A stretch of DNA of 61,333 nucleotides from Asaia bogorensis (GCA_945892765.1 CAMDDQ010000004.1:1-61333), one strand, 5' to 3'. Shown: positions 1 through 61,333, counted from the stretch's first letter. Notes: generated from the sequence alone by a model not told the origin. Made by a program: numbers and translations.

Positions 1-732
1 CGCCCGCAATGGTCGAGCTTCGCCCATCTTGAAGCGGTGATGCCGGGCGCCCGCCAGGATTCGATAAGGGCCTGGCTCGGCCGCTTCGGCCTGTCACAAG
101 AAAAGGCGGAAATACCCGCCGCGTCCCTGTCAGGCGGAGAAAAATCGCGCCTAGCATTCGCCCTCCTGGCCCGCGCTTCTCCCAATCTTCTCATCCTGGA
201 CGAGCCGACCAACCACCTCGACATCGATTCGCGAGAGGCTCTGGCTCAGGCTCTGAACGACTTTTCCGGTGCCGTGCTCCTGATCACGCATGACTGGCAT
301 TTGATCGAGGCGACCTGCGACCGGCTCTGGCTGGTTGCCGATGGCGCTGTCAGCCCCTTTGACGGAGATCTCGACGATTACCGGCGCCTGCTTCTCGATA
401 AGGCCCGGCGCCCGGCCGACAATCCCTCACAGCGCGGCACGCCGAGCGGAAGGAAGGAGAACCGTCGCGAAGCCGCCGAGAATCGGGCGCGCGTTTCCCC
501 CTTGCGCAAAGCCACGCGGGATGCCGAGGCGGTGATCGCCAGCCTGGCCCAGGAACGCAAAGCCATCGAGGCCGCGCTCGCCGATCCAAGGATTTACAAT
601 GGCGGCCAGGCGGAAACGACGGCCAGGCTCAAGCGGCGCGCCGCGCTGGACCGCGAAATCGCCGCCGCGGAGCGCCTATGGCTGGAAGCCGCCGAGGCGC
701 TGGAAGCCGCCCAGGCTTCCACGGAGGGCTAA
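1..732 (+). CDS. ABC-F family ATP-binding protein, 3' part (truncated by window edge)
   Basis: Frame open from base 1; LSGGEKSRL signature, LLILDEPTNHLD Walker B, ITHD H-loop, C-terminal coiled coil. Confidence 0.9.
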   Translation, partial: RPQWSSFAHLEAVMPGARQDSIRAWLGRFGLSQEKAEIPAASLSGGEKSRLAFALLARASPNLLILDEPTNHLDIDSREALAQALNDFSGAVLLITHDWHLIEATCDRLWLVADGAVSPFDGDLDDYRRLLLDKARRPADNPSQRGTPSGRKENRREAAENRARVSPLRKATRDAEAVIASLAQERKAIEAALADPRIYNGGQAETTARLKRRAALDREIAAAERLWLEAAEALEAAQASTEG

Positions 733-1497
733 ATGAGCAACGGCTTCAAGGATCACTTTTCGGGCCACGCCGAGCAATACGCCGAGGCCCGCCCCATTTA
801 CCCGCGCAGCCTTGCCCAGGTACTGGCCGAACGTGTGGAGCACCACGGCCTGGCGCTCGATTGTGGCTGCGGCTCTGGGCAGCTTTCCCTGTTGCTCGCG
901 GAGCATTTCGAGCGGGTGGTCGCGACCGATGCCAGCGCCGAACAAATCGCAAATGCCTTCCCGCACTCCCGCGTCACGTATCGCGTCGCGGCGGCGGAGC
1001 ACAGCAATCTGCCCGACCGCAGCGCCGATTTGGTGGTTGCGGCGCAGGCGGCGCATTGGTTTGATCTGCCGGCTTTTTGGCACGAAGTCACCCGCGTGGC
1101 CCAGCCGCGCGGCCTTGTCGCCCTGGTCGGCTATGGCCTTCTGAAGATCGCCGATGATCTGGATCCCGCGATCGACGCGTTGCATCATTCGACACTTGAG
1201 GCGTATTGGCCGCCGGAACGGCAGCTTGTCGAATCGGGCTATCGGTTCATCGATTTTCCCTTTGAGGAGCTGCCGGCACCGGCGCTGGAGATGACCGCGC
1301 AGTGGTCGCTGCCTCAGCTTATCCGCTATTTGTCGACCTGGTCGGCGATCAAGGCGATGGAAAAGGCCACCGGCGGCTCACCGCTTCCGGCCCTCGCCGA
1401 GCGACTTGCGGCACCCTGGGGTCCGCCCGATAAGAAACGATTGGTGCGCTGGCCACTGGCGCTGCGGCTGGGTCGCGCAGGGTCGGGCCGAATTTGA
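733..1497 (+). CDS. Class I SAM-dependent methyltransferase
   Basis: ALDCGCGSGQ motif I, AAQAAHWFD; starts immediately after the upstream stop. Confidence 0.88.
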   Translation: MSNGFKDHFSGHAEQYAEARPIYPRSLAQVLAERVEHHGLALDCGCGSGQLSLLLAEHFERVVATDASAEQIANAFPHSRVTYRVAAAEHSNLPDRSADLVVAAQAAHWFDLPAFWHEVTRVAQPRGLVALVGYGLLKIADDLDPAIDALHHSTLEAYWPPERQLVESGYRFIDFPFEELPAPALEMTAQWSLPQLIRYLSTWSAIKAMEKATGGSPLPALAERLAAPWGPPDKKRLVRWPLALRLGRAGSGRI

Positions 1498-1534
1498 TCG
1501 CCGGCGCAGATTTGGACCTGGCAACAGACCGAGT

Positions 1535-2624
1535 CTAAGGCAGCGCTTTGACGCCGAATGCGTGGGTGGCGTCGCCGCCGATTCCGCTGTGGCTAAGCGG
1601 ACGAAAACGCGAGATCCACGCAACCAACCTCGGGTCCTTGAATCGGGCGTAGTAGGGCTCCGCCCACACGATCATATGGCCGCCGAATGTTCCGCCGGTC
1701 CAATCCTGCTTGGCCCCGGTCAAACGCTCGAAATGCCTTGGGTCGTCGAGGCTTTCGATGACGCGCGCCGCCAAGCGATGCAGCGCGCCGCCCGCTTCGC
1801 CATACAAATCGAGCCCGTTGGCGGCGCCCATCTCCGCCAGCATGATCAACGGTTCCAGCGAGAAGACGTGGTAGTAGCGAGCCTTGCTCTTCCGCGCAAC
1901 TTCCAACGGCAAAGTACCGTCGGCCTGTATCTGGGTCAGGGCAAAGCGGTACTTCGCGACAGCCCAATCGAACAAACTGCCATCATTGCCGACGATGGCG
2001 GCCGCGCCGACAGCGAGGGCCGCCCAATAGACGTGGTTGTTTTCGGAATCCTTGCCCTTCTTCGTGTCGTAATCGGCGACCACCCTGCCGGCAAGGCGCC
2101 CAATCCAGGCTTCGACGGCCTGTTTTCGGTCCGACGCCAGACCCGGTGCGTCGCGAATTTTGAGATAGGCGAGCGCGATCGTGGCCAGCGACCATTTACG
2201 CTCGTAGCCGCCCTGATTCGTGGCATCGCCGAGCAAGCCCCTCGCCTGCCGCCCAACCATGCAGCCAATCGAGCGCACAGGACGCCACCGCTCCGTCCGC
2301 CGGTTTGGCGCGGACGTAGGCGTCGCTCATGGCGGCGAGGCCGGCCGTGAGTGTGTTGAAGGGTTTGGAAGCCGCCTGATAACGAGCGTAGGCCGCCGGA
2401 TCGACAATCGAGGAATTGCTGTCGCTGTAGAAACCCTCGAGCCTGATGTCGCGAACCGGCGACGGCGCCGCCTTGCAGGCAGAGGGCTTGGCGGGCTTTC
2501 CCATTTCCGCGCGCCGCGCCTCCACATCGAAGAGCGGCTTCAGCTCGGCAGCTTCGGTCGGGGCGGTAAATCCGCTGACGAGGCAGACGACCGCCAGTGA
2601 ACGCAGCATGCGTTTCCGGCTCAT
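1535..2624 (-). pseudogene. Alginate lyase (PL5/AlgL-like), split by a +1 frameshift near 2238-2241
   Basis: ORF 2196-2624 gives a signal peptide and ...CALDWLHGWA; ORF 1535-2278 continues LLGDATNQ...NNHVYWAALAV...DGTLPLE...YHVFSLEPL; removing one G from a G4 run fuses them. Confidence 0.8.
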
Positions 2625-2637
2625 ACAAGAACTCGCG

Positions 2638-3417
2638 CTACCGCCTGGCCACCAGCAGCTTCTTGACCTCGGCGATGGCCTTCGCCGGGTTCAGGCCTTT
2701 GGGGCATGTCTTTGTGCAATTCATGATGGTGTGGCAGCGATAGAGCCGAAACGGGTCTTCCAACTCGTCGAGCCGCTCGCCCGTGGTTTCGTCACGGGTT
2801 TCGGCGATCCAGCGATAGGCCTGGAGCAAGATCGCCGGGCCAAGGTAACGGTCGCCGTTCCACCAGTAACTGGGGCACGAGGTGGAGCAGCAAAAACACA
2901 GGATACATTCCCACAACCCGTCGAGTTTGGCGCGCTCCTCCGGCGATTGCCGGCGTTCGCGGTCGGGGGGCGGCGGCGAATCGGCGCGGAGCCAGGGTTT
3001 GATCGAGGTGTATTGGGCATACGGCACCGACAAATCGGGCACCAAATCCTTGACCACTGGCATGTGCGGCAAGGGGTAGATGCGCACCTCTCCCTTTACC
3101 TCGTCGATCGGCTTGAGGCAGGCCAGTGTATTGGTGCCGTCGATGTTCATGGCACAACTGCCGCAGATGCCCTCACGGCAGGAGCGGCGAAAGGCGAGCG
3201 TGGAATCGATCTCGTTTTTGATCTTGATGATGGCGTCCAGCACCATCGGCCCACAGGCGGCGAGATCGATTTCATAACGATCGAGCCGCGGGTTTTCTCC
3301 GCTATCGGGCTCCCACCGATAGACCGAAAACGTCTTGGGACGTTTGGCCTTGGCGGCGGCCGGCCAGGATTTACCCGGCCAGACCTTGGAATTCGCGGGA
3401 AGGGTGAATTGGGCCAT
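2638..3417 (-). CDS. sdhB: Succinate dehydrogenase iron-sulfur subunit
   Basis: [51 protein letters not shown]. Confidence 0.98.
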
Positions 3418-3427
3418 GGCGGGACGC

Positions 3428-5212
3428 CTAATAAACGCGCGCCTTGGGGGGGAAGGACTGCACGTCGTTGGTCAGAGGTTTCATGTGCACGGGGCGATAG
3501 TCGATCAGCACGGAGCCGTGTTCACCGAGCCAGGCGACGCTGTGTTTCAGCCATTGAGCGTCATCGCGCTCGGGAAAATCTTCACGCGCATGGGCGCCGC
3601 GGCTCTCCGTCCGATTAAGCGCCGAGTGCAGTGTCACCAACGCTTGAGCAATCAGATTCTCGAACTCTAGCGTCTCGACCAAGTCCGAATTCCAGACCAT
3701 CGAGCGGTCGGAAATATTGATGTCGGCGCGCTTTTCCCAAGTTTCGCGGAGCTTCTCGACGCCGCTTTCGAGCACCTCGCGCGTACGGAAGACCCCGCAA
3801 TCCATCTGCATGATGCGCTGCATTTCGAGGCGCAGCACGGCGGTTGGCGTTCCGCCCTTGGCGTTGCGCAGCCGGTCGAAGCGGGCCAGGATGGCTTCAT
3901 CCGCCGATTTCGGCAACTGCGGCAGCGCCGCGTTGGGATGGATCAGCTTAGCGCAGCGTTTGGCCGCCGCGCGCCCGAACACCACGAGATCCAGCAGGGA
4001 ATTCGAGCCCAGCCGATTGGCGCCGTGGACCGATACGCAGGCCCCTTCGCCGATCGCCATCAAGCCGCGAACGACCCGGTCGGGATCACCTTCGCGCGGG
4101 GCCACGACCTCGCCCCGGTAACGCGTCGGCACGCCACCCATGTTGTAATGCACGGTCGGCAGCACCGGGATGGGGTCGCGCGTGACGTCGATGCCGGCGA
4201 AGATCCGCGCGGTCTCGCTGATGCCGGGCAACCTCTCTTCCAGCACATGCGGATCGAGATGCTCCAGATGCAGGTGGATATGGTCCTTGTGCTGGCCCAC
4301 GCCGCGGCCGTCGCGGATCTCGATGGTCATCGCCCGGCTGACCACGTCGCGGCTCGCTAAATCCTTGGCCGAAGGCGCATAGCGCTCCATGAAGCGTTCG
4401 CCTTCGGAGTTGGTCAGATAGCCGCCTTCGCCGCGCGCGCCTTCGGTGATCAGGCAGCCCGATCCATAGACGCCGGAGGGATGGAATTGCACGAATTCCA
4501 TGTCCTGTAGCGGCAGCCCGGCGCGCAGCGCCATGGCGTTGCCGTCGCCGGTGCAGGTATGGGCGGAGGTACAGGAAAAATAGGCGCGACCGTAACCGCC
4601 GGTGGCCAGCACGGTCATATGCGCGCGGAACCGATGCAGGGTTCCGTCTTCCAGATTCCAGGCCATGACGCCATGGCATTGGCCGCGGTCCATCAAGAGG
4701 TCGAGCGCGAAATACTCGATGAAGAACTCGGCATGGTGTTTCAGCGATTGCTGATAGAGCGTGTGCAGGATGGCGTGCCCGGTGCGGTCGGCGGCGGCGC
4801 AAGTCCGATGCGCGGTACCCTCGCCAAAATGCGTGGTCATGCCACCAAAGGGCCGCTGATAGATCCGCCCATCTTCGGTGCGGGAAAACGGCACGCCGAA
4901 ATGTTCGAGTTCGACGATCGCGGGGATCGCCTCGCGGCACATATATTCGATGGCGTCCTGGTCGCCGAGCCAGTCCGAGCCCTTGATGGTGTCGTACATG
5001 TGCCAGCGCCAATCGTCCTCGCCCATATTGGCGAGGGCGGCGCTGATCCCGCCCTGTGCCGCCACCGTATGGCTGCGTGTCGGAAAGACTTTGGAGACAC
5101 AGGCGGTCCGCAATCCCGCGTCCGCGAGGCCCATCGTCGCGCGCAGCCCGGCCCCGCCGGCGCCGATGACGATGACGTCGCATTCATGATCGGCGATCGG
5201 GTAAGCGGTCAT
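3428..5212 (-). CDS. sdhA: Succinate dehydrogenase flavoprotein subunit
   Basis: [16 protein letters not shown] covalent-FAD motif, [11 protein letters not shown]. Confidence 0.98.
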
Positions 5213-5218
5213 AGGGCC

Positions 5219-5617
5219 TCAGGCGCCAAGGGAAATCGACAGCACGGCGAGTCCGGCGATGGTGCCGAGAAGAATGGCCAGCCCCTTGACCGCGAGAAGC
5301 GCGGCCAGTTTCAGCCCTTCGCCGTGGACGTAGTCCTCGATAACCACCTGGAGGCCGAGTTGGGCATGGTGGAAAATCGCCGCGATCGACAGCAGCATAA
5401 GAACCGTGCCCACGGGCGAGGCAATCCAGGCGACGACCGCCTCATGTTTGGCGCCGGCCAAGGCGACGAAATTTCCGGCGAGCCAGACCGACAGCGGAAC
5501 CAGAGCGATCGCCGTCACCCGCTGCGCCCACCAATGGACGACACCTTCCTTGGCCGAACCCAGGCCGCGCACCCGGGCCAGGGACGAACGCATGCCGCGC
5601 TGTTCGCCCGGCTTCAT
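5219..5617 (-). CDS. sdhD: Succinate dehydrogenase membrane anchor subunit
   Basis: RVRGLGSAKEG, HWWAQRVTA, GLQVVIEDYVH; ATGA overlap with sdhC stop. Confidence 0.93.
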   Translation of the reverse strand: MKPGEQRGMRSSLARVRGLGSAKEGVVHWWAQRVTAIALVPLSVWLAGNFVALAGAKHEAVVAWIASPVGTVLMLLSIAAIFHHAQLGLQVVIEDYVHGEGLKLAALLAVKGLAILLGTIAGLAVLSISLGA

Positions 5618-6027
5618 GCGCCACCGGCGCGAACGGCATGGCCCAAAATCCAGGCCAGCGTCGTCAAGACGATGGAAGCGCCGACCACGGTCCAGCCGCT
5701 GGCATAGACCGTCGCCATTCGGAATCCCCATCCGGCGTCCCAAACCAGGTGCCGAACACCGTTGCACAGGTGAAAAAACAACGAAAACGTCCACCCCAAG
5801 AGCAGAGCTTGTCCGAACCAGGAACCGATGAAATTCTGGGTCGTGGCGAAAGCCTGCGGCCCCGAAGCCGCCGCGGCGAGCCACCACACCAACAATACCG
5901 CACCGGCGCAGAGCGCCACGCCCGTCGCCCGGTGAAGAATGGACAGCACGGCGGTAAGCTGCCAGCTGTAGATCTGAAGGTGCGGCGATAACGGCCGCGG
6001 ACGATCAGGTCGGGACGGGGATTTCAT
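5614..6027 (-). CDS. sdhC: Succinate dehydrogenase cytochrome b556 subunit
   Basis: RPLSPHLQIY, SILHRATG, HLCNGVRHLVWD. Confidence 0.95.
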   Translation of the reverse strand: MKSPSRPDRPRPLSPHLQIYSWQLTAVLSILHRATGVALCAGAVLLVWWLAAAASGPQAFATTQNFIGSWFGQALLLGWTFSLFFHLCNGVRHLVWDAGWGFRMATVYASGWTVVGASIVLTTLAWILGHAVRAGGA

Positions 6028-6114
6028 TCGTTCCCTTTTTCCCCCAACGCTCACCTTGCCCAGCGAGCGCGGAATCCGGAATTCGGCGCCGGCTGAACCC
6101 AGCGCTTGTTCAAG

Positions 6115-6143
6115 GAATTAGCCCGTGGACTTCGGCAAGTCAA
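6115..6143 (-). promoter_or_regulatory. Putative sigma70 promoter of sdh operon
   Basis: Minus strand TTGACT-N17-TAATTC, about 90 nt upstream of sdhC. Confidence 0.55.
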
Positions 6144-6195
6144 ATGGCGGAGGGTGGCGCGAGCGGCGGGAATTCGCCGGGCGGCCGTTTTCCGG

Positions 6196-6855
6196 TTATT
6201 TCGGTTGCGGAACGATTCGCAGATAGGGCTTGGGCGCCTTCCAGCCACCTGGGAATTTCTTCTTGGCATCGTCGTCCGAAACCGAGGGAACAATGATGAC
6301 ATCCCCACCTTGTTTCCAGTTCACCGGGGTCGCCACTTGATGTTTGGCGGTGAGTTGGCAGGAATCGAGCAGGCGCAGGATTTCATCAAAATTGCGCCCG
6401 CTGCTCATGGGATAGGTCATCATCGCCTTGATCTTCTTGTCCGGCCCGATCAGGAAGACTGAGCGAACGGTTGCGTTGTTCGCCGCGGTCCGCCCCTGCG
6501 ACGTGGCGCCGGCTTCGGCGGGCAACATGTCGTAGAGCTTTGCGATCTTGAGTTCGGGGTCGCCGATCAACGGATAATTGACGGCGTACCCCTGCGTTTC
6601 CTTGATGTCGCCCAGCCACCGTTGGTGATCGCTGACCGGGTCGACGCTGAGCCCGATGATTTTGGTGTCACGCTTGTCGAACTCAGGTTTCAGCTTCGCC
6701 ACATAACCCAGCTCGGTCGTGCAAACCGGCGTGAAATCCTTTGGGTGCGAAAACAAAATGGCCCAGCCGGCGCCGATCCAGTCATGGAAAACGACCTTTC
6801 CTTCGGTCGTGTCGGTCGTGAAGTTCGGGGCTTCGTCATTGATGCGCAGCGACAT
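6196..6855 (-). CDS. 1-Cys peroxiredoxin (Prx6 family)
   Basis: FSHPKDFTPVCTTE, GRNFDEILR; start placed at MSLRIND. Confidence 0.94.
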   Translation of the reverse strand: MSLRINDEAPNFTTDTTEGKVVFHDWIGAGWAILFSHPKDFTPVCTTELGYVAKLKPEFDKRDTKIIGLSVDPVSDHQRWLGDIKETQGYAVNYPLIGDPELKIAKLYDMLPAEAGATSQGRTAANNATVRSVFLIGPDKKIKAMMTYPMSSGRNFDEILRLLDSCQLTAKHQVATPVNWKQGGDVIIVPSVSDDDAKKKFPGGWKAPKPYLRIVPQPK

Positions 6856-7126
6856 GGCTCGGATCCTTCTGTCCAGGGAATTGCAATCGGCCGGGGGGGC
6901 CACCACCGTCGAAGTCTGATCATACCACCCGCCCACCAAGAGGAAATGGGCGGCAACGCCGGTGGCGGCGAGGACATGCGCCCACGCGTTGGACTGGCGT
7001 CTCCACTCCAGTCGGTCTAGACTTTTGCAGGATCGACAAAAGTGCGAGTCCAGGCAGGTTGCGCCGGGCCGCGCGGCTGCCCGCCCTAGCCTCACGACCC
7101 GCAGCGAAGAAGTCTGGACGCGTTAA

Positions 7127-8536
7127 ATGACCGCCAAGCCAAAACCCGCCAAGATGCCGGCGAACCCCCTTTGGGGTGGGCGGTTTGCAACCGGCCCGGC
7201 CGACATCATGGCCCGGATCAACGTCTCCATCGACGTTGATAAGCGGCTTTATGCTCAGGACATAGCGGCATCGCGCGCCCACGCGGCGATGCTCGCCCGT
7301 CAGAGTATCCTAAAGCCAGCCGATGCCGAGGCCATCCTTATGGGCCTTGACCGCGTCCTCGCCGAGATCGAAAGCGGCAATTTCGTATTCAAGGCCGAGC
7401 TGGAAGATATCCACATGAATGTGGAGGGGCGGCTGGCTGAATTGATCGGCGAGCCGGCAGGGCGGCTCCACACGGCGCGCTCGCGCAACGACCAGGTCGC
7501 GACCGATTTCCGGCTTTGGATTCGCGACGCCATCGACGCGCTCGATCCCGCGCTGAAGGATTTGCAATTGGCCCTACTCGACCGCGCCGAGGAACATGCC
7601 GCGACGATCATGCCGGGCCTAACCCACCTTCAGCCAGCGCAACCCGTCACTTTCGGCCATCATCTTCTCGCCTATGTCGAGATGGTCGGGCGCGACCGCG
7701 GCCGGTTCGCCGATTGCCGAACCCGGCTTAACGAATGTCCGCTCGGCGCGGCGGCTTTGGCCGGCACCTCATTCCCGATCGATCGCAATGCGACGGCAAC
7801 CGCACTCGGATTCGATGGACCCACGGCCAATTCGCTCGACGCCGTGTCGGCGCGCGATTTCGCCATCGAATTCCTGGCCGCGGCCGCGATCGCCGGCACA
7901 CATTTGTCGAGGCTCGCGGAAGAACTCATCTTGTGGGTTTCCGATCGCTGGCGGTTCATCACTCTTTCGGATGCCTTCACCACCGGCAGTTCGATCATGC
8001 CGCAGAAACGCAATCCCGATGCGGCGGAGTTGGTTCGCGGGAAATCCGGACGGTTGATCGGCGCGCTTCACCAATTATTGATCGTCATCAAGGGCCTTCC
8101 ACTGGCATACGCAAAGGACATGCAGGAAGACAAACCGCCAGTTTTCGATGCCGCCGACAGCCTCGGCCTTTGTGTCGCCGCCACGACCGGGATGATTCGC
8201 GATCTGCGCGTCAACGCCGCGGCCATGCTCGAGGCCGCTGCCGGCGGGTTTGCGACCGCAACCGATCTCGCCGATTGGCTGGTCCGCGCTCTGGGCCTGC
8301 CCTTTCGGCAGGCTCATCATGTGACGGGCCGTCTGGTGCAGATCGCCGAGAAACGGGGCGTCGATCTTGCGGGGCTCAGTCTCGATGACATGCGTTCGAT
8401 CGAGCCGCGCATCGATGAGACGGTTTTTTCGGTGCTGACGGCGGAGCGCTCGGCGGCCAGCCGGACGAGTTTCGGGGGCACCGCACCACAACGGGTGCGC
8501 GAGGCCGTGCAAGCGGCACGTCGGAGGTTCCTTTGA
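7127..8536 (+). CDS. argH: Argininosuccinate lyase
   Basis: [27 protein letters not shown]. Confidence 0.98.
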
Positions 8537-8667
8537 GCCGAAGATGGCTGCTGGCGTGGCTGCCGGTGATGCTCCTCGCGCTGCTTTCCGGGTGCGGCCG
8601 CAAGGGGAGCGTCGAGCCGCCCGAAGGCGAGGAGAGCCGCTATCCCCGGCGTTACCCGCGTGAGTGA
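8533..8667 (+). CDS. Small 44-aa lipoprotein (LppL/LptM-like), absent from ORF track
   Basis: TTG start overlapping argH stop; [25 protein letters not shown]..., lipobox LSGC; overlaps lysA start. Confidence 0.75.
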
Positions 8668-9955
8668 GATTGCCTACAAGAACGGCGAACTTTATGTGGA
8701 ATCCGTGCCGGTTTCGCGTATCGCGGCGGCCGTGGGGACGCCATTTTATTGTTATTCGAGCGCCGCGCTGGTTGGCGCCTACCGCGAATTCGCCGGCGCC
8801 CTGAGTGGACTCAACACCCTTGTCTGTTTCGCGCTGAAGGCCAATTCGAATCTGGCCGTGGTCCAGACATTGGCGGCCGAGGGCGCCGGCGCCGATGTCG
8901 TTTCGGAGGGTGAGCTGCGCCGGGCGCTGGCCGCGGGCATACTGCCCAACCGAATCGTTTTCTCCGGTGTCGGCAAGACCGAGGCAGAGCTGACACTGGC
9001 GCTTGATTCCGGCATTCTCCAGATCAACGTCGAGTCCGAAGCGGAATTGCGGGCCTTGTCTCGGTTGGCGGCGGGGCGGCGGCAAAAGGCGCCAATCGCG
9101 ATCCGCGTCAATCCGGACGTCGATGCCGGCACACATGCGAAGATCACGACCGGCCGCAAAGAAAACAAATTCGGCATCGATATTACCGTTGCGGCCTCGG
9201 TCTACGCTGAGGCGGCTCGCCTTCCCGGACTAGATGTCAGCGGTATCGCCGTGCACATTGGCTCGCAGATCATCGACCTTTCGCCCTACCGGGCCGCTTT
9301 TTCGCGGGTCAAGGCGCTCGCCCTGGACCTCATCGCCCAGGGCCACGATATCCGCCGCCTCGATCTGGGCGGCGGACTGGGGATCGCCTATGACCAGGAA
9401 GTGCCACCCGCCGCGAGTGCCTATGCCACGATCGTGCGCCAAACCTTGGGCGATCTTCGGTGCCAGCTCGTCTTCGAGCCAGGCCGCCGTTTGGTGGGTG
9501 CGGCCGGGTTGCTGGCAACGCGGGTCATCTACGTCAAGGAAAGCGGCGCCCGTCGTTTCCTCATTGTGGATGCGGCGATGAACGACTTGCTACGCCCCTC
9601 GCTCTACGATGCCCACCACCCGGTTTTGCCGGTGCGCGAGCCCAAGGCCGGCACCAGCCTCGCCGCCGCCGACGTGGTTGGTCCCGTATGCGAAAGTGCC
9701 GATGTTCTGGCCAAAGGGCGGTTGCTGCCACCTATGGTGGAGGGCGACCTTCTGGCCCTCGGCGCCGCAGGAGCCTATGGCGCTGCCATGTCATCGACGT
9801 ATAATAGCCGTCCCCTGGCGCCGGAGGTCTTGGTCCGGAACGATGTGTTCGCGGTGGTTCGGCGGCGGCCCGACTACGCCGAGATGTTTGCGTTGGAATC
9901 TTTGCCGCCTTGGTTGGGCGAGCCGCGAGCGCGGCAGTCACGGAGGGCGCCATGA
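8660..9955 (+). CDS. lysA: Diaminopimelate decarboxylase
   Basis: FALKANSN PLP lysine, HIGSQ, VGPVCES, GAYGAAMSSTYNSRP. Confidence 0.97.
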   Translation: MSEIAYKNGELYVESVPVSRIAAAVGTPFYCYSSAALVGAYREFAGALSGLNTLVCFALKANSNLAVVQTLAAEGAGADVVSEGELRRALAAGILPNRIVFSGVGKTEAELTLALDSGILQINVESEAELRALSRLAAGRRQKAPIAIRVNPDVDAGTHAKITTGRKENKFGIDITVAASVYAEAARLPGLDVSGIAVHIGSQIIDLSPYRAAFSRVKALALDLIAQGHDIRRLDLGGGLGIAYDQEVPPAASAYATIVRQTLGDLRCQLVFEPGRRLVGAAGLLATRVIYVKESGARRFLIVDAAMNDLLRPSLYDAHHPVLPVREPKAGTSLAAADVVGPVCESADVLAKGRLLPPMVEGDLLALGAAGAYGAAMSSTYNSRPLAPEVLVRNDVFAVVRRRPDYAEMFALESLPPWLGEPRARQSRRAP

Positions 9956-12588
9956 CGACAGGCAATTCAAACGGACCCAACGGTTTCGTCGCCGACGTTC
10001 CCGGCTGGAGGCTGTCGATGGCCCGCGCCGCACTGTTCTGGGAGAAGCTGTGGCCGGCCGCGTGGCCCGCGGTTGCCGTAGCCGGCGTGTTCACCGCTGT
10101 GGCGTGGCTCGATGTCCTTCCGTCGCTGTTGCACCCGTGGGTTCATGTCATTTTCCTGCTGGGCTTCGCCGCTACCTTTCTCTTTGCGGTGTGGCAGGTG
10201 CGCTTCTCCATCCCGACTGTGGCCGATTCGGTGCGTCGCATTGAGGTGTTAAGCGGCGTAGCCCACCGGCCGCTCGCCACCTTGCGCGACCAACTCGTCG
10301 CGGGCGAAGGCGATCCAATGAGCCTCGCGCTGTGGGATTCCCATCGCCGCAGAATGCGCGAAATGCTGGGCGGCGGTCGCGTCGGTCTGCCGGCGCCCGG
10401 CATGGCCCGGCGCGATCCCTGGGCGTTTCGTGCCGCGCTCGGCTTGCTGCTGGTCGTGGCCGCGGTCGTCGCCGGGCCGGAGGAATGGAGCACTCGGTGG
10501 TCGCGTGCCGCCATGCCCTCGTTCAAGTTGATCGAAAACACCGCCGACCGCGTCACCGGCTTCGAAGTATGGATCACGCCGCCGGCCTATACCGGCCTGC
10601 CGACCTTGCTGCCGACGCACGAGCAACGCGGCGCCGATCCGTTGTCCGTCGCCGTCGGGAGCGCGATCCTGGTCCAAGTCATCGGCGGCCGCGAGGCCCC
10701 GATGATCCAAATCGGGGAAGGAGCCCCCGTATCCTTCGAAACCATCGATGAGGGCAGTTTCCGCCTTACTTCGACGATCAATTCTGGAAACCGGTTGGTC
10801 GTCACCCAGGCCAAGAAAACACTCGCCGATTGGGCAATGGAGATCGTGCCGGATCGGGTGCCGCAGATTGCCCACGCCGCGGCGCCACAACGCAACCAGC
10901 GCATGGCCATCCGTCTCGAATACGAAGCGGCCGACGATTACGGCCTGGCCGCCGTTCGCGCCTTTGTCCGAAAGGCGCCGCGCGCCGACGGCACCGGCGT
11001 GACGATGACCGAAACACAGGAGGCGATCGAGCTTCAACTGCCGCTGCCGTCGCAACGGCCGAAAGCCGCCCATGCGACCAGCTTCCACGATCTTACGCCT
11101 CATCCCTGGGCGGGCCTGCCGGTTCTCGTGCAACTCCGCGCCACCGACGCACTCGGACAGAGCGGGGTCAGCGACGATTTCGCCATGATCCTGCCCGAGC
11201 GCGTGTTCGTCAATCCTCTGGCCAAGGCCATCATCGCGCAACGCAAGACGCTGTCGGTCAATCCCGGCCAACGGCGCCAGGTTTCCGATGCCTTGCGCGA
11301 GATCGGCGCAAAGCCGGAACAATACTTCGAGGACATCGTCACCTTCCTGTCGTTGCGCACGGCGGCGCTTCGCTTGTTGCGCGATTCCTCCGACGATGGA
11401 ACCAAGGCCGTGCAATCCCTCTTGTGGGACACGGCCCTACGCATAGAAGACGGCAAGGTTTCCGTCGCCCAGCGTGACGTGCGCAACCTCCAGCAAAAAT
11501 TGATGGAGGCCCTGGCCAACAACGCCTCCCCCGAGGAAATCAAGCGGCTGATGGACGAACTGCGCACCGCCATGGACCGCATGTTCCAGGAAATGATGCA
11601 GCAAGCCATGCGCCCGGACGAACAACAACAGCGGGAGCAGGCGGGGCAACAATCCGATCCGAACGCCCGGTCGACCGGGGATAACGATCTGCGCAAGATG
11701 CTCGAACAGGCACAAAAACTTGCCGAGGCGGGAATGAAAGACCAGGCCCGCGAGATGATCCAGAAAATGCAAGACATGATGGACAACATGCGCCAAGCGC
11801 AGCAGCAGGGCGATCAAGAAAAGGCCCGCCAGGCCCAGCAAATGGCGAAGGAAGTTCAAGACCTGGCGAAACGTCAGCAACAGCTTCTCGATCAGAACTT
11901 CCGGCAGCAGCAACAGGCCCAGCGCGGACAGCAACAACAACAGCAGCGTCAGCAAGGCCAACAGGGTCAAGGCCAAGAACAGAATCAGCAGGAAGGCTCA
12001 CAACCCGGCGTCAGCGAACGGCTCGAAGGTCGCGGACAAAGTCAGGGACAGCAGGGTGCCAACCCCGGACGCCAGGAAGGCGAAGGCGGCGGGCAAGGCA
12101 CCGCGGCTTACCAACAGCAGGAACAGCTGCGGCGCGAACTAGGTGAGGTCATGCGCCGCCTCGGCGAGGCCTTTAACAACATCCCAGACACCCTCGGCAA
12201 CGCCGAGCAATCGATGCGTGAGGCCTCGAATGCGCTGCTCCGCGGCCAGCTCAACCAGGCGCTGCGCCCGCAATCCGAGGCCGTCGAGAACATGATGAAA
12301 GGCCTTCGCCAGATGGCACAACAACAGATGCAGGCGCAGGGCGAAGGCGAAGATGGTGATCCGTCGAATGAAGAAATGCGCGACCGGCAGCTGGGCGATA
12401 GCCGCGATCCGGCCGGCCGGCCGCTGAATGGCCTCGGCGGCATCGATGCCCGCGACATCCGTATCCCGGACCAAGCCGACATCCAGCGGTCCCGCGAGAT
12501 CCAGGACGAGTTGCTGCGCCGCGCCAGCGAGCGCGAGCGTCCCCAGATCGAGCGCGACTACCTCGAGCGCCTTCTGAAGCGGTTCTAG
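9952..12588 (+). CDS. TIGR02302/DUF4175 family membrane-anchored coiled-coil protein
   Basis: N-terminal TM helices, WITPPAYTG, DLTPHPWAG, LWDTALRIEDG, Q-rich tract, DYLERLL C-terminus; ATGA overlap with lysA. Confidence 0.85.
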   Translation: MTTGNSNGPNGFVADVPGWRLSMARAALFWEKLWPAAWPAVAVAGVFTAVAWLDVLPSLLHPWVHVIFLLGFAATFLFAVWQVRFSIPTVADSVRRIEVLSGVAHRPLATLRDQLVAGEGDPMSLALWDSHRRRMREMLGGGRVGLPAPGMARRDPWAFRAALGLLLVVAAVVAGPEEWSTRWSRAAMPSFKLIENTADRVTGFEVWITPPAYTGLPTLLPTHEQRGADPLSVAVGSAILVQVIGGREAPMIQIGEGAPVSFETIDEGSFRLTSTINSGNRLVVTQAKKTLADWAMEIVPDRVPQIAHAAAPQRNQRMAIRLEYEAADDYGLAAVRAFVRKAPRADGTGVTMTETQEAIELQLPLPSQRPKAAHATSFHDLTPHPWAGLPVLVQLRATDALGQSGVSDDFAMILPERVFVNPLAKAIIAQRKTLSVNPGQRRQVSDALREIGAKPEQYFEDIVTFLSLRTAALRLLRDSSDDGTKAVQSLLWDTALRIEDGKVSVAQRDVRNLQQKLMEALANNASPEEIKRLMDELRTAMDRMFQEMMQQAMRPDEQQQREQAGQQSDPNARSTGDNDLRKMLEQAQKLAEAGMKDQAREMIQKMQDMMDNMRQAQQQGDQEKARQAQQMAKEVQDLAKRQQQLLDQNFRQQQQAQRGQQQQQQRQQGQQGQGQEQNQQEGSQPGVSERLEGRGQSQGQQGANPGRQEGEGGGQGTAAYQQQEQLRRELGEVMRRLGEAFNNIPDTLGNAEQSMREASNALLRGQLNQALRPQSEAVENMMKGLRQMAQQQMQAQGEGEDGDPSNEEMRDRQLGDSRDPAGRPLNGLGGIDARDIRIPDQADIQRSREIQDELLRRASERERPQIERDYLERLLKRF

Positions 12589-12635
12589 TCGGCGTTTGCC
12601 GGCCTTCGCGCCCGGCCTTCCAGGTCGAGGAAACC

Positions 12636-12665
12636 AAAAAGGGGCGGGAGCCAATCCCGCCCCTT
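12636..12665 (-). terminator. Intrinsic terminator
   Basis: AAGGGGCGGGA/TCCCGCCCCTT stem with U-tract on minus strand, between convergent genes. Confidence 0.75.
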
Positions 12666-12685
12666 GTCGTTCCTGGAATCAGACC

Positions 12686-13051
12686 TTACGCCGCGCGGCG
12701 AGGGTGGCGGTCGACCGCGGCGGTTAGCTCCTTCAGCGCGAATGGCTTTCGCAAGACGCCGTGGATCATGTCCTCAAGACCGAACGCGCGCTCGGCCTCC
12801 GCCGGGAATCCCGTCGCAAGCAGGACGGCGGTCGCCGAATGGTCTTTGGCGACCTTCAGCGCCAGCCCGATGCCATCCAATCCCGGCATGACGATGTCGG
12901 CCACGAGCAAATCGAAAGTGGCCAGCGCGAGCGCGCGAACCGCGTCATGGCCGTCACGAACGGCCGTGACGTCGTGCCCCGCCTGCCGCAGCGCCCGCAG
13001 CATGAATTCACGCACCGATTGATCGTCTTCGGCAACCAGGATGCGCGCCAT
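12686..13051 (-). CDS. Single-domain response regulator (CpdR-like)
   Basis: RILVAEDD, DIVMPGLDG, ATGF, RKPF; receiver domain only. Confidence 0.85.
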   Translation of the reverse strand: MARILVAEDDQSVREFMLRALRQAGHDVTAVRDGHDAVRALALATFDLLVADIVMPGLDGIGLALKVAKDHSATAVLLATGFPAEAERAFGLEDMIHGVLRKPFALKELTAAVDRHPRRAA

Positions 13052-13116
13052 GACGGCCTACGCCCCCCTATGACGCTGTTTGGGGCAAGTCCGCGTCTTG
13101 CCCCATGGTTGCGCCC

Positions 13117-13776
13117 CTATTCGGCGTGAGCGAAGGCGATAGCCAGGCTCGCCGTATCCAAGCTGGGCTTCCTCACCGAAGTGCGGAAGGCGGAACTTTC
13201 CCCCGGCCCGAGACGCGAGCTGCGCGCGGCAAAGGTCCAATGTTGAAGTTCGGTTTCGCTCGCGTCGCGCAAAGCCGCCCGCAACGCCGGCACACGTCGA
13301 GCCGCGTCCGAGGTATTGACGACTTCGCCTTCCACGATGAGCAAGACGACACCTTCTTCGACCACGCTCACCTGCGTGATGTTGCGCACTTCCAGCCCAA
13401 TTCCGGGTGGATCGACCGGCATGCCGAGCGATTCATAGAGACGCGCAGCCGCGGGCCACGCACCGGTGATCGGCTCCCGTGCCAAAATAGCGCCGCCCAG
13501 TGCGCCGATGACAAGAAGCACGAGCGCGGTCCAGCCCGCGACGCGGCCGCCAGCCGGCCGGCTGGGTGCGGGCGCCATCACCGGCGGCACGCTAAAACTC
13601 GAAAGATCCGAGACCGGGATCGGCGAGGGCGAGGACAGCGATCGCGGGAGATCCGTGGCCGGCTGCTGCAACCAGGTGTGTTTGCAGTTGGCGCAACGAA
13701 CTTTACGACCGACCCCGCCGATGGCGGCAGCGTCCGTCAAATAGCGCGATCCGCAGGCAGGACAGGTGATGATCAT
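13117..13776 (-). CDS. MJ0042-type zinc-ribbon / DUF3426-like membrane protein
   Basis: MIITCPACGSRY...GRKVRCANCKHTW, Pro-rich linker, one TM helix. Confidence 0.85.
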   Translation of the reverse strand: MIITCPACGSRYLTDAAAIGGVGRKVRCANCKHTWLQQPATDLPRSLSSPSPIPVSDLSSFSVPPVMAPAPSRPAGGRVAGWTALVLLVIGALGGAILAREPITGAWPAAARLYESLGMPVDPPGIGLEVRNITQVSVVEEGVVLLIVEGEVVNTSDAARRVPALRAALRDASETELQHWTFAARSSRLGPGESSAFRTSVRKPSLDTASLAIAFAHAE

Positions 13777-13916
13777 GGCAGCCAAATGCCGCTGAGAAAT
13801 AGAGATTTTCTTATAGGCCCGCCCCGGCGGCGTTACAAGAAGGGCGTGCGTCTGGACGCGGCGCCGAGCCGCGTGCCATTCTGGCGCCGCGAGAATCGCG
13901 ACCTCGAGGGGGGGGT

Positions 13917-14639
13917 GTGCGGCCTGTGGTTCGATTCGAAAATGTCGGCCTGCGTTATGGGCTTGGTCCCGAAGTCCTGCGCGACCTCACCTTCGAACTC
14001 GAGTCCGGCGCCTTTCACTTCCTGGTCGGCCCGAGTGGCGCCGGAAAATCGTCCCTGCTCCAGCTCCTTTACCTCGCCCGCCGGCCGACCCGCGGCCTGA
14101 TAACCCTCTTTGACCGTTCGGTTTGGAAAGTGCCGCGGCGCGAACTTCCGGCATTGCGGCAACGCATCGGCGTCGTCTTCCAGGATTTCCGTCTATTCGA
14201 CCACTTGTCTGCGTTCGACAATGTGGCTTTGCCCCTGCGCCTAAAGGGCGCCAAGGAGACCGAGATACGCAAACATGTCAGCGAATTGCTGACCTGGGTC
14301 GAACTTGGCGACCATCTGGACGCCTTGCCACCGACCCTGTCCGGGGGCCAAAAACAGCGCGTCGCCATCGCCCGTGCCGTGATTGCGCGGCCGCGCCTCT
14401 TGCTCGCCGACGAGCCCACCGGCAATGTCGACGACCGCATCGCCATGCGCCTACTCCACCTTTTCGTCGAACTCCACAAAATGGGAACGACAGTCGTGAT
14501 CGCGACCCACAACCTGGAGCTGGTCTCGCGCTTCCGCTATCCGGAGCTTCGGCTCGAGAATGGCGAAATCAAGCAATTTCGGCCTCCCGCGCTACGCGAT
14601 GTCCGGCGGGGAATCGAAGCCGCCACCGGGCACGGGTAG
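13917..14639 (+). CDS. ftsE: Cell division ATP-binding protein FtsE
   Basis: [30 protein letters not shown]. Confidence 0.93.
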
Positions 14640-14643
14640 GATC

Positions 14644-15525
14644 ATGGCGGGACGTATTCGAGTGTTGCCGCTGGATCGTGACGACAGCCGGCGCTATCTA
14701 CCGTGGATCGTTGCGGTCATGGTCTATCTCGCTGCGATGACGCTAGCCGGGGCTATGGCGACGGCGAGCATGGCATCACGATGGCAAACCGGGCTTACCG
14801 GGGCTTTGACGGTGCAGCTTCAGCCGTCGGCCGAAACATCGGCGACCGACGCCCGAATCGGGGCTGTGTTATCCATCCTACGCGGCGATTCCGCCGTGGC
14901 ATCGGCCGAACCCGTTGATGAGGAAAAGATGCTCGGCTTCATTCAACCCTGGCTCGGCCGCGAAGGATTGGCGTTGGATTTACCCCTGCCCCGGCTGATC
15001 GACGTTCGCCTTCACGACCACGCCAGTGTCGACCTGGTCGACCTCGCTGCGCGCCTTGAGGCGGCCGCGCCCGGAACGACGGTCGACGACCATGCCCGCT
15101 GGCTCACCGGAATTTTGAAGCTGGCGCGGGTCATTCGGTTCATCGCCTTCGGCACGGTGGCGTTGATCGCAGCGGCGGCGATAACCGTTCTGGTGTTCGC
15201 GACGCGCGCCGCGCTCGCCGTCCACAAGGACGGGATCGCTTTGCTCCACATTATGGGGGCGCGCAATCGCTTTATCGCAGGCGAATTCCAGGCGGCCGCT
15301 CTGACTCAGGGGTTCCGCGGCGGGTTGATCGGACTACTGACCGCCTTGGCTACGTTGGTCGCGCTGGGCGGCGCCGGACTCAACGCGGATATCGGTATCC
15401 TGCCGCAGGTGACCCTGACCCCGCTGCAATGGCTCGTGCTGGCGGCCCTGCCTCCGGCTGCGGGGGCGGTCGCGTTCGTCACGGCACGGCTGACGGTATT
15501 GAGTGTCCTCGCGCGGCTGGTTTGA
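14644..15525 (+). CDS. ftsX: Cell division permease FtsX
   Basis: Four TM segments, LPLPRLIDV, LLHIMGA; follows ftsE. Confidence 0.88.
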   Translation: MAGRIRVLPLDRDDSRRYLPWIVAVMVYLAAMTLAGAMATASMASRWQTGLTGALTVQLQPSAETSATDARIGAVLSILRGDSAVASAEPVDEEKMLGFIQPWLGREGLALDLPLPRLIDVRLHDHASVDLVDLAARLEAAAPGTTVDDHARWLTGILKLARVIRFIAFGTVALIAAAAITVLVFATRAALAVHKDGIALLHIMGARNRFIAGEFQAAALTQGFRGGLIGLLTALATLVALGGAGLNADIGILPQVTLTPLQWLVLAALPPAAGAVAFVTARLTVLSVLARLV

Positions 15526-15547
15526 CTCGACCTCCGGGACGAACGCC

Positions 15548-16096
15548 ATGAAGTTAGTAATCCTCGACCGCGACGGAGTTCTCAACGAAAACCGCGAGGA
15601 CTATGTGAAGTCGCCAGACGAACTAGTCCTGCTGCCTGGCTCGGCGCCAGCGGTGGCCCGGCTCAATCGCGCCGACATCAAGGTCGCGGTCGTCTCGAAC
15701 CAGGCCGCCATCGGCCGAGGCATCATCGATCAGGCTATGCTCACCCGCATCCATGACAAATTGGGTCGGGAACTCCTCGCCCAGAACGCGCGACTCGACT
15801 TGATCCTCCATTGCCCCGATCCGCCCTGGGCCGCGAGCGATCGCCGCAAACCCGGGCCCGGCATGTTGCGCGAAGCGCTCGCTCATTTCGGCGCGGCGGC
15901 CGGAGACACACCCATGATTGGCGACGACATCCGCGATATGCAGGCGGCGGTTGCGCTCGGCTGTCCGCGCGTGCTCGTCCGCACCGGCCATGGGAAAAAC
16001 ACGCTCGCCGCCGGATTACCGGCAACCGTCCAGCCGGTTGCGGTGCATGACAATCTTGCCGCCGCCGTCGAGGCGCTGCTCGCTGCCCGCCCATGA
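15548..16096 (+). CDS. gmhB: D-glycero-manno-heptose 1,7-bisphosphate phosphatase (HAD)
   Basis: LDRDGVLN, SNQ, RKPGPGM, IGDD. Confidence 0.85.
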   Translation: MKLVILDRDGVLNENREDYVKSPDELVLLPGSAPAVARLNRADIKVAVVSNQAAIGRGIIDQAMLTRIHDKLGRELLAQNARLDLILHCPDPPWAASDRRKPGPGMLREALAHFGAAAGDTPMIGDDIRDMQAAVALGCPRVLVRTGHGKNTLAAGLPATVQPVAVHDNLAAAVEALLAARP

Positions 16097-16734
16097 ACGA
16101 TCGCCTCAACAAGCGCCAGCGCACGCGCACCGGTCTGACTCGCATCCTTTCGGTGATGGCCTTTGCCGCGATCGCCTGGGCAGGGGGATTAGTGTGGTTC
16201 GGCGAGACGATCCCGGATCGCGTTGAGGATTCCGAAACGCGGACGGACGCGATCGTGGTGTTGACCGGGGGGCCGCAAAGGCTGCGCGCCGGTCTCGGGA
16301 TGCTTGCCGACGGCCGCGCCCGAAAACTCTTCGTTTCCGGGGTGTATCGCGGCGTCGATGTCAGCGAATTGCTGCGAATTGCCCGCCAATCGCCGGCGGA
16401 AATCGAATGCTGCATCGTCCTGGGTTACAGCGCCGACAACACGGTCGGCAACGCCGAGGAGACCGCCACCTGGATGCGGGCCGAGGGTTATGCATCGCTG
16501 CGCCTTGTCACCGCCAATTATCACATGCGGCGCAGCCTGATCGAATTCCGCCACGCCCTGCCGGAGGCAACCATCATCCCCCATCCGGTTTTCCTCGACA
16601 GCTTTCACCGGGAAGATTGGTGGCGGTGGCCTGGAACTGCGAGCCTGATCCTGTCGGAATATCACAAATTCCTGGCCGCTATTGTCTGGACGGCAATTGA
16701 AGGCGTCACTCCCGTGCCAATCCGTCCGTCATGA
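16093..16734 (+). CDS. YdcF/DUF218 family protein
   Basis: DAIVVLTGG, NTVGNA, LVTANYHMRR, EYHK. Confidence 0.88.
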   Translation: MNDRLNKRQRTRTGLTRILSVMAFAAIAWAGGLVWFGETIPDRVEDSETRTDAIVVLTGGPQRLRAGLGMLADGRARKLFVSGVYRGVDVSELLRIARQSPAEIECCIVLGYSADNTVGNAEETATWMRAEGYASLRLVTANYHMRRSLIEFRHALPEATIIPHPVFLDSFHREDWWRWPGTASLILSEYHKFLAAIVWTAIEGVTPVPIRPS

Positions 16735-17465
16735 GATCGCCGACCATGATTGTTTTCCTCCGATCGGCTCTGTTCAACGTCTTGTTTTTCACGATGACGG
16801 TAGCGGTGATGATCGGCTGCCTCCCGCTTTTCCTCGGCCCACGCCGGTGGGTTAGAAAGGCGACGAACCTTTGGGCGCGGGGTGTCTTGCACCTGCTGTC
16901 ATCGATCATCGGCCTGCGTTATCGGATTGTGGGCATCGAGAATTGGCCGAGTGGCACCGGGCTCATCGCCGCCAACCACCAATCGGCCTGGGAGACCATC
17001 GCCTTTCTCGCCCTGTTTCCCCCGACGTCTTTCGTACTGAAGAAGGAATTGCTGAGGCTGCCGATCTTCGGTTGGTATTTGCGTCGGCTGCGAATGATCG
17101 CGATCAACCGCGCCGGTGGTGGTCGCGCCCTGCAACGCCTGCTCCTTGAGGCCAAGGCGGAAGGCGAGCCGCGCCAAATCGTAATTTTTCCTGAGGGGAC
17201 GCGTGTTCCTCCCGGAGAACGGCGCCCCTTTCATTCCGGCGTGGCCGCGCTCTATTCCAAGCTGGATCTTCCCGTCACTCCGGTGGCGTTGAACTCCGGC
17301 TTGTTCTGGCGGCGGCGCGCCTTCATCAAACGGCCCGGCGTCATCGACGTCGAGGTCATGCCGGCCATTCCACCCGGCCTCGCGCGCCGCCGCTTCATGA
17401 CCGAGCTTCAGGACAAAATCGATTCCGCGCGTCGGCGACTGGAAGAATCGGCGATGGAAACATAA
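16731..17465 (+). CDS. plsC: 1-acyl-sn-glycerol-3-phosphate acyltransferase (PlsC family)
   Basis: NHQSAWET, IFPEGTR, PVALNSG. Confidence 0.85.
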   Translation: MRSPTMIVFLRSALFNVLFFTMTVAVMIGCLPLFLGPRRWVRKATNLWARGVLHLLSSIIGLRYRIVGIENWPSGTGLIAANHQSAWETIAFLALFPPTSFVLKKELLRLPIFGWYLRRLRMIAINRAGGGRALQRLLLEAKAEGEPRQIVIFPEGTRVPPGERRPFHSGVAALYSKLDLPVTPVALNSGLFWRRRAFIKRPGVIDVEVMPAIPPGLARRRFMTELQDKIDSARRRLEESAMET

Positions 17466-17479
17466 CAAGAACATTTGGG

Positions 17480-17546
17480 TTGACCCGGTTGTCAACCGGG
17501 TCTACACTAAATACGGAAAATCAGAAATTTATACAATTTCTTAGGC
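17480..17546 (+). promoter_or_regulatory. nrdJ promoter with palindrome and candidate NrdR boxes
   Basis: TTGACC-N17-TACACT (17480-17508); degenerate NrdR-like 16-mers at 17504-17519 and 17531-17546. Confidence 0.5.
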
Positions 17547-17555
17547 ACTTAGACG

Positions 17556-19877
17556 ATGCCAACGATCGCCGCCATTTCCCAACAGATTTGGGACATGAAA
17601 TACCGTCTCAAGGCGGCGGACGGCAGCCCCGTGGACAAGACCATTGAGGAGAGCTGGAGCCGGGTCGCCCGCGCGCTGGCTCAGCCGGAAAAGGACCCGC
17701 AGGCCTGGAGCGGTCGTTTTGCCGAGGCGCTGGAGGGATTTAAGTTCCTTCCGGCCGGACGCATTCTGGCCGGCGCCGGCACCGCGCGCAATGTCACGCT
17801 CTTCAACTGCTTTGTCATGGGAACGGTTCCCGATGACATGGGCGGCATCTTCGAACATCTGCGCGAAGCCGCGTTGACCATGCAGCAAGGCGGCGGCATC
17901 GGTTACGATTTTTCCTCGCTGCGCCCGAAGGGTGCGCCGGTGAAGGGCGTCGGCGCGGACGCTTCCGGCCCGCTGTCCTTCATGGATGTGTGGGACGCGA
18001 TGTGCCGCACGATCATGAGCGCCGGCCACCGTCGCGGCGCCATGATGGCGACTCTGGCTTGCGACCATCCGGATATCGAAGCCTTCATCGAAGCCAAGCG
18101 CGAGCCAGGCCGGCTGCGGATGTTCAACCTGTCCGTGCTGGTCAGCGACGCCTTCATGACCGCGGTGAAGGAGGGTGCGCCGTGGGAGCTCAAATTCGGC
18201 GGCACCGCGTACAAAGCTGTCGCGGCGCGCGATCTGTGGGATCGCATCATGCGCGCGACCTATGCTTATGCCGAGCCGGGCGTGATCTTCATCGACCGCA
18301 TCAATCGGCGTAACAACCTTTATTATGCCGAGGATATTCGGGCGACCAACCCCTGTGGGGAGCAGCCGCTGCCGCCTTATGGCGCCTGCCTGCTTGGTTC
18401 CATCAATCTCGCCGCGTTGGTCAGCGATCCGCTGACACCCGGCGCGCACATCGACAACGCGGCGCTGGAACACCTGGTGCCGGTGGCCATTCGTATGCTG
18501 GACAACTCCATCGATGCGTCGCGCTTTCCACTGCCGCGTCAGGCCGAGGAGGCGCGCGCCAAACGCCGCATCGGTCTCGGCATCACGGGTCTCGCCGATG
18601 CGCTGATTTTGTGCGGCGCGCGTTATGGCAGCGAAGCCTCGATCACGATCGCCGAGTCATGGATGCGGACAATCCAGCGCGCCGCCTATCGCGCGTCGAC
18701 CGAGATCGCCAAGGAAAAAGGCGCTTTCCCCTTGTTCGACGCCGAAAAATACCTGGCCGGCGACACCGTGCGCGAACTCGACGGCGATATTCGTGCCGCG
18801 ATCGCAAAACACGGCATCCGCAATGCGTTGTTAACCTCCATCGCGCCGACCGGCACCATTTCCCTGTTCGCCGACAATGTTTCTTCCGGGCTCGAGCCGG
18901 TTTTCAGCTTCCGCTATACCCGGAGCATCTTGATGCCCGATGGCAGCCGGCGCGAAGAAGAAGTAGCCGATTACGCCTATCGGATGTTCCGGCGGATGTT
19001 CGGCGAAACCGCGGCCCTGCCGGACGCTTTCGTCGATGCGCAGCGCCTGGCGCCGGCCGACCATGTCGTGATGCAGGCCGCCCTTCAGAAATACGTCGAC
19101 AGTTCGATATCCAAGACGATCAACGTACCCGAGGACATCGCCTTCGATTCCTTCAAGGATCTCTATTTCCAGGCTTATGAGCTGGGCTGCAAGGGCTGCA
19201 CGACCTATCGGCCCAATCTCATCACCGGCTCCGTGCTGACGGTGAAGGACGATTCAAAGTCGAAGCCCGCCACGCAGCGGGAGTTGCCCTTTTCCCAGGC
19301 CCCGGCCCGACCGGCGGATTTGTACGAGGCGGGCGGCGTCGTCTACATGACGCGACCGCTGGACCGCCCGGAGGCTCTGCCCGGCCGCACGTACAAACTG
19401 CGCTGGCCCGATAGCGAACACGCGCTTTATATCACCATCAACGACGTCGTTAAGGATGGGCGGCGTCGCCCCTTCGAGGTGTTCATCAATTCCAAGAACA
19501 TGGAACACTACGCCTGGACAGTGGCGCTGACGCGCATGATCAGCGCGGTCTTCCGCCGCGGCGGCGATGTCAGCTTCGTGGTCGAAGAATTAAAAGCGGT
19601 GTTCGATCCGCGCGGCGGTCAATGGGTCGGCGGACGTTATGTGCCGTCGCTGCTCGCGGCCATCGGCGAAGTGATCGAACGGCATATGAACGATATTGGC
19701 TTCTTGGTCGAACCCGCGACCGCGAGGCCGAGTGTCGAGCCGCCTTCCGAGGAACGCCAAGTCGTCGGCCTAACCCAATCCGCCGCGCGCCAATGCCCGA
19801 AATGCGCCCTCGCCGGCCTCATCCGTCAGGAAGGCTGCGATTTGTGTACGTCCTGCGGCTATTCGAAATGCGCCTAA
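17556..19877 (+). CDS. nrdJ: Adenosylcobalamin-dependent (class II) ribonucleotide reductase
   Basis: TLFNC, ATNPCGEQPL, SIAPTGTIS, KGCTTYR, C-terminal CPKC...CTSCGYSKC. Confidence 0.95.
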   Translation: MPTIAAISQQIWDMKYRLKAADGSPVDKTIEESWSRVARALAQPEKDPQAWSGRFAEALEGFKFLPAGRILAGAGTARNVTLFNCFVMGTVPDDMGGIFEHLREAALTMQQGGGIGYDFSSLRPKGAPVKGVGADASGPLSFMDVWDAMCRTIMSAGHRRGAMMATLACDHPDIEAFIEAKREPGRLRMFNLSVLVSDAFMTAVKEGAPWELKFGGTAYKAVAARDLWDRIMRATYAYAEPGVIFIDRINRRNNLYYAEDIRATNPCGEQPLPPYGACLLGSINLAALVSDPLTPGAHIDNAALEHLVPVAIRMLDNSIDASRFPLPRQAEEARAKRRIGLGITGLADALILCGARYGSEASITIAESWMRTIQRAAYRASTEIAKEKGAFPLFDAEKYLAGDTVRELDGDIRAAIAKHGIRNALLTSIAPTGTISLFADNVSSGLEPVFSFRYTRSILMPDGSRREEEVADYAYRMFRRMFGETAALPDAFVDAQRLAPADHVVMQAALQKYVDSSISKTINVPEDIAFDSFKDLYFQAYELGCKGCTTYRPNLITGSVLTVKDDSKSKPATQRELPFSQAPARPADLYEAGGVVYMTRPLDRPEALPGRTYKLRWPDSEHALYITINDVVKDGRRRPFEVFINSKNMEHYAWTVALTRMISAVFRRGGDVSFVVEELKAVFDPRGGQWVGGRYVPSLLAAIGEVIERHMNDIGFLVEPATARPSVEPPSEERQVVGLTQSAARQCPKCALAGLIRQEGCDLCTSCGYSKCA

Positions 19878-19914
19878 ATTGGCGGTAACTGCAGCCGCGA
19901 TGCCGCAACCGCCC

Positions 19915-20397
19915 TTAGTGCAGCTTTTGCGGCAATTCCGCGATCGCTTGATCGATAAGAGCATCGGCACGTTGGCCTTCAAGAGACTCGGCCAACAGCT
20001 TGCGGGTGGCCGCCACCGCGGCATCGACGGCAACGGCGCGCACTTCGGCCGCGGCCTGAGCCTCGGCCTGAGCAATCCGTTGCATCGCCAGTTCTTCGCG
20101 ACGCTTTAGCGCCGCCTCCAAATCCTTTACCGCCTGGGCGGCGTGGCGTTCGGCCTCGGCCTTGGCGCGCACGACCATGTCTTCGGCCTCGCGCACCGAT
20201 TCCTTGTGTTTTTGCCGGTAACTCACCAGCAGCGCCTGCGCTTCATCACGAAGCTTCGCCGCTTGATCGAGTTCGGCCTTGATGCGGACCGCGCGGGCAT
20301 CGAGCGCACCCGTCAGGGCCCCCGCCGCTGGCTTCCACAACGCCACCACGAAGACGACAAAGCTGACGGCAACCCAGAATTCGGCGCTTTCCAGCAT
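19915..20397 (-). CDS. atpF: ATP synthase F0 subunit b
   Basis: EFWVAVSF TM helix followed by coiled coil. Confidence 0.92.
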   Translation of the reverse strand: MLESAEFWVAVSFVVFVVALWKPAAGALTGALDARAVRIKAELDQAAKLRDEAQALLVSYRQKHKESVREAEDMVVRAKAEAERHAAQAVKDLEAALKRREELAMQRIAQAEAQAAAEVRAVAVDAAVAATRKLLAESLEGQRADALIDQAIAELPQKLH

Positions 20398-20888
20398 CAG
20401 CCGCGTTCCTTCAATGCCGCGGCGACGGCGTTGTCGACTCGATCGGCGGCGGGTTCGGTGCCACCGAGCCGCTTCGTCGCCGCCCGCGCCACGTCCGCGG
20501 CGACGCTGCGGATATTGGAGAGCGCGCCGAGCTTCGCCTTATCGATCCGGCCCTCGGCTTCCTTCACTTGCGCGGCCAAACGCACGCCAAGTTCATTCTG
20601 GCGTTTCGCCGCATCGGCAGCCAACCGCTCCGACGCGATCCGCAACACCGATTGGGCTTCGACGCGTGCGGCGGCGAGAGTCTTCTCATAGGTCGCCAGA
20701 AGATGTTCGGCTTCCGCTTTGGCGGCGGTGGCGCGGTCGAGATCGCCGGCGATTCGACTTTCCCGCGCCTCGACCACCGCCCCGATCCGCGGCAACAGAA
20801 CCGCCCAGATCACCACGACGAGCGGGATGAAGGTCAGGGCAAGCCAGAAGACCTGCGACGCGAAAAATGTCGGATCGAGTTGCGGCAT
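20397..20888 (-). CDS. ATP synthase F0 subunit b'
   Basis: MPQLDPTFFASQVFWL signature; position in F0 operon. Confidence 0.92.
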   Translation of the reverse strand: MPQLDPTFFASQVFWLALTFIPLVVVIWAVLLPRIGAVVEARESRIAGDLDRATAAKAEAEHLLATYEKTLAAARVEAQSVLRIASERLAADAAKRQNELGVRLAAQVKEAEGRIDKAKLGALSNIRSVAADVARAATKRLGGTEPAADRVDNAVAAALKERG

Positions 20889-20912
20889 GGCGCGGCGCCT
20901 ACGTCCCCGCGA

Positions 20913-21137
20913 TCAGCCGAAGAGAATGATGAAGGCGATGACGAGCGCGAACAGCGCGATGGCTTCGCACAACGCAAAGCCCAGCATGGTGAAGGGGAAC
21001 ACCTTCGGCCCAGCGGCCGGGTTGCGGGCGGCCGAAGCGATGTAGCTGGAGAAGATGTTGCCGATGCCCACGCCGACTCCGGCGAGCGCGATCGTGGCCA
21101 GGCCGGCGCCCAGCATTTTTGCGGCTTCGAGTTCCAT
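20913..21137 (-). CDS. atpE: ATP synthase F0 subunit c
   Basis: [14 protein letters not shown], GxGxGxG, ARNP, FALCEA. Confidence 0.97.
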
Positions 21138-21199
21138 GGTGCGATCCTTTGTCGTCGTCGTTGATGGTGACGGTCGAAAAAACGCGGCGGGTCGCCGTC

Positions 21200-21937
21200 T
21201 CAGTGGTGCAGATGCAGCGCGTCGTTCAGATACAAACAGGTCAGAATGGCAAAGACATAGGCCTGAAGGAAGGCGATGCCGATTTCGAGCCCGGTCAGCG
21301 CCACCAAGAAAGCGAGCGGCGCCCAACCAAGCAGAATGCCCAAAGCCACGACAAATCCGCCGAACAGCTTCAGCATCGTGTGCCCCGCCATCATGTTAGC
21401 AAACAGGCGGACGGACAGACTGACCGGACGCGCCAGATACGAAATGATCTCGATCGGTATCAGGATCGGCATCATGTAGACGGGCACACCCGTAGGATAG
21501 AAGATCGACAGGAAATGCAATCCGTGTTTGACGAACCCGATGATCGTGACGCCGACGAACACAACCATAGCCAGGGTGAAGGTAACGATGATGTGGCTGG
21601 TCGGCGTGAAGCTGTAAGGGACCATTCCCAGCATGTTTGCGAACAGGATGAACATGAACAGCGAAAAGACGAACGGGAAATACCGGCGGCCCGCCGCGCC
21701 GACATTGTCGCGGACCATGCCGGCGATGAATTCGTAAAGCATCTCGGTCACCGACTGCCAGCGCGTTGGCACGAGCGCGCCGCGGCGAACGCTCAAGGTC
21801 AGGAGCAGCACGATCAGCCCGACGGCAATCACCATGACCAGAGACGAATTCGTGAACGACAGGTCGAACTCGCCGATCCGCAGCGGGATCAACGGCTTGA
21901 TCTGGAATTGTTCGATGGGACTATGTTGTTCTGCCAC
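21200..21937 (-). CDS. atpB: ATP synthase F0 subunit a
   Basis: [29 protein letters not shown]. Confidence 0.97.
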
Positions 21938-21970
21938 GTCGGCGACTCGGTTTATGTCTACTGAGGAAAT

Positions 21971-22318
21971 TCAGGATGACGAGGATCCATCCGGATCCCG
22001 AGGCCCCGGCCTCTCCAGGAAAAGTGCGTTCGCCGCCCGCCAGACATTGAGCATACCCGCCGCCGACCCCAACAGACCGAACACCAACACGCCCCACGGA
22101 CCCGTGTCCAGCGTGCGATCAACAAGAAGGCCTATGCCCACGCCGATGCCCACCGCCGCGACCAGTTCCACGCCTATGCGGAAGGCGAACCCGAGGCCGC
22201 TCATATCCGCCCCCGAAGTGCCGCCTTTGCGCGGCGCCGCCGATTTCCGCCGAGCCTGCGCTTCCTTAAGCTGCGCACCGAGCTCGTCGAGAGACGGCGG
22301 GGGCTCGCGCTCTCTCAT
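21971..22318 (-). CDS. atpI: AtpZ/AtpI family protein
   Basis: FRIGVELVA, DRTLDTGPWG, AGMLNVWR; first gene of F0 operon. Confidence 0.85.
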   Translation of the reverse strand: MREREPPPSLDELGAQLKEAQARRKSAAPRKGGTSGADMSGLGFAFRIGVELVAAVGIGVGIGLLVDRTLDTGPWGVLVFGLLGSAAGMLNVWRAANALFLERPGPRDPDGSSSS

Positions 22319-22380
22319 GGGAATACCCAAAAATCGCATAGCCGCCGGAACCCGGAACGATGCGTCCAAAGCGCGGGCGC

Positions 22381-22409
22381 ACCTTAGGTGGCGGGCGAAA
22401 AGCTGTCAA
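22381..22409 (-). promoter_or_regulatory. Putative sigma70 promoter of F0 operon
   Basis: Minus strand TTGACA-N17-TAAGGT. Confidence 0.6.
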
Positions 22410-22506
22410 GGCTGCAAGAACTAGCAAAACTGCGAAAAAAGACCGCACTCCATAGAGTTGCGTCGCGAGACTATGCTCAGCGACACCGTGCGTTATCGAA
22501 ATTGAA

Positions 22507-23010
22507 TCAAGGAAACAGCGGGGGAGTGTGAGGCGAAAACAGTGTGTCAAATGTCGCGCTGCTAACGAATGTGCCAATACCGGCACCAAACCCAACACTT
22601 AGGGCAACGGCTAATCCCCAACCAAGCGACCCAAAGGCTACAAGCGCCGGAACTATTCGAAACACGATCACTAGCATGATGGCGTTCGTCGTGACGACAG
22701 TCGCGACGAGAAAGGAGTCCGCTACATTAGACGAACTCTTTTGAAGCTCCCGCGCCGACGCCGGTGCCGTCTGATTGGTAAATCTCGGCACTCCAAGAAA
22801 TGCACCTTCAATTGCAAGAGCGCGCGGAGAAGGCATGGTTGTTCTGTCGGTGTTATCCGGGCTTTTTTTCCTGGGTGTTGATGTCGTTACGTGAGTGCGT
22901 CCCGATGTCCAATGCCCGGACTTGCTGCGGGCCAGCGCAAGAGCTAATTTTTCAGGTGCGCCAAAGGCGGACGTCAAACCGTATTCAAATGGAGGAGGCA
23001 GCTCATGCAC
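22507..23010 (-). CDS. Possible orphan membrane protein in lower-GC patch (start uncertain)
   Basis: Open frame with a hydrophobic Gly-rich C-terminal half; atypical codons; no family recognised. Confidence 0.3.
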   Translation of the reverse strand: MHELPPPFEYGLTSAFGAPEKLALALARSKSGHWTSGRTHVTTSTPRKKSPDNTDRTTMPSPRALAIEGAFLGVPRFTNQTAPASARELQKSSSNVADSFLVATVVTTNAIMLVIVFRIVPALVAFGSLGWGLAVALSVGFGAGIGTFVSSATFDTLFSPHTPPLFP

Positions 23011-23901
23011 CCACTGATCAACCAGGAGATTATCAATCTATATGACGAATACACACACGCGCCGCTCCCGCGCCGCGTGTTTCTCGATCGGCTGACGAAG
23101 CTGACGGGCAGTGCGGCAGCGGCCGCCACCGTCGTCGGACTGCTCGACAACAATTACGCCAATGCCCAGACCGTTAAGCTGGACGATCCGCGCATCTCCG
23201 TCACCAGTCGCGTTAACTTCCCCGCGCCGGAGATGATGAACGGCCATCTGGCCTGGCCCAAGACAGGCGGGACGAAATTCCCGGCCGTGGTCGTGATTCA
23301 CGAAAACCGCGGCCTGAACCCGCACACCGAAGACGTGGCCCGTCGTTTCGCCACGGTCGGCTTCCTGGCGCTCGCCCCGGACGCGCTCGCCCCGCAAGGC
23401 GGCTACCCCGGCGACGAGGACAAGGCCCGCGAATTGTTTGCAAAGGTCGACGCCAACAAAGCATCCGAAAACATGGTTGCCGCGGTGCGCTTCCTGAAGT
23501 CTCATCCCAATAGCACCGGCAGGGTCGGCATCGTCGGCTATTGTTGGGGCGGCGGCCAAGTCAACCAAGTGGCCCTTCGCGCCGGCGCCGATCTTACCGC
23601 TGGCGCGCCTTACTACGGCGCGGTGCCGGCCGTGGCGGATATGGGTAAGATCAAGGACATCAAGGCGAAGATGCAGTTGCACTACGCCGAGACGGACGCC
23701 GGCATCAATGCGCGCGTTCCCGAATACGAAGAGGCCCTGAAGGCGGCCGGCGTGTCGTTTGAAAAGCACGTCTATGCCGGCTCCCAGCACGCCTTCTTCA
23801 ATGACACGGCTGGCGCGCGGTACCACGAACCCTCCGCGAAGCTTGCCTGGGATCGTACCGTGGCGTTCTTCAAGGCGAATTTGGGCGGCCCGAGCGCCTA
23901 A
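23005..23901 (+). CDS. Dienelactone hydrolase family protein (YghX-like)
   Basis: LYDEYTH...RRVFL, HENRGLNPH, GYCWGG nucleophile motif, HAFFND; GGAGG RBS. Confidence 0.92.
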   Translation: MHPLINQEIINLYDEYTHAPLPRRVFLDRLTKLTGSAAAAATVVGLLDNNYANAQTVKLDDPRISVTSRVNFPAPEMMNGHLAWPKTGGTKFPAVVVIHENRGLNPHTEDVARRFATVGFLALAPDALAPQGGYPGDEDKARELFAKVDANKASENMVAAVRFLKSHPNSTGRVGIVGYCWGGGQVNQVALRAGADLTAGAPYYGAVPAVADMGKIKDIKAKMQLHYAETDAGINARVPEYEEALKAAGVSFEKHVYAGSQHAFFNDTAGARYHEPSAKLAWDRTVAFFKANLGGPSA

Positions 23902-23938
23902 TATGTAGGGGCGCCGAGTAGGCCCCGCAAACGAAGAA

Positions 23939-23980
23939 CCCCCCCTCTCCCGCCCGCGTGTTGCGGGCGAGAGAGGGGGG
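23939..23980 (-). terminator. Long GC hairpin, probable terminator (REP-like)
   Basis: About 18-bp stem CCCCCCTCTCTCGCCCGC/GCGGGCGGGAGAGGGGGG with one G-U on minus strand, followed by TTCTTCGTTT; between convergent genes. Confidence 0.6.
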
Positions 23981-24055
23981 CTCGCGGTGACACTCGTCCC
24001 AGGGGGAGGGCCCTGGGACGGCGACCGCGAGATGGTTAAGCAAAATTCCGAGAAA

Positions 24056-24412
24056 TTACGTTCTGCCCCGCGGCATCGGCATGTGCCGGCCGTGGTCATC
24101 CTCGCGGCGCATTTGCGGCGGCCGTGGCGCAGGCTCCGAGATGACCCCGCTGATGGGGTCCACGGATAACGAATGCAATTCGCCACTCTGATCGAGCGCG
24201 CGAACGACCCACCGGCCGCGCGTCCTCTCGATCTCGCGGATGTTCGAATAGCCGCCATCCTCGAGTTTCTTGACGATGTCGGAAAGCGCCATCGCCTTAG
24301 CCGTCGGCGATGGCAGGGGGGCCGATGGCGGGGTCGGTTGCGCCATGGCGGCACCCCCGACGGCAGTAAGCGCGATCAGCCCAACGGCCAAATTCCGTGT
24401 GGTTTTGTTCAT
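24056..24412 (-). CDS. Secreted PepSY-domain protein
   Basis: Signal peptide; LEDGGYSNIREIE...VDPISG. Confidence 0.8.
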   Translation of the reverse strand: MNKTTRNLAVGLIALTAVGGAAMAQPTPPSAPLPSPTAKAMALSDIVKKLEDGGYSNIREIERTRGRWVVRALDQSGELHSLSVDPISGVISEPAPRPPQMRREDDHGRHMPMPRGRT

Positions 24413-24585
24413 GAGGACAACTCCTGAAGGTCGTGGTCCATAATTGCCATCCTGCCGAAGCCGGCCTTAACCCAGCGTGATGGGGACGTTCATCGTCGGT
24501 TCATCCCCGGCGCGCCACCATCTCGGCGAAATTCGATGTATGATGTTTCGGCGCTCGGCTAGGGGCGCCGATCGGGTCCTGGACC

Positions 24586-24999
24586 ATGCGAGTATTGTTG
24601 TTCATTGCGATGGTGTTGGCGTTCACGCTGCCGTCTACCATCGGACACGCGGACGATCGCACGCGCCACGATCACGATCGTGCCCGCGCGGCCTTCCAAC
24701 GTGGTGAGATCAGGCCCCTGGACGACATATTGGCGCGATTGCGGCCGGATTTTCCTGGGCGGCTTTTGCGCGTCGATCTCGACCTTGAAAATGCGGGCAG
24801 CCAGCGCTGGGTCTACCAAATCCTAGTCCTCGGGAGGGAAGGCAAGGTAACGCGACTGCGAGTCGATGCCCGCACCGCCGATGTTATCGGCGCCGAAGCC
24901 GGACCTTTGCCGCGAGCGCCTCGTCCGCCCATGGCGCCGCCGCCGAACGGCCCGCGGCCGGGTGATTTGCCCGCGACCCGCCCGGCCGTGGCGCGCTGA
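24586..24999 (+). CDS. Secreted PepSY-domain protein
   Basis: Signal peptide; DHDRARAA...GEIRPL...VDARTA. Confidence 0.82.
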   Translation: MRVLLFIAMVLAFTLPSTIGHADDRTRHDHDRARAAFQRGEIRPLDDILARLRPDFPGRLLRVDLDLENAGSQRWVYQILVLGREGKVTRLRVDARTADVIGAEAGPLPRAPRPPMAPPPNGPRPGDLPATRPAVAR

Positions 25000-25057
25000 C
25001 ACCCGGCGCACCGAGTCGCGTTCGCGCGAAGCGCCGCAACCGAGTAAGCAAAGTCCC

Positions 25058-25801
25058 ATGCGTGTCTTGGTCGTCGAGGACGATCCCGATCTTTCCCGGC
25101 AATTGGTCGCGGCGCTGACCGAGGCCGGCTATGCCACCGACCACGCGGCCGATGGGGAAGAGGCGCTGTTTCTCGGAGACACCGAACCCTATGACGTTGT
25201 CGTGCTCGACCTCGGCCTGCCGAAGCTCGATGGGGTCAGCGTCCTTAAGCGGTGGCGCGTCGCTGGCCGCACGATGCCGGTACTGATCCTGACCGCGCGC
25301 GATATGTGGAGCGAAAAGGTCTCGGGTTTCGATGCCGGCGCCGACGACTACCTCGCCAAGCCCTTCCATATGGAGGAACTGCTCGCCCGGCTCCGGGCGT
25401 TGATACGCCGCGCCGCCGGCCATTCCCGCGCCGAGATCGAATGTGGCGCGGTTCGGCTCGACACGCGTACCGGCCGCGTCGACGTCAACGGCGCGCCGAT
25501 CCGTCTCACCGCCCAAGAGCAACGAATTCTCGCCTATCTGCTGCACCACCAGGGGCGTACGGTCAGCCGGACTGAGTTGACCGAACATGTCTACGATCGG
25601 GATTTCGACCTCGATTCTAACGTCATCGAGGTTCTGATCGCACGCCTGCGCAAGAAACTCGGCGTGCCCGTGATCGAAACCGTGCGCGGCCTGGGATATC
25701 GCGTCGGCATTCCCGGACCCGCCGCACCGGAAGCCGTGCCAACGAAGGCGGAATCCCCGAAGCTGCCGTCGCCCCAGCGTCATCGTGGCGGCAAGGCGTA
25801 G
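25058..25801 (+). CDS. OmpR-family response regulator
   Basis: MRVLVVEDD, LDLGLP, GADDYLAKPF, IETVRGLGY. Confidence 0.93.
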   Translation: MRVLVVEDDPDLSRQLVAALTEAGYATDHAADGEEALFLGDTEPYDVVVLDLGLPKLDGVSVLKRWRVAGRTMPVLILTARDMWSEKVSGFDAGADDYLAKPFHMEELLARLRALIRRAAGHSRAEIECGAVRLDTRTGRVDVNGAPIRLTAQEQRILAYLLHHQGRTVSRTELTEHVYDRDFDLDSNVIEVLIARLRKKLGVPVIETVRGLGYRVGIPGPAAPEAVPTKAESPKLPSPQRHRGGKA

Positions 25802-27134
25802 ATCGCTTGCCCTTCGGCTGGTCACCGCCGCCGGCTTGTGGGCGGCGGCGGCACTGCTCGCCGCCGGGATTTTGCTGTCCGCGCTGTTTGGTGACGCGGT
25901 CGAACGCGGGTTCGATGCACGTTTGGGCGTCATCCTCGACAGCTTGATCGGCAGCGCCGAACTAACGGCCGATGGCGCGCTGGATCTGGCGCTGCCCCCC
26001 GGGGAGGAGAGGTTCAACCAGCCCTATTCCGGGTGGTATTGGCAGGTCAGTCTCGACCGTGAGCCGGTGCTGCGGTCGCGCTCGCTTTGGGATCGGGCCT
26101 TGCCTGGCCTGGTTGCGAATGAAACACCGGAAAGACGAGGTGAACTTTCCGGGCCGCGAGGGGAAAGGCTGCGCTCGATCGAACGCGACGTGGCCGTGCC
26201 CGATTCGCCTTCGGTGCTGCGTTTCCAAGTAGCGGCGGAGGACGCCGAGCTAGTCGAGGAGCAGCGGAATTTTCAATCGGCCTTGGTGGCCGCGTTGGGG
26301 TTGCTCGGGCTTGCCCTGGTGGCGGCGCTGTGGGTACAGGTTCGCTTCGCGCTGGAGCCATTCGGCCGGCTGCGCCGAGCCCTGGCTGCGGTACGAGGCG
26401 GGCGCGAGGCCCGGCTCAAGGGCGTTTATCCCGTCGAAATCGCGCCGCTGATCGATGAGTTGAATGCCCTGCTTGATCACAACGAAATCGTCCTCGTTCG
26501 CGCCCGTAGTGAAGCCGCCAATCTCGCCCATGCGTTGAAGACACCGCTGGCGGTGCTCGCCAACGAGGCCGGCCGCGAGCTCGGCGCTCTGGCCGAGACC
26601 GCCGCGCGCCAGGTCGACGTCATGCGCCAACAGGTTGATCGCCATCTCGCGCGCGCGCGCGCGGCCGGCGGTCAGGTGCTGGGGGCGCGCGCCGAAATAG
26701 CATCGGTGGCCGATGAATTGCGGCGGACGTTGCTGCGCGTGTATGCCGACAAGCACGTTGATATCGACATCGCCAGGACCCCCGGCGTCGCCTTCCGCGG
26801 CGATCGCCAGGACTTGGCCGAGATGCTGGGCAATTTGCTCGACAACGCCTGCAAATGGGCGTGTGGCAAGGTTCGGCTCGATGCCGAATCGGCCGGCGGG
26901 CGGCTCACGCTTAGTGTTGAAGACGATGGGCCGGGATTGTCCGCGGTGGAGCACGAAGCCGCTCTGAACCGCGGCACCCGCCTCGATGAGAGCGTGCCGG
27001 GGAGCGGGCTCGGCCTAGCGATCACCCGGGAACTGGCGGAGCTTTACGGCGGCAGCCTTACCCTTGGTGAAGCCCGCCTTGGCGGGCTTCGCGCGGTCCT
27101 GAATCTTCCCGCCCCCGAGGAAATCGGTTCGTAG
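25785..27134 (+). CDS. Sensor histidine kinase
   Basis: Two TM helices, SGWYWQ, LAHALKTPL H-box, GNLLDNA, EDDGPG, GSGLGL. Confidence 0.93.
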   Translation: MAARRRSLALRLVTAAGLWAAAALLAAGILLSALFGDAVERGFDARLGVILDSLIGSAELTADGALDLALPPGEERFNQPYSGWYWQVSLDREPVLRSRSLWDRALPGLVANETPERRGELSGPRGERLRSIERDVAVPDSPSVLRFQVAAEDAELVEEQRNFQSALVAALGLLGLALVAALWVQVRFALEPFGRLRRALAAVRGGREARLKGVYPVEIAPLIDELNALLDHNEIVLVRARSEAANLAHALKTPLAVLANEAGRELGALAETAARQVDVMRQQVDRHLARARAAGGQVLGARAEIASVADELRRTLLRVYADKHVDIDIARTPGVAFRGDRQDLAEMLGNLLDNACKWACGKVRLDAESAGGRLTLSVEDDGPGLSAVEHEAALNRGTRLDESVPGSGLGLAITRELAELYGGSLTLGEARLGGLRAVLNLPAPEEIGS

Positions 27135-27147
27135 AACGGGATCGGCG

Positions 27148-27684
27148 CTATTTTGCCGCGAGCACCATCGTCATCTGCCGGCCTTCCATCTTGGGAAACT
27201 GCTCGACCTTCGCCTTTTCGTCGATATCGGCGCGCACGCGATCGAGAAGCTGCATCCCCAGTTCCTGATGAACCAGTTCACGGCCCCGGAAACGCAGGGT
27301 CACCTTGACCTTGTCGCCTTCCTCGAGGAAGCGGTGCATGGCGCGCATCTTCACGCCATAGTCATTGTTGTCGATGGTTGGGCGCATCTTGATCTCTTTG
27401 ATCTCGATGACTTTTTGCTTTTTGCGCGCCTCGTTTTTCTTCTTCTGCTCCTCGTATTTGAACTTGCCAAAATCGAGGATCTTGCAGACGGGCGGTTCGG
27501 CGTTGGGCGCCACCTCGACGAGGTCGAGATCGACCTCCATGGCCATCCTCAGCGCTTCAAGCAAAGGGACAACTCCGATCATGTCGCCCTTGTGGTCGAT
27601 CAGGCGAATGCTGTTCGCCTCGATCTGATCGTTGATCCGCGGTCCTTCCCGAACCGGGGCCGCGTTGGAAGTCGGTCGCGCGAT
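27148..27684 (-). CDS. infC: Translation initiation factor IF-3 (ATC start)
   Basis: [21 protein letters not shown]; frame extends upstream via GPRINDQI to an ATC 7 nt after AAAGGAGA. Confidence 0.95.
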
Positions 27685-27759
27685 GTAGAAGTCTCCTTTG
27701 TAAAACCTGCACTCGATCCGGCGAACGACTTTCGCGCCGGTCCCCGTGCGGCGAGGCTA

Positions 27760-29673
27760 TTAGGCCGTGGGGAGTTTGGCCTCGGCCGTAACTCTAGCGA
27801 TGGCGTCCTCCAGCGCAAGGACTTCTTGCGCGCCGCCCGCCAAACGCCGCATCGAAACCTGGCGATTTTCGGATTCCCGCTTGCCGATGGCGAACAGGAT
27901 CGGCGCCTTTGCCAGGGAATGTTCGCGCACCTTGTAGCCGATCTTTTCGTTGCGCAGGTCGATCTCAACCCGCAAGCCGGCGGCGGCCAGATGGCGCTGG
28001 ACCTCGGTGGCATAGTCATCGCCATCGTTGGTGATGGTCGCGACCACGATTTGGACCGGAGCCAACCAGAGCGGGAAACGCCCGGCATAGTGTTCGATGA
28101 GCACACCGACGAAACGCTCGACGGAACCAAGAATGGCGCGGTGAAGCATCACTGGACGGTGTTTCTGCCCGTCCTCGCCGATGTAACTCGCGTCGAGCCG
28201 CTCGGGAAGAACGAAATCGACCTGAAGAGTGCCACATTGCCAATCGCGGCCGATGGCGTCTTTCAGAACGAATTCCAGCTTCGGTCCGTAAAACGCGCCT
28301 TCGCCGGGGTTGAGCACATAGTCGAGCCCCGCCGCCTTCACCGCGTTCTGTAACGCCGCCTCGGCTTTGTCCCAGATGGCGTCGCTGCCGGAGCGCCGTG
28401 CTGGCCGGTCGGAAAACTTGACCTGCGGCTGGCCGAATCCGAAATCGCGATACACCTGTTGCAGCAACGAACAAAACGCCACCGTCTCCGACGTAATCTG
28501 ATCTTCGGTGCAGAAAATATGGGCATCATCTTGGGTGAAGGCGCGCACGCGCATCAAGCCATGCAGGGCGCCCGAAGGTTCGTTGCGATGGCAGGAACCG
28601 AATTCGGCCATGCGCAGCGGCAGGTCGCGATAACTCTTCAGACCCTGACGAAATATTTGGACGTGGCCGGGGCAGTTCATCGGCTTTAGAGCGAGAACCT
28701 TGTTTTCGGACTCGGCGGTGAACATGTGTTCGCCGAACTTCTCCCAATGGCCGGAGGCTTCCCATAGCGAGCGGTCGAGAAGTTGGGGAGTCCGCACCTC
28801 GACATAGCCGTCGCCTTCGATGCGGCGCCGCACATGGCTTTCAACCATGCGGTAAAGCGTCCAGCCCTTGGGATGCCAGAACACGTTCCCGACGGCTTCG
28901 TCCTGCTGATGAAACAGCGCCATTTCGCGACCCAGGCGGCGATGATCGCGAAGCTCAGCCTCTTCCAGCCGATGCAAATAGTCCTTGAGTTGATCGTCCG
29001 TCGCCCAAGCCGTGCCATAGATGCGCTGAAGCATGGCGTTGCGCGAATCGCCGCGCCAATACGCGCCGGCAAGCTTCATCAGCTTGAACGCGGTGCCGAG
29101 CTTACCTGTCTCGGGCAGATGCGGCCCGACGCAGAGATCGATGAAATCACCCTGGCGATAGAGGCTGATTTCTTCGCCGGCCGGAAAACTTTCGATGAGT
29201 TCGGCTTTGTAGTGCTCCCCAGTCGATTTGAAATAAGCGATCGCCTTGCTGCGGTCCCAGACTTCCCGCGCGATCTCCTCGTTGCGGCCGACGATCTCTC
29301 GCATGCGCGTCTCGATGATCGGCAAGTCATCGGGCGTGAAGGCGGTGTCGCGGTGAAAATCGTAATAGAACCCGTCCTCGATCGCCGGTCCGATCGTGAC
29401 CTGGGTTTCGGGATAGAGTTCCTTGACCGCCTCCGCCATGACATGCGCCGCGTCGTGCCGGAGCAATTCGAGCGCGTCGGCGTCCTTGCGCGTAACGATC
29501 GATATTTTCGCGTCGCGGTCGAGGACGGTTTTCAAATCCCGCAGAGCGCCATCGATCCTGATGGCAAGCGCATCCTTCGCCAGTCGCGGGCCAATCGCGG
29601 CGGCGATCGCGGCCCCTGTGATTGGACCATCGAAGCGGCGAACACTGCCATCGGGCAAGGTGAGAGCGGGCAT
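27760..29673 (-). CDS. thrS: Threonine--tRNA ligase
   Basis: [31 protein letters not shown]. Confidence 0.98.
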
Positions 29674-29713
29674 GGCGCGGCTCAAAACGGCTTTTTTTTG
29701 GACAGAACCGGGC

Positions 29714-29741
29714 AATCTAGAGGGAATCGATGAAGTGTCAA
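29714..29741 (-). promoter_or_regulatory. Putative sigma70 promoter of thrS-infC
   Basis: Minus strand TTGACA-N16-TAGATT; -35 overlaps the upstream stop codon. Confidence 0.55.
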
Positions 29742-30694
29742 GTGCTGGGGGCCAGCCATTCCCAGACTTCCGCCGGGGGTAGGTCGGCCAACCTCTCTCG
29801 GCGAAGAACGGTGACGTCGGCGCCACGCGGCGCACACAAGGCTGGATCGGAGGCGGACGAAAAGAGGACCAGGGCGCGGCATCCGGCGGCCGCGATCAGA
29901 TGCATGGGGCCGGTGTCGTTGCCGATAGCGGCCTTGGCGCCGCGGGCCAGGTTGGCGATGTCGGCGAGGGAGGTTTCGCCAGCCAGATCCAGCCCCGTCG
30001 GACAGTTGCGGAGGATGGCTTTGATCATGGATTTTTCCGTGGCCGTGCCCAGGAGTACCGGTTGTTGCCCGGAGGCGGCCAGCGTTGCACCGAGCCCAGC
30101 AAAATGGGTCGCCGGCCATCTCTTTTCCGGGCGGTGGACCGAGCCGCCGGGAACCAACAACACATAGGGTTGGCTCAACCGAAAGCGTGAAATATCCGCC
30201 CCCACCCAGGACAGGTCGGGGGCCGACACGGTGGCGATCCCGGCCATCTGCAACTGTTCGGCCTGTCGTTCCGCCGTGTGCATGAGATCGCGGCCTGGAT
30301 TGGCGTGGGGGTGGGAACAACCCAAGGCGATGCCCGACCATTCCGGCCGCCGCCCCGGGCCGAGGAGCCGGAAATAGGCGCCGCTGCGGTCCGAGGTCTG
30401 AAGGTCATAGACGCGGTCGAAGGCACCGTCGATCAGCTTGCGCCGGAGCCGGAGCCAACCGCCGACATCCCACAAACGCGGGCGATCATCCACCCACACT
30501 GCGTCGAAATAGGGACTGGCGGCGGCGAAATCGGCGAACGCAGCGCCGGTCAGCAGAGTGACATGGGCATCGCGGTGGTGTCGGCGGATGGCGGCGAAAG
30601 GGCCCATGGCCTGAACGAAATCGCCGAGCGCGCCGAGCTTGACGACGAGGATGCGCGAAATCTCCGGTCCCGGCGCTGCCGCTGCCTGGCTCAA
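29738..30694 (-). CDS. Glycosyltransferase family 9 (LPS heptosyltransferase-like)
   Basis: [23 protein letters not shown]. Confidence 0.9.
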
Positions 30695-30704
30695 TGCCGC
30701 CCGC

Positions 30705-31895
30705 TCACGCCGAGGAATCGTTCAGGAGTTCGGCGTAGACATCAAGGGTCGCCTGGCACATGGCTTCCTTTGAGAAACGCTCGTGAACATGGGCGATCGC
30801 GGTTTCCGCCAGTCGGAGGCGGCCGTCTTCGCGCAGAGACAACGCCTGATCGATCGCCTGGGCCAGGGCATCGGCGTCGCCTGGCGGCACCAGCCAACCG
30901 GTCTCGCCGGGGATCACGGTTTCGCGGGCGCCGCCATGGTCGGATGCAATCACCGGGCGGCCCATGGCCTGGGCCTCGGCGATGACACGTCCAAATGCTT
31001 CGGGATCGGTCGACGCCGAAACAACGACGGTCGCTAACAACAAGGCGGCCGGCATGTCGCGGCAATCGTCGACGATGCGGGTCGAAAAACCGATACCGAG
31101 TCGTTCGGCCGTGGCCTGCAACTCCGTCCGGTATTTGGTTCGTCCCTGGTCGGAACCAACGATAACGCAGACGACGTCCGGTCGCTTCAGCTTTGCCATC
31201 GCCTCGAGCAACACCGATTGGCCTTTCCAACGAGTGAGCCTGCCAGGCAGCATCACGACCGGGGCGCCGTCGGGAAGTCGCCAATGTACGGCAAGCTGGA
31301 TGATGCGCTCGGGTGATACGCGGTGAGCATCGAAGACGCCGAGATCGATGCCGCGGGGAATGACACGGATGCGGTCGGGATCGGCGCCATAGGCATCGAT
31401 CATGTGGGTGGCGATGAAGTTCGATATGGCGATCACACGGTCGCCGCGGGCCATCACGGAATTGTACCAGAGCTTGAACCGGGTCTCGGCGCCATAAGTG
31501 CCGTGAAACGTGGTGATGAAGGGGCGCCGGCTGCGCCGGGCGGCCAGCCATGCGCTCCAGGCCGGTGCGCGCGAGCGCGCGTGGACGATGTCGACGTTGC
31601 GTTCGGCGATCACGCGCCTAAGGCGTCCGACATTGGCGGCGATGACGATCGGGTTCTTGCTATCGACCGGCAAGGTAATGTGGGTTGCACCTGCGCGTTC
31701 GATTTCGCGAACCATCGGCCCACCCGCCGACGCGACCAGTGAGGTCCAGCCGGCGCCGGCCAGTGCCGCGGCGATATCGACCGCGCCCCGCTCGACGCCG
31801 CCGGTGACCAGGCTCGGCAGAATTTGCAATACCACGGGTGGACGCGTCGGCGGCGTCGCTAATTCCTGCTCGTTTTCTGCAATGTTACTATCCAT
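30705..31895 (-). CDS. Glycosyltransferase family 4
   Basis: GGVERG, HARSRAPAW, PGRLTRWKGQ, EAFGRVIAEAQAMG. Confidence 0.92.
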   Translation of the reverse strand: MDSNIAENEQELATPPTRPPVVLQILPSLVTGGVERGAVDIAAALAGAGWTSLVASAGGPMVREIERAGATHITLPVDSKNPIVIAANVGRLRRVIAERNVDIVHARSRAPAWSAWLAARRSRRPFITTFHGTYGAETRFKLWYNSVMARGDRVIAISNFIATHMIDAYGADPDRIRVIPRGIDLGVFDAHRVSPERIIQLAVHWRLPDGAPVVMLPGRLTRWKGQSVLLEAMAKLKRPDVVCVIVGSDQGRTKYRTELQATAERLGIGFSTRIVDDCRDMPAALLLATVVVSASTDPEAFGRVIAEAQAMGRPVIASDHGGARETVIPGETGWLVPPGDADALAQAIDQALSLREDGRLRLAETAIAHVHERFSKEAMCQATLDVYAELLNDSSA

Positions 31896-31928
31896 CGTAT
31901 TTCCGATTTTCTAACACGAGCTATCATC

Positions 31929-32738
31929 GTGCAGACGACCTCCGGAGCCGGGTCCAAGACCCCGGCCGCGGCACGCGAGCCGCCGCAAATTCTATCACGC
32001 GACTTGGGTGTCTCAATCGCTTACCGGCGCATTGAAGGAGAATCGCCGGGCGTGATGTTTTTTGGCGGCTTCAGGTCCGACATGACCGGCGCCAAGGCAG
32101 TGGTGCTGGAGGCGGCTTGCCGCGCTGCGGGGCGGGCCTTTATTCGCTTCGACTATCGGGGTCACGGCGAATCCTCCGGGCGCTTCGAGGATGGCACCGT
32201 TGGCGACTGGGCCGCGGACGCGATCGCCGTTCTCGACACTCTGACGACCGGCCCGCAAATTCTCGTTGGCTCGAGCATGGGCGGCTGGATCATGCTGTTG
32301 GCGGCGCTGGCCCGCCCGGATCGTGTCCACGGCCTGGTCGGCGTGGCGTCCGCTCCGGATTTTACCGAAGACTTGGTGTGGGCCCGGCTGAACGATGACG
32401 GCAGGCGGACATTGCAACGCGAAGGCGTGTGGCGCCAGCCCTCCGCTTATGGCGACCCCCTGCCGATCACGTTGAGCTTGATCGCGGAAGGGCGCGGCCA
32501 TCTGCTGCTCCGCGGTTCCATTCCGATCACGGCCCCGGTTCGCCTGCTTCACGGCATGCGCGATCTCGAGGTTCCCTGGCAGACTTCTGGAAAACTGCTG
32601 AAAGCCGTGGAATCCGAGGATGTTCAACTGCATCTGGTCAAGGATGGCGACCATCGCCTTTCTCGACCGCAGGACCTCCAGCTGATCGAAGCTTTCGTCA
32701 CCGAACTTGCCCGGATTCCGTCGCCACTATCGCGCTGA
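31929..32738 (+). CDS. Alpha/beta hydrolase
   Basis: GFRSDMTGAKA, GSSMGG, DGDHRLS. Confidence 0.9.
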   Translation: MQTTSGAGSKTPAAAREPPQILSRDLGVSIAYRRIEGESPGVMFFGGFRSDMTGAKAVVLEAACRAAGRAFIRFDYRGHGESSGRFEDGTVGDWAADAIAVLDTLTTGPQILVGSSMGGWIMLLAALARPDRVHGLVGVASAPDFTEDLVWARLNDDGRRTLQREGVWRQPSAYGDPLPITLSLIAEGRGHLLLRGSIPITAPVRLLHGMRDLEVPWQTSGKLLKAVESEDVQLHLVKDGDHRLSRPQDLQLIEAFVTELARIPSPLSR

Positions 32739-33585
32739 GGCCGGCGCGATAGTCGGGGTAGAGGAGGCGAACACCAAGCTCCGTCTTGATGCGCTGGTTG
32801 GCAACACGTTTGCTGTCGGCATAGAACGACTGCGCCATTTCGGTCATCGTGGCCCGGGCCCGGTCGAACGGTTCCTCCGGCGGTGGCGGCACGCCAAGCA
32901 ACGCGCAGGCGAAGGCGACCACGTCCTGGGGGGGCGCGGGATCGTCGTCGCAGACATTGTAGACGGCGCCGGGATTGGGCCGGGCCATCGACGCGCGCAG
33001 GACGGAGGTGATGTCGGCCACGTGTGTGCGTGAAAAGACCTGGCCCGGCTTGACGACCCTTCGCGCAGTTCCCGCTCGCACGGTGTCGATCGCGCTTCGC
33101 CCCGGCCCATAAATGCCAGCCAGCCGAAAAACCTGCACCGGCAGGCCGTGCCGTTGCCCCAGATCGAGCCATGCCTTTTCCGCCGCGACACGGCGGCGGT
33201 TGCGCGGCCCGGTCGGGCGGAGTTCGGCATTTTCGTCGACCCAGTCGCCGTCTCGATCGCCATAGACGCCGGTCGTGGACAGGTATCCGACCCAGCGAAG
33301 GTCCGGTATGGCCGCGATCGACGCGGCGTGTTCATCGAGCACCGGATCGCCCAATTCGTCGGGTGGGATGGAGATGAGCAAGTAATTCGCGGTCTCAAGC
33401 GCAGATGGAGAAACCTGCCGGCCCCTTCCGAAGCAAAGCGATGTCATGCCCTTGGTCGAAGGGGGGGCCGGCTCCCCATCGCGGCAACGATGAGTGCCGG
33501 CGATTCCCCAGCCCTCGGCGGCGAGAATTGCGCCGAGATGGGCGGCCGTGTAGCCGAGGCCGAAACAAAATAGGCAGGGAATCAT
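32698..33585 (-). CDS. NAD-dependent epimerase / atypical SDR
   Basis: FGLGY, YLSTTGVYGD, RLAGIYGPGR, YNVCDD. Confidence 0.9.
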   Translation of the reverse strand: MIPCLFCFGLGYTAAHLGAILAAEGWGIAGTHRCRDGEPAPPSTKGMTSLCFGRGRQVSPSALETANYLLISIPPDELGDPVLDEHAASIAAIPDLRWVGYLSTTGVYGDRDGDWVDENAELRPTGPRNRRRVAAEKAWLDLGQRHGLPVQVFRLAGIYGPGRSAIDTVRAGTARRVVKPGQVFSRTHVADITSVLRASMARPNPGAVYNVCDDDPAPPQDVVAFACALLGVPPPPEEPFDRARATMTEMAQSFYADSKRVANQRIKTELGVRLLYPDYRAGLSAIVATESGQVR

Positions 33586-33640
33586 GGCTTTCTGATGGAT
33601 CCGGCTGGAGGAGGCGGGACTGTAGCGAGTGCCGCGGCCG

Positions 33641-33759
33641 GCCGGCAATGCGCCCGTTCTTCTCGACCCGGCAGTTCTTGCCCCGATGCCGGAAATTCGT
33701 GGAGGACGGAAACCTAACCGGTTGATTTTGCTAAATGAAAATATGGCACCGGTCTTGCT
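33641..33759 (+). promoter_or_regulatory. Sigma54 promoter with IHF site and enhancer-like dyads
   Basis: TGGCAC-CGGTC-TTGCT (33744-33759); AATCAACCGGTTA on minus strand (33715-33727); CCCGGCAGTTCTTGCCCC (33667-33684). Confidence 0.78.
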
Positions 33760-33792
33760 ACCTCATTGGCAACGATCTGGTAGAAGCCAACG

Positions 33793-34784
33793 ATGACCGA
33801 AGCCATTCTTCCTTTGTCGCCGCTCTCGCCGGCAGGCACCAATCCATCGGCACCGCAAGCGGCCGCGCCAAGTAAGTTTTCCTTTGGCGACCTGCTGTCG
33901 GTGCTGAACCCCCTGCAGCATATCCCGGTCGTGGGCACGTTTATCGCGCCATCACCGGCGATGTCATTCATCCGGCAGCGCGCGTCCTTGGCGGGGCGTT
34001 GTTCGGTGGCCCCATTGGGCTGGTAACCTCCATCGCCAACGCGATGTACGAACAGATAACCGGAAGGGATTTCGGCGACCAGGCGCTGGCCCTGCTGTCC
34101 CCTGACGACGCCGCGCCGCTTCCGGCCGTTTCCAGCATCGCCGCCGGCACCGCCGAGAGTGCGAAACCGGCGCCGGCGGGACAGCTGGCAAGCGCCTCAG
34201 CGGAGGAACTTTCGTCGGATCGTCCTAACGCAATTCGTTGGTTAACAGAGCGCCAACCAGCGCAGCCGGCGCCAGCGGAACTTGCTTCGGCGGCTCCGTC
34301 GTCGACGGGAAAGATCGACTGGTCCTTGGGGCGCCAGGTTGCCAAGCTAGATATCGCGCCGGACATCGTCCCAACCACGTTAAATCCCATCGCCGCCGCC
34401 AGCCGACCGTCGACGGCCACGGTGCCGCTGAAACACGGAATGGATCCGGCTACGGTCGCGACTCAAGCGCAGCTCCAGGTGGGGAACATGCGCGGAACGT
34501 CCGGAGCGGCGCCTCCGGCGTCGCGTGGCGTGCCATTGGCCTATCAACCCAAGCCGAACCTAGTTGCGGCCGCGCGTTTCGCGCCGCCTGTTCCCATGCC
34601 GCCGGCGGAAATCAAACCGACGATATTAACGCCGGGGAATGGCCCGGTGGCGGTCGCCGCGCCGATCGCGCCGGCCGCGCCGGCGCCCGGTCCATGGTTC
34701 GTCGATGCCATGGCCAAGGGCCTGGAGCGTTATGGCGACGCCTCTCGGCCGCCGACGGGAGCCAAGGTCGACCTGGTCCGCTAA
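33793..34784 (+). pseudogene. Hypothetical protein split by a 1-nt deletion near 33940
   Basis: FGDLLSVLNPLQHIPVVGT continues in the shifted frame as YRAITGDVIHPAARVLGGALFGGPIG into ORF 33999-34784. Confidence 0.7.
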
Positions 34785-34843
34785 GCCAAGACCCTGCGCT
34801 GGCGCCCTTGCCATCGGGCGGGGCCAAGTGCTTTTGTGGCCGC

Positions 34844-35371
34844 GTGTCCAAGACCGATGGCCAAGCCGACATCGTCGTATCGCGGAGCGGATTGCTGACC
34901 TGGCGTGGTCGCGACTATCGCTGCGCCATCGGACGATCCGGCATCAGCAACGACAAACATGAGGGGGATGGGGCAAGCCCGGCCGGCCGGTTTGCGTTGC
35001 GCCATGTGTATTTCCGCGCGGATCGGTTGGAGCCGCCGGTGACACGTTTGCCGGTCGTGGCGCTCAGACCAAATGATGGCTGGTGCGACGATCCCGGCGA
35101 TCCTGCCTACAACCGCCCGGTGCTGCTACCCTATGCGGCCCGGGGCGAGACTCTTTGGCGGGAGGATCACGTTTATGATGTGATCGCCGTGCTGGGGCAC
35201 AATGACGATCCGCCGGCTCCGGGAAAAGGGAGCGCGATATTCCTGCATATAGCACGCGACTCGTTTGCGCCAACGGAGGGCTGTGTTGCCTTGGTCCTCG
35301 GCGATTTGCTCACGGTCTTGCGCGATTGCGATCCGTCGACGTTTCTCCAAATCGCGGACGACTCCGCCTAA
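34844..35371 (+). CDS. L,D-transpeptidase (YkuD-like) family protein
   Basis: CAIGRSG, KHEGDGASPAG, GWCDDP, GSAIFLH...PTEGCVA; GTG start inferred. Confidence 0.85.
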   Translation: MSKTDGQADIVVSRSGLLTWRGRDYRCAIGRSGISNDKHEGDGASPAGRFALRHVYFRADRLEPPVTRLPVVALRPNDGWCDDPGDPAYNRPVLLPYAARGETLWREDHVYDVIAVLGHNDDPPAPGKGSAIFLHIARDSFAPTEGCVALVLGDLLTVLRDCDPSTFLQIADDSA

Positions 35372-36087
35372 TCCACCGCCGCAGGGGGGCGCGATCCGAA
35401 GATCGCGGTGCCAAGCCGGACATGTGTGGCGCCAAAGGCGATGGCAACCTCGAAATCGGCGCTCATCCCCATGCTCAATGTCGCGATGCCGTTGCGACGG
35501 GCGATCTGCGAAAGAAGAGCAAAATGCAGGGACGGCTCATCGGCAACCGGCGGGATGCACATCAGCCCGTCGACCCGCAGACCGTGAACCTCGCGGCATT
35601 GGCGGATAAAGCCGTCGGCCTCCGTGGGCGCGATTCCCGCCTTTTGCGGCTCCTCGCCGGTGTTGACCTGCACGAAACAGGCGGGCTGCCGGACGACGCC
35701 GTCTTGCCCTGAACGTCGAATTTCCGCCGCGATGGCGGCGGCGAGTTTTGGACGGTCGACGGTCTCGATGACGTCGAACAGGCCGACGGCCTCGCGCACC
35801 TTGTTGGTCTGCAGCGGGCCGATCAGGTGCAGGGCGAGGTCAGGTTGCGCCGCTTTCAACGTCGGGTATTTCGCCAACGCCTCCTGCACGCGGTTTTCTC
35901 CGAAAACCCGCTGGCCGGCGGCAAGGGCTTCGCGGATCGCGGCTTCGGGATGGGTTTTGGTCACGGCAACCAGGGTGATGCTGCCGGGCGGCCGATCGTT
36001 GGTGCTTTCGGCCGCGGCGATCCGGGCGCGTATCTGTTCGAGCGCGATTGCTACATCGGTACGGGTTTGCGCTTCGGCCGTGGTCAT
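35368..36087 (-). CDS. yggS: YggS family PLP-binding protein
   Basis: LVAVTK, FGENRVQE, HLIGPLQTNK, LSMGMSADF, RLGTAIFG. Confidence 0.95.
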   Translation of the reverse strand: MTTAEAQTRTDVAIALEQIRARIAAAESTNDRPPGSITLVAVTKTHPEAAIREALAAGQRVFGENRVQEALAKYPTLKAAQPDLALHLIGPLQTNKVREAVGLFDVIETVDRPKLAAAIAAEIRRSGQDGVVRQPACFVQVNTGEEPQKAGIAPTEADGFIRQCREVHGLRVDGLMCIPPVADEPSLHFALLSQIARRNGIATLSMGMSADFEVAIAFGATHVRLGTAIFGSRPPAAVD

Positions 36088-36109
36088 GGCAGGGTCGCGC
36101 CGTAGAGCC

Positions 36110-36841
36110 ATGGATATCGACATCCTGCGCGCCCGCGTGGCCGCCATCCCATTTTGGTATCACCGCATCGACCTGCCCGGCGGGGTAACGACGCCCGGCT
36201 GGGCGCCGATGGACGCCGATTCCTATCGGATTCCGAGTGATCTATCCGGGAAGCGGGTTCTGGACGTTGGGGCATGGGATGGCTATTGGACCTTCGCCGC
36301 GCTGGCGCGCGGTGCGCAGGAAGTCGTGGCGATCGACGATTTTTCGGATCATCTCGGGGGAGCCGGCGCGGCTCGCTTGGCTTGGGAGACGTTCGATCTG
36401 TGCCGCGACGCGTTGGGGCTGAATGGGGATCGCTGCCAACGCCGGGAAATTTCGGTCTATGACGTTTCGGAAGCGGCGCTCGGACGTTTCGACATCGTGT
36501 TCTGCTTTGGCACGCCCTACCATCTGCGCCACCCGTTGCTCGCGCTCGACCGTCTGGCCGCCTTGTGTAACGAAGCGATTTTCGTCGAATCGGCTGTTCT
36601 CGACGACTATAGCCCCTATTGGGGTGGGCTTGGACACGGTTATCCGGGTCGTCAGATGGTGATGGAGTTTTATCCGGACGACCGTTATGGCGGCAATGCC
36701 ACCAATTGGTGAGTGCCGACGCTGGAATGTCTGTCGGCGATGACCCGAGCCGCGGGCTTCGCCAAGACGGAGGCCTGGAAACTGGTGGAAAAGCCACAGG
36801 AGCTTGCGCGCTGCCGCGGCTTCGTGCGCGGCGAAAAATAG
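36110..36841 (+). pseudogene. SAM methyltransferase (CmoB/DUF1698-like) with in-frame TGA at 36710-36712
   Basis: WYHRIDL, GKRVLDVGAWDG, YHLRHPLLAL; after TNW* the frame continues VPTLECLSAMTRAAGF... to TAG at 36841. Confidence 0.72.
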
Positions 36842-36852
36842 GATCGCTAAGA

Positions 36853-38403
36853 TCAGACCGGATCGAGCAGTTCGACGTCGATGGACGTGCGGTTGTGCTC
36901 GATCAGGAGCCTTAGCGTCTCGCCCTTGGCGATGGGTCGCGGCGCCTGAAAATTGTGGATGACGTGGAGCCAGCCCGAGGGCGTGTCGTGCAGGCCGGGG
37001 CGGTTTTCGAAAATCGTTTCGTCATCCAGGTAAAGTTTGATCCATTGCGCGACGCCGATGGCGACACCGTTTTCGGTCGCTTCCAGTACGATCTCACTTT
37101 TCCCGGCATCGATATAGGCATCGCCCGGAAAGTCGAAACGCAAAACCTCGCGGTCCGCCGATAACAACCGATACGGATAAAGATCGAGGTTCAGCGCGGA
37201 TTTGAGCGGCGAGAAACGATTGAATTCACTCAGATCGAAGCCGAGGGCTTCGCCGACGAACATTTGTTGGCCTACGGCCTCGCTGCCGAGCAGCGCGATG
37301 ACGGCCGATGCCGCGGCCGGAATAACGCGACCGCCGGGCACAAGAAGATGTTGCCGGGCGTGATCCATCGTCGAAAGGATATGCTCGCCGAGCAACATGG
37401 AATCGAAGGTTTCGGTGACGATGACGTCGGCACGGCTGGGCAGATCCTTGCCGACGATCAAATCGTTGGATCGTTTGCGGATGATCGTGACGCGATCGCC
37501 AAGGCCGTTGCGTGCCATGACGTCCCCGGCGGCGGCTGCGATTGGCGCAACCATTTCGCAGCTATAGACCTTGGCGAAGGCCTCGCGCCCGGCGCACATC
37601 GACAACAGGCCCGCGCCGGTGCCGATATCGAGCACGATGGCATCGCTGCGCGCGGCTCGCGCGATGGCCTGACGATAGGCGGCATTGCGTGGCGTATCAT
37701 TCATCATGGGGAAATGCCAGCGCGGCACTTCCTTGCCGCGCACCGCCCGCAGGCCACGCCGGGCGGCGACGTTTCCGGGCTCTTCCACGACCAGCGTTTC
37801 AAACAACCGCTCGGCGTCTGGCAGACGGACGAGCGTGTGATACACCTGCGCGAGGCGTAGCCGGATGTCCCGGTCGTCGGGCCGCAACGCCGTGGCCTTT
37901 TCGAGCGCGGCGGCGGCATCGTCCATCTTGCCGAAATCGATCAGCGTATTGGCGAGGTTGAACCACGCTCCGACATGATCCGGCTTGGCGGCGACGGCCT
38001 TGCGGAGTTCGACCGCCGCCTCGCGCACGCGGCCGCCGCGGCGGAGCAACGCACCCAGGTTGTTAAGGAGCGCGGCATTGCCGGGGGCGTGCGAAAGGCC
38101 CTCGCGATAGGCCGTCTCGGCCTCGATCACCTTGCCTTGGGCCGCCAGGGTATTGCCAAGGTGCCGCCAGGGATCGGGGTGGCTCGGCACCCGATCGCAG
38201 GCCGCTCGGAGGAATGCGATCGCCGCGCCGCCGCGCCCTAGCCGACTGGCGAGGAGCCCGGCGAAAATCCAGGTTTCGACCAAACGGGGATAATCGCGCC
38301 GTAACTGGTCGTCGATGGCCGAAGCAATATCCAGCCTGCCGTCGGCGAGTGCAGATTGGCCTTCGGCGAGCAATGTCTGTGGGGCATTCAGATCAGCCGA
38401 CAT
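36853..38403 (-). CDS. TPR-repeat protein with PRMT7/9-like arginine methyltransferase domain
   Basis: N-terminal TPRs; VPRWHFPMMNDTPRNAAY, VLDIGTGAGLL, SCEM, double-E loop VTETFDSMLLGE, GGRVIP, beta-barrel-like C-terminus. Confidence 0.85.
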   Translation of the reverse strand: MSADLNAPQTLLAEGQSALADGRLDIASAIDDQLRRDYPRLVETWIFAGLLASRLGRGGAAIAFLRAACDRVPSHPDPWRHLGNTLAAQGKVIEAETAYREGLSHAPGNAALLNNLGALLRRGGRVREAAVELRKAVAAKPDHVGAWFNLANTLIDFGKMDDAAAALEKATALRPDDRDIRLRLAQVYHTLVRLPDAERLFETLVVEEPGNVAARRGLRAVRGKEVPRWHFPMMNDTPRNAAYRQAIARAARSDAIVLDIGTGAGLLSMCAGREAFAKVYSCEMVAPIAAAAGDVMARNGLGDRVTIIRKRSNDLIVGKDLPSRADVIVTETFDSMLLGEHILSTMDHARQHLLVPGGRVIPAAASAVIALLGSEAVGQQMFVGEALGFDLSEFNRFSPLKSALNLDLYPYRLLSADREVLRFDFPGDAYIDAGKSEIVLEATENGVAIGVAQWIKLYLDDETIFENRPGLHDTPSGWLHVIHNFQAPRPIAKGETLRLLIEHNRTSIDVELLDPV

Positions 38404-38462
38404 GTCGCCGCCTCGCCTTCAGTAAAAAAGGGCGTGGCATCTTAGCGTGGTTTCCGTGGGAC

Positions 38463-38495
38463 AAAAAAAGAGAGAGCGGCCGAAGCCGCTCTCTC
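38463..38495 (-). terminator. Intrinsic terminator after porin
   Basis: 11-bp stem GAGAGAGCGGC/GCCGCTCTCTC, UUCG loop and U7 on minus strand. Confidence 0.88.
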
Positions 38496-38517
38496 GCTAC
38501 AGATTATGGAAGGTGGT

Positions 38518-39762
38518 TTAGAACGCCAGCCGGATGCCGGTGACCAAACCATACGCCGAACCGCCGTAGCCGGTCGTCGCACCCGAGGGGCCGGGATTGC
38601 CGGGCGACTCATCGTTGAAGTCGTACTTGAAGAGCGACGTTGACCAACGAACGCCCGGTCCGATCGTCCATTCGTTGCCGAACACGAAATATTCACCCTC
38701 GTCGTCGCCGAGGCCAATCGTGTTGTCCTGCTCGCCGCGCAAATGAACGAGGCTGACGCGGCCCGGATAGCCGAGGTTGTAGGTATACGCCAAGCCCACA
38801 TCCCAGGCCGTGCCGTCGATGTTGGTCGTGGTGTTGGAAACGCACGTTGCACCCGCGGTGGCGGCGGTGGTGCCGACGCAACCTGCGTTGTTACGGCCAT
38901 CATTGGTGCCGCCCCATGAAGCGCCGAGGGTGAAGTTACCGTAGGTGAGGTTGGCGCCGATCGTCCAGGCTTGCGCTTTCGGGATTTGGGTCTGGTCGGT
39001 GTCCCACTGCATCCAGCCGCCGCCGAGGGTGAAGGCGACCTGATCGAATGTCTCGGTGTAGTTGAGGCCGAGGGAAACGCCGCGGTTGTATTTGCCGGAC
39101 TTCTGCTCGATGCCCGCGTTGTCGGAGCCGTTGCCGTTGACCGCCGAAGACGGGGTATAGCTGACGCCGAGCTGCAGACCGCTGGAGGCGGTGTTACCGA
39201 ACAGACGCGGCGTGAAATAATTGATCTTCTCGGCGTCGGACTGGAACAGATCGGGCGAGGTCGTGTTGATGGTGCCGTCCGTGCTCGAACCGGTGCGGTT
39301 GGCGCCGCTCTTGGTCTGGCCTTGCGTGGCGCCGAAACCGGCGTTGACGGGACGAATGCCCATCTTTTGCTTCACGTCGTCGGTGGTGCCCAACTGAACG
39401 GTACCGAAACCGCTTTCGATGCTGAGGAAGTTTTCATCGATGTTGTTGGTGCTGTTGGGCAGCGTCGTCGCGCCGGTCTGGTTGTTGCCTTCCAGCTCGA
39501 TGCGGATCGTGAACTTCAACCCATTGTCCAGCGTGGTGGACCCGCTGAAGTAGATTTCCGAGTCCATGTCGAAGTCGACCTTCTGCACGTTGCCCGCGCG
39601 ATCGTCGACATCGAAGAGGTAAAAACGTTGATCGTGGTAGCCGCCAAGCGACAGCTTGATTGGCTCGACCTTAGCCGGTTGTGCTTGGGCGAAGGCAGAC
39701 CCCGTCAATGCAAGAAAGCCTGCGGCGACCAGCGCCGTCGTGCCCAGAAGTTGCTTCTTCAT
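38518..39762 (-). CDS. Outer membrane porin
   Basis: MKKQLLGTTAL signal peptide, DSEIYFSGSTTLDNGL, KINYFTPR, C-terminal GIRLAF. Confidence 0.9.
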   Translation of the reverse strand: MKKQLLGTTALVAAGFLALTGSAFAQAQPAKVEPIKLSLGGYHDQRFYLFDVDDRAGNVQKVDFDMDSEIYFSGSTTLDNGLKFTIRIELEGNNQTGATTLPNSTNNIDENFLSIESGFGTVQLGTTDDVKQKMGIRPVNAGFGATQGQTKSGANRTGSSTDGTINTTSPDLFQSDAEKINYFTPRLFGNTASSGLQLGVSYTPSSAVNGNGSDNAGIEQKSGKYNRGVSLGLNYTETFDQVAFTLGGGWMQWDTDQTQIPKAQAWTIGANLTYGNFTLGASWGGTNDGRNNAGCVGTTAATAGATCVSNTTTNIDGTAWDVGLAYTYNLGYPGRVSLVHLRGEQDNTIGLGDDEGEYFVFGNEWTIGPGVRWSTSLFKYDFNDESPGNPGPSGATTGYGGSAYGLVTGIRLAF

Positions 39763-40084
39763 CGTAGCCCCTCGTTCGTTATGCCCAATGACGGCCAGCG
39801 TTGCGGCCAAATCCCGCGGTCGAACCGCGAACCAGTGGCGCCTTTATCCTTGTGGAGGCGGCCCCAGTCAAGGCGCCAATCCTTAGGGAACTGTGGAAAA
39901 TCGGTTGCTGTGGCGGTTGCGCAACAGTTATTGAGGGGCGTGCCCGGGGCGGTTTGGGGGGAATCTCCCCCCTCTGAAGGTAAAGTTCCATGGGGATACC
40001 TGGCCAATTTTTTGCGGAATTGATGGGATACGGGCTTATAGTTGTGGATATTTTTCGAAGAACCGGTCGAAGGGAATTTCAGGG

Positions 40085-40621
40085 ATGACGAACCGCGTGC
40101 GATTTGGGCTCATAGCGTTGGCCTTGGCCGGCGGGATCCTTGCTGGTTGCCAATATGCCGGCGACACAGCCGCGCCGGAGATTCGGCGCGGCGAGACCAA
40201 TCCGGTGCCCTCCAATGCGCCGCGCGGATCGATGTTGGGCGAGGGTGGGCTGACCCTGTTCGGCAAGGGAGACCCCACGCAAGACCAGGGTGGCGCTCTA
40301 GGCGTCAATTCCCTGCTCTGGCGTGCCTCGCTCGATACGATTTCTTTTATGCCGCTCGCTTCGGCCGATCCCTTTGGCGGCGTGATCCTGACAGATTGGT
40401 TTTCGCCGCCGGAAACGCCGGAGGAGCGGTTCAAGCTCAATATCTTTATTCTTGGGCGACAATTGCGCGCCGACGGCGTGAAAGTCTCCGTCTTCCGCCA
40501 ACAGCGCGCCGCGGGAAATAGCTGGCTCGACGCCGCGGTGGAACCGAGAATTTCGATCGATCTTGAAAATTCCATCCTCACCCGCGCACGCCAGCTTCGT
40601 ATCGATACAGCGAGGCAATAG
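40085..40621 (+). CDS. DUF3576 family lipoprotein
   Basis: Lipobox LAGC; GVNSLLWRASLDT, DPFGGVILTDW, ILTRARQLR. Confidence 0.88.
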   Translation: MTNRVRFGLIALALAGGILAGCQYAGDTAAPEIRRGETNPVPSNAPRGSMLGEGGLTLFGKGDPTQDQGGALGVNSLLWRASLDTISFMPLASADPFGGVILTDWFSPPETPEERFKLNIFILGRQLRADGVKVSVFRQQRAAGNSWLDAAVEPRISIDLENSILTRARQLRIDTARQ

Positions 40622-40772
40622 CGGCGGGCGGAGTGCCGAATTTCGCGCATTCGTGAATCGAATCCGGCGATCCACGAGCCCCCAAATCGGTCCGCAGTCC
40701 AGAACTTGTTTTCGTCGGCGGTTGGCGGCGAGCCGGGCCTTGCGTTATAAGCCGTGAACCTCATCGGCGACG

Positions 40773-43340
40773 ATGGCAATGGCGCGATACAACTTCAGGG
40801 AAACCGAGGTCAAGTGGCAGGGCCGCTGGGAAACACGGGGGTGTTTCGCCGCGCGCGAGGCCGTCGGCCGCCCGAAATATTACGTCCTAGAGATGTTCCC
40901 CTATCCGTCGGGGCGCATTCACATGGGCCATGTCCGCAATTACACGCTGGGCGACGTGGTGGCGCGCTACAAGCGGGCGCGCGGCTTCAATGTCCTTCAC
41001 CCGATGGGCTGGGATGCATTCGGCCTTCCGGCGGAAAACGCGGCGCGCGACCAAAAAGTACATCCGGCGAAATGGACCTACGACAACATCGCGGCGATGC
41101 GCCGCGAGTTGAAAAGCATGGGCCTTTCGCTGGATTGGGCGCGCGAGATCGCCACCTGCCATCCCGGCTATTACCGCCATCAGCAGCGGATATTCATCGA
41201 TTTTCTGAAGGCGGGCCTGGCCTACCGGAAAGAAGGCTGGGTCAATTGGGACCCCGTCGATCACACCGTTCTGGCCAACGAGCAGGTCATTGACGGCCGC
41301 GGCTGGCGGTCGGGAGCACTGGTGGAAAAGCGCAAGCTGTCACAGTGGTTCTTCAAGATCACCGACCACGCCGAGGATCTGCTGAAGGCGCTCGACGGCC
41401 TTGATCGCTGGCCGGAAAAAGTCCGTCTCATGCAGCAGAACTGGATCGGCCGTTCCGAGGGTGCGCATGTCGATTTCGCGTTGCCTGGACGCGGCGAATC
41501 GCTGCGCGTTTTCACGACTCGGCCGGACACGCTGTTCGGTGCTTTTTTCCTAGCGTTGTCGCCAAATCATCCGCTGGCCGTCGCGCTCGCCGCCGCCGAT
41601 CCCGGCCTTGCGGATTTCATCGCCGAATGCAACCGGACCTCGACCAGCGAGGCGGCAATCGAAGCCCAGGAAAAGCGCGGCTTCGACACCGGATTGAAAG
41701 CCACTCATCCGTTCATCGCCGATCGCCGCCTGCCGGTCTATGTCGCGAATTTCGTCCTGATGGAATACGGTACCGGCGCCATTTTTGGCTGCCCGGCGCA
41801 TGATCAGCGCGATCTCGATTTCGCCCGCAAATACGGCTTGCCGGTTCTGCCCGTCGTCTGCCCGCGCGACGTCGACCCAACGGCGTTAGGCATCGGGGAA
41901 GAGGCGTATTTGGGTGACGGAATCGTCGTTCACTCGGAATTTCTGAACGGGCTATCGGTAGCCGCAGCGAAAGACGCGGCTATCGGCCGCCTGGTGCAAC
42001 AAGGTGCCGGTGAACGCGTCGTGATGTGGCGGTTGCGCGATTGGGGTGTTTCCCGCCAGCGTTATTGGGGATGCCCCATTCCCGTTATTCATTGCGCCGT
42101 CTGCGGCGTGGTGCCGGTACCGGAGCGGGACCTACCGGTGTTGTTGCCCGACGACGTGACCTTCGACAAACCTGGCAATCCGCTCGACCGGCACCCAAGC
42201 TGGAAACACGTTTCCTGTCCGGCCTGCGGCAAGCCGGCTCAACGCGAGACCGACACTTTCGACACCTTTGTCGATTCGGCTTGGTATTTCGCGCGATTCT
42301 GCGCGCCGCGGTCCGAGCGGCCGGTCGAACGCGACGCTGTCGATTATTGGCTGGCGGTGGATCAGTATATCGGCGGCGTGGAGCATGCCATCCTGCATCT
42401 GCTCTACGCCCGATTTTTCACGCGCGCGATGCGTCAAACCGGGCATGTGACTGTGAGCGAGCCGTTCGCCGGGCTGTTTACGCAAGGCATGGTCTGTCAT
42501 GAATCCTACCGGGACGAGGACGGCAAATGGCTGTATCCGGAGGAAGTGGACAAGCGCGGCGACGGCAGCGCCGTTCATGCCGCGACCGGGCGGCCCGTCG
42601 TCATCGGCCGCCGCGAGGTGATGAGCAAGTCGAAGAAGAACGTGGTGGCCCCGGCGAGCATCATCGATAATTTCGGCGCCGACACGGCGCGGCTTTTCAT
42701 GCTTTCCGATTCCCCGCCGGATCGAGACCTGGAATGGAGCGATTCGGGCGTGGATGGCGCCTGGCGCTATCTGAATCGCCTGTGGCGCCTGGTTGATGAG
42801 CCGCACATTCCGCTGGGGCTTGGGAGCGAATCTGCGTCGGCGCAGAATGGGCAGGCATCAACAACATTACGCGCCATCCACAAGACCATTCATTTCGTGA
42901 CCGACGATTTGGAGAAGTTTCACTTCAATCGAGCGGTTGCCCGAATCCGCGAATTGACCAATCTTTTGGCCGAAATGCCGGCGGCCGAGCCGGGTGCCGG
43001 TGGTGTTTATCGGTTCGGCGTGGAAACGGCCGTGCGCCTGATCGGCCCGATGATCCCGCATCTTGCCGCGGAGCTGTGGGAGAGGTTGAATCATGAGACG
43101 ATGCTAGTGGATGAGCCCTGGCCGGTGGCCGATCCGACGCTGGTGCTCGACGATATTTTGACCATCGCTGTCCAAGTGAACGGCAAGCTGCGCGGGACGG
43201 TAGCGCTGCCGCGCGACGTTGACGGGGCGGAGGCGCAGGCCGCCGCGCTCGCACTGCCCGCGGTGGACAAAATGCTCGACGGCAAGGCGCCACGCAAAGT
43301 CGTGGTTATCCCCAACCGGATCATCAATGTTGTCCTTTAG
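40773..43340 (+). CDS. leuS: Leucine--tRNA ligase
   Basis: [20 protein letters not shown] editing domain, MSKSKKN. Confidence 0.98.
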
Positions 43341-43845
43341 GGGAGTAACCGCCTGGACTTTGGTCTGGCTGTTCATCGGACTCGCCCTTGGCGGCTGTGG
43401 TTTCGAGCCGCTCTATGGCGGGCGTGACGGCGGGGCCACGCCGGCCGAGCTAGCCCAGGTCCGTATCGACGTGATTTCGGATCGCTCCGGGCAAATTTTG
43501 CGAAATTTCCTGCTCGACCGGCTGAATCCCAATGGTCGGCCGGACCGACCGGTATTTACGCTCGAGATCAATCTGATTGAGCGCCGCGAGGATTTGTCGA
43601 TTCGGAAGGACGAAGTGGCGACCCGGGCCAATTTCGTGGTCACCGCCGAATATCGGCTTCGCGAAACCGGTGCCGGCCGCGAATTGACGCGCGGACAGGT
43701 ACGGTCCAGCAATTCCTTCAACATCGGCATTTCGGAATTCGCGACGCTGTCGGGCGAGGCCGATGCGCGCAATCGCGCACTTCGCGAAATCGGCGACGAA
43801 ATCAAGATCAGGCTGGGCATCTATTTCGACGCCCGCCGGGCGTGA
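43327..43845 (+). CDS. lptE: LPS assembly lipoprotein LptE
   Basis: [11 protein letters not shown] lipobox; between leuS and holA. Confidence 0.88.
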
Positions 43846-43852
43846 GAGGTTC

Positions 43853-44875
43853 ATGGAGCTGAAAGGCCAGCGTGTCGCGGCCTTTATCCGCCGGCCCGAT
43901 CCCGCGATCGGCGCGGTCTTGGTGTACGGCCCCGATGTCGGTCTTGTTCGCGAGCGGGTCGAAGCGCTCGCCCGCACGATTGTCGACGATCTTCGGGATG
44001 CCTTTAGAGTGTCCGACCTTGCCGGCGCGGCGCTGGAGAAAGATCCAGCGCGGCTGTTCGACGAGGCGGCCGCGCTGTCGATGACCGGCGGACGGCGCGT
44101 GGTGCGGGTGCGGGCGGCCGGCAATGTGCTGGCGGAATTGTTCGACCGCTTCCTGCGCGATCCTGGAGGCGATTCCCTGGTCATCGTCGAAGGCGGTGAT
44201 TTGAAGAAAGACTCCGCGCTGCGCAAGGTGTTCGAGCGCGCCGCCAATGCCGCCGCCATCGCTTGTTACGCGGATGAAGGCGAAGGACTTGTTCGCCTCG
44301 TGCGCGAGGAATTGGGGCGCGGCGGCGTGACACCGACACCCGACGCCGTGCAATGGCTGGCGGAACATCTTGGCGCCGACCGCCAACAATCCCGCGCGGA
44401 ACTCGAGAAACTGGCGCTCTATGTCGGTGCCGGCGAGGCGACCCTGGAACAAGCGATGGCCGTCGTCGGCGACAGCGCGGAGCGCGGCCAGGACGATGCG
44501 GTCATGGCGGCCGTCGACGGTGACGCCCCCGGTTTCGATCGCTGCTGGCGCGTGTTGGGCGCGGAAGGGATCTCCGAAATATCACTGCTTCGGGCGGCGC
44601 AACGCCATCTGCAACGCCTCCATCTGGCCGCCTCGTTGGTCGCCGGCGGGCGCGACGAGGAAGGCGCCATGGCGGCGCTCCGTCCGCCGGTGTTCTGGAA
44701 ACAGAAGCCGCGTTTCGAGACGCAGCTTCGTCGCTGGTCGCCGGGCGCCCTGGCCAATTGGCTCGACCGCCTTACCCAGGTCGAACTGCTGTGCAAGGTC
44801 GGCGGGGCGCCGGTGAGTCTGCTCGTCGGGCGGGCGCTCCTCGGCCTCGCCCAGGCCGGTTCCAAACGGCGGTAA
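43853..44875 (+). CDS. holA: DNA polymerase III delta subunit
   Basis: LVYGPDVGLVRER, ELEKLALY, RPPVFWK. Confidence 0.92.
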   Translation: MELKGQRVAAFIRRPDPAIGAVLVYGPDVGLVRERVEALARTIVDDLRDAFRVSDLAGAALEKDPARLFDEAAALSMTGGRRVVRVRAAGNVLAELFDRFLRDPGGDSLVIVEGGDLKKDSALRKVFERAANAAAIACYADEGEGLVRLVREELGRGGVTPTPDAVQWLAEHLGADRQQSRAELEKLALYVGAGEATLEQAMAVVGDSAERGQDDAVMAAVDGDAPGFDRCWRVLGAEGISEISLLRAAQRHLQRLHLAASLVAGGRDEEGAMAALRPPVFWKQKPRFETQLRRWSPGALANWLDRLTQVELLCKVGGAPVSLLVGRALLGLAQAGSKRR

Positions 44876-44894
44876 TCGCCCGCCGGCCGCGCCG

Positions 44895-46217
44895 TTACCG
44901 GCTCGGCAACGCGAGGTTGCCGACCGGATAGTTGGACACGATCGTACGCGCGCGGGCGTGATAGTTGGCGAGTGCGGTTTTTGCGGCTACGCGGTTGCCT
45001 GCGCGGGCCAAGTCGAGAATGGCGCTCATGTCACCGATCAACTGCGCGGAAACGACGCGAACGTCCGGCACATCGGCAGGCAACCTTCCGCCGAATTCGG
45101 CGCGAGTGTCGAAACGCCAGCCGATCCAATTCAAATCGAAATTGACGGTCTCGACGACCAACCCGATGGCCGCGAGGTCGTTGGCCTCGATTGCGTGGTC
45201 GAGCACCGAAACATAGGTCGAGACTTCCCGCATCGCGGCTTGCCGCGTGACCGGTTCATAGCTTCCTTCACCCGCGCTGACGGCATCGAGATAGGCGACG
45301 AGGTCTTCGGTCTCCTCGGGCCTCAGCTTGAGCGAAAAGACGCGATCGAAATGTTCGACGACCTCGAGAAAGCTGGTGTAGCGCCCATCGTGGAAATAGG
45401 GCGCGGTCAATCCGGCATTGATCAGCGTGGGCGTTTTGAAAAGACCGTTGGAACCGACATCGTGGCGGCGGCCATCGGCGAACAGGGACTCCGGAACGTG
45501 GCAGTTCGCGCAAGATTTTCCGTCCATGCCGGCAAACGGCTTAACGAAAAGGGCCTCGCCGCGTTTGGCCGCTGGGTCGGCCGATGAAGCAAGGCGGCCG
45601 AGCCTGTTGAGCTTCGAGTTGGGCAGAAAGTCGATTTGGTCCATATACGCGACCAGCGCGTCGAGAACGCGAGGCTCCGGTTCGGGCCCGGCGAATTCGT
45701 TGACGATGACGTGGCGCGCGAATTCGCGGAGAGAACCGATGCGCCCGTCGCGTCCATAGGGCGCGAGGAAGCGGATGCCGCGCAGGCTTGGGATGTCGAC
45801 GTGGTTGGCGACGCCGTCATCCTGAACCGGATTGAAGAAACCATTGGTGGGATCAAGTCCGCCGCGATGGGCGGAGATGCCCGGGATAAAGAATCTGGCG
45901 TTGATATCGCCTTGTCGGTGGCAGGAGTCGCAGGACAGTCCCGCTTCTTTCGCCTTTTCACCGAAGAGCGTCGGCGAACTGAACGCCGCGTTGCCAAGGG
46001 CGACCATATAGGATTGCCGCCCGCCTTCGGCTTCGCTCTTGAGAATTTGGCGCGGGCGTTCGCGGGCGTCGAGACCGAAATCCGTTCCCTTCGGCAACCC
46101 GGCGATGGTTTGGGCGCGCGCCGCCGGCGCGACGAATGCGGCCAATGCTGCGACCACCAAAAACCCAGCCACTTCCAGCCGACGGCTTCGGCACCGCGTC
46201 GCGAATGAATTCAGCAT
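44895..46217 (-). CDS. Di-haem cytochrome c peroxidase/MauG-superfamily protein
   Basis: Signal peptide; CDSCH and CANCH; PSLRG..APYGRDG; FKTPTL...APYFHDG. Confidence 0.82.
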   Translation of the reverse strand: MLNSFATRCRSRRLEVAGFLVVAALAAFVAPAARAQTIAGLPKGTDFGLDARERPRQILKSEAEGGRQSYMVALGNAAFSSPTLFGEKAKEAGLSCDSCHRQGDINARFFIPGISAHRGGLDPTNGFFNPVQDDGVANHVDIPSLRGIRFLAPYGRDGRIGSLREFARHVIVNEFAGPEPEPRVLDALVAYMDQIDFLPNSKLNRLGRLASSADPAAKRGEALFVKPFAGMDGKSCANCHVPESLFADGRRHDVGSNGLFKTPTLINAGLTAPYFHDGRYTSFLEVVEHFDRVFSLKLRPEETEDLVAYLDAVSAGEGSYEPVTRQAAMREVSTYVSVLDHAIEANDLAAIGLVVETVNFDLNWIGWRFDTRAEFGGRLPADVPDVRVVSAQLIGDMSAILDLARAGNRVAAKTALANYHARARTIVSNYPVGNLALPSR

Positions 46218-46261
46218 CGTGTCCCCGGTATGGTTCGTCGCTGGAGGATCAGGCGAACGGT

Positions 46262-46672
46262 CTAGGTCCGGCCGCCGACGGCAAACAGATATATCGCATA
46301 GAGGCCTGTCAGGATAAGGACGAGCCAAGTCAAGGACGTGCCCGCGACCCGGCCGAAACTTGCGCCGCTGGTGGAAACCAAACCTTGGGCGTGAAGCAAG
46401 CAACCAGCGAACAACGCGGCGCCCAAGACATGAACGGCAAGGCTAGGGGCGCCGACGATTTCGATGATGCCCAGAAGAACGAGCGCCATCGGGACATACT
46501 CGGCGTTGTTGGCATGTGTGCGGATGGTCTGCAACATCTCGGCATTGCCGCCATCGCCGGCAAGGATATTGAGGCGCGAGCGGGTCATCGTGACGCGGAT
46601 GGCGAGTATCGTGGCGAGAAGGCCGTTGAGCCCCGCGTAAAGCGCCGTAATAAGAGGTGCGTGCTGCATCAT
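46262..46672 (-). CDS. MAPEG family membrane protein
   Basis: ITALYAG, GDGG, IRTHANNAEYVP; four hydrophobic segments. Confidence 0.88.
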   Translation of the reverse strand: MMQHAPLITALYAGLNGLLATILAIRVTMTRSRLNILAGDGGNAEMLQTIRTHANNAEYVPMALVLLGIIEIVGAPSLAVHVLGAALFAGCLLHAQGLVSTSGASFGRVAGTSLTWLVLILTGLYAIYLFAVGGRT

Positions 46673-46905
46673 GATCCGCTCCCCAGAATAGCTGGGCCAA
46701 AGCCTAACATGAAGGCTGGCCTTCGGACGAGGGCCGCTCGGCGACCTAATCGGCGCGGCATCAATGCCGTTTCGTTTGCGCCGCGGCAAATGATATTGTC
46801 CGGCCCAGAATGGTTTCTCCCTAGGCCTGAGCGTGGCGAAAAAATCGCGCTTGTGCAGCGCAGCATTCAGGCGCCGAGGAGCCGCGGCGGCGAGCAGAGG
46901 GCGAC

Positions 46906-48828
46906 ATGAACCTTCATGTAAGGGATAAGCAACGCCAATCCGCAGCGGGCAAGCTCGCCGCGACGCCCCTTCCCGGCTTGACTCCCGAACTCGCCGCGTT
47001 GCTGGGCCGGGCGCCCAAGGTCACGACCTCGGCCAAGCGCGAAGTCTTGATCGAATTGGCCCTGGGCGGGGCCGGGAACGACACCTACGACGTTGTGTAC
47101 GAGGTTCCGGGCAAGGGCGCTGTCACTGAGGCCACGGTCGTGCGCTGCCGGAACGGCTTGGCCGTTAACTACCCCGATCCTAGAATGCGGCGGCGCGATC
47201 CCGATTGCATGGTCATCGCCGATGATGGCCCGACCGACAAGCCGCAATTCAAGGATCGCTTCGGCATCGGATTCGATGGGTTGCGCAGCGAGATTCTGGC
47301 CTGGCTAGAGCGCCAGGAATTGATTGTGTTGCCCTTCCGCGCCGGCGGAAACCTGATTGGATATGACGCCCTGCTCGTGGCTCCGGCCAATGCCGCTTTT
47401 TTCGCGGCCGCGCTCGGCGACCTGCAAGGGAAGATACCCGGCGGTGACGTGCCCGCCGATTTTTCGCCGCGAGCGGTGATCTATCTCGCGCCGCCCTTCC
47501 GCCATACGCATTGCAAGGGCGAGCAGATCGTTGTCCATAACCGGGCAAAGGGCCTGCACGAGATATTCTCTTTGAATCTCTATCCGGGCCCCAGCGCCAA
47601 GAAGGGCGTGTACGGGGTGCTGCTGTCGATCGGCGAGACCGAAGGCTGGCTGACGGCCCATGGCTCGGTCGTTCAGGTCGTCACACCCTACGACAACGTC
47701 GTCACGATCATGCACGAAGGGGCGAGCGGCAGCGGCAAGAGCGAAATGCTCGAATATCCACATCGGGAGTTCGATGGGCGCTTGCTGCTCGGGGAAAACG
47801 TGGTCACCAAGGAGCGCCGCCGCATCGTTCTTAACCAGGGGTGCGAGCTGCGTCCGGTGACCGACGACATGGCGCTCAGCCACCCGTCGTTTCAGGGACA
47901 AAGCGGCAAGCTTCAGGTTTCGGACGCCGAAGATGCATGGTTCGTGCGTGTCGACCATATCGACCATTACGGCGTCGATCCGCATCTCGAACGCCTGACC
48001 TTGCATCCACCGAAGCCGCTGATCTTCCTCAATCTCGACGCCGTCGCCAATTCGAGTTGCCTGATTTGGGATCACGTCGAGGATGCGCCCGGCAAACGTT
48101 GCCCCAATCCTCGGGTTATTCTCCCGCGCGCCGCGGTGCCCGGGATCGTCGATGGGCCGGTGGAGGTGGATGTGCGTAGCTTCGGCGTACGCGCGCCGCC
48201 CTGCACACTCGAGAATCCGACCTATGGCATTTTCGGATTGATCCATTTTCTGCCGCCATCACTGGCCTGGCTGTGGCGGCTGGTGTCGCCGCGCGGCCAC
48301 GCCAATCCCAGCATTATCGGGGGCACCGGCCTCTCCAGCGAAGGCGTCGGTTCCTACTGGCCTTTCGCGACCGGCCGGCGCGTTGACCAAGCGAATTTGC
48401 TGCTCGGTCAGATCCGCTCGACCCCGCGCACGCGCTTCCTTTTGTTCCCCAACCAGCATATTGGCGCCTGGCGCGTCGGCTTCATGGCGCAGTGGATCGG
48501 GCGTGAATACATCGCCCGCCGCGGCGGCGCCAAATTCCGGCCAGACCAGCTCGTGCCGGCGCGTTCGGCGCTGCTGGGCTACGCGCTCCGCCATATGCAG
48601 GTCGAGGGCACCGTGATCGGGCATTGGTTCCTCGAGACCAACACCCAACCCGAGGTAACGGAGGAAGGCTACGACGCCGGCGCGCTCCAGTTGGTCGATT
48701 TTTTCCGCCGCGAGTTGACGCCTTATCTCGACGAGGCCGACCTTGATCCGACCGGACGCGACATCATCCGATGCTGTCTCGAAGGCGGTGCGCTGGCCGA
48801 CTACGAAAGCCTGTTGCCCTCTGCCTAG
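46906..48828 (+). CDS. DUF4914-like protein with PEPCK-type P-loop
   Basis: MRRRDPDCMVI, NLYPGPSAKKG, HEGASGSGKSE, PVTDDM, CPNPRV; family recalled from memory. Confidence 0.75.
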   Translation: MNLHVRDKQRQSAAGKLAATPLPGLTPELAALLGRAPKVTTSAKREVLIELALGGAGNDTYDVVYEVPGKGAVTEATVVRCRNGLAVNYPDPRMRRRDPDCMVIADDGPTDKPQFKDRFGIGFDGLRSEILAWLERQELIVLPFRAGGNLIGYDALLVAPANAAFFAAALGDLQGKIPGGDVPADFSPRAVIYLAPPFRHTHCKGEQIVVHNRAKGLHEIFSLNLYPGPSAKKGVYGVLLSIGETEGWLTAHGSVVQVVTPYDNVVTIMHEGASGSGKSEMLEYPHREFDGRLLLGENVVTKERRRIVLNQGCELRPVTDDMALSHPSFQGQSGKLQVSDAEDAWFVRVDHIDHYGVDPHLERLTLHPPKPLIFLNLDAVANSSCLIWDHVEDAPGKRCPNPRVILPRAAVPGIVDGPVEVDVRSFGVRAPPCTLENPTYGIFGLIHFLPPSLAWLWRLVSPRGHANPSIIGGTGLSSEGVGSYWPFATGRRVDQANLLLGQIRSTPRTRFLLFPNQHIGAWRVGFMAQWIGREYIARRGGAKFRPDQLVPARSALLGYALRHMQVEGTVIGHWFLETNTQPEVTEEGYDAGALQLVDFFRRELTPYLDEADLDPTGRDIIRCCLEGGALADYESLLPSA

Positions 48829-48860
48829 CGTGTGGCCGCAAGAAAGGAGCGCGACGGATC

Positions 48861-49520
48861 GTGGAGTCCCGCGTGCATCCCGAACTCTGGCGCCTGGAGC
48901 CGATGAGCCGCGAATTCGGCGGCGACCGCGGCACGCCGCTTGATCGCTACTATATCGAAGGATGGCTCGCGCGAAACGCGATTGACGTGCGCGGCCGCGT
49001 GCTTGAAGTCGGCGACAACATCTACACGCGCCGCTTCGGCGGGCGTGCCGTCGCCATGAGCGATGTCGTCTATCTGAAGCCAGGCAAACCGGGCGTGACC
49101 ATTGTCGCCGATCTGCGCGATGGGCCGGCTATTCCGTCGCGGGCGTTCGACTGCGTCATCCTGACCCAAACGTTGCACTTGATCGACGATATCAAGGCGG
49201 TGTTGGCGACGGTTCATCGAGTGCTCAAGTCGGGCGGCGTATGCCTGGCATCCCTGCCGGGAATCTCACAGATCAGCAGTTACGATGCCGCGCGTTGGGG
49301 AGATCATTGGCGGTTCACACCGCATTCGGCGCGAAAATTTTTCTCCGAGGCGTTTGTGGGCGGCGTGGTATCCACGGAGTCCATGGGAAATGTGTTGAGC
49401 GCTTGCGGATTCCTTCAGGGCCTCGCCACGCACGAACTGACGCGCGTCGAACTCGACTTCAACGATGCCGACTATCCGTTGGTCATTGCCGTGCGCGCCG
49501 CAAGGAACGCCCTCGCCTAG
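48861..49520 (+). CDS. Class I SAM methyltransferase
   Basis: AAGGAG RBS then GTG; FGGDRGTPLDRYYIE, GRVLEVGD, FDCVILTQTL, WRFT. Confidence 0.8.
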   Translation: MESRVHPELWRLEPMSREFGGDRGTPLDRYYIEGWLARNAIDVRGRVLEVGDNIYTRRFGGRAVAMSDVVYLKPGKPGVTIVADLRDGPAIPSRAFDCVILTQTLHLIDDIKAVLATVHRVLKSGGVCLASLPGISQISSYDAARWGDHWRFTPHSARKFFSEAFVGGVVSTESMGNVLSACGFLQGLATHELTRVELDFNDADYPLVIAVRAARNALA

Positions 49521-49527
49521 GGCGCGG

Positions 49528-50213
49528 TCAGTCGCCGACCCTAAATCGGTTGATCCGAAGCTTTTTCAGAACCTCCGTCAATTCCCGTCCAACGCGTCCG
49601 CCTTCCTGCTTCAACTCGTTCTTGAAGACACCGCGTAGCGCGAAGACGTGAAGACCGAGCAAATCGAGGCCCTCCTCCGACCATTCCCGGCCGGGGTCGA
49701 GGAACTTGCAGACCGTGTCGGCAACTAAAGTCGCGAGCGGATAGCCGAAGGTCCCGCTTTGGCCGCGGATTTCGTGGGAAGCGTCATACATCGCTGACCG
49801 GTATGTGCGGACATTCGCAGGGTCCTTGGCCGCCGCCTCATAGGCTTCCGCAGCTTTTCAAACTCCGGTTCGATTTCGCGGATGAAACTGCCGGAATAAT
49901 GGATGACGGCGAGGTCGGCCTTGCCGAGCGCCTCCTCGATTTCGATGCCCCCGGTTGAGCCAACTTTCTGCCTAATATGTTTAGGCGGGCGAATGACCTC
50001 GGCCTTTTTTCGCGCGCGGATGGAGGCGACGGTTTGGGTGGGCTTAGGAGCGGCCTGTTGCGGATGATCTGCATCCGTGGCTGTGGCGATATCTGATAGG
50101 GCCGGTCCTGGAAACGCCGATCTGGATCGCCGCGCCAGCGGTTGTGGCCGTAGCCGCGCTGCTGCTCCAGCGCCGGCGCCGGCGCTTCGGTTTGCGGGAC
50201 TAACGCCTCGCGG
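49528..50213 (-). pseudogene. Hpt (histidine phosphotransfer)-like protein, frameshifted near 49851; start not recoverable
   Basis: KAEVIRPPKHIRQKVG...EFEKL joins by a 1-nt shift to EAYEAAA...ASHEIRGQSGTFGYPL. Confidence 0.65.
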
Positions 50214-52016
50214 TCATTCCCCGCGCGCCTTGAGCGCGGCGAGGAACGCCGATTGCGGAATCTCGACCTTGCCGAATTGGCGCATTCGCTTTTTGCCTTC
50301 TTTTTGTTTGTCGAGCAGCTTGCGCTTGCGGCTGATGTCGCCGCCATAACATTTGGCCAACACGTCCTTGCGTAGTGCCTTCACGGTCTCGCGGGCGACG
50401 ATGCGCCCGCCAATGGCCGCCTGGATGGCGATCTGGAAAAGCTGGCGCGGGATAAGTTCCTTGAGCTTTTCGCACAAGACACGCCCGCGCGATTCGGCGG
50501 CGCTGCGGTGGACGATGGTGGCAAGTGCGTCCACCGGTTCGGCATTGACCAGGATCGACAGCCTGACGAGGTCGTTTTGTGCGTAGCCGTCGATCTGATA
50601 GTCGAAGCTGGCATAACCGCGCGAAACCGATTTCAGACGGTCGTGGAAATCGAAGACGACCTCGTTCAGCGGCAAACGATACACGAGCATCGCGCGGCTG
50701 CCGGCATAGGTCAGATCGATCTGGACTCCCCGTCGTTCCTGGCAGAGGGCGAGGACCGAGCCAAGATAGGTGTCGGGCACCATGACCGTCGCTTTGATCC
50801 AGGGCTCTTCGATGTGGTCGATGCGAACGGGATCGGGCATGTCGGCCGGGTTGTGCATTTCCATGACCGAGCCGTCGGTCAGGAAGATGCGATAAATGAC
50901 CGATGGCGCGGTGGCGATGAGGTCGAGGTTGAATTCCCGGACCAGGCGTTCCTGGATGATTTCGAGGTGGAGCAGACCGAGAAAACCGCAGCGGAAACCG
51001 AAGCCGAGCGCAGCGGAGGTTTCCGGTTCATAGAGGAAGCTGGCGTCATTCAGGCGCAGTTTGGACAGGCTGTCGCGGAGCCGCTCGAAATCGGCGGCAT
51101 CGATGGGAAACAACCCGCAGAACACAACCGGGAGGCTGGGCTTGAAGCCGGGCAGAGCCACCGCGGCGGGCCGCCGATCCTCGGTCAACGTGTCGCCCAC
51201 GCGGCAATCGGCGACGCTGCGGATGCCGGCGGTGATGAAACCGACCTCGCCCGGACCCAGGCTCGGCACGTCCTTCAGCTTCGGCGTGAAGAAGCCGACA
51301 CGGTCGACATCGTGAACCGCACCGGTCGCCATCATGCGCAGGCGCAGCCCTTTTTTGAGCTCGCCATCCTTAACCCGCACGAGGATGACCACGCCGAGAT
51401 AGGAGTCGTACCAGCTATCGACGAGAAGGGCCTTGAGTGGTGTGGTCTTTTCGCCGATCGGCGGTGGCAGTCTTTCGACAATGGCCTCAAGCACGTCGTC
51501 GATACCCAGCCCGGTCTTGGCCGAAATAGGCACGGCATGGGTGGCGTCGAGGCCGACGACCTCTTCGATCTGCGCGCGCACCCGCTCCGGTTCGGCCGCC
51601 GGCAGGTCGATCTTGTTGAGCACGGGCACGATTTCATGGCCGGCGTCGATTGCCTGATAGGCATTGGCCAAAGTCTGGGCCTCGACGCCCTGGGTGGCGT
51701 CGACGATGAGGAGCGAGCCTTCACACGCGGCGAGCGACCGGCTCACCTCGTACGAAAAGTCGACATGGCCGGGCGTGTCCATCAGGTTGAGTTGATAGGT
51801 CTTCCCGTTCTTTGCCTTGTAAGTCAGACGGACCGTCTGCGCCTTGATGGTGATGCCGCGTTCGCGTTCGATATCCATCGAATCGAGCATCTGGTCGCGG
51901 AAGTCGCGCGAATCGACGCCGCCGCAACGCTGGATCAGACGATCCGCCAACGTCGATTTGCCATGGTCGATATGGGCGATGATGGCGAAATTTCGGATAT
52001 GAGCGAGATCGGTCAT
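50214..52016 (-). CDS. lepA: Elongation factor 4
   Basis: [37 protein letters not shown]. Confidence 0.98.
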
Positions 52017-52208
52017 CGGCTCGGCGGGGGCGCTGGCGAAAATGGGTCGCGATCGGCGATCTGCGCGGCCGGCGAAAGCCACAAGCCGCGTGCGTTGCAC
52101 CGATTGTCCGGTACGGGATTGGCAGCAACATAGGTGGACCCAACCGCACGCGCAACTCCCGCGCTCGCCTCCCGCAGGAAGATAGGCGGGGACGGGCGGG
52201 CGGCCAGA

Positions 52209-54614
52209 TTAGGCACGTAGCGTGCCGGCGGTGGCTTTGGTGACGGCGGCGACAATCTTTTGTCCGACCGCCTCGATGTCGGCATCGGTCAATGTACGGT
52301 CGTTGGGCTGGAGCCGCACCGCGATCGCGATGGATTTTTTGCCCGGCCCGACGCCTTCGCCTTCGTAGAGATCGAAGACCGAAACCTCGGCGATCAGCCC
52401 GCGATCGGCGCCGCGCGCCGCCCGCAACACTGCGTCCGCCGGCACCGCCGCATCAACAACGAAAGCGAAGTCGCGTTCCACTGGCAGCAGCGGCGAAGGT
52501 TTGAGGAGGGGCCGCGCCTTGCCGGCGCGTTCCTTCGGTGGCGGCAGGGCCGACAGGTTCATCTCAAAACCGCAAGCCGGACCCTTGAGGTCGAACCGCG
52601 TCAGAAGTCGCGGATGGATTTCGCCGAAATAGCCGATGACTTTCGGCCCCAGCCGCAAGGTTCCGGCGCGGCCGGGGTGGTACCACGCGGGGGGATCGGT
52701 GGCCACCTGCGCGGCGTCGGCGCCGATGCCGGCGGCGGCGAGAGCCGCCAAGATGTCCGCCTTAGCGTCCAAGGCATCGGCTTTGCGTTGATGGCTGGAC
52801 CAGTGGCGCGGGCGCGATTGGCCGACGCGCAGACCGGTCGCGGCAAGCGACTGATCGGCGGCGGTTTCACCGGCATATTGCGGGCCGATTTCGAACAAGG
52901 CGAGATCGGGCAGCCCGCGATCGGCGTTGCGTTTGGCCGCTTCGAGCAGGTTGGGCAGGATCGAGGGCCGCATCAGATCGAGATCGGCGCTGATGGGGTT
53001 GGCGAGCTTGAGCGATTCGCGGATCCCAAACGGCTCGGCCAATGACGCGCTCATGAATGAATACGTCACCGCCTCGACCATGCCGCGCGCCGCGAGAGCG
53101 CGGCGCACCAGGGCCTCGCGCCGCTGCGCCGGCGTGCGTGCGATCCGGGGAAGGTTGCTGTCGCGCGGCAGCGACAGCGCCGGGATTCGGTCATAACCAT
53201 AGACCCGCGCGACTTCCTCGACCAAATCGGGTTCACCCTCGATATCCGGGCGCCAGGACGGGATGCCGACGCTCAGCCCTTCGGCATCGGGCGTATTGGT
53301 GAACCCGAGATCGGTGAGGATGCGTGCGCTGTCGGCCAAGGGAAGCGTAATCCCGCCGAGGCCGTGCAAGCGGTCGGCTCGCAAATGAACATTGCGTTGC
53401 CAACGCGGTTCGGCGCCGGCGACGACGAGTTCGCCGGCCTCCCCGCCGCAGAGCTCAAGCACCATCTTGGTGGCTGCTTCCATCCCGGCGACGACGAAGG
53501 CCGGATCGACGCCGCGCTCGAAACGATGGCGGGCGTCGCTGTCGATGCCGAGCTTGCGGCCGGTCGCGGCCGTACGCAGCGGATCGAACAGCGCCGCCTC
53601 GATGAAGACATTGGTCGTAGTTTCGGTGCAACCGGTCGATTCCCCGCCGATGACGCCACCCAGGGATAACACGCCGTCCTCGTCGGCGATCACGGTCATG
53701 CCGGGATCGAGCGCATAGGTCTTGCCGTCGAGCGCGGGCAGGCTTTCACCGGGCTTGGCCAGCCGGACGGTCAGGGCGCCGGCGATGGTGTCGGCGTCGA
53801 AGACGTGAAGCGGCCTGCACGCATCGATGGTCAGGAAATTGGTGATGTCGACAAGGGCCGAGATCGGCCGCAGCCCAACCGCTTTCAGCCGCCGCCGCAA
53901 CCAATCCGGGCTCGGTCGATTCCTAACCCCCCGGATCATGCGACCCACGAAGTGTGGGCAGGCATTGGTGGTGCCGTCGGGAAAATCGAGATAGACGCGG
54001 ATCGGGCCTGGGATCGGCTTGGCGGGGGCGGCGCCGGCGAACGCCCAGGGTTTGAGTTTTCCCAAACCGGCCGCGGCAAGGTCGCGGGCGACACCGCGCA
54101 CCCCGAGACAATCGGGACGATTGGCCGTGACCTTGATGTAAATGACCGGATCGTCCAAACCAAGCACGCCAGCGATGGGCTCGCCGATGCGGGCGTCGCC
54201 GGGTAGATCGATGATGCCGTCGTGATCCTCACCCAGCCCCAATTCGCGCGCGGAGCACAACATCCCCGCGCTGTCCACGCCGCGGATCGCGGATTTCTTC
54301 AGCAGGATCCCGGTTCCCGGCAACGTGACGCCGGGCGCGGCGAAGGCTGCCTTCATGCCGGCGCGGGCGTTGGGCGCCCCGCACACGACCTGCACGACGC
54401 CCTTGCCGGTATCGACGCGGCATACTTGCAGACGGTCGGCATCGGGATGCCGTTCGGCCGAAATAACATGGGCGACGGTGAACGGCGCCAGCGCGGCACC
54501 GCGATCCTCCACGCTTTCGACCTCGAGGCCGAGCGCGGTCAGACGCGTCTGGATGTCATCAAGCGACGTGTTGGTGTCGAGATGGTCCGTCAGCCAGCCC
54601 AGCGTGAACTTCAT
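52209..54614 (-). CDS. pheT: Phenylalanine--tRNA ligase beta subunit
   Basis: [30 protein letters not shown]; ATGA overlap with pheS. Confidence 0.97.
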
Positions 54615-55687
54615 CGGGACAGTCCTCCGACCAGGCTCGGAATGTCCAGAGCACCGAAGCCATAGTGGCGAAGCCAGCGGAGGTCGGCGTCGAAGAAAGT
54701 ACGCAGATCGGGGATGCCGTATTTCAGCATGGCGATGCGCTCGATCCCCATGCCGAAGGCAAAACCTTGAAATTCGCCCGGATCGACACCGCAATGCGCC
54801 AACACCTTGGGATGAACCATGCCGGCGCCCAGGATTTCCAGCCAGGAATCGCCCGCGCCGATCTTCATCTCGCCGCCTTTGCGCGAACAGCCGATATCCA
54901 TTTCAGCCGAGGGTTCGGTGAAGGGAAAGTAACTGGGCCGGAACCGCACGGGAACGTCGGGTATCTCGAAATAGGCGCGCACGAAATCGATCAGGCAGCC
55001 TTTGAGATGGCCCATATGCGTCGACCGATCGATCACCAGGCCTTCGACCTGATGAAACATCGGCGTGTGGGTCATGTCGGAATCGCGGCGATAGGTGCGT
55101 CCCGGCGCGATGATGCGCAAGGGCGGCCGCGATTTCAGCATCGTGCGTACCTGCACCGGCGATGTGTGGGTGCGGAGAAGCAGCCGGGAGCCGTCGGCTT
55201 TCTGGGGAAGATAGAACGTGTCCCACATCTGCCGGGCGGGATGTTCCGGCGGCATGTTGAGGGCCGTGAAATTGTGGAAGTCGTCCTCGATGTCTGGGCC
55301 TTCGGCGATGGCGAATCCCATTTCGCCGAAAATGGCGACGACTTCGTCGATGGTCTGTCCGATCGGATGAATCCGCCCCTCCGATTCCGGCCGCGGCGGG
55401 AGCGTGACGTCGATGCGTTCGCCTTCGAGACGGCGATTCATCTTGGACTCGCGCAAAGCCGCCGTCTTGGTTTCGATGGCAGTTTCGATTTCGGTCTTGA
55501 TGGCATTCAACGCAGCGCCGGCGGCCTTGCGCTCCTCGGCCGGCAATTTCCCGAGGTCCTTCAGGCGTTGTGTGATGTCGCCCTTGCGGCCGAGCGCGGC
55601 CACGCGGCGCGAATCCAGTGTCTCCAAATCCGCGGCGTCGTGGACGCCCGCCAGGATTTCGTCGCGTAGCCGGTTCAAATCGTTCAT
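54611..55687 (-). CDS. pheS: Phenylalanine--tRNA ligase alpha subunit
   Basis: [33 protein letters not shown]. Confidence 0.98.
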
Positions 55688-55734
55688 CGCGTTGGGTCCC
55701 GGGGAAAAACTAGCCTCTCGCGGAGAGTGAAACG

Positions 55735-55766
55735 AAAAAGGGTCGGCCCTCTCGGACCGACCCTTT
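55735..55766 (-). terminator. Intrinsic terminator after rplT
   Basis: Minus strand AAAGGGTCGGTCC-GAGA-GGGCCGACCCTTTTT. Confidence 0.8.
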
Positions 55767-55788
55767 ATCACCGCCGAGACGCAGTGTC

Positions 55789-56151
55789 TCAGGCGGGCTT
55801 GAGGGCGGCCCGGGCCTTTTCGGCCAAGCCCTTAAAGCCATCGGGATCGGTGATCGCCAGGTCCGACAGAACTTTGCGGTCGATTTCGATGCCGGCCTTC
55901 TTGATCCCGAACATAAGCTGCGAATAGGTCATGCCGGACAGGCGCGCCGCCGCATTGATGCGCTGAATCCACAAGCCGCGGAAATCGCGCTTACGGTTGC
56001 GCCGGTCGCGATAGGCATAACGAAGCGCCTTCTCGACCTTCTCGAGTGCGGCGCGAAAGGTGGTGCTCGACCGGCCGCGATAACCCGCGGCGCGTTTCAG
56101 GACTTTCTTGTGGCGGGCGTGGCCTGTTGTCCCGCGTTTGACGCGTGCCAT
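55789..56151 (-). CDS. rplT: 50S ribosomal protein L20
   Basis: [25 protein letters not shown]. Confidence 0.98.
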
Positions 56152-56166
56152 TGTTCAACGCCCCCG

Positions 56167-56364
56167 TTAATCGTGCAGGAAGAAGCGGATGACCTTGCGC
56201 GCGTCACCCTTTTTCATCGTGGTGCTGGCGCGGGCCTTGCGCTTCATTTTCTGCGAGCGTTTGCGCAGATTGTGACGCTTGAAGGCATGGGCCATCTTGA
56301 CCTTGCCAGTCCCGGTCAGTCTGAACCGCTTTTTGGCGGCAGACTTGGTCTTCATCTTGGGCAT
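56167..56364 (-). CDS. rpmI: 50S ribosomal protein L35
   Basis: [14 protein letters not shown]. Confidence 0.97.
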
Positions 56365-56420
56365 TTTGCTTCCTTTCGATGAACCGGCGGCAGTCAACTC
56401 CGACGATTCGTCCATTGGCT

Positions 56421-56506
56421 CAGGCGGTTGGGCATGCCCGGGGCTATCGCCCTGGCCTCGCCGCCTGGAAGTGGGGGTTTATACAGACCGAGGTGAATTC
56501 GCGCAA
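56421..56506 (-). promoter_or_regulatory. rpmI promoter and structured 5' leader
   Basis: TTGCGC-N17-TATAAA (56506-56478); leader stem CAGGCGG/CCGCCTG enclosing a short hairpin. Confidence 0.5.
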
Positions 56507-56629
56507 GAGCCGCCGCCGGCGTCCGAAGGACGGCGAAAATTGCAGCGAAGGGAGGGCGCCCGCAACCAAAACGCCTTATATAGTGGGTAAACTATATCGG
56601 GGCCACGGCGGCCCCTTTCGGGGGTGGCC

Positions 56630-57259
56630 ATGGTAAAGATCTACGGACGCAGCAATTCGGCGAATGTGCAGAAGGTGCTGTGGGTCTGCGAGGAACTGTC
56701 GATACCTGTTCAACGCGAGGTCGTTGGCGGCGAAAGCGGCGGCATGAAGACTCGCGATCCGTCCTATCTCGTCCTTAATCCGAACGGGCTTGTTCCCACC
56801 ATCGATGACGACGGGTTCGTGTTGTGGGAATCGAACGCCATCGTTCGCTATTTCGCAGCCAAACACGGCGCCGGGACGCTGTGGCCGGAAAATGTGCAGG
56901 AACGGGCGGACGCGGATCGCTGGATGGATTGGGCGTCGATGACGATCGCGCCGGCGATGGGGCCGCTGTTTGTCGGGTTGGTTCGGACGCCGCCCGAAAA
57001 GCGCGACCCGGCCGCGCTCGACGAGGCGCGCCACCGGGCACTGGACGCGTGGAAAATCTTGAGCAACGACCTCTCGCGCCGGGATTTCGTGGCCGGAAGC
57101 CACTTCACGATGGGCGACATCGCGCTTGGCGTTCACGCCTATCGTTGGTTCAACCTGCCGATTCAGCGGCCCTCGATGATGGTTGGTCTGCAGAACTGGT
57201 ACGCGCGGCTGACGATGCGGCCAGCCTATAAGAAATGGGTGATGACTACGCTGACTTAG
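56630..57259 (+). CDS. Glutathione S-transferase family protein
   Basis: SANVQKVLW, LNPNGLVP, WESNAI, FTMGDI. Confidence 0.92.
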   Translation: MVKIYGRSNSANVQKVLWVCEELSIPVQREVVGGESGGMKTRDPSYLVLNPNGLVPTIDDDGFVLWESNAIVRYFAAKHGAGTLWPENVQERADADRWMDWASMTIAPAMGPLFVGLVRTPPEKRDPAALDEARHRALDAWKILSNDLSRRDFVAGSHFTMGDIALGVHAYRWFNLPIQRPSMMVGLQNWYARLTMRPAYKKWVMTTLT

Positions 57260-57311
57260 CGAGGCTTCGGGCCTTGCGGTCGAGCTGCGGCGAAGGGGCC
57301 GCAATCGGCGG

Positions 57312-58643
57312 ATGACCGGGACGATCTTCGCTTTGGCGACGTCTTCCGGCCGGGCCGGAATTGCCGTGCTGCGTGTCTCCGGTCCGGGGGCGGGCGCGGC
57401 CATCGCCGCCCTGACCCGCCGTCCGGTGCCGCCCGCGCGCCGCGCCAGCCTGCGCCGCCTCGCCGATCCACGGGGCGGGGAGGCTCTTGACGATGCGCTC
57501 GTGCTCTGGTTTCCCGGACCGAGCAGCTTTACCGGGGAGGATGTGGCGGAGTTCCATATCCACGGCGGCGGCGCGGTCGTGGCGGGGGTGAGCGAGGTTC
57601 TGGGGCGGCTGCCCGGTTGCCGTCTTGCCCAAGCGGGAGAATTCACTCGCCGAGCTTTTGAAAACGGGAGGCTCGATCTCACCGAAGTCGAGGGCCTTGC
57701 CGATCTCATCGCGGCCGAGACCGCGGCCCAGCGGCGGCAGGCGTTGCGGCAACTGGACGGGGAACTGGGCGCGCTCTACGAGGGCTGGCGGGCAAGGCTG
57801 ATCCGGGTCCTCGGGCATGCCGAGGCCGATATCGATTTTCCGGACGAGGATTTGCCCCAGGGTTTGGCCGCGGCGATTCGTCCCGAGATCGGGGATCTTG
57901 CTGCGGAGATCGCGCGCCATCTCGATGACGGAAGGCGTGGAGAGAGGCTTCGGGAGGGCCTGTCCATCGCCATCATCGGCGCGCCCAATGCCGGTAAATC
58001 GAGCCTGTTGAACCGGCTTGCGCGGCGGGATGCCGCCATCGTATCGGCCACCGCCGGAACAACGCGCGACGTTATCGAAATTCATCTCGATCTCGGGGGG
58101 TATCCCCTGGTGATCGCCGACACTGCCGGTCTGCGGGACGGCGGCGACGACATCGAGGCCGAGGGGGTGCGGCTGGCGTTGGCACGGGCGAAGGCGGCGG
58201 ACCTCAAGCTCGCCGTCTTCGACGCGGCGGCCTGGCCTGCGGCGGATTCGGCCACGGCGGCTCTGGTCGATGACGACACCATTGTGGTTCTCAACAAGAT
58301 TGACCTTGGTACATCCAAGACGCCGCCAATGCCCAATGGGCGGCCGATGGTGGCGGTTTCGGCGTTGACCGGGGCCGGCGTGGAGGTGTTGTTGAGCGCG
58401 ATCGAAAGGGAGGCCGCGCGCCGGCTCAACGTCAGTGCTTCCCCGGTCCTCACGCGCGCTCGGCATCGCGAGGCGCTTGAGGGCTGTGTGGCGGCGTTGC
58501 GGCGTGGCCTGGTTGCGGGTTTGCCGGAGCTTGCTGCCGAGGATTTGCGTCTGGCCGCGCGGGCATTGGGCCGTATCACTGGACGGGTTGGTGTTGATGA
58601 CATTTTAGACGTCGTCTTCCGCGAATTTTGCATCGGGAAATAG
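57312..58643 (+). CDS. mnmE: tRNA modification GTPase MnmE
   Basis: TIFALAT, SFTGED, GAPNAGKSS, GTTRD, FCIGK. Confidence 0.97.
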   Translation: MTGTIFALATSSGRAGIAVLRVSGPGAGAAIAALTRRPVPPARRASLRRLADPRGGEALDDALVLWFPGPSSFTGEDVAEFHIHGGGAVVAGVSEVLGRLPGCRLAQAGEFTRRAFENGRLDLTEVEGLADLIAAETAAQRRQALRQLDGELGALYEGWRARLIRVLGHAEADIDFPDEDLPQGLAAAIRPEIGDLAAEIARHLDDGRRGERLREGLSIAIIGAPNAGKSSLLNRLARRDAAIVSATAGTTRDVIEIHLDLGGYPLVIADTAGLRDGGDDIEAEGVRLALARAKAADLKLAVFDAAAWPAADSATAALVDDDTIVVLNKIDLGTSKTPPMPNGRPMVAVSALTGAGVEVLLSAIEREAARRLNVSASPVLTRARHREALEGCVAALRRGLVAGLPELAAEDLRLAARALGRITGRVGVDDILDVVFREFCIGK

Positions 58644-58744
58644 GGCGGGATGGAAAGGCCCTGCCCGCAAACAACGCGCCCGTGCGAGCGGACAACAATA
58701 TCTGTATATATAATATGATTACATATTACGTGACCGGACAAGAA

Positions 58745-58760
58745 TGTTTCACGTGAAACA
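58745..58760. other. parS centromere site 1
   Basis: Exact TGTTTCACGTGAAACA. Confidence 0.95.
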
Positions 58761-58769
58761 TTCTTGGTT

Positions 58770-58798
58770 TTGACTTCGGGCCGGACCGCGACTATAGA
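58770..58798 (+). promoter_or_regulatory. Putative sigma70 promoter of mnmG-rsmG-parA
   Basis: TTGACT-N17-TATAGA ending 9 nt before the ATG. Confidence 0.55.
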
Positions 58799-58807
58799 CT
58801 CGCGGAA

Positions 58808-60673
58808 ATGAGCGGTTATGACGTCATTGTGGTGGGCGGCGGACATGCGGGCTGTGAGGCCGCCGCCGCCGCTGCGCGGCTGGGTGCATCGACCCTGCTG
58901 CTGACCCACAATCTGGCGACCATCGGGGAGATGTCGTGTAATCCGGCTATCGGCGGGTTGGCCAAGGGCCACCTCGTCCGTGAAATCGATGCGCTCGACG
59001 GGCTTATGGGGCGGGTCATCGATCGGGCGGGCATTCAGTTCCGCATGCTGAACCGCAGCAAAGGCCCCGCCGTTCGCGGGCCGCGCGCCCAGGCCGATCG
59101 TAAACTCTACCGCATCGCCATGCAGGAGATTCTGGCGGCGCAGCCGAATTTGGCTATTCGGGCGGGCGCGGTCGAGAATCTGCGATTCGGCCGCGATGGT
59201 TCGATCGCCGCCGTGGAGTTGGCGAGTGGCGAGGAGATCGCGACCGGTGCGGTCGTGGTGACGACCGGGACCTTTCTCCGTGGGTTGATCCATATCGGGA
59301 AGGAGACCCAGGCCGCCGGCCGCGTGGGTGAAGCGCCAGCGCTGGGGCTTTCGGAAACTTTCGAAGGTGCCGGCTTCGTGCTTGGCCGGCTGAAGACCGG
59401 CACGCCCCCACGCCTTGATGGGAGCACCATCGATTGGCCGGGGCTCGCGGTGCAACCCGGCGACGATCCGCCGGAACCGTTTTCTTTTCTTACGGCGCGT
59501 ATCGCAACACCGCAGGTTCCTTGCCATATTACGGCAACGACGCTGGAAACCCACGACATCATCCGCGCGAATCTGCATCTCGCGCCGATGTATTCCGGGC
59601 AGATTGGCAGCACCGGCCCGCGTTATTGCCCGTCAATCGAGGATAAGGTCGTTCGCTTCGCCGAACGGACTCGCCATCAAATCTTCCTGGAGCCCGAGGG
59701 GCTGGACGACGACACCGTTTATCCGAACGGCATCTCCACCTCACTTCCTCGCGACATCCAGGTGGCACTCCTTAAGACCATTCCCGGCCTCGAACGCGCG
59801 GAGATGGTCCGGCCCGGTTACGCGGTGGAATATGACTATGTCGATCCCCGGGAGTTGTGGCCAACGCTCGAGACGCGTCGGGTCAATGGACTTTACCTTG
59901 CCGGACAGATCAACGGTACGACCGGTTACGAGGAGGCCGCTGCCCAGGGGCTCATGGCGGGCCTCAACGCGGCGCTGGCGGTATCCGGCGGCGAACCGTT
60001 CACGCTCGACCGCAGCCAAGCCTATATCGGCGTGCTCATCGACGATCTGGTGAGCCTCGGTACGACCGAACCCTACCGCATGTTTACTTCACGGGCCGAA
60101 TTCCGGCTGACTCTGCGGGCCGACAATGCCGATCAACGCCTGACCCCGAGCGGGATCGCCATTGGCTGCGTCGGCGGAGAACGGTCGAAGGTGTTCACGG
60201 CGAAGGCGCGCGATCTGGCCGCCGCGCGGGACCTTGTTTCGAGTCTTCGCGCCACACCCACTGATCTGCAACGCCGAGGGCTTCAGGTTAATCAAGACGG
60301 GACAAAGCGAAGCGCTGGCGATCTTTTGAGCATGCCCGGCGTGGATTGCCGGCGGCTCGCGATCCTGTGGCCCGAGCTGGGCGCCCTGGCACCGCCGATC
60401 GCCGAACAACTTGAAATCGATGCGCGATATGCCGGTTATCTCGACCGTCAGGACGCCGATATTCGGACCTTCCGCCAGGATGAAACACTGCTCCTGCCGC
60501 CCGATCTCGATTATGACGGCCTCACCAGTCTGTCGACGGAGGTTCGCACGAAACTGGCGAAGGCACGGCCGCCAACGCTGGGCGCGGCCGCTCGGATTTC
60601 CGGGGTCACGCCGGCGGCGCTTACCATCCTGTTGCGTTATGTCCGCCGCGCCCAACCCGCTCACACCGGATGA
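58808..60673 (+). CDS. mnmG: tRNA uridine 5-carboxymethylaminomethyl modification enzyme
   Basis: [38 protein letters not shown]. Confidence 0.98.
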
Positions 60674-61280
60674 ATTCGATCGTCTGGCCGATGTTTCACG
60701 TGAAACATCGGCCAAGTTGAGAATCCACGCCGCCCTGCTCTTGCAATGGCGGGGGCGGGTGAATCTCATCGGCGATTCGACCTATCCCGACCTGTGGCGC
60801 CGACATTTCCTCGATTCCGCCCAGCTCCATGCGCTTATTCCCCGAGACGCGACGACCCTTCTGGATATCGGCAGCGGCGCCGGTTTCCCCGGTCTTGTCC
60901 TGTCGGCGATGGGGGGGCTGGAGGTCCAATTAATCGAATCCGATGGCCGCAAATGCGGCTTCTTGCGGGAGGTCGTAGCCGCCGCGGCGCTTCCCGCGAC
61001 GATCCATAATAAAAGGGCCGAGGACTTCGATTCCCTGCGAGCCGATATCGTCACCGCTCGGGCCGTGGCGCCACTGCCCCGGCTGCTCGACTATTCCACC
61101 AGGCTCCTTGCGCCCGGCGGCAGTTTCCTTTTCCACAAGGGCCGCGCGGTCGAGGATGAATTGACGGACGCGGCAAAGCGATGGAAGATGGACGTCGAAC
61201 GCTTCCCAAGCCAAACCGATCCGTCGGGTACCATCCTGCGACTCACCGGGGTGCGAAAGCGCAATGCCGAGCGACGTTAA
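60639..61280 (+). CDS. rsmG: 16S rRNA m7G527 methyltransferase
   Basis: [27 protein letters not shown]; start inferred, overlapping mnmG end. Confidence 0.93.
60692..60707. other. parS centromere site 2 (inside rsmG)
   Basis: Exact TGTTTCACGTGAAACA. Confidence 0.93.
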
Positions 61281-61333
61281 CGCCATGCCCGATATTGCAC
61301 CCGGCACGCCACTGCGGCTAATCGCCGTCGCCA
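61264..61333 (+). CDS. parA: ParA, 5' end only
   Basis: ...PLRLIAVA at window edge, as expected just before NQKGG; follows rsmG. Confidence 0.7.
   Translation, partial: MPSDVNAMPDIAPGTPLRLIAVA

Follow-up and report, generated by a model that had tools for sequence, protein, structure and literature searches.

Protein arginine methylation by enzymes of the PRMT fold is treated as a eukaryotic trait. A gene on the minus strand of a 61,333-nucleotide stretch of DNA from Asaia bogorensis (hereafter the window) raises the question of whether a bacterium encodes such an enzyme, and how its product relates to animal PRMT9, with which a preliminary description of the locus had compared it.

Gene structure and sequence motifs

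The gene and its surroundings contain the following features.

36853-38403, minus strand: complete open reading frame of 516 amino acids with an ATG start, encoding a TPR domain and a single PRMT module
37735-38385, minus strand: TPR domain, residues 7-223, six helix pairs and a capping helix (Pfam; AlphaFold2 helices H7-20 to H212-223)
37675-37722, minus strand: N-terminal PRMT helix motif RWHFPMMNDTPRNAAY, residues 228-243 (conservation; alignment to bovine PRMT9)
37318-37671, minus strand: Rossmann SAM-binding domain, residues 245-362 (AlphaFold2 model, conservation, motifs)
37609-37635, minus strand: motif I VLDIGTGAG, residues 257-265, within the Rossmann domain
37555-37563, minus strand: post-I SCE, residues 281-283, within the Rossmann domain
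37384-37413, minus strand: double-E loop ETFDSMLLGE (E331, E340), residues 331-340 (motif and conservation)
37318-37347, minus strand: motif III LLVPGGRVIP, residues 353-362, within the Rossmann domain
36856-37317, minus strand: PRMT beta-barrel domain, residues 363-516 (AlphaFold2 strands; superposition on the barrels of PRMT9, 7, 1, 3 and 6, Z 27.5-31.5)
37198-37284, minus strand: predicted dimerisation arm inserted in the barrel, residues 374-402 (helices H375-381 and H392-397; homodimer model)
36970-36978, minus strand: THW-loop equivalent SGW, residues 476-478 (motif position; conservation of W478)
38470-38495, minus strand: terminator-like hairpin 3' of the upstream porin gene (11-pair stem with 8 G-C pairs, T-run)

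The reading frame and every motif listed in the preliminary description (RWHFPMMNDTPRNAAY, VLDIGTGAG, SCE, ETFDSMLLGE and SGW) were found in place, and motif III was identified in addition. The several TPRs noticed ahead of the core proved to be six plus a cap in the AlphaFold2 model, and reading frame and model agree with the earlier view that the 516 residues hold only one PRMT module. The Pfam TPR matches, covering residues ~40-220, were strong (TPR_19, E 1e-20; TPR_16, E 3.6e-19). On the catalytic half, the sole Pfam match was a marginal one to PrmA (22.9 bits versus a cut-off of 22), spanning residues 246-349 of 516, which make up the generic SAM-binding part, and the NCBIfam prmA equivalog TIGR00406 scored 21.1 bits versus a cut-off of 183.15. 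Pfam PRMT_C (PF22528) gave no significant match on the window protein; it matched a paralog from the same genome with an E value of 5.3e-13, and was matched in 0 of 14 well-known control genomes.

Predicted fold and kinship to PRMT9 and PRMT7

AlphaFold2, given a family alignment of 46 sequences (A1), produced a model with a mean pLDDT of 95.7 and a pTM of 0.87. Its 13 helices before residue 224 form the six TPR pairs and the capping helix, and are followed by two short N-terminal PRMT helices, the Rossmann domain, and a beta-barrel with a helical insertion at residues 374-402. A Foldseek search of the PDB returned Bos taurus PRMT9 (8rbk) as the top match (E 1.8e-25, 432 columns) and PRMT7 and PRMT9 entries in the next ranks; among the matches listed, all were PRMTs. 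When VIA-align was applied to Foldseek's top 1000 chains, 50 of the 50 entries listed were PRMTs, with alignments ending at residue 514-516. Trypanosoma brucei PRMT7 gave Z 31.5 (311 aligned residues, rmsd 3.0), human PRMT9 gave Z 31.2, and 8rbk gave Z 30.2 with 388 aligned residues, superimposing model residues 109-516, including four TPRs, on residues 31-472; the type I PRMTs gave Z 27.5-28.2. With all listed structural matches being PRMTs, the best match was not PrmA or a methyltransferase without the barrel, two outcomes that the preliminary description had named as fatal to its assignment.

Comparison with phmmer against PDB sequences gave E values of 1.6e-38 for 8rbk, 1e-34 for mouse PRMT7 (4c4a) and 2.5e-33 for human PRMT9 (6pdm), and of about 1e-14 to 1e-19 for type I PRMTs. 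The first three values lie far outside what chance would give. The phmmer alignment to 8rbk paired query residues 148-355 with residues 55-263 and ran from TPR 5 through the double-E loop. For 8rbk, the A1 family profile reached 329.5 bits over a single continuous alignment of profile positions 78-438 to chain residues 58-452; it scored 297 bits against 6pdm, 288 against mouse PRMT7, 202 against T. brucei PRMT7 and 179 against Caenorhabditis elegans PRMT7, versus 134 for PRMT6, 132 for PRMT1, 128 for PRMT2, 126 for PRMT3 and 119 for CARM1 among the type I enzymes. Judged by these bit scores, the bacterial family is specifically nearer to PRMT9 and PRMT7 than to the type I PRMTs. The continuous stretch to 8rbk crosses both the TPRs and the core, and so the N-terminal TPR fusion of PRMT9 is present in the window protein as well. 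In the bovine alignment, rwhfimlndtkrn and vtetvdaglfge stand opposite the query motifs, which bears out the PRMT9 motifs cited in the preliminary description.

Together these comparisons confirmed a PRMT-fold protein closest to PRMT9 and PRMT7 with a complete PRMT core. The label "PRMT9-like" thus holds for the fold, the TPR-then-core order, the shared motifs and the best matches, but not in the sense of a PRMT9 orthologue, as the tree described below makes clear.

Conservation of the catalytic apparatus

According to published PRMT motif definitions, the double-E loop comprises two glutamates nine residues apart (PMC12153873). The window protein has an intact loop of this kind, together with a GxGxG motif I and a post-I acidic residue. 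In A1, W229, H230, R239, N240, G261, G263, G265, E331, E340 and W478 were invariant (46/46), as were C282 and W454 and some further residues, and the post-I acidic residue E283 was nearly so. A wider set of 122 catalytic modules, including 93 bacterial-type rows, gave the same picture in its bacterial part: E331 and W478 were each found in 93/93 rows and E340 in 91/93.

The SGW that had been read as a degenerate THW loop lies at residues 476-478, where W478 is kept and T and H are replaced. Before W478, histidine stands in 50 of the 93 bacterial rows, glycine in 23 and cysteine in 12, and with glycine this frequent SGW is a common family variant. In eukaryotic PRMT9-like rows, C precedes the tryptophan in 11/16 cases (mostly as xCW), and the missing THW histidine is thus common to the window protein and the named PRMT9s; the THW loop of mouse PRMT7 contains His313-Trp314 (PMC7224190). 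Compared with its same-genus ortholog, the window gene is evolving under purifying selection, with dN/dS values of 0.119 (about 0.12) overall, 0.083 for the catalytic part and 0.172 for the TPRs.

Predicted homodimerisation

PRMT7 and PRMT9 carry a second module. A single-module enzyme would be expected to pair, like T. brucei PRMT7 and the type I PRMTs. We predicted a complex of two copies of residues 215-516, with an alignment of our own as input and three controls. The homodimer scored 0.83 versus 0.00 for the best of the three controls. In calibration, 20 of 30 proteins solved as one-chain pairs attained that mark, compared with 1 of 23 known as single chains, counts that hold only roughly here owing to the use of our own alignment. 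Contact agreement between runs was at least 94% and partner pLDDT at least 88. In the modelled interface, the arm (residues 376-402) packs against the Rossmann helices 264-299 and the N-terminal helices 222-244 of the other copy. The catalytic core is therefore predicted to form the canonical arm-to-Rossmann homodimer of PRMTs, although the score may reflect likeness rather than real pairing, because PRMT dimers are among the solved structures. A C-terminal barrel with a dimerisation arm was recognised by superposition and in the homodimer model, though Pfam PRMT_C was unmatched.

Phylogenetic placement

We computed a quick maximum-likelihood tree (IQ-TREE, LG+C20+F+G4 PMSF, SH-aLRT supports only) of the 122 catalytic modules. 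The window protein and its paralog are among the 93 bacterial-type rows, which were joined by 16 named eukaryotic, 11 metagenomic and 2 outgroup rows. The outgroup consisted of two distant deltaproteobacterial methyltransferases, and the root rests on both. Before tree building, 84 representatives at ~52% identity were chosen from 253 candidate modules, and eukaryotic predictions with split domain matches (for example P0343, P0344 and P0351) were dropped. The tree was drawn without type I PRMTs, PRMT5 or named PRMT7.

The window protein grouped with P0002 and a protein from an Alphaproteobacteria MAG (SH-aLRT 98); the all-bacterial clade around them has 49 rows (SH-aLRT 99). Separate from this was a PRMT9 clade of 20 rows (SH-aLRT 100), with 8 metagenomic and 12 named eukaryotic members, the latter being 11 animal PRMT9-like proteins and a long-branched plant protein from Oxalis (P0394). 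Both clades fell within a 116-row clade (SH-aLRT 98) that left outside it the outgroup and four short bacterial forms lacking TPRs; the tree did not resolve the backbone linking the two clades. Green-algal two-module proteins grouped with the bacterial clade of the paralog (SH-aLRT 92, an unstarred node), and the supports of this quick tree call for caution wherever long rows are involved. PRMT9-like proteins showed a second, weaker module match, while the window protein has no tandem modules.

The position in the all-bacterial clade apart from the eukaryotic PRMT9 clade, together with the single module, ruled out a PRMT9 orthologue. Within a tree that left out PRMT1-8, the window protein shares the 116-row clade with the PRMT9-like rows but lies outside the PRMT9 clade itself. 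The tree is consistent with, but does not establish, PRMT9 having arisen within the bacterial TPR-PRMT radiation. A bolder version, in which the family is a true and overlooked bacterial writer of methylarginine as well as the stock from which PRMT9 (and perhaps PRMT7) came by transfer and module duplication, is possible but on balance doubtful; if it were true, the odd architecture of PRMT9 would be a bacterial invention.

Genomic context and the paralog

The assembly measures 2.24 Mb in 173 contigs and is 94.5% complete. The gene lies on a contig of 61 kb, and its surroundings match the rest of the window in G+C (0.62). Its neighbours include genes for an SDR epimerase, a YkuD L,D-transpeptidase, YggS and a convergently transcribed DUF1698/Methyltransf_9-like methyltransferase, and further those for the upstream porin, DUF3576 and LeuS. 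Since a strong terminator-like hairpin separates the porin gene from the PRMT gene, the latter probably has its own promoter within the 67 nt 5' of its ATG. The single other genome of the genus (G001) contains a syntenic ortholog with 94% amino acid identity.

The paralog, on contig C38, is 508 amino acids long, 35% identical, and has the same motifs. Next to it lie an ATP-grasp gene in divergent orientation and genes for an Opp-type peptide ABC transporter and an S15 X-Pro dipeptidyl-peptidase. Both genomes of the genus retain the paralog, with a dN/dS of 0.094.

Across 15 loci from the window genome and its relatives, no conserved neighbour was found and synteny extended only to the same-genus genome; the ORF families that recurred there were frame shadows of the gene itself or ABC-transporter proteins. 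Among 80 loci of other species, taken with 3-kb flanks, neighbour families were each confined to at most 7. The arginine-methylation "system" proposed earlier is therefore not a multi-gene one: in both sets of loci, the gene stands alone.

Proposed function and alternatives

The most likely function, to which we give a probability of about 0.7, is that of a homodimeric, TPR-guided protein or peptide arginine methyltransferase. The window protein would be a cytoplasmic, SAM-dependent enzyme of the PRMT family whose Rossmann domain binds SAM through motif I and the post-I residue E283. E331 and E340, together with the W478 loop, would hold the guanidinium group of the substrate, and the methyl group would be moved onto a terminal nitrogen of arginine in a protein or peptide. 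Two chains would pair head to tail, with the barrel arm of one resting on the Rossmann domain of the other as in single-module PRMTs, and the solenoid of six TPRs, attached rigidly to the core in the manner of PRMT9, would recruit the substrate. Beyond the fold, motifs, conservation, purifying selection and PRMT9/PRMT7 kinship demonstrated above, we infer that arginine is the methyl acceptor and that the TPR domain is the substrate-recognition part; kinship with PRMT7 and PRMT9 suggests that the enzyme would form MMA or SDMA and not ADMA.

The main rival is a PRMT-fold enzyme acting on something other than protein arginine, such as a peptide (free or non-ribosomal) or a small molecule of the guanidino or amine type, with the TPRs serving as an assembly or carrier-binding domain. 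The surroundings of the paralog, with their ATP-grasp gene, peptide transporter and dipeptidyl-peptidase, would suit such an enzyme, but the window gene has no biosynthetic neighbours, lying instead among porin, DUF3576, LeuS, YggS and YkuD genes, and neighbour families recur in at most 7/80 loci of other species. Moreover, the arginine clamp of the double-E loop does not vary, and the closest relatives with a solved structure, PRMT9 and PRMT7, bear the name of protein arginine methyltransferases. We consider a peptide or small-molecule methylase improbable, though deserving of more weight than any other alternative.

That the protein lacks catalytic activity and serves as a TPR scaffold, a pseudoenzyme comparable to the second PRMT7 and PRMT9 modules, is clearly less plausible. 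Both the missing THW-loop histidine and the absence of a PRMT_C match could be read in this way. However, the SAM-binding and double-E residues are all intact and invariant across the family, the catalytic part is more constrained than the TPRs (dN/dS 0.083 versus 0.172), and the histidine is missing from named PRMT9-like proteins too.

A PrmA-type methyltransferase of ribosomal protein L11, acting on lysine or the N terminus, has a very slim chance. Apart from the weak Pfam PrmA match, this reading draws on the name "50S ribosomal protein L11 methyltransferase", which three relatives (P0049, P0050 and P0053) carry at source, but that match is limited to generic SAM-binding residues, the TIGR00406 score falls far below its cut-off, and the PRMT barrel and double-E loop are present in a protein whose listed structural matches are all PRMTs, so that the fold effectively refutes it. 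Two eukaryotic sources, contamination or an animal PRMT9 gene transferred very recently into the metagenome bin, might be suggested by the top PDB matches being animal PRMT9, but have a negligible probability and were rejected on gene context and tree: the gene lies among bacterial housekeeping genes on the 61-kb contig, is syntenic with the second genome of the genus and has the G+C of the rest of the window around it (0.62), identity to PRMT9 structures is no more than 24-29%, and the protein sits in the 49-row all-bacterial clade.

Relation to described methyltransferases

The arginine methyltransferase reading invites comparison with animal PRMT9, a type II enzyme (8rbk, 6pdm). In both proteins, N-terminal TPRs join the catalytic module without an indel, the motifs WHFxM(L/M)NDxxRN and TET(F/V)DxxLxGE are shared, and the THW-loop position has no histidine; PRMT9 also ranked first by profile score (329.5 bits) and by length of the structural match (388 residues, Z 30.2). 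The two differ in that the window protein has one PRMT module and PRMT9 two, that its six TPRs and cap face a shorter TPR region in PRMT9 (only model residues 109-516 are superimposed), and that identity is 24-29% with the window protein in a bacterial clade. The known substrate of PRMT9 is the spliceosome protein SAP145 (PMC7224190), and spliceosome proteins of this kind are absent from bacteria. T. brucei PRMT7 (4m38, 5eku) resembles the window protein in giving the top structural Z (31.5), in having a single catalytic module and in the barrel arm on which the predicted homodimer relies, but has no TPR domain and a lower profile score (202 versus 329.5 bits for PRMT9). PrmA shares the class I Rossmann SAM-binding core, and its name has been given automatically to some relatives. 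It is not known to have a double-E loop or a PRMT barrel, whereas the window protein has both and reaches only 21.1 of the 183.15 bits set for the equivalog.

Bacterial PRMT homologues have been described before, in a 2012 review citing a 2011 chapter (PMC3417536). As presented there, Aravind and colleagues derived eukaryotic PRMTs from within bacterial PRMT-like "peptide methylases", which are encoded in secondary-metabolite operons or contained in giant synthetases (PMC3417536). Going by the description in that review, those proteins are likewise bacterial members of the PRMT radiation, but the window gene differs in being a stand-alone TPR fusion among housekeeping genes. Predicted but unstudied PRMTs have also been mentioned for Legionella (PMC10117894). 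In open-access papers and preprints, we found no tested bacterial PRMT-fold arginine methyltransferase and no paper on a bacterial TPR-PRMT.

The window protein is thus a real, uncharacterised member of an already known kind, and its moderate interest lies in giving experiments access to PRMT-type methylation in bacteria and to the ancestry of PRMT9. The family has the full catalytic apparatus and the TPR-then-core architecture of PRMT9, and since it occurs in culturable Rhizobium, Bradyrhizobium and Sphingomonas, PRMT-type arginine methylation in bacteria and its substrates can be tested directly, and the origin of PRMT9 and PRMT7 comes within reach of experiment.

Distribution and annotation of the family

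An exhaustive search of representative proteins returned 2188 relatives at E <= 1e-30. The best 150 of these 2188 were mostly 400-850 residues long and matched the query from ~50-110 to ~510, covering TPRs and core. In GTDB species genomes, a relative was encoded at at least 290 of 599 pattern matches. Represented among the 80 loci retained are Rhodospirillaceae, Micropepsaceae, Sphingomonas, Rhizobium tropici, R. phaseoli, Bradyrhizobium and Nitrospirillum, as well as Magnetococcales, Burkholderiales, Alcaligenaceae, Methylophilaceae, Desulfobulbaceae, Myxococcales, cyanobacteria and Bacteroidota. At E <= 1e-10, the family was present in 9 of 40 relatives, including 6 of 23 other genomes of the same taxonomic family, and at E <= 1e-25 in 14 of 401 genomes of a phylum-wide sample (13 of 394 high-quality ones). 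The bacterial TPR-PRMT family is large but patchy across bacterial phyla.

Relatives are named "tetratricopeptide repeat protein" or "50S ribosomal protein L11 methyltransferase" by NCBI, and several of those given the latter name are TPR-less; on genes such as the one studied here, the two labels are uninformative or wrong. JGI names for some relatives, "type II protein arginine methyltransferase" and "protein arginine N-methyltransferase 7", indicate that automatic pipelines have already caught the PRMT likeness. The novelty assumed at the outset is overstated: the window protein is uncharacterised, but the family is neither rare nor previously unnoticed, given hundreds of bacterial relatives, the JGI names and the homologues in the 2012 review. 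The ESM Atlas contains clusters under the generic name "L11 methyltransferase" with PrmA and PRMT_C from Bacteria, Archaea and Eukaryota, which we take as leads only. Among the sequencing runs listed as containing the sequence, none was an RNA run; 17 were DNA runs, from freshwater or lake metagenomes.

Genes and hairpin around the PRMT gene

The TPR-PRMT gene is accompanied by the following features:

36110–36712, plus strand: DUF1698/Methyltransf_9-like SAM methyltransferase, about 200 aa, convergent with the PRMT gene
38470–38495, minus strand: strong intrinsic-terminator-like hairpin, 11 pairs followed by a T-run
38518–39810: Porin_4 gene
40085–40621, plus strand: DUF3576 lipoprotein-like gene
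40773–43340: leuS

Because the longest ORF of the DUF1698/Methyltransf_9-like gene, starting at 35624, overlaps yggS on the opposite strand, translation probably begins at the 36110 ATG or at a later codon. Elsewhere, this gene adjoins the PRMT gene only in the one other genome of the genus compared. The hairpin directly follows the Porin_4 gene and leaves just 67 nt for the promoter and ribosome-binding site of the PRMT gene. The position immediately upstream of leuS is occupied by the DUF3576 lipoprotein-like gene rather than by lptE.

A paralog in a peptide-centred locus

A second TPR-PRMT is encoded on contig C38 of the same genome (16899–18425, plus strand; 9400–10926 of locus L032). The 508-aa product is 35% identical to the window protein and matches Pfam PRMT_C (E = 5.3e-13). 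Its neighbours are a divergent ATP-grasp gene, genes for an Opp-type peptide ABC transporter (SBP_bac_5, a permease and two ATPases) and one for an S15 X-Pro dipeptidyl-peptidase, and these peptide-centred surroundings are kept in the same-genus genome.

Relatives with other domain arrangements

Four relatives of 364–376 aa from Sphingomonas, Allosphingosinicella and Oharaeibacter (P0049, P0050, P0053 and P0328) have no TPR domain. In a quick maximum-likelihood tree of 122 catalytic modules they are nested within the TPR-bearing bacterial clade, and the TPR domain was apparently lost secondarily. Their NCBI label, '50S ribosomal protein L11 methyltransferase', is probably a misannotation.

The green-algal and eukprot proteins P0355, P0358 and P0359 (about 1060–1160 aa) carry two PRMT modules each. 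Both modules match the profile of the bacterial TPR-PRMT family strongly (154–177 bits each), whereas the second module of animal PRMT9 matches it weakly. The same tree places these proteins apart from animal PRMT9, clustered with the bacterial clade containing the C38 paralog (SH-aLRT 92). The metagenomic proteins P0387 and P0372 (768 and 885 aa) show the reversed module order, weak then strong, and their second module is bacterial-like (231–232 bits against the bacterial profile).
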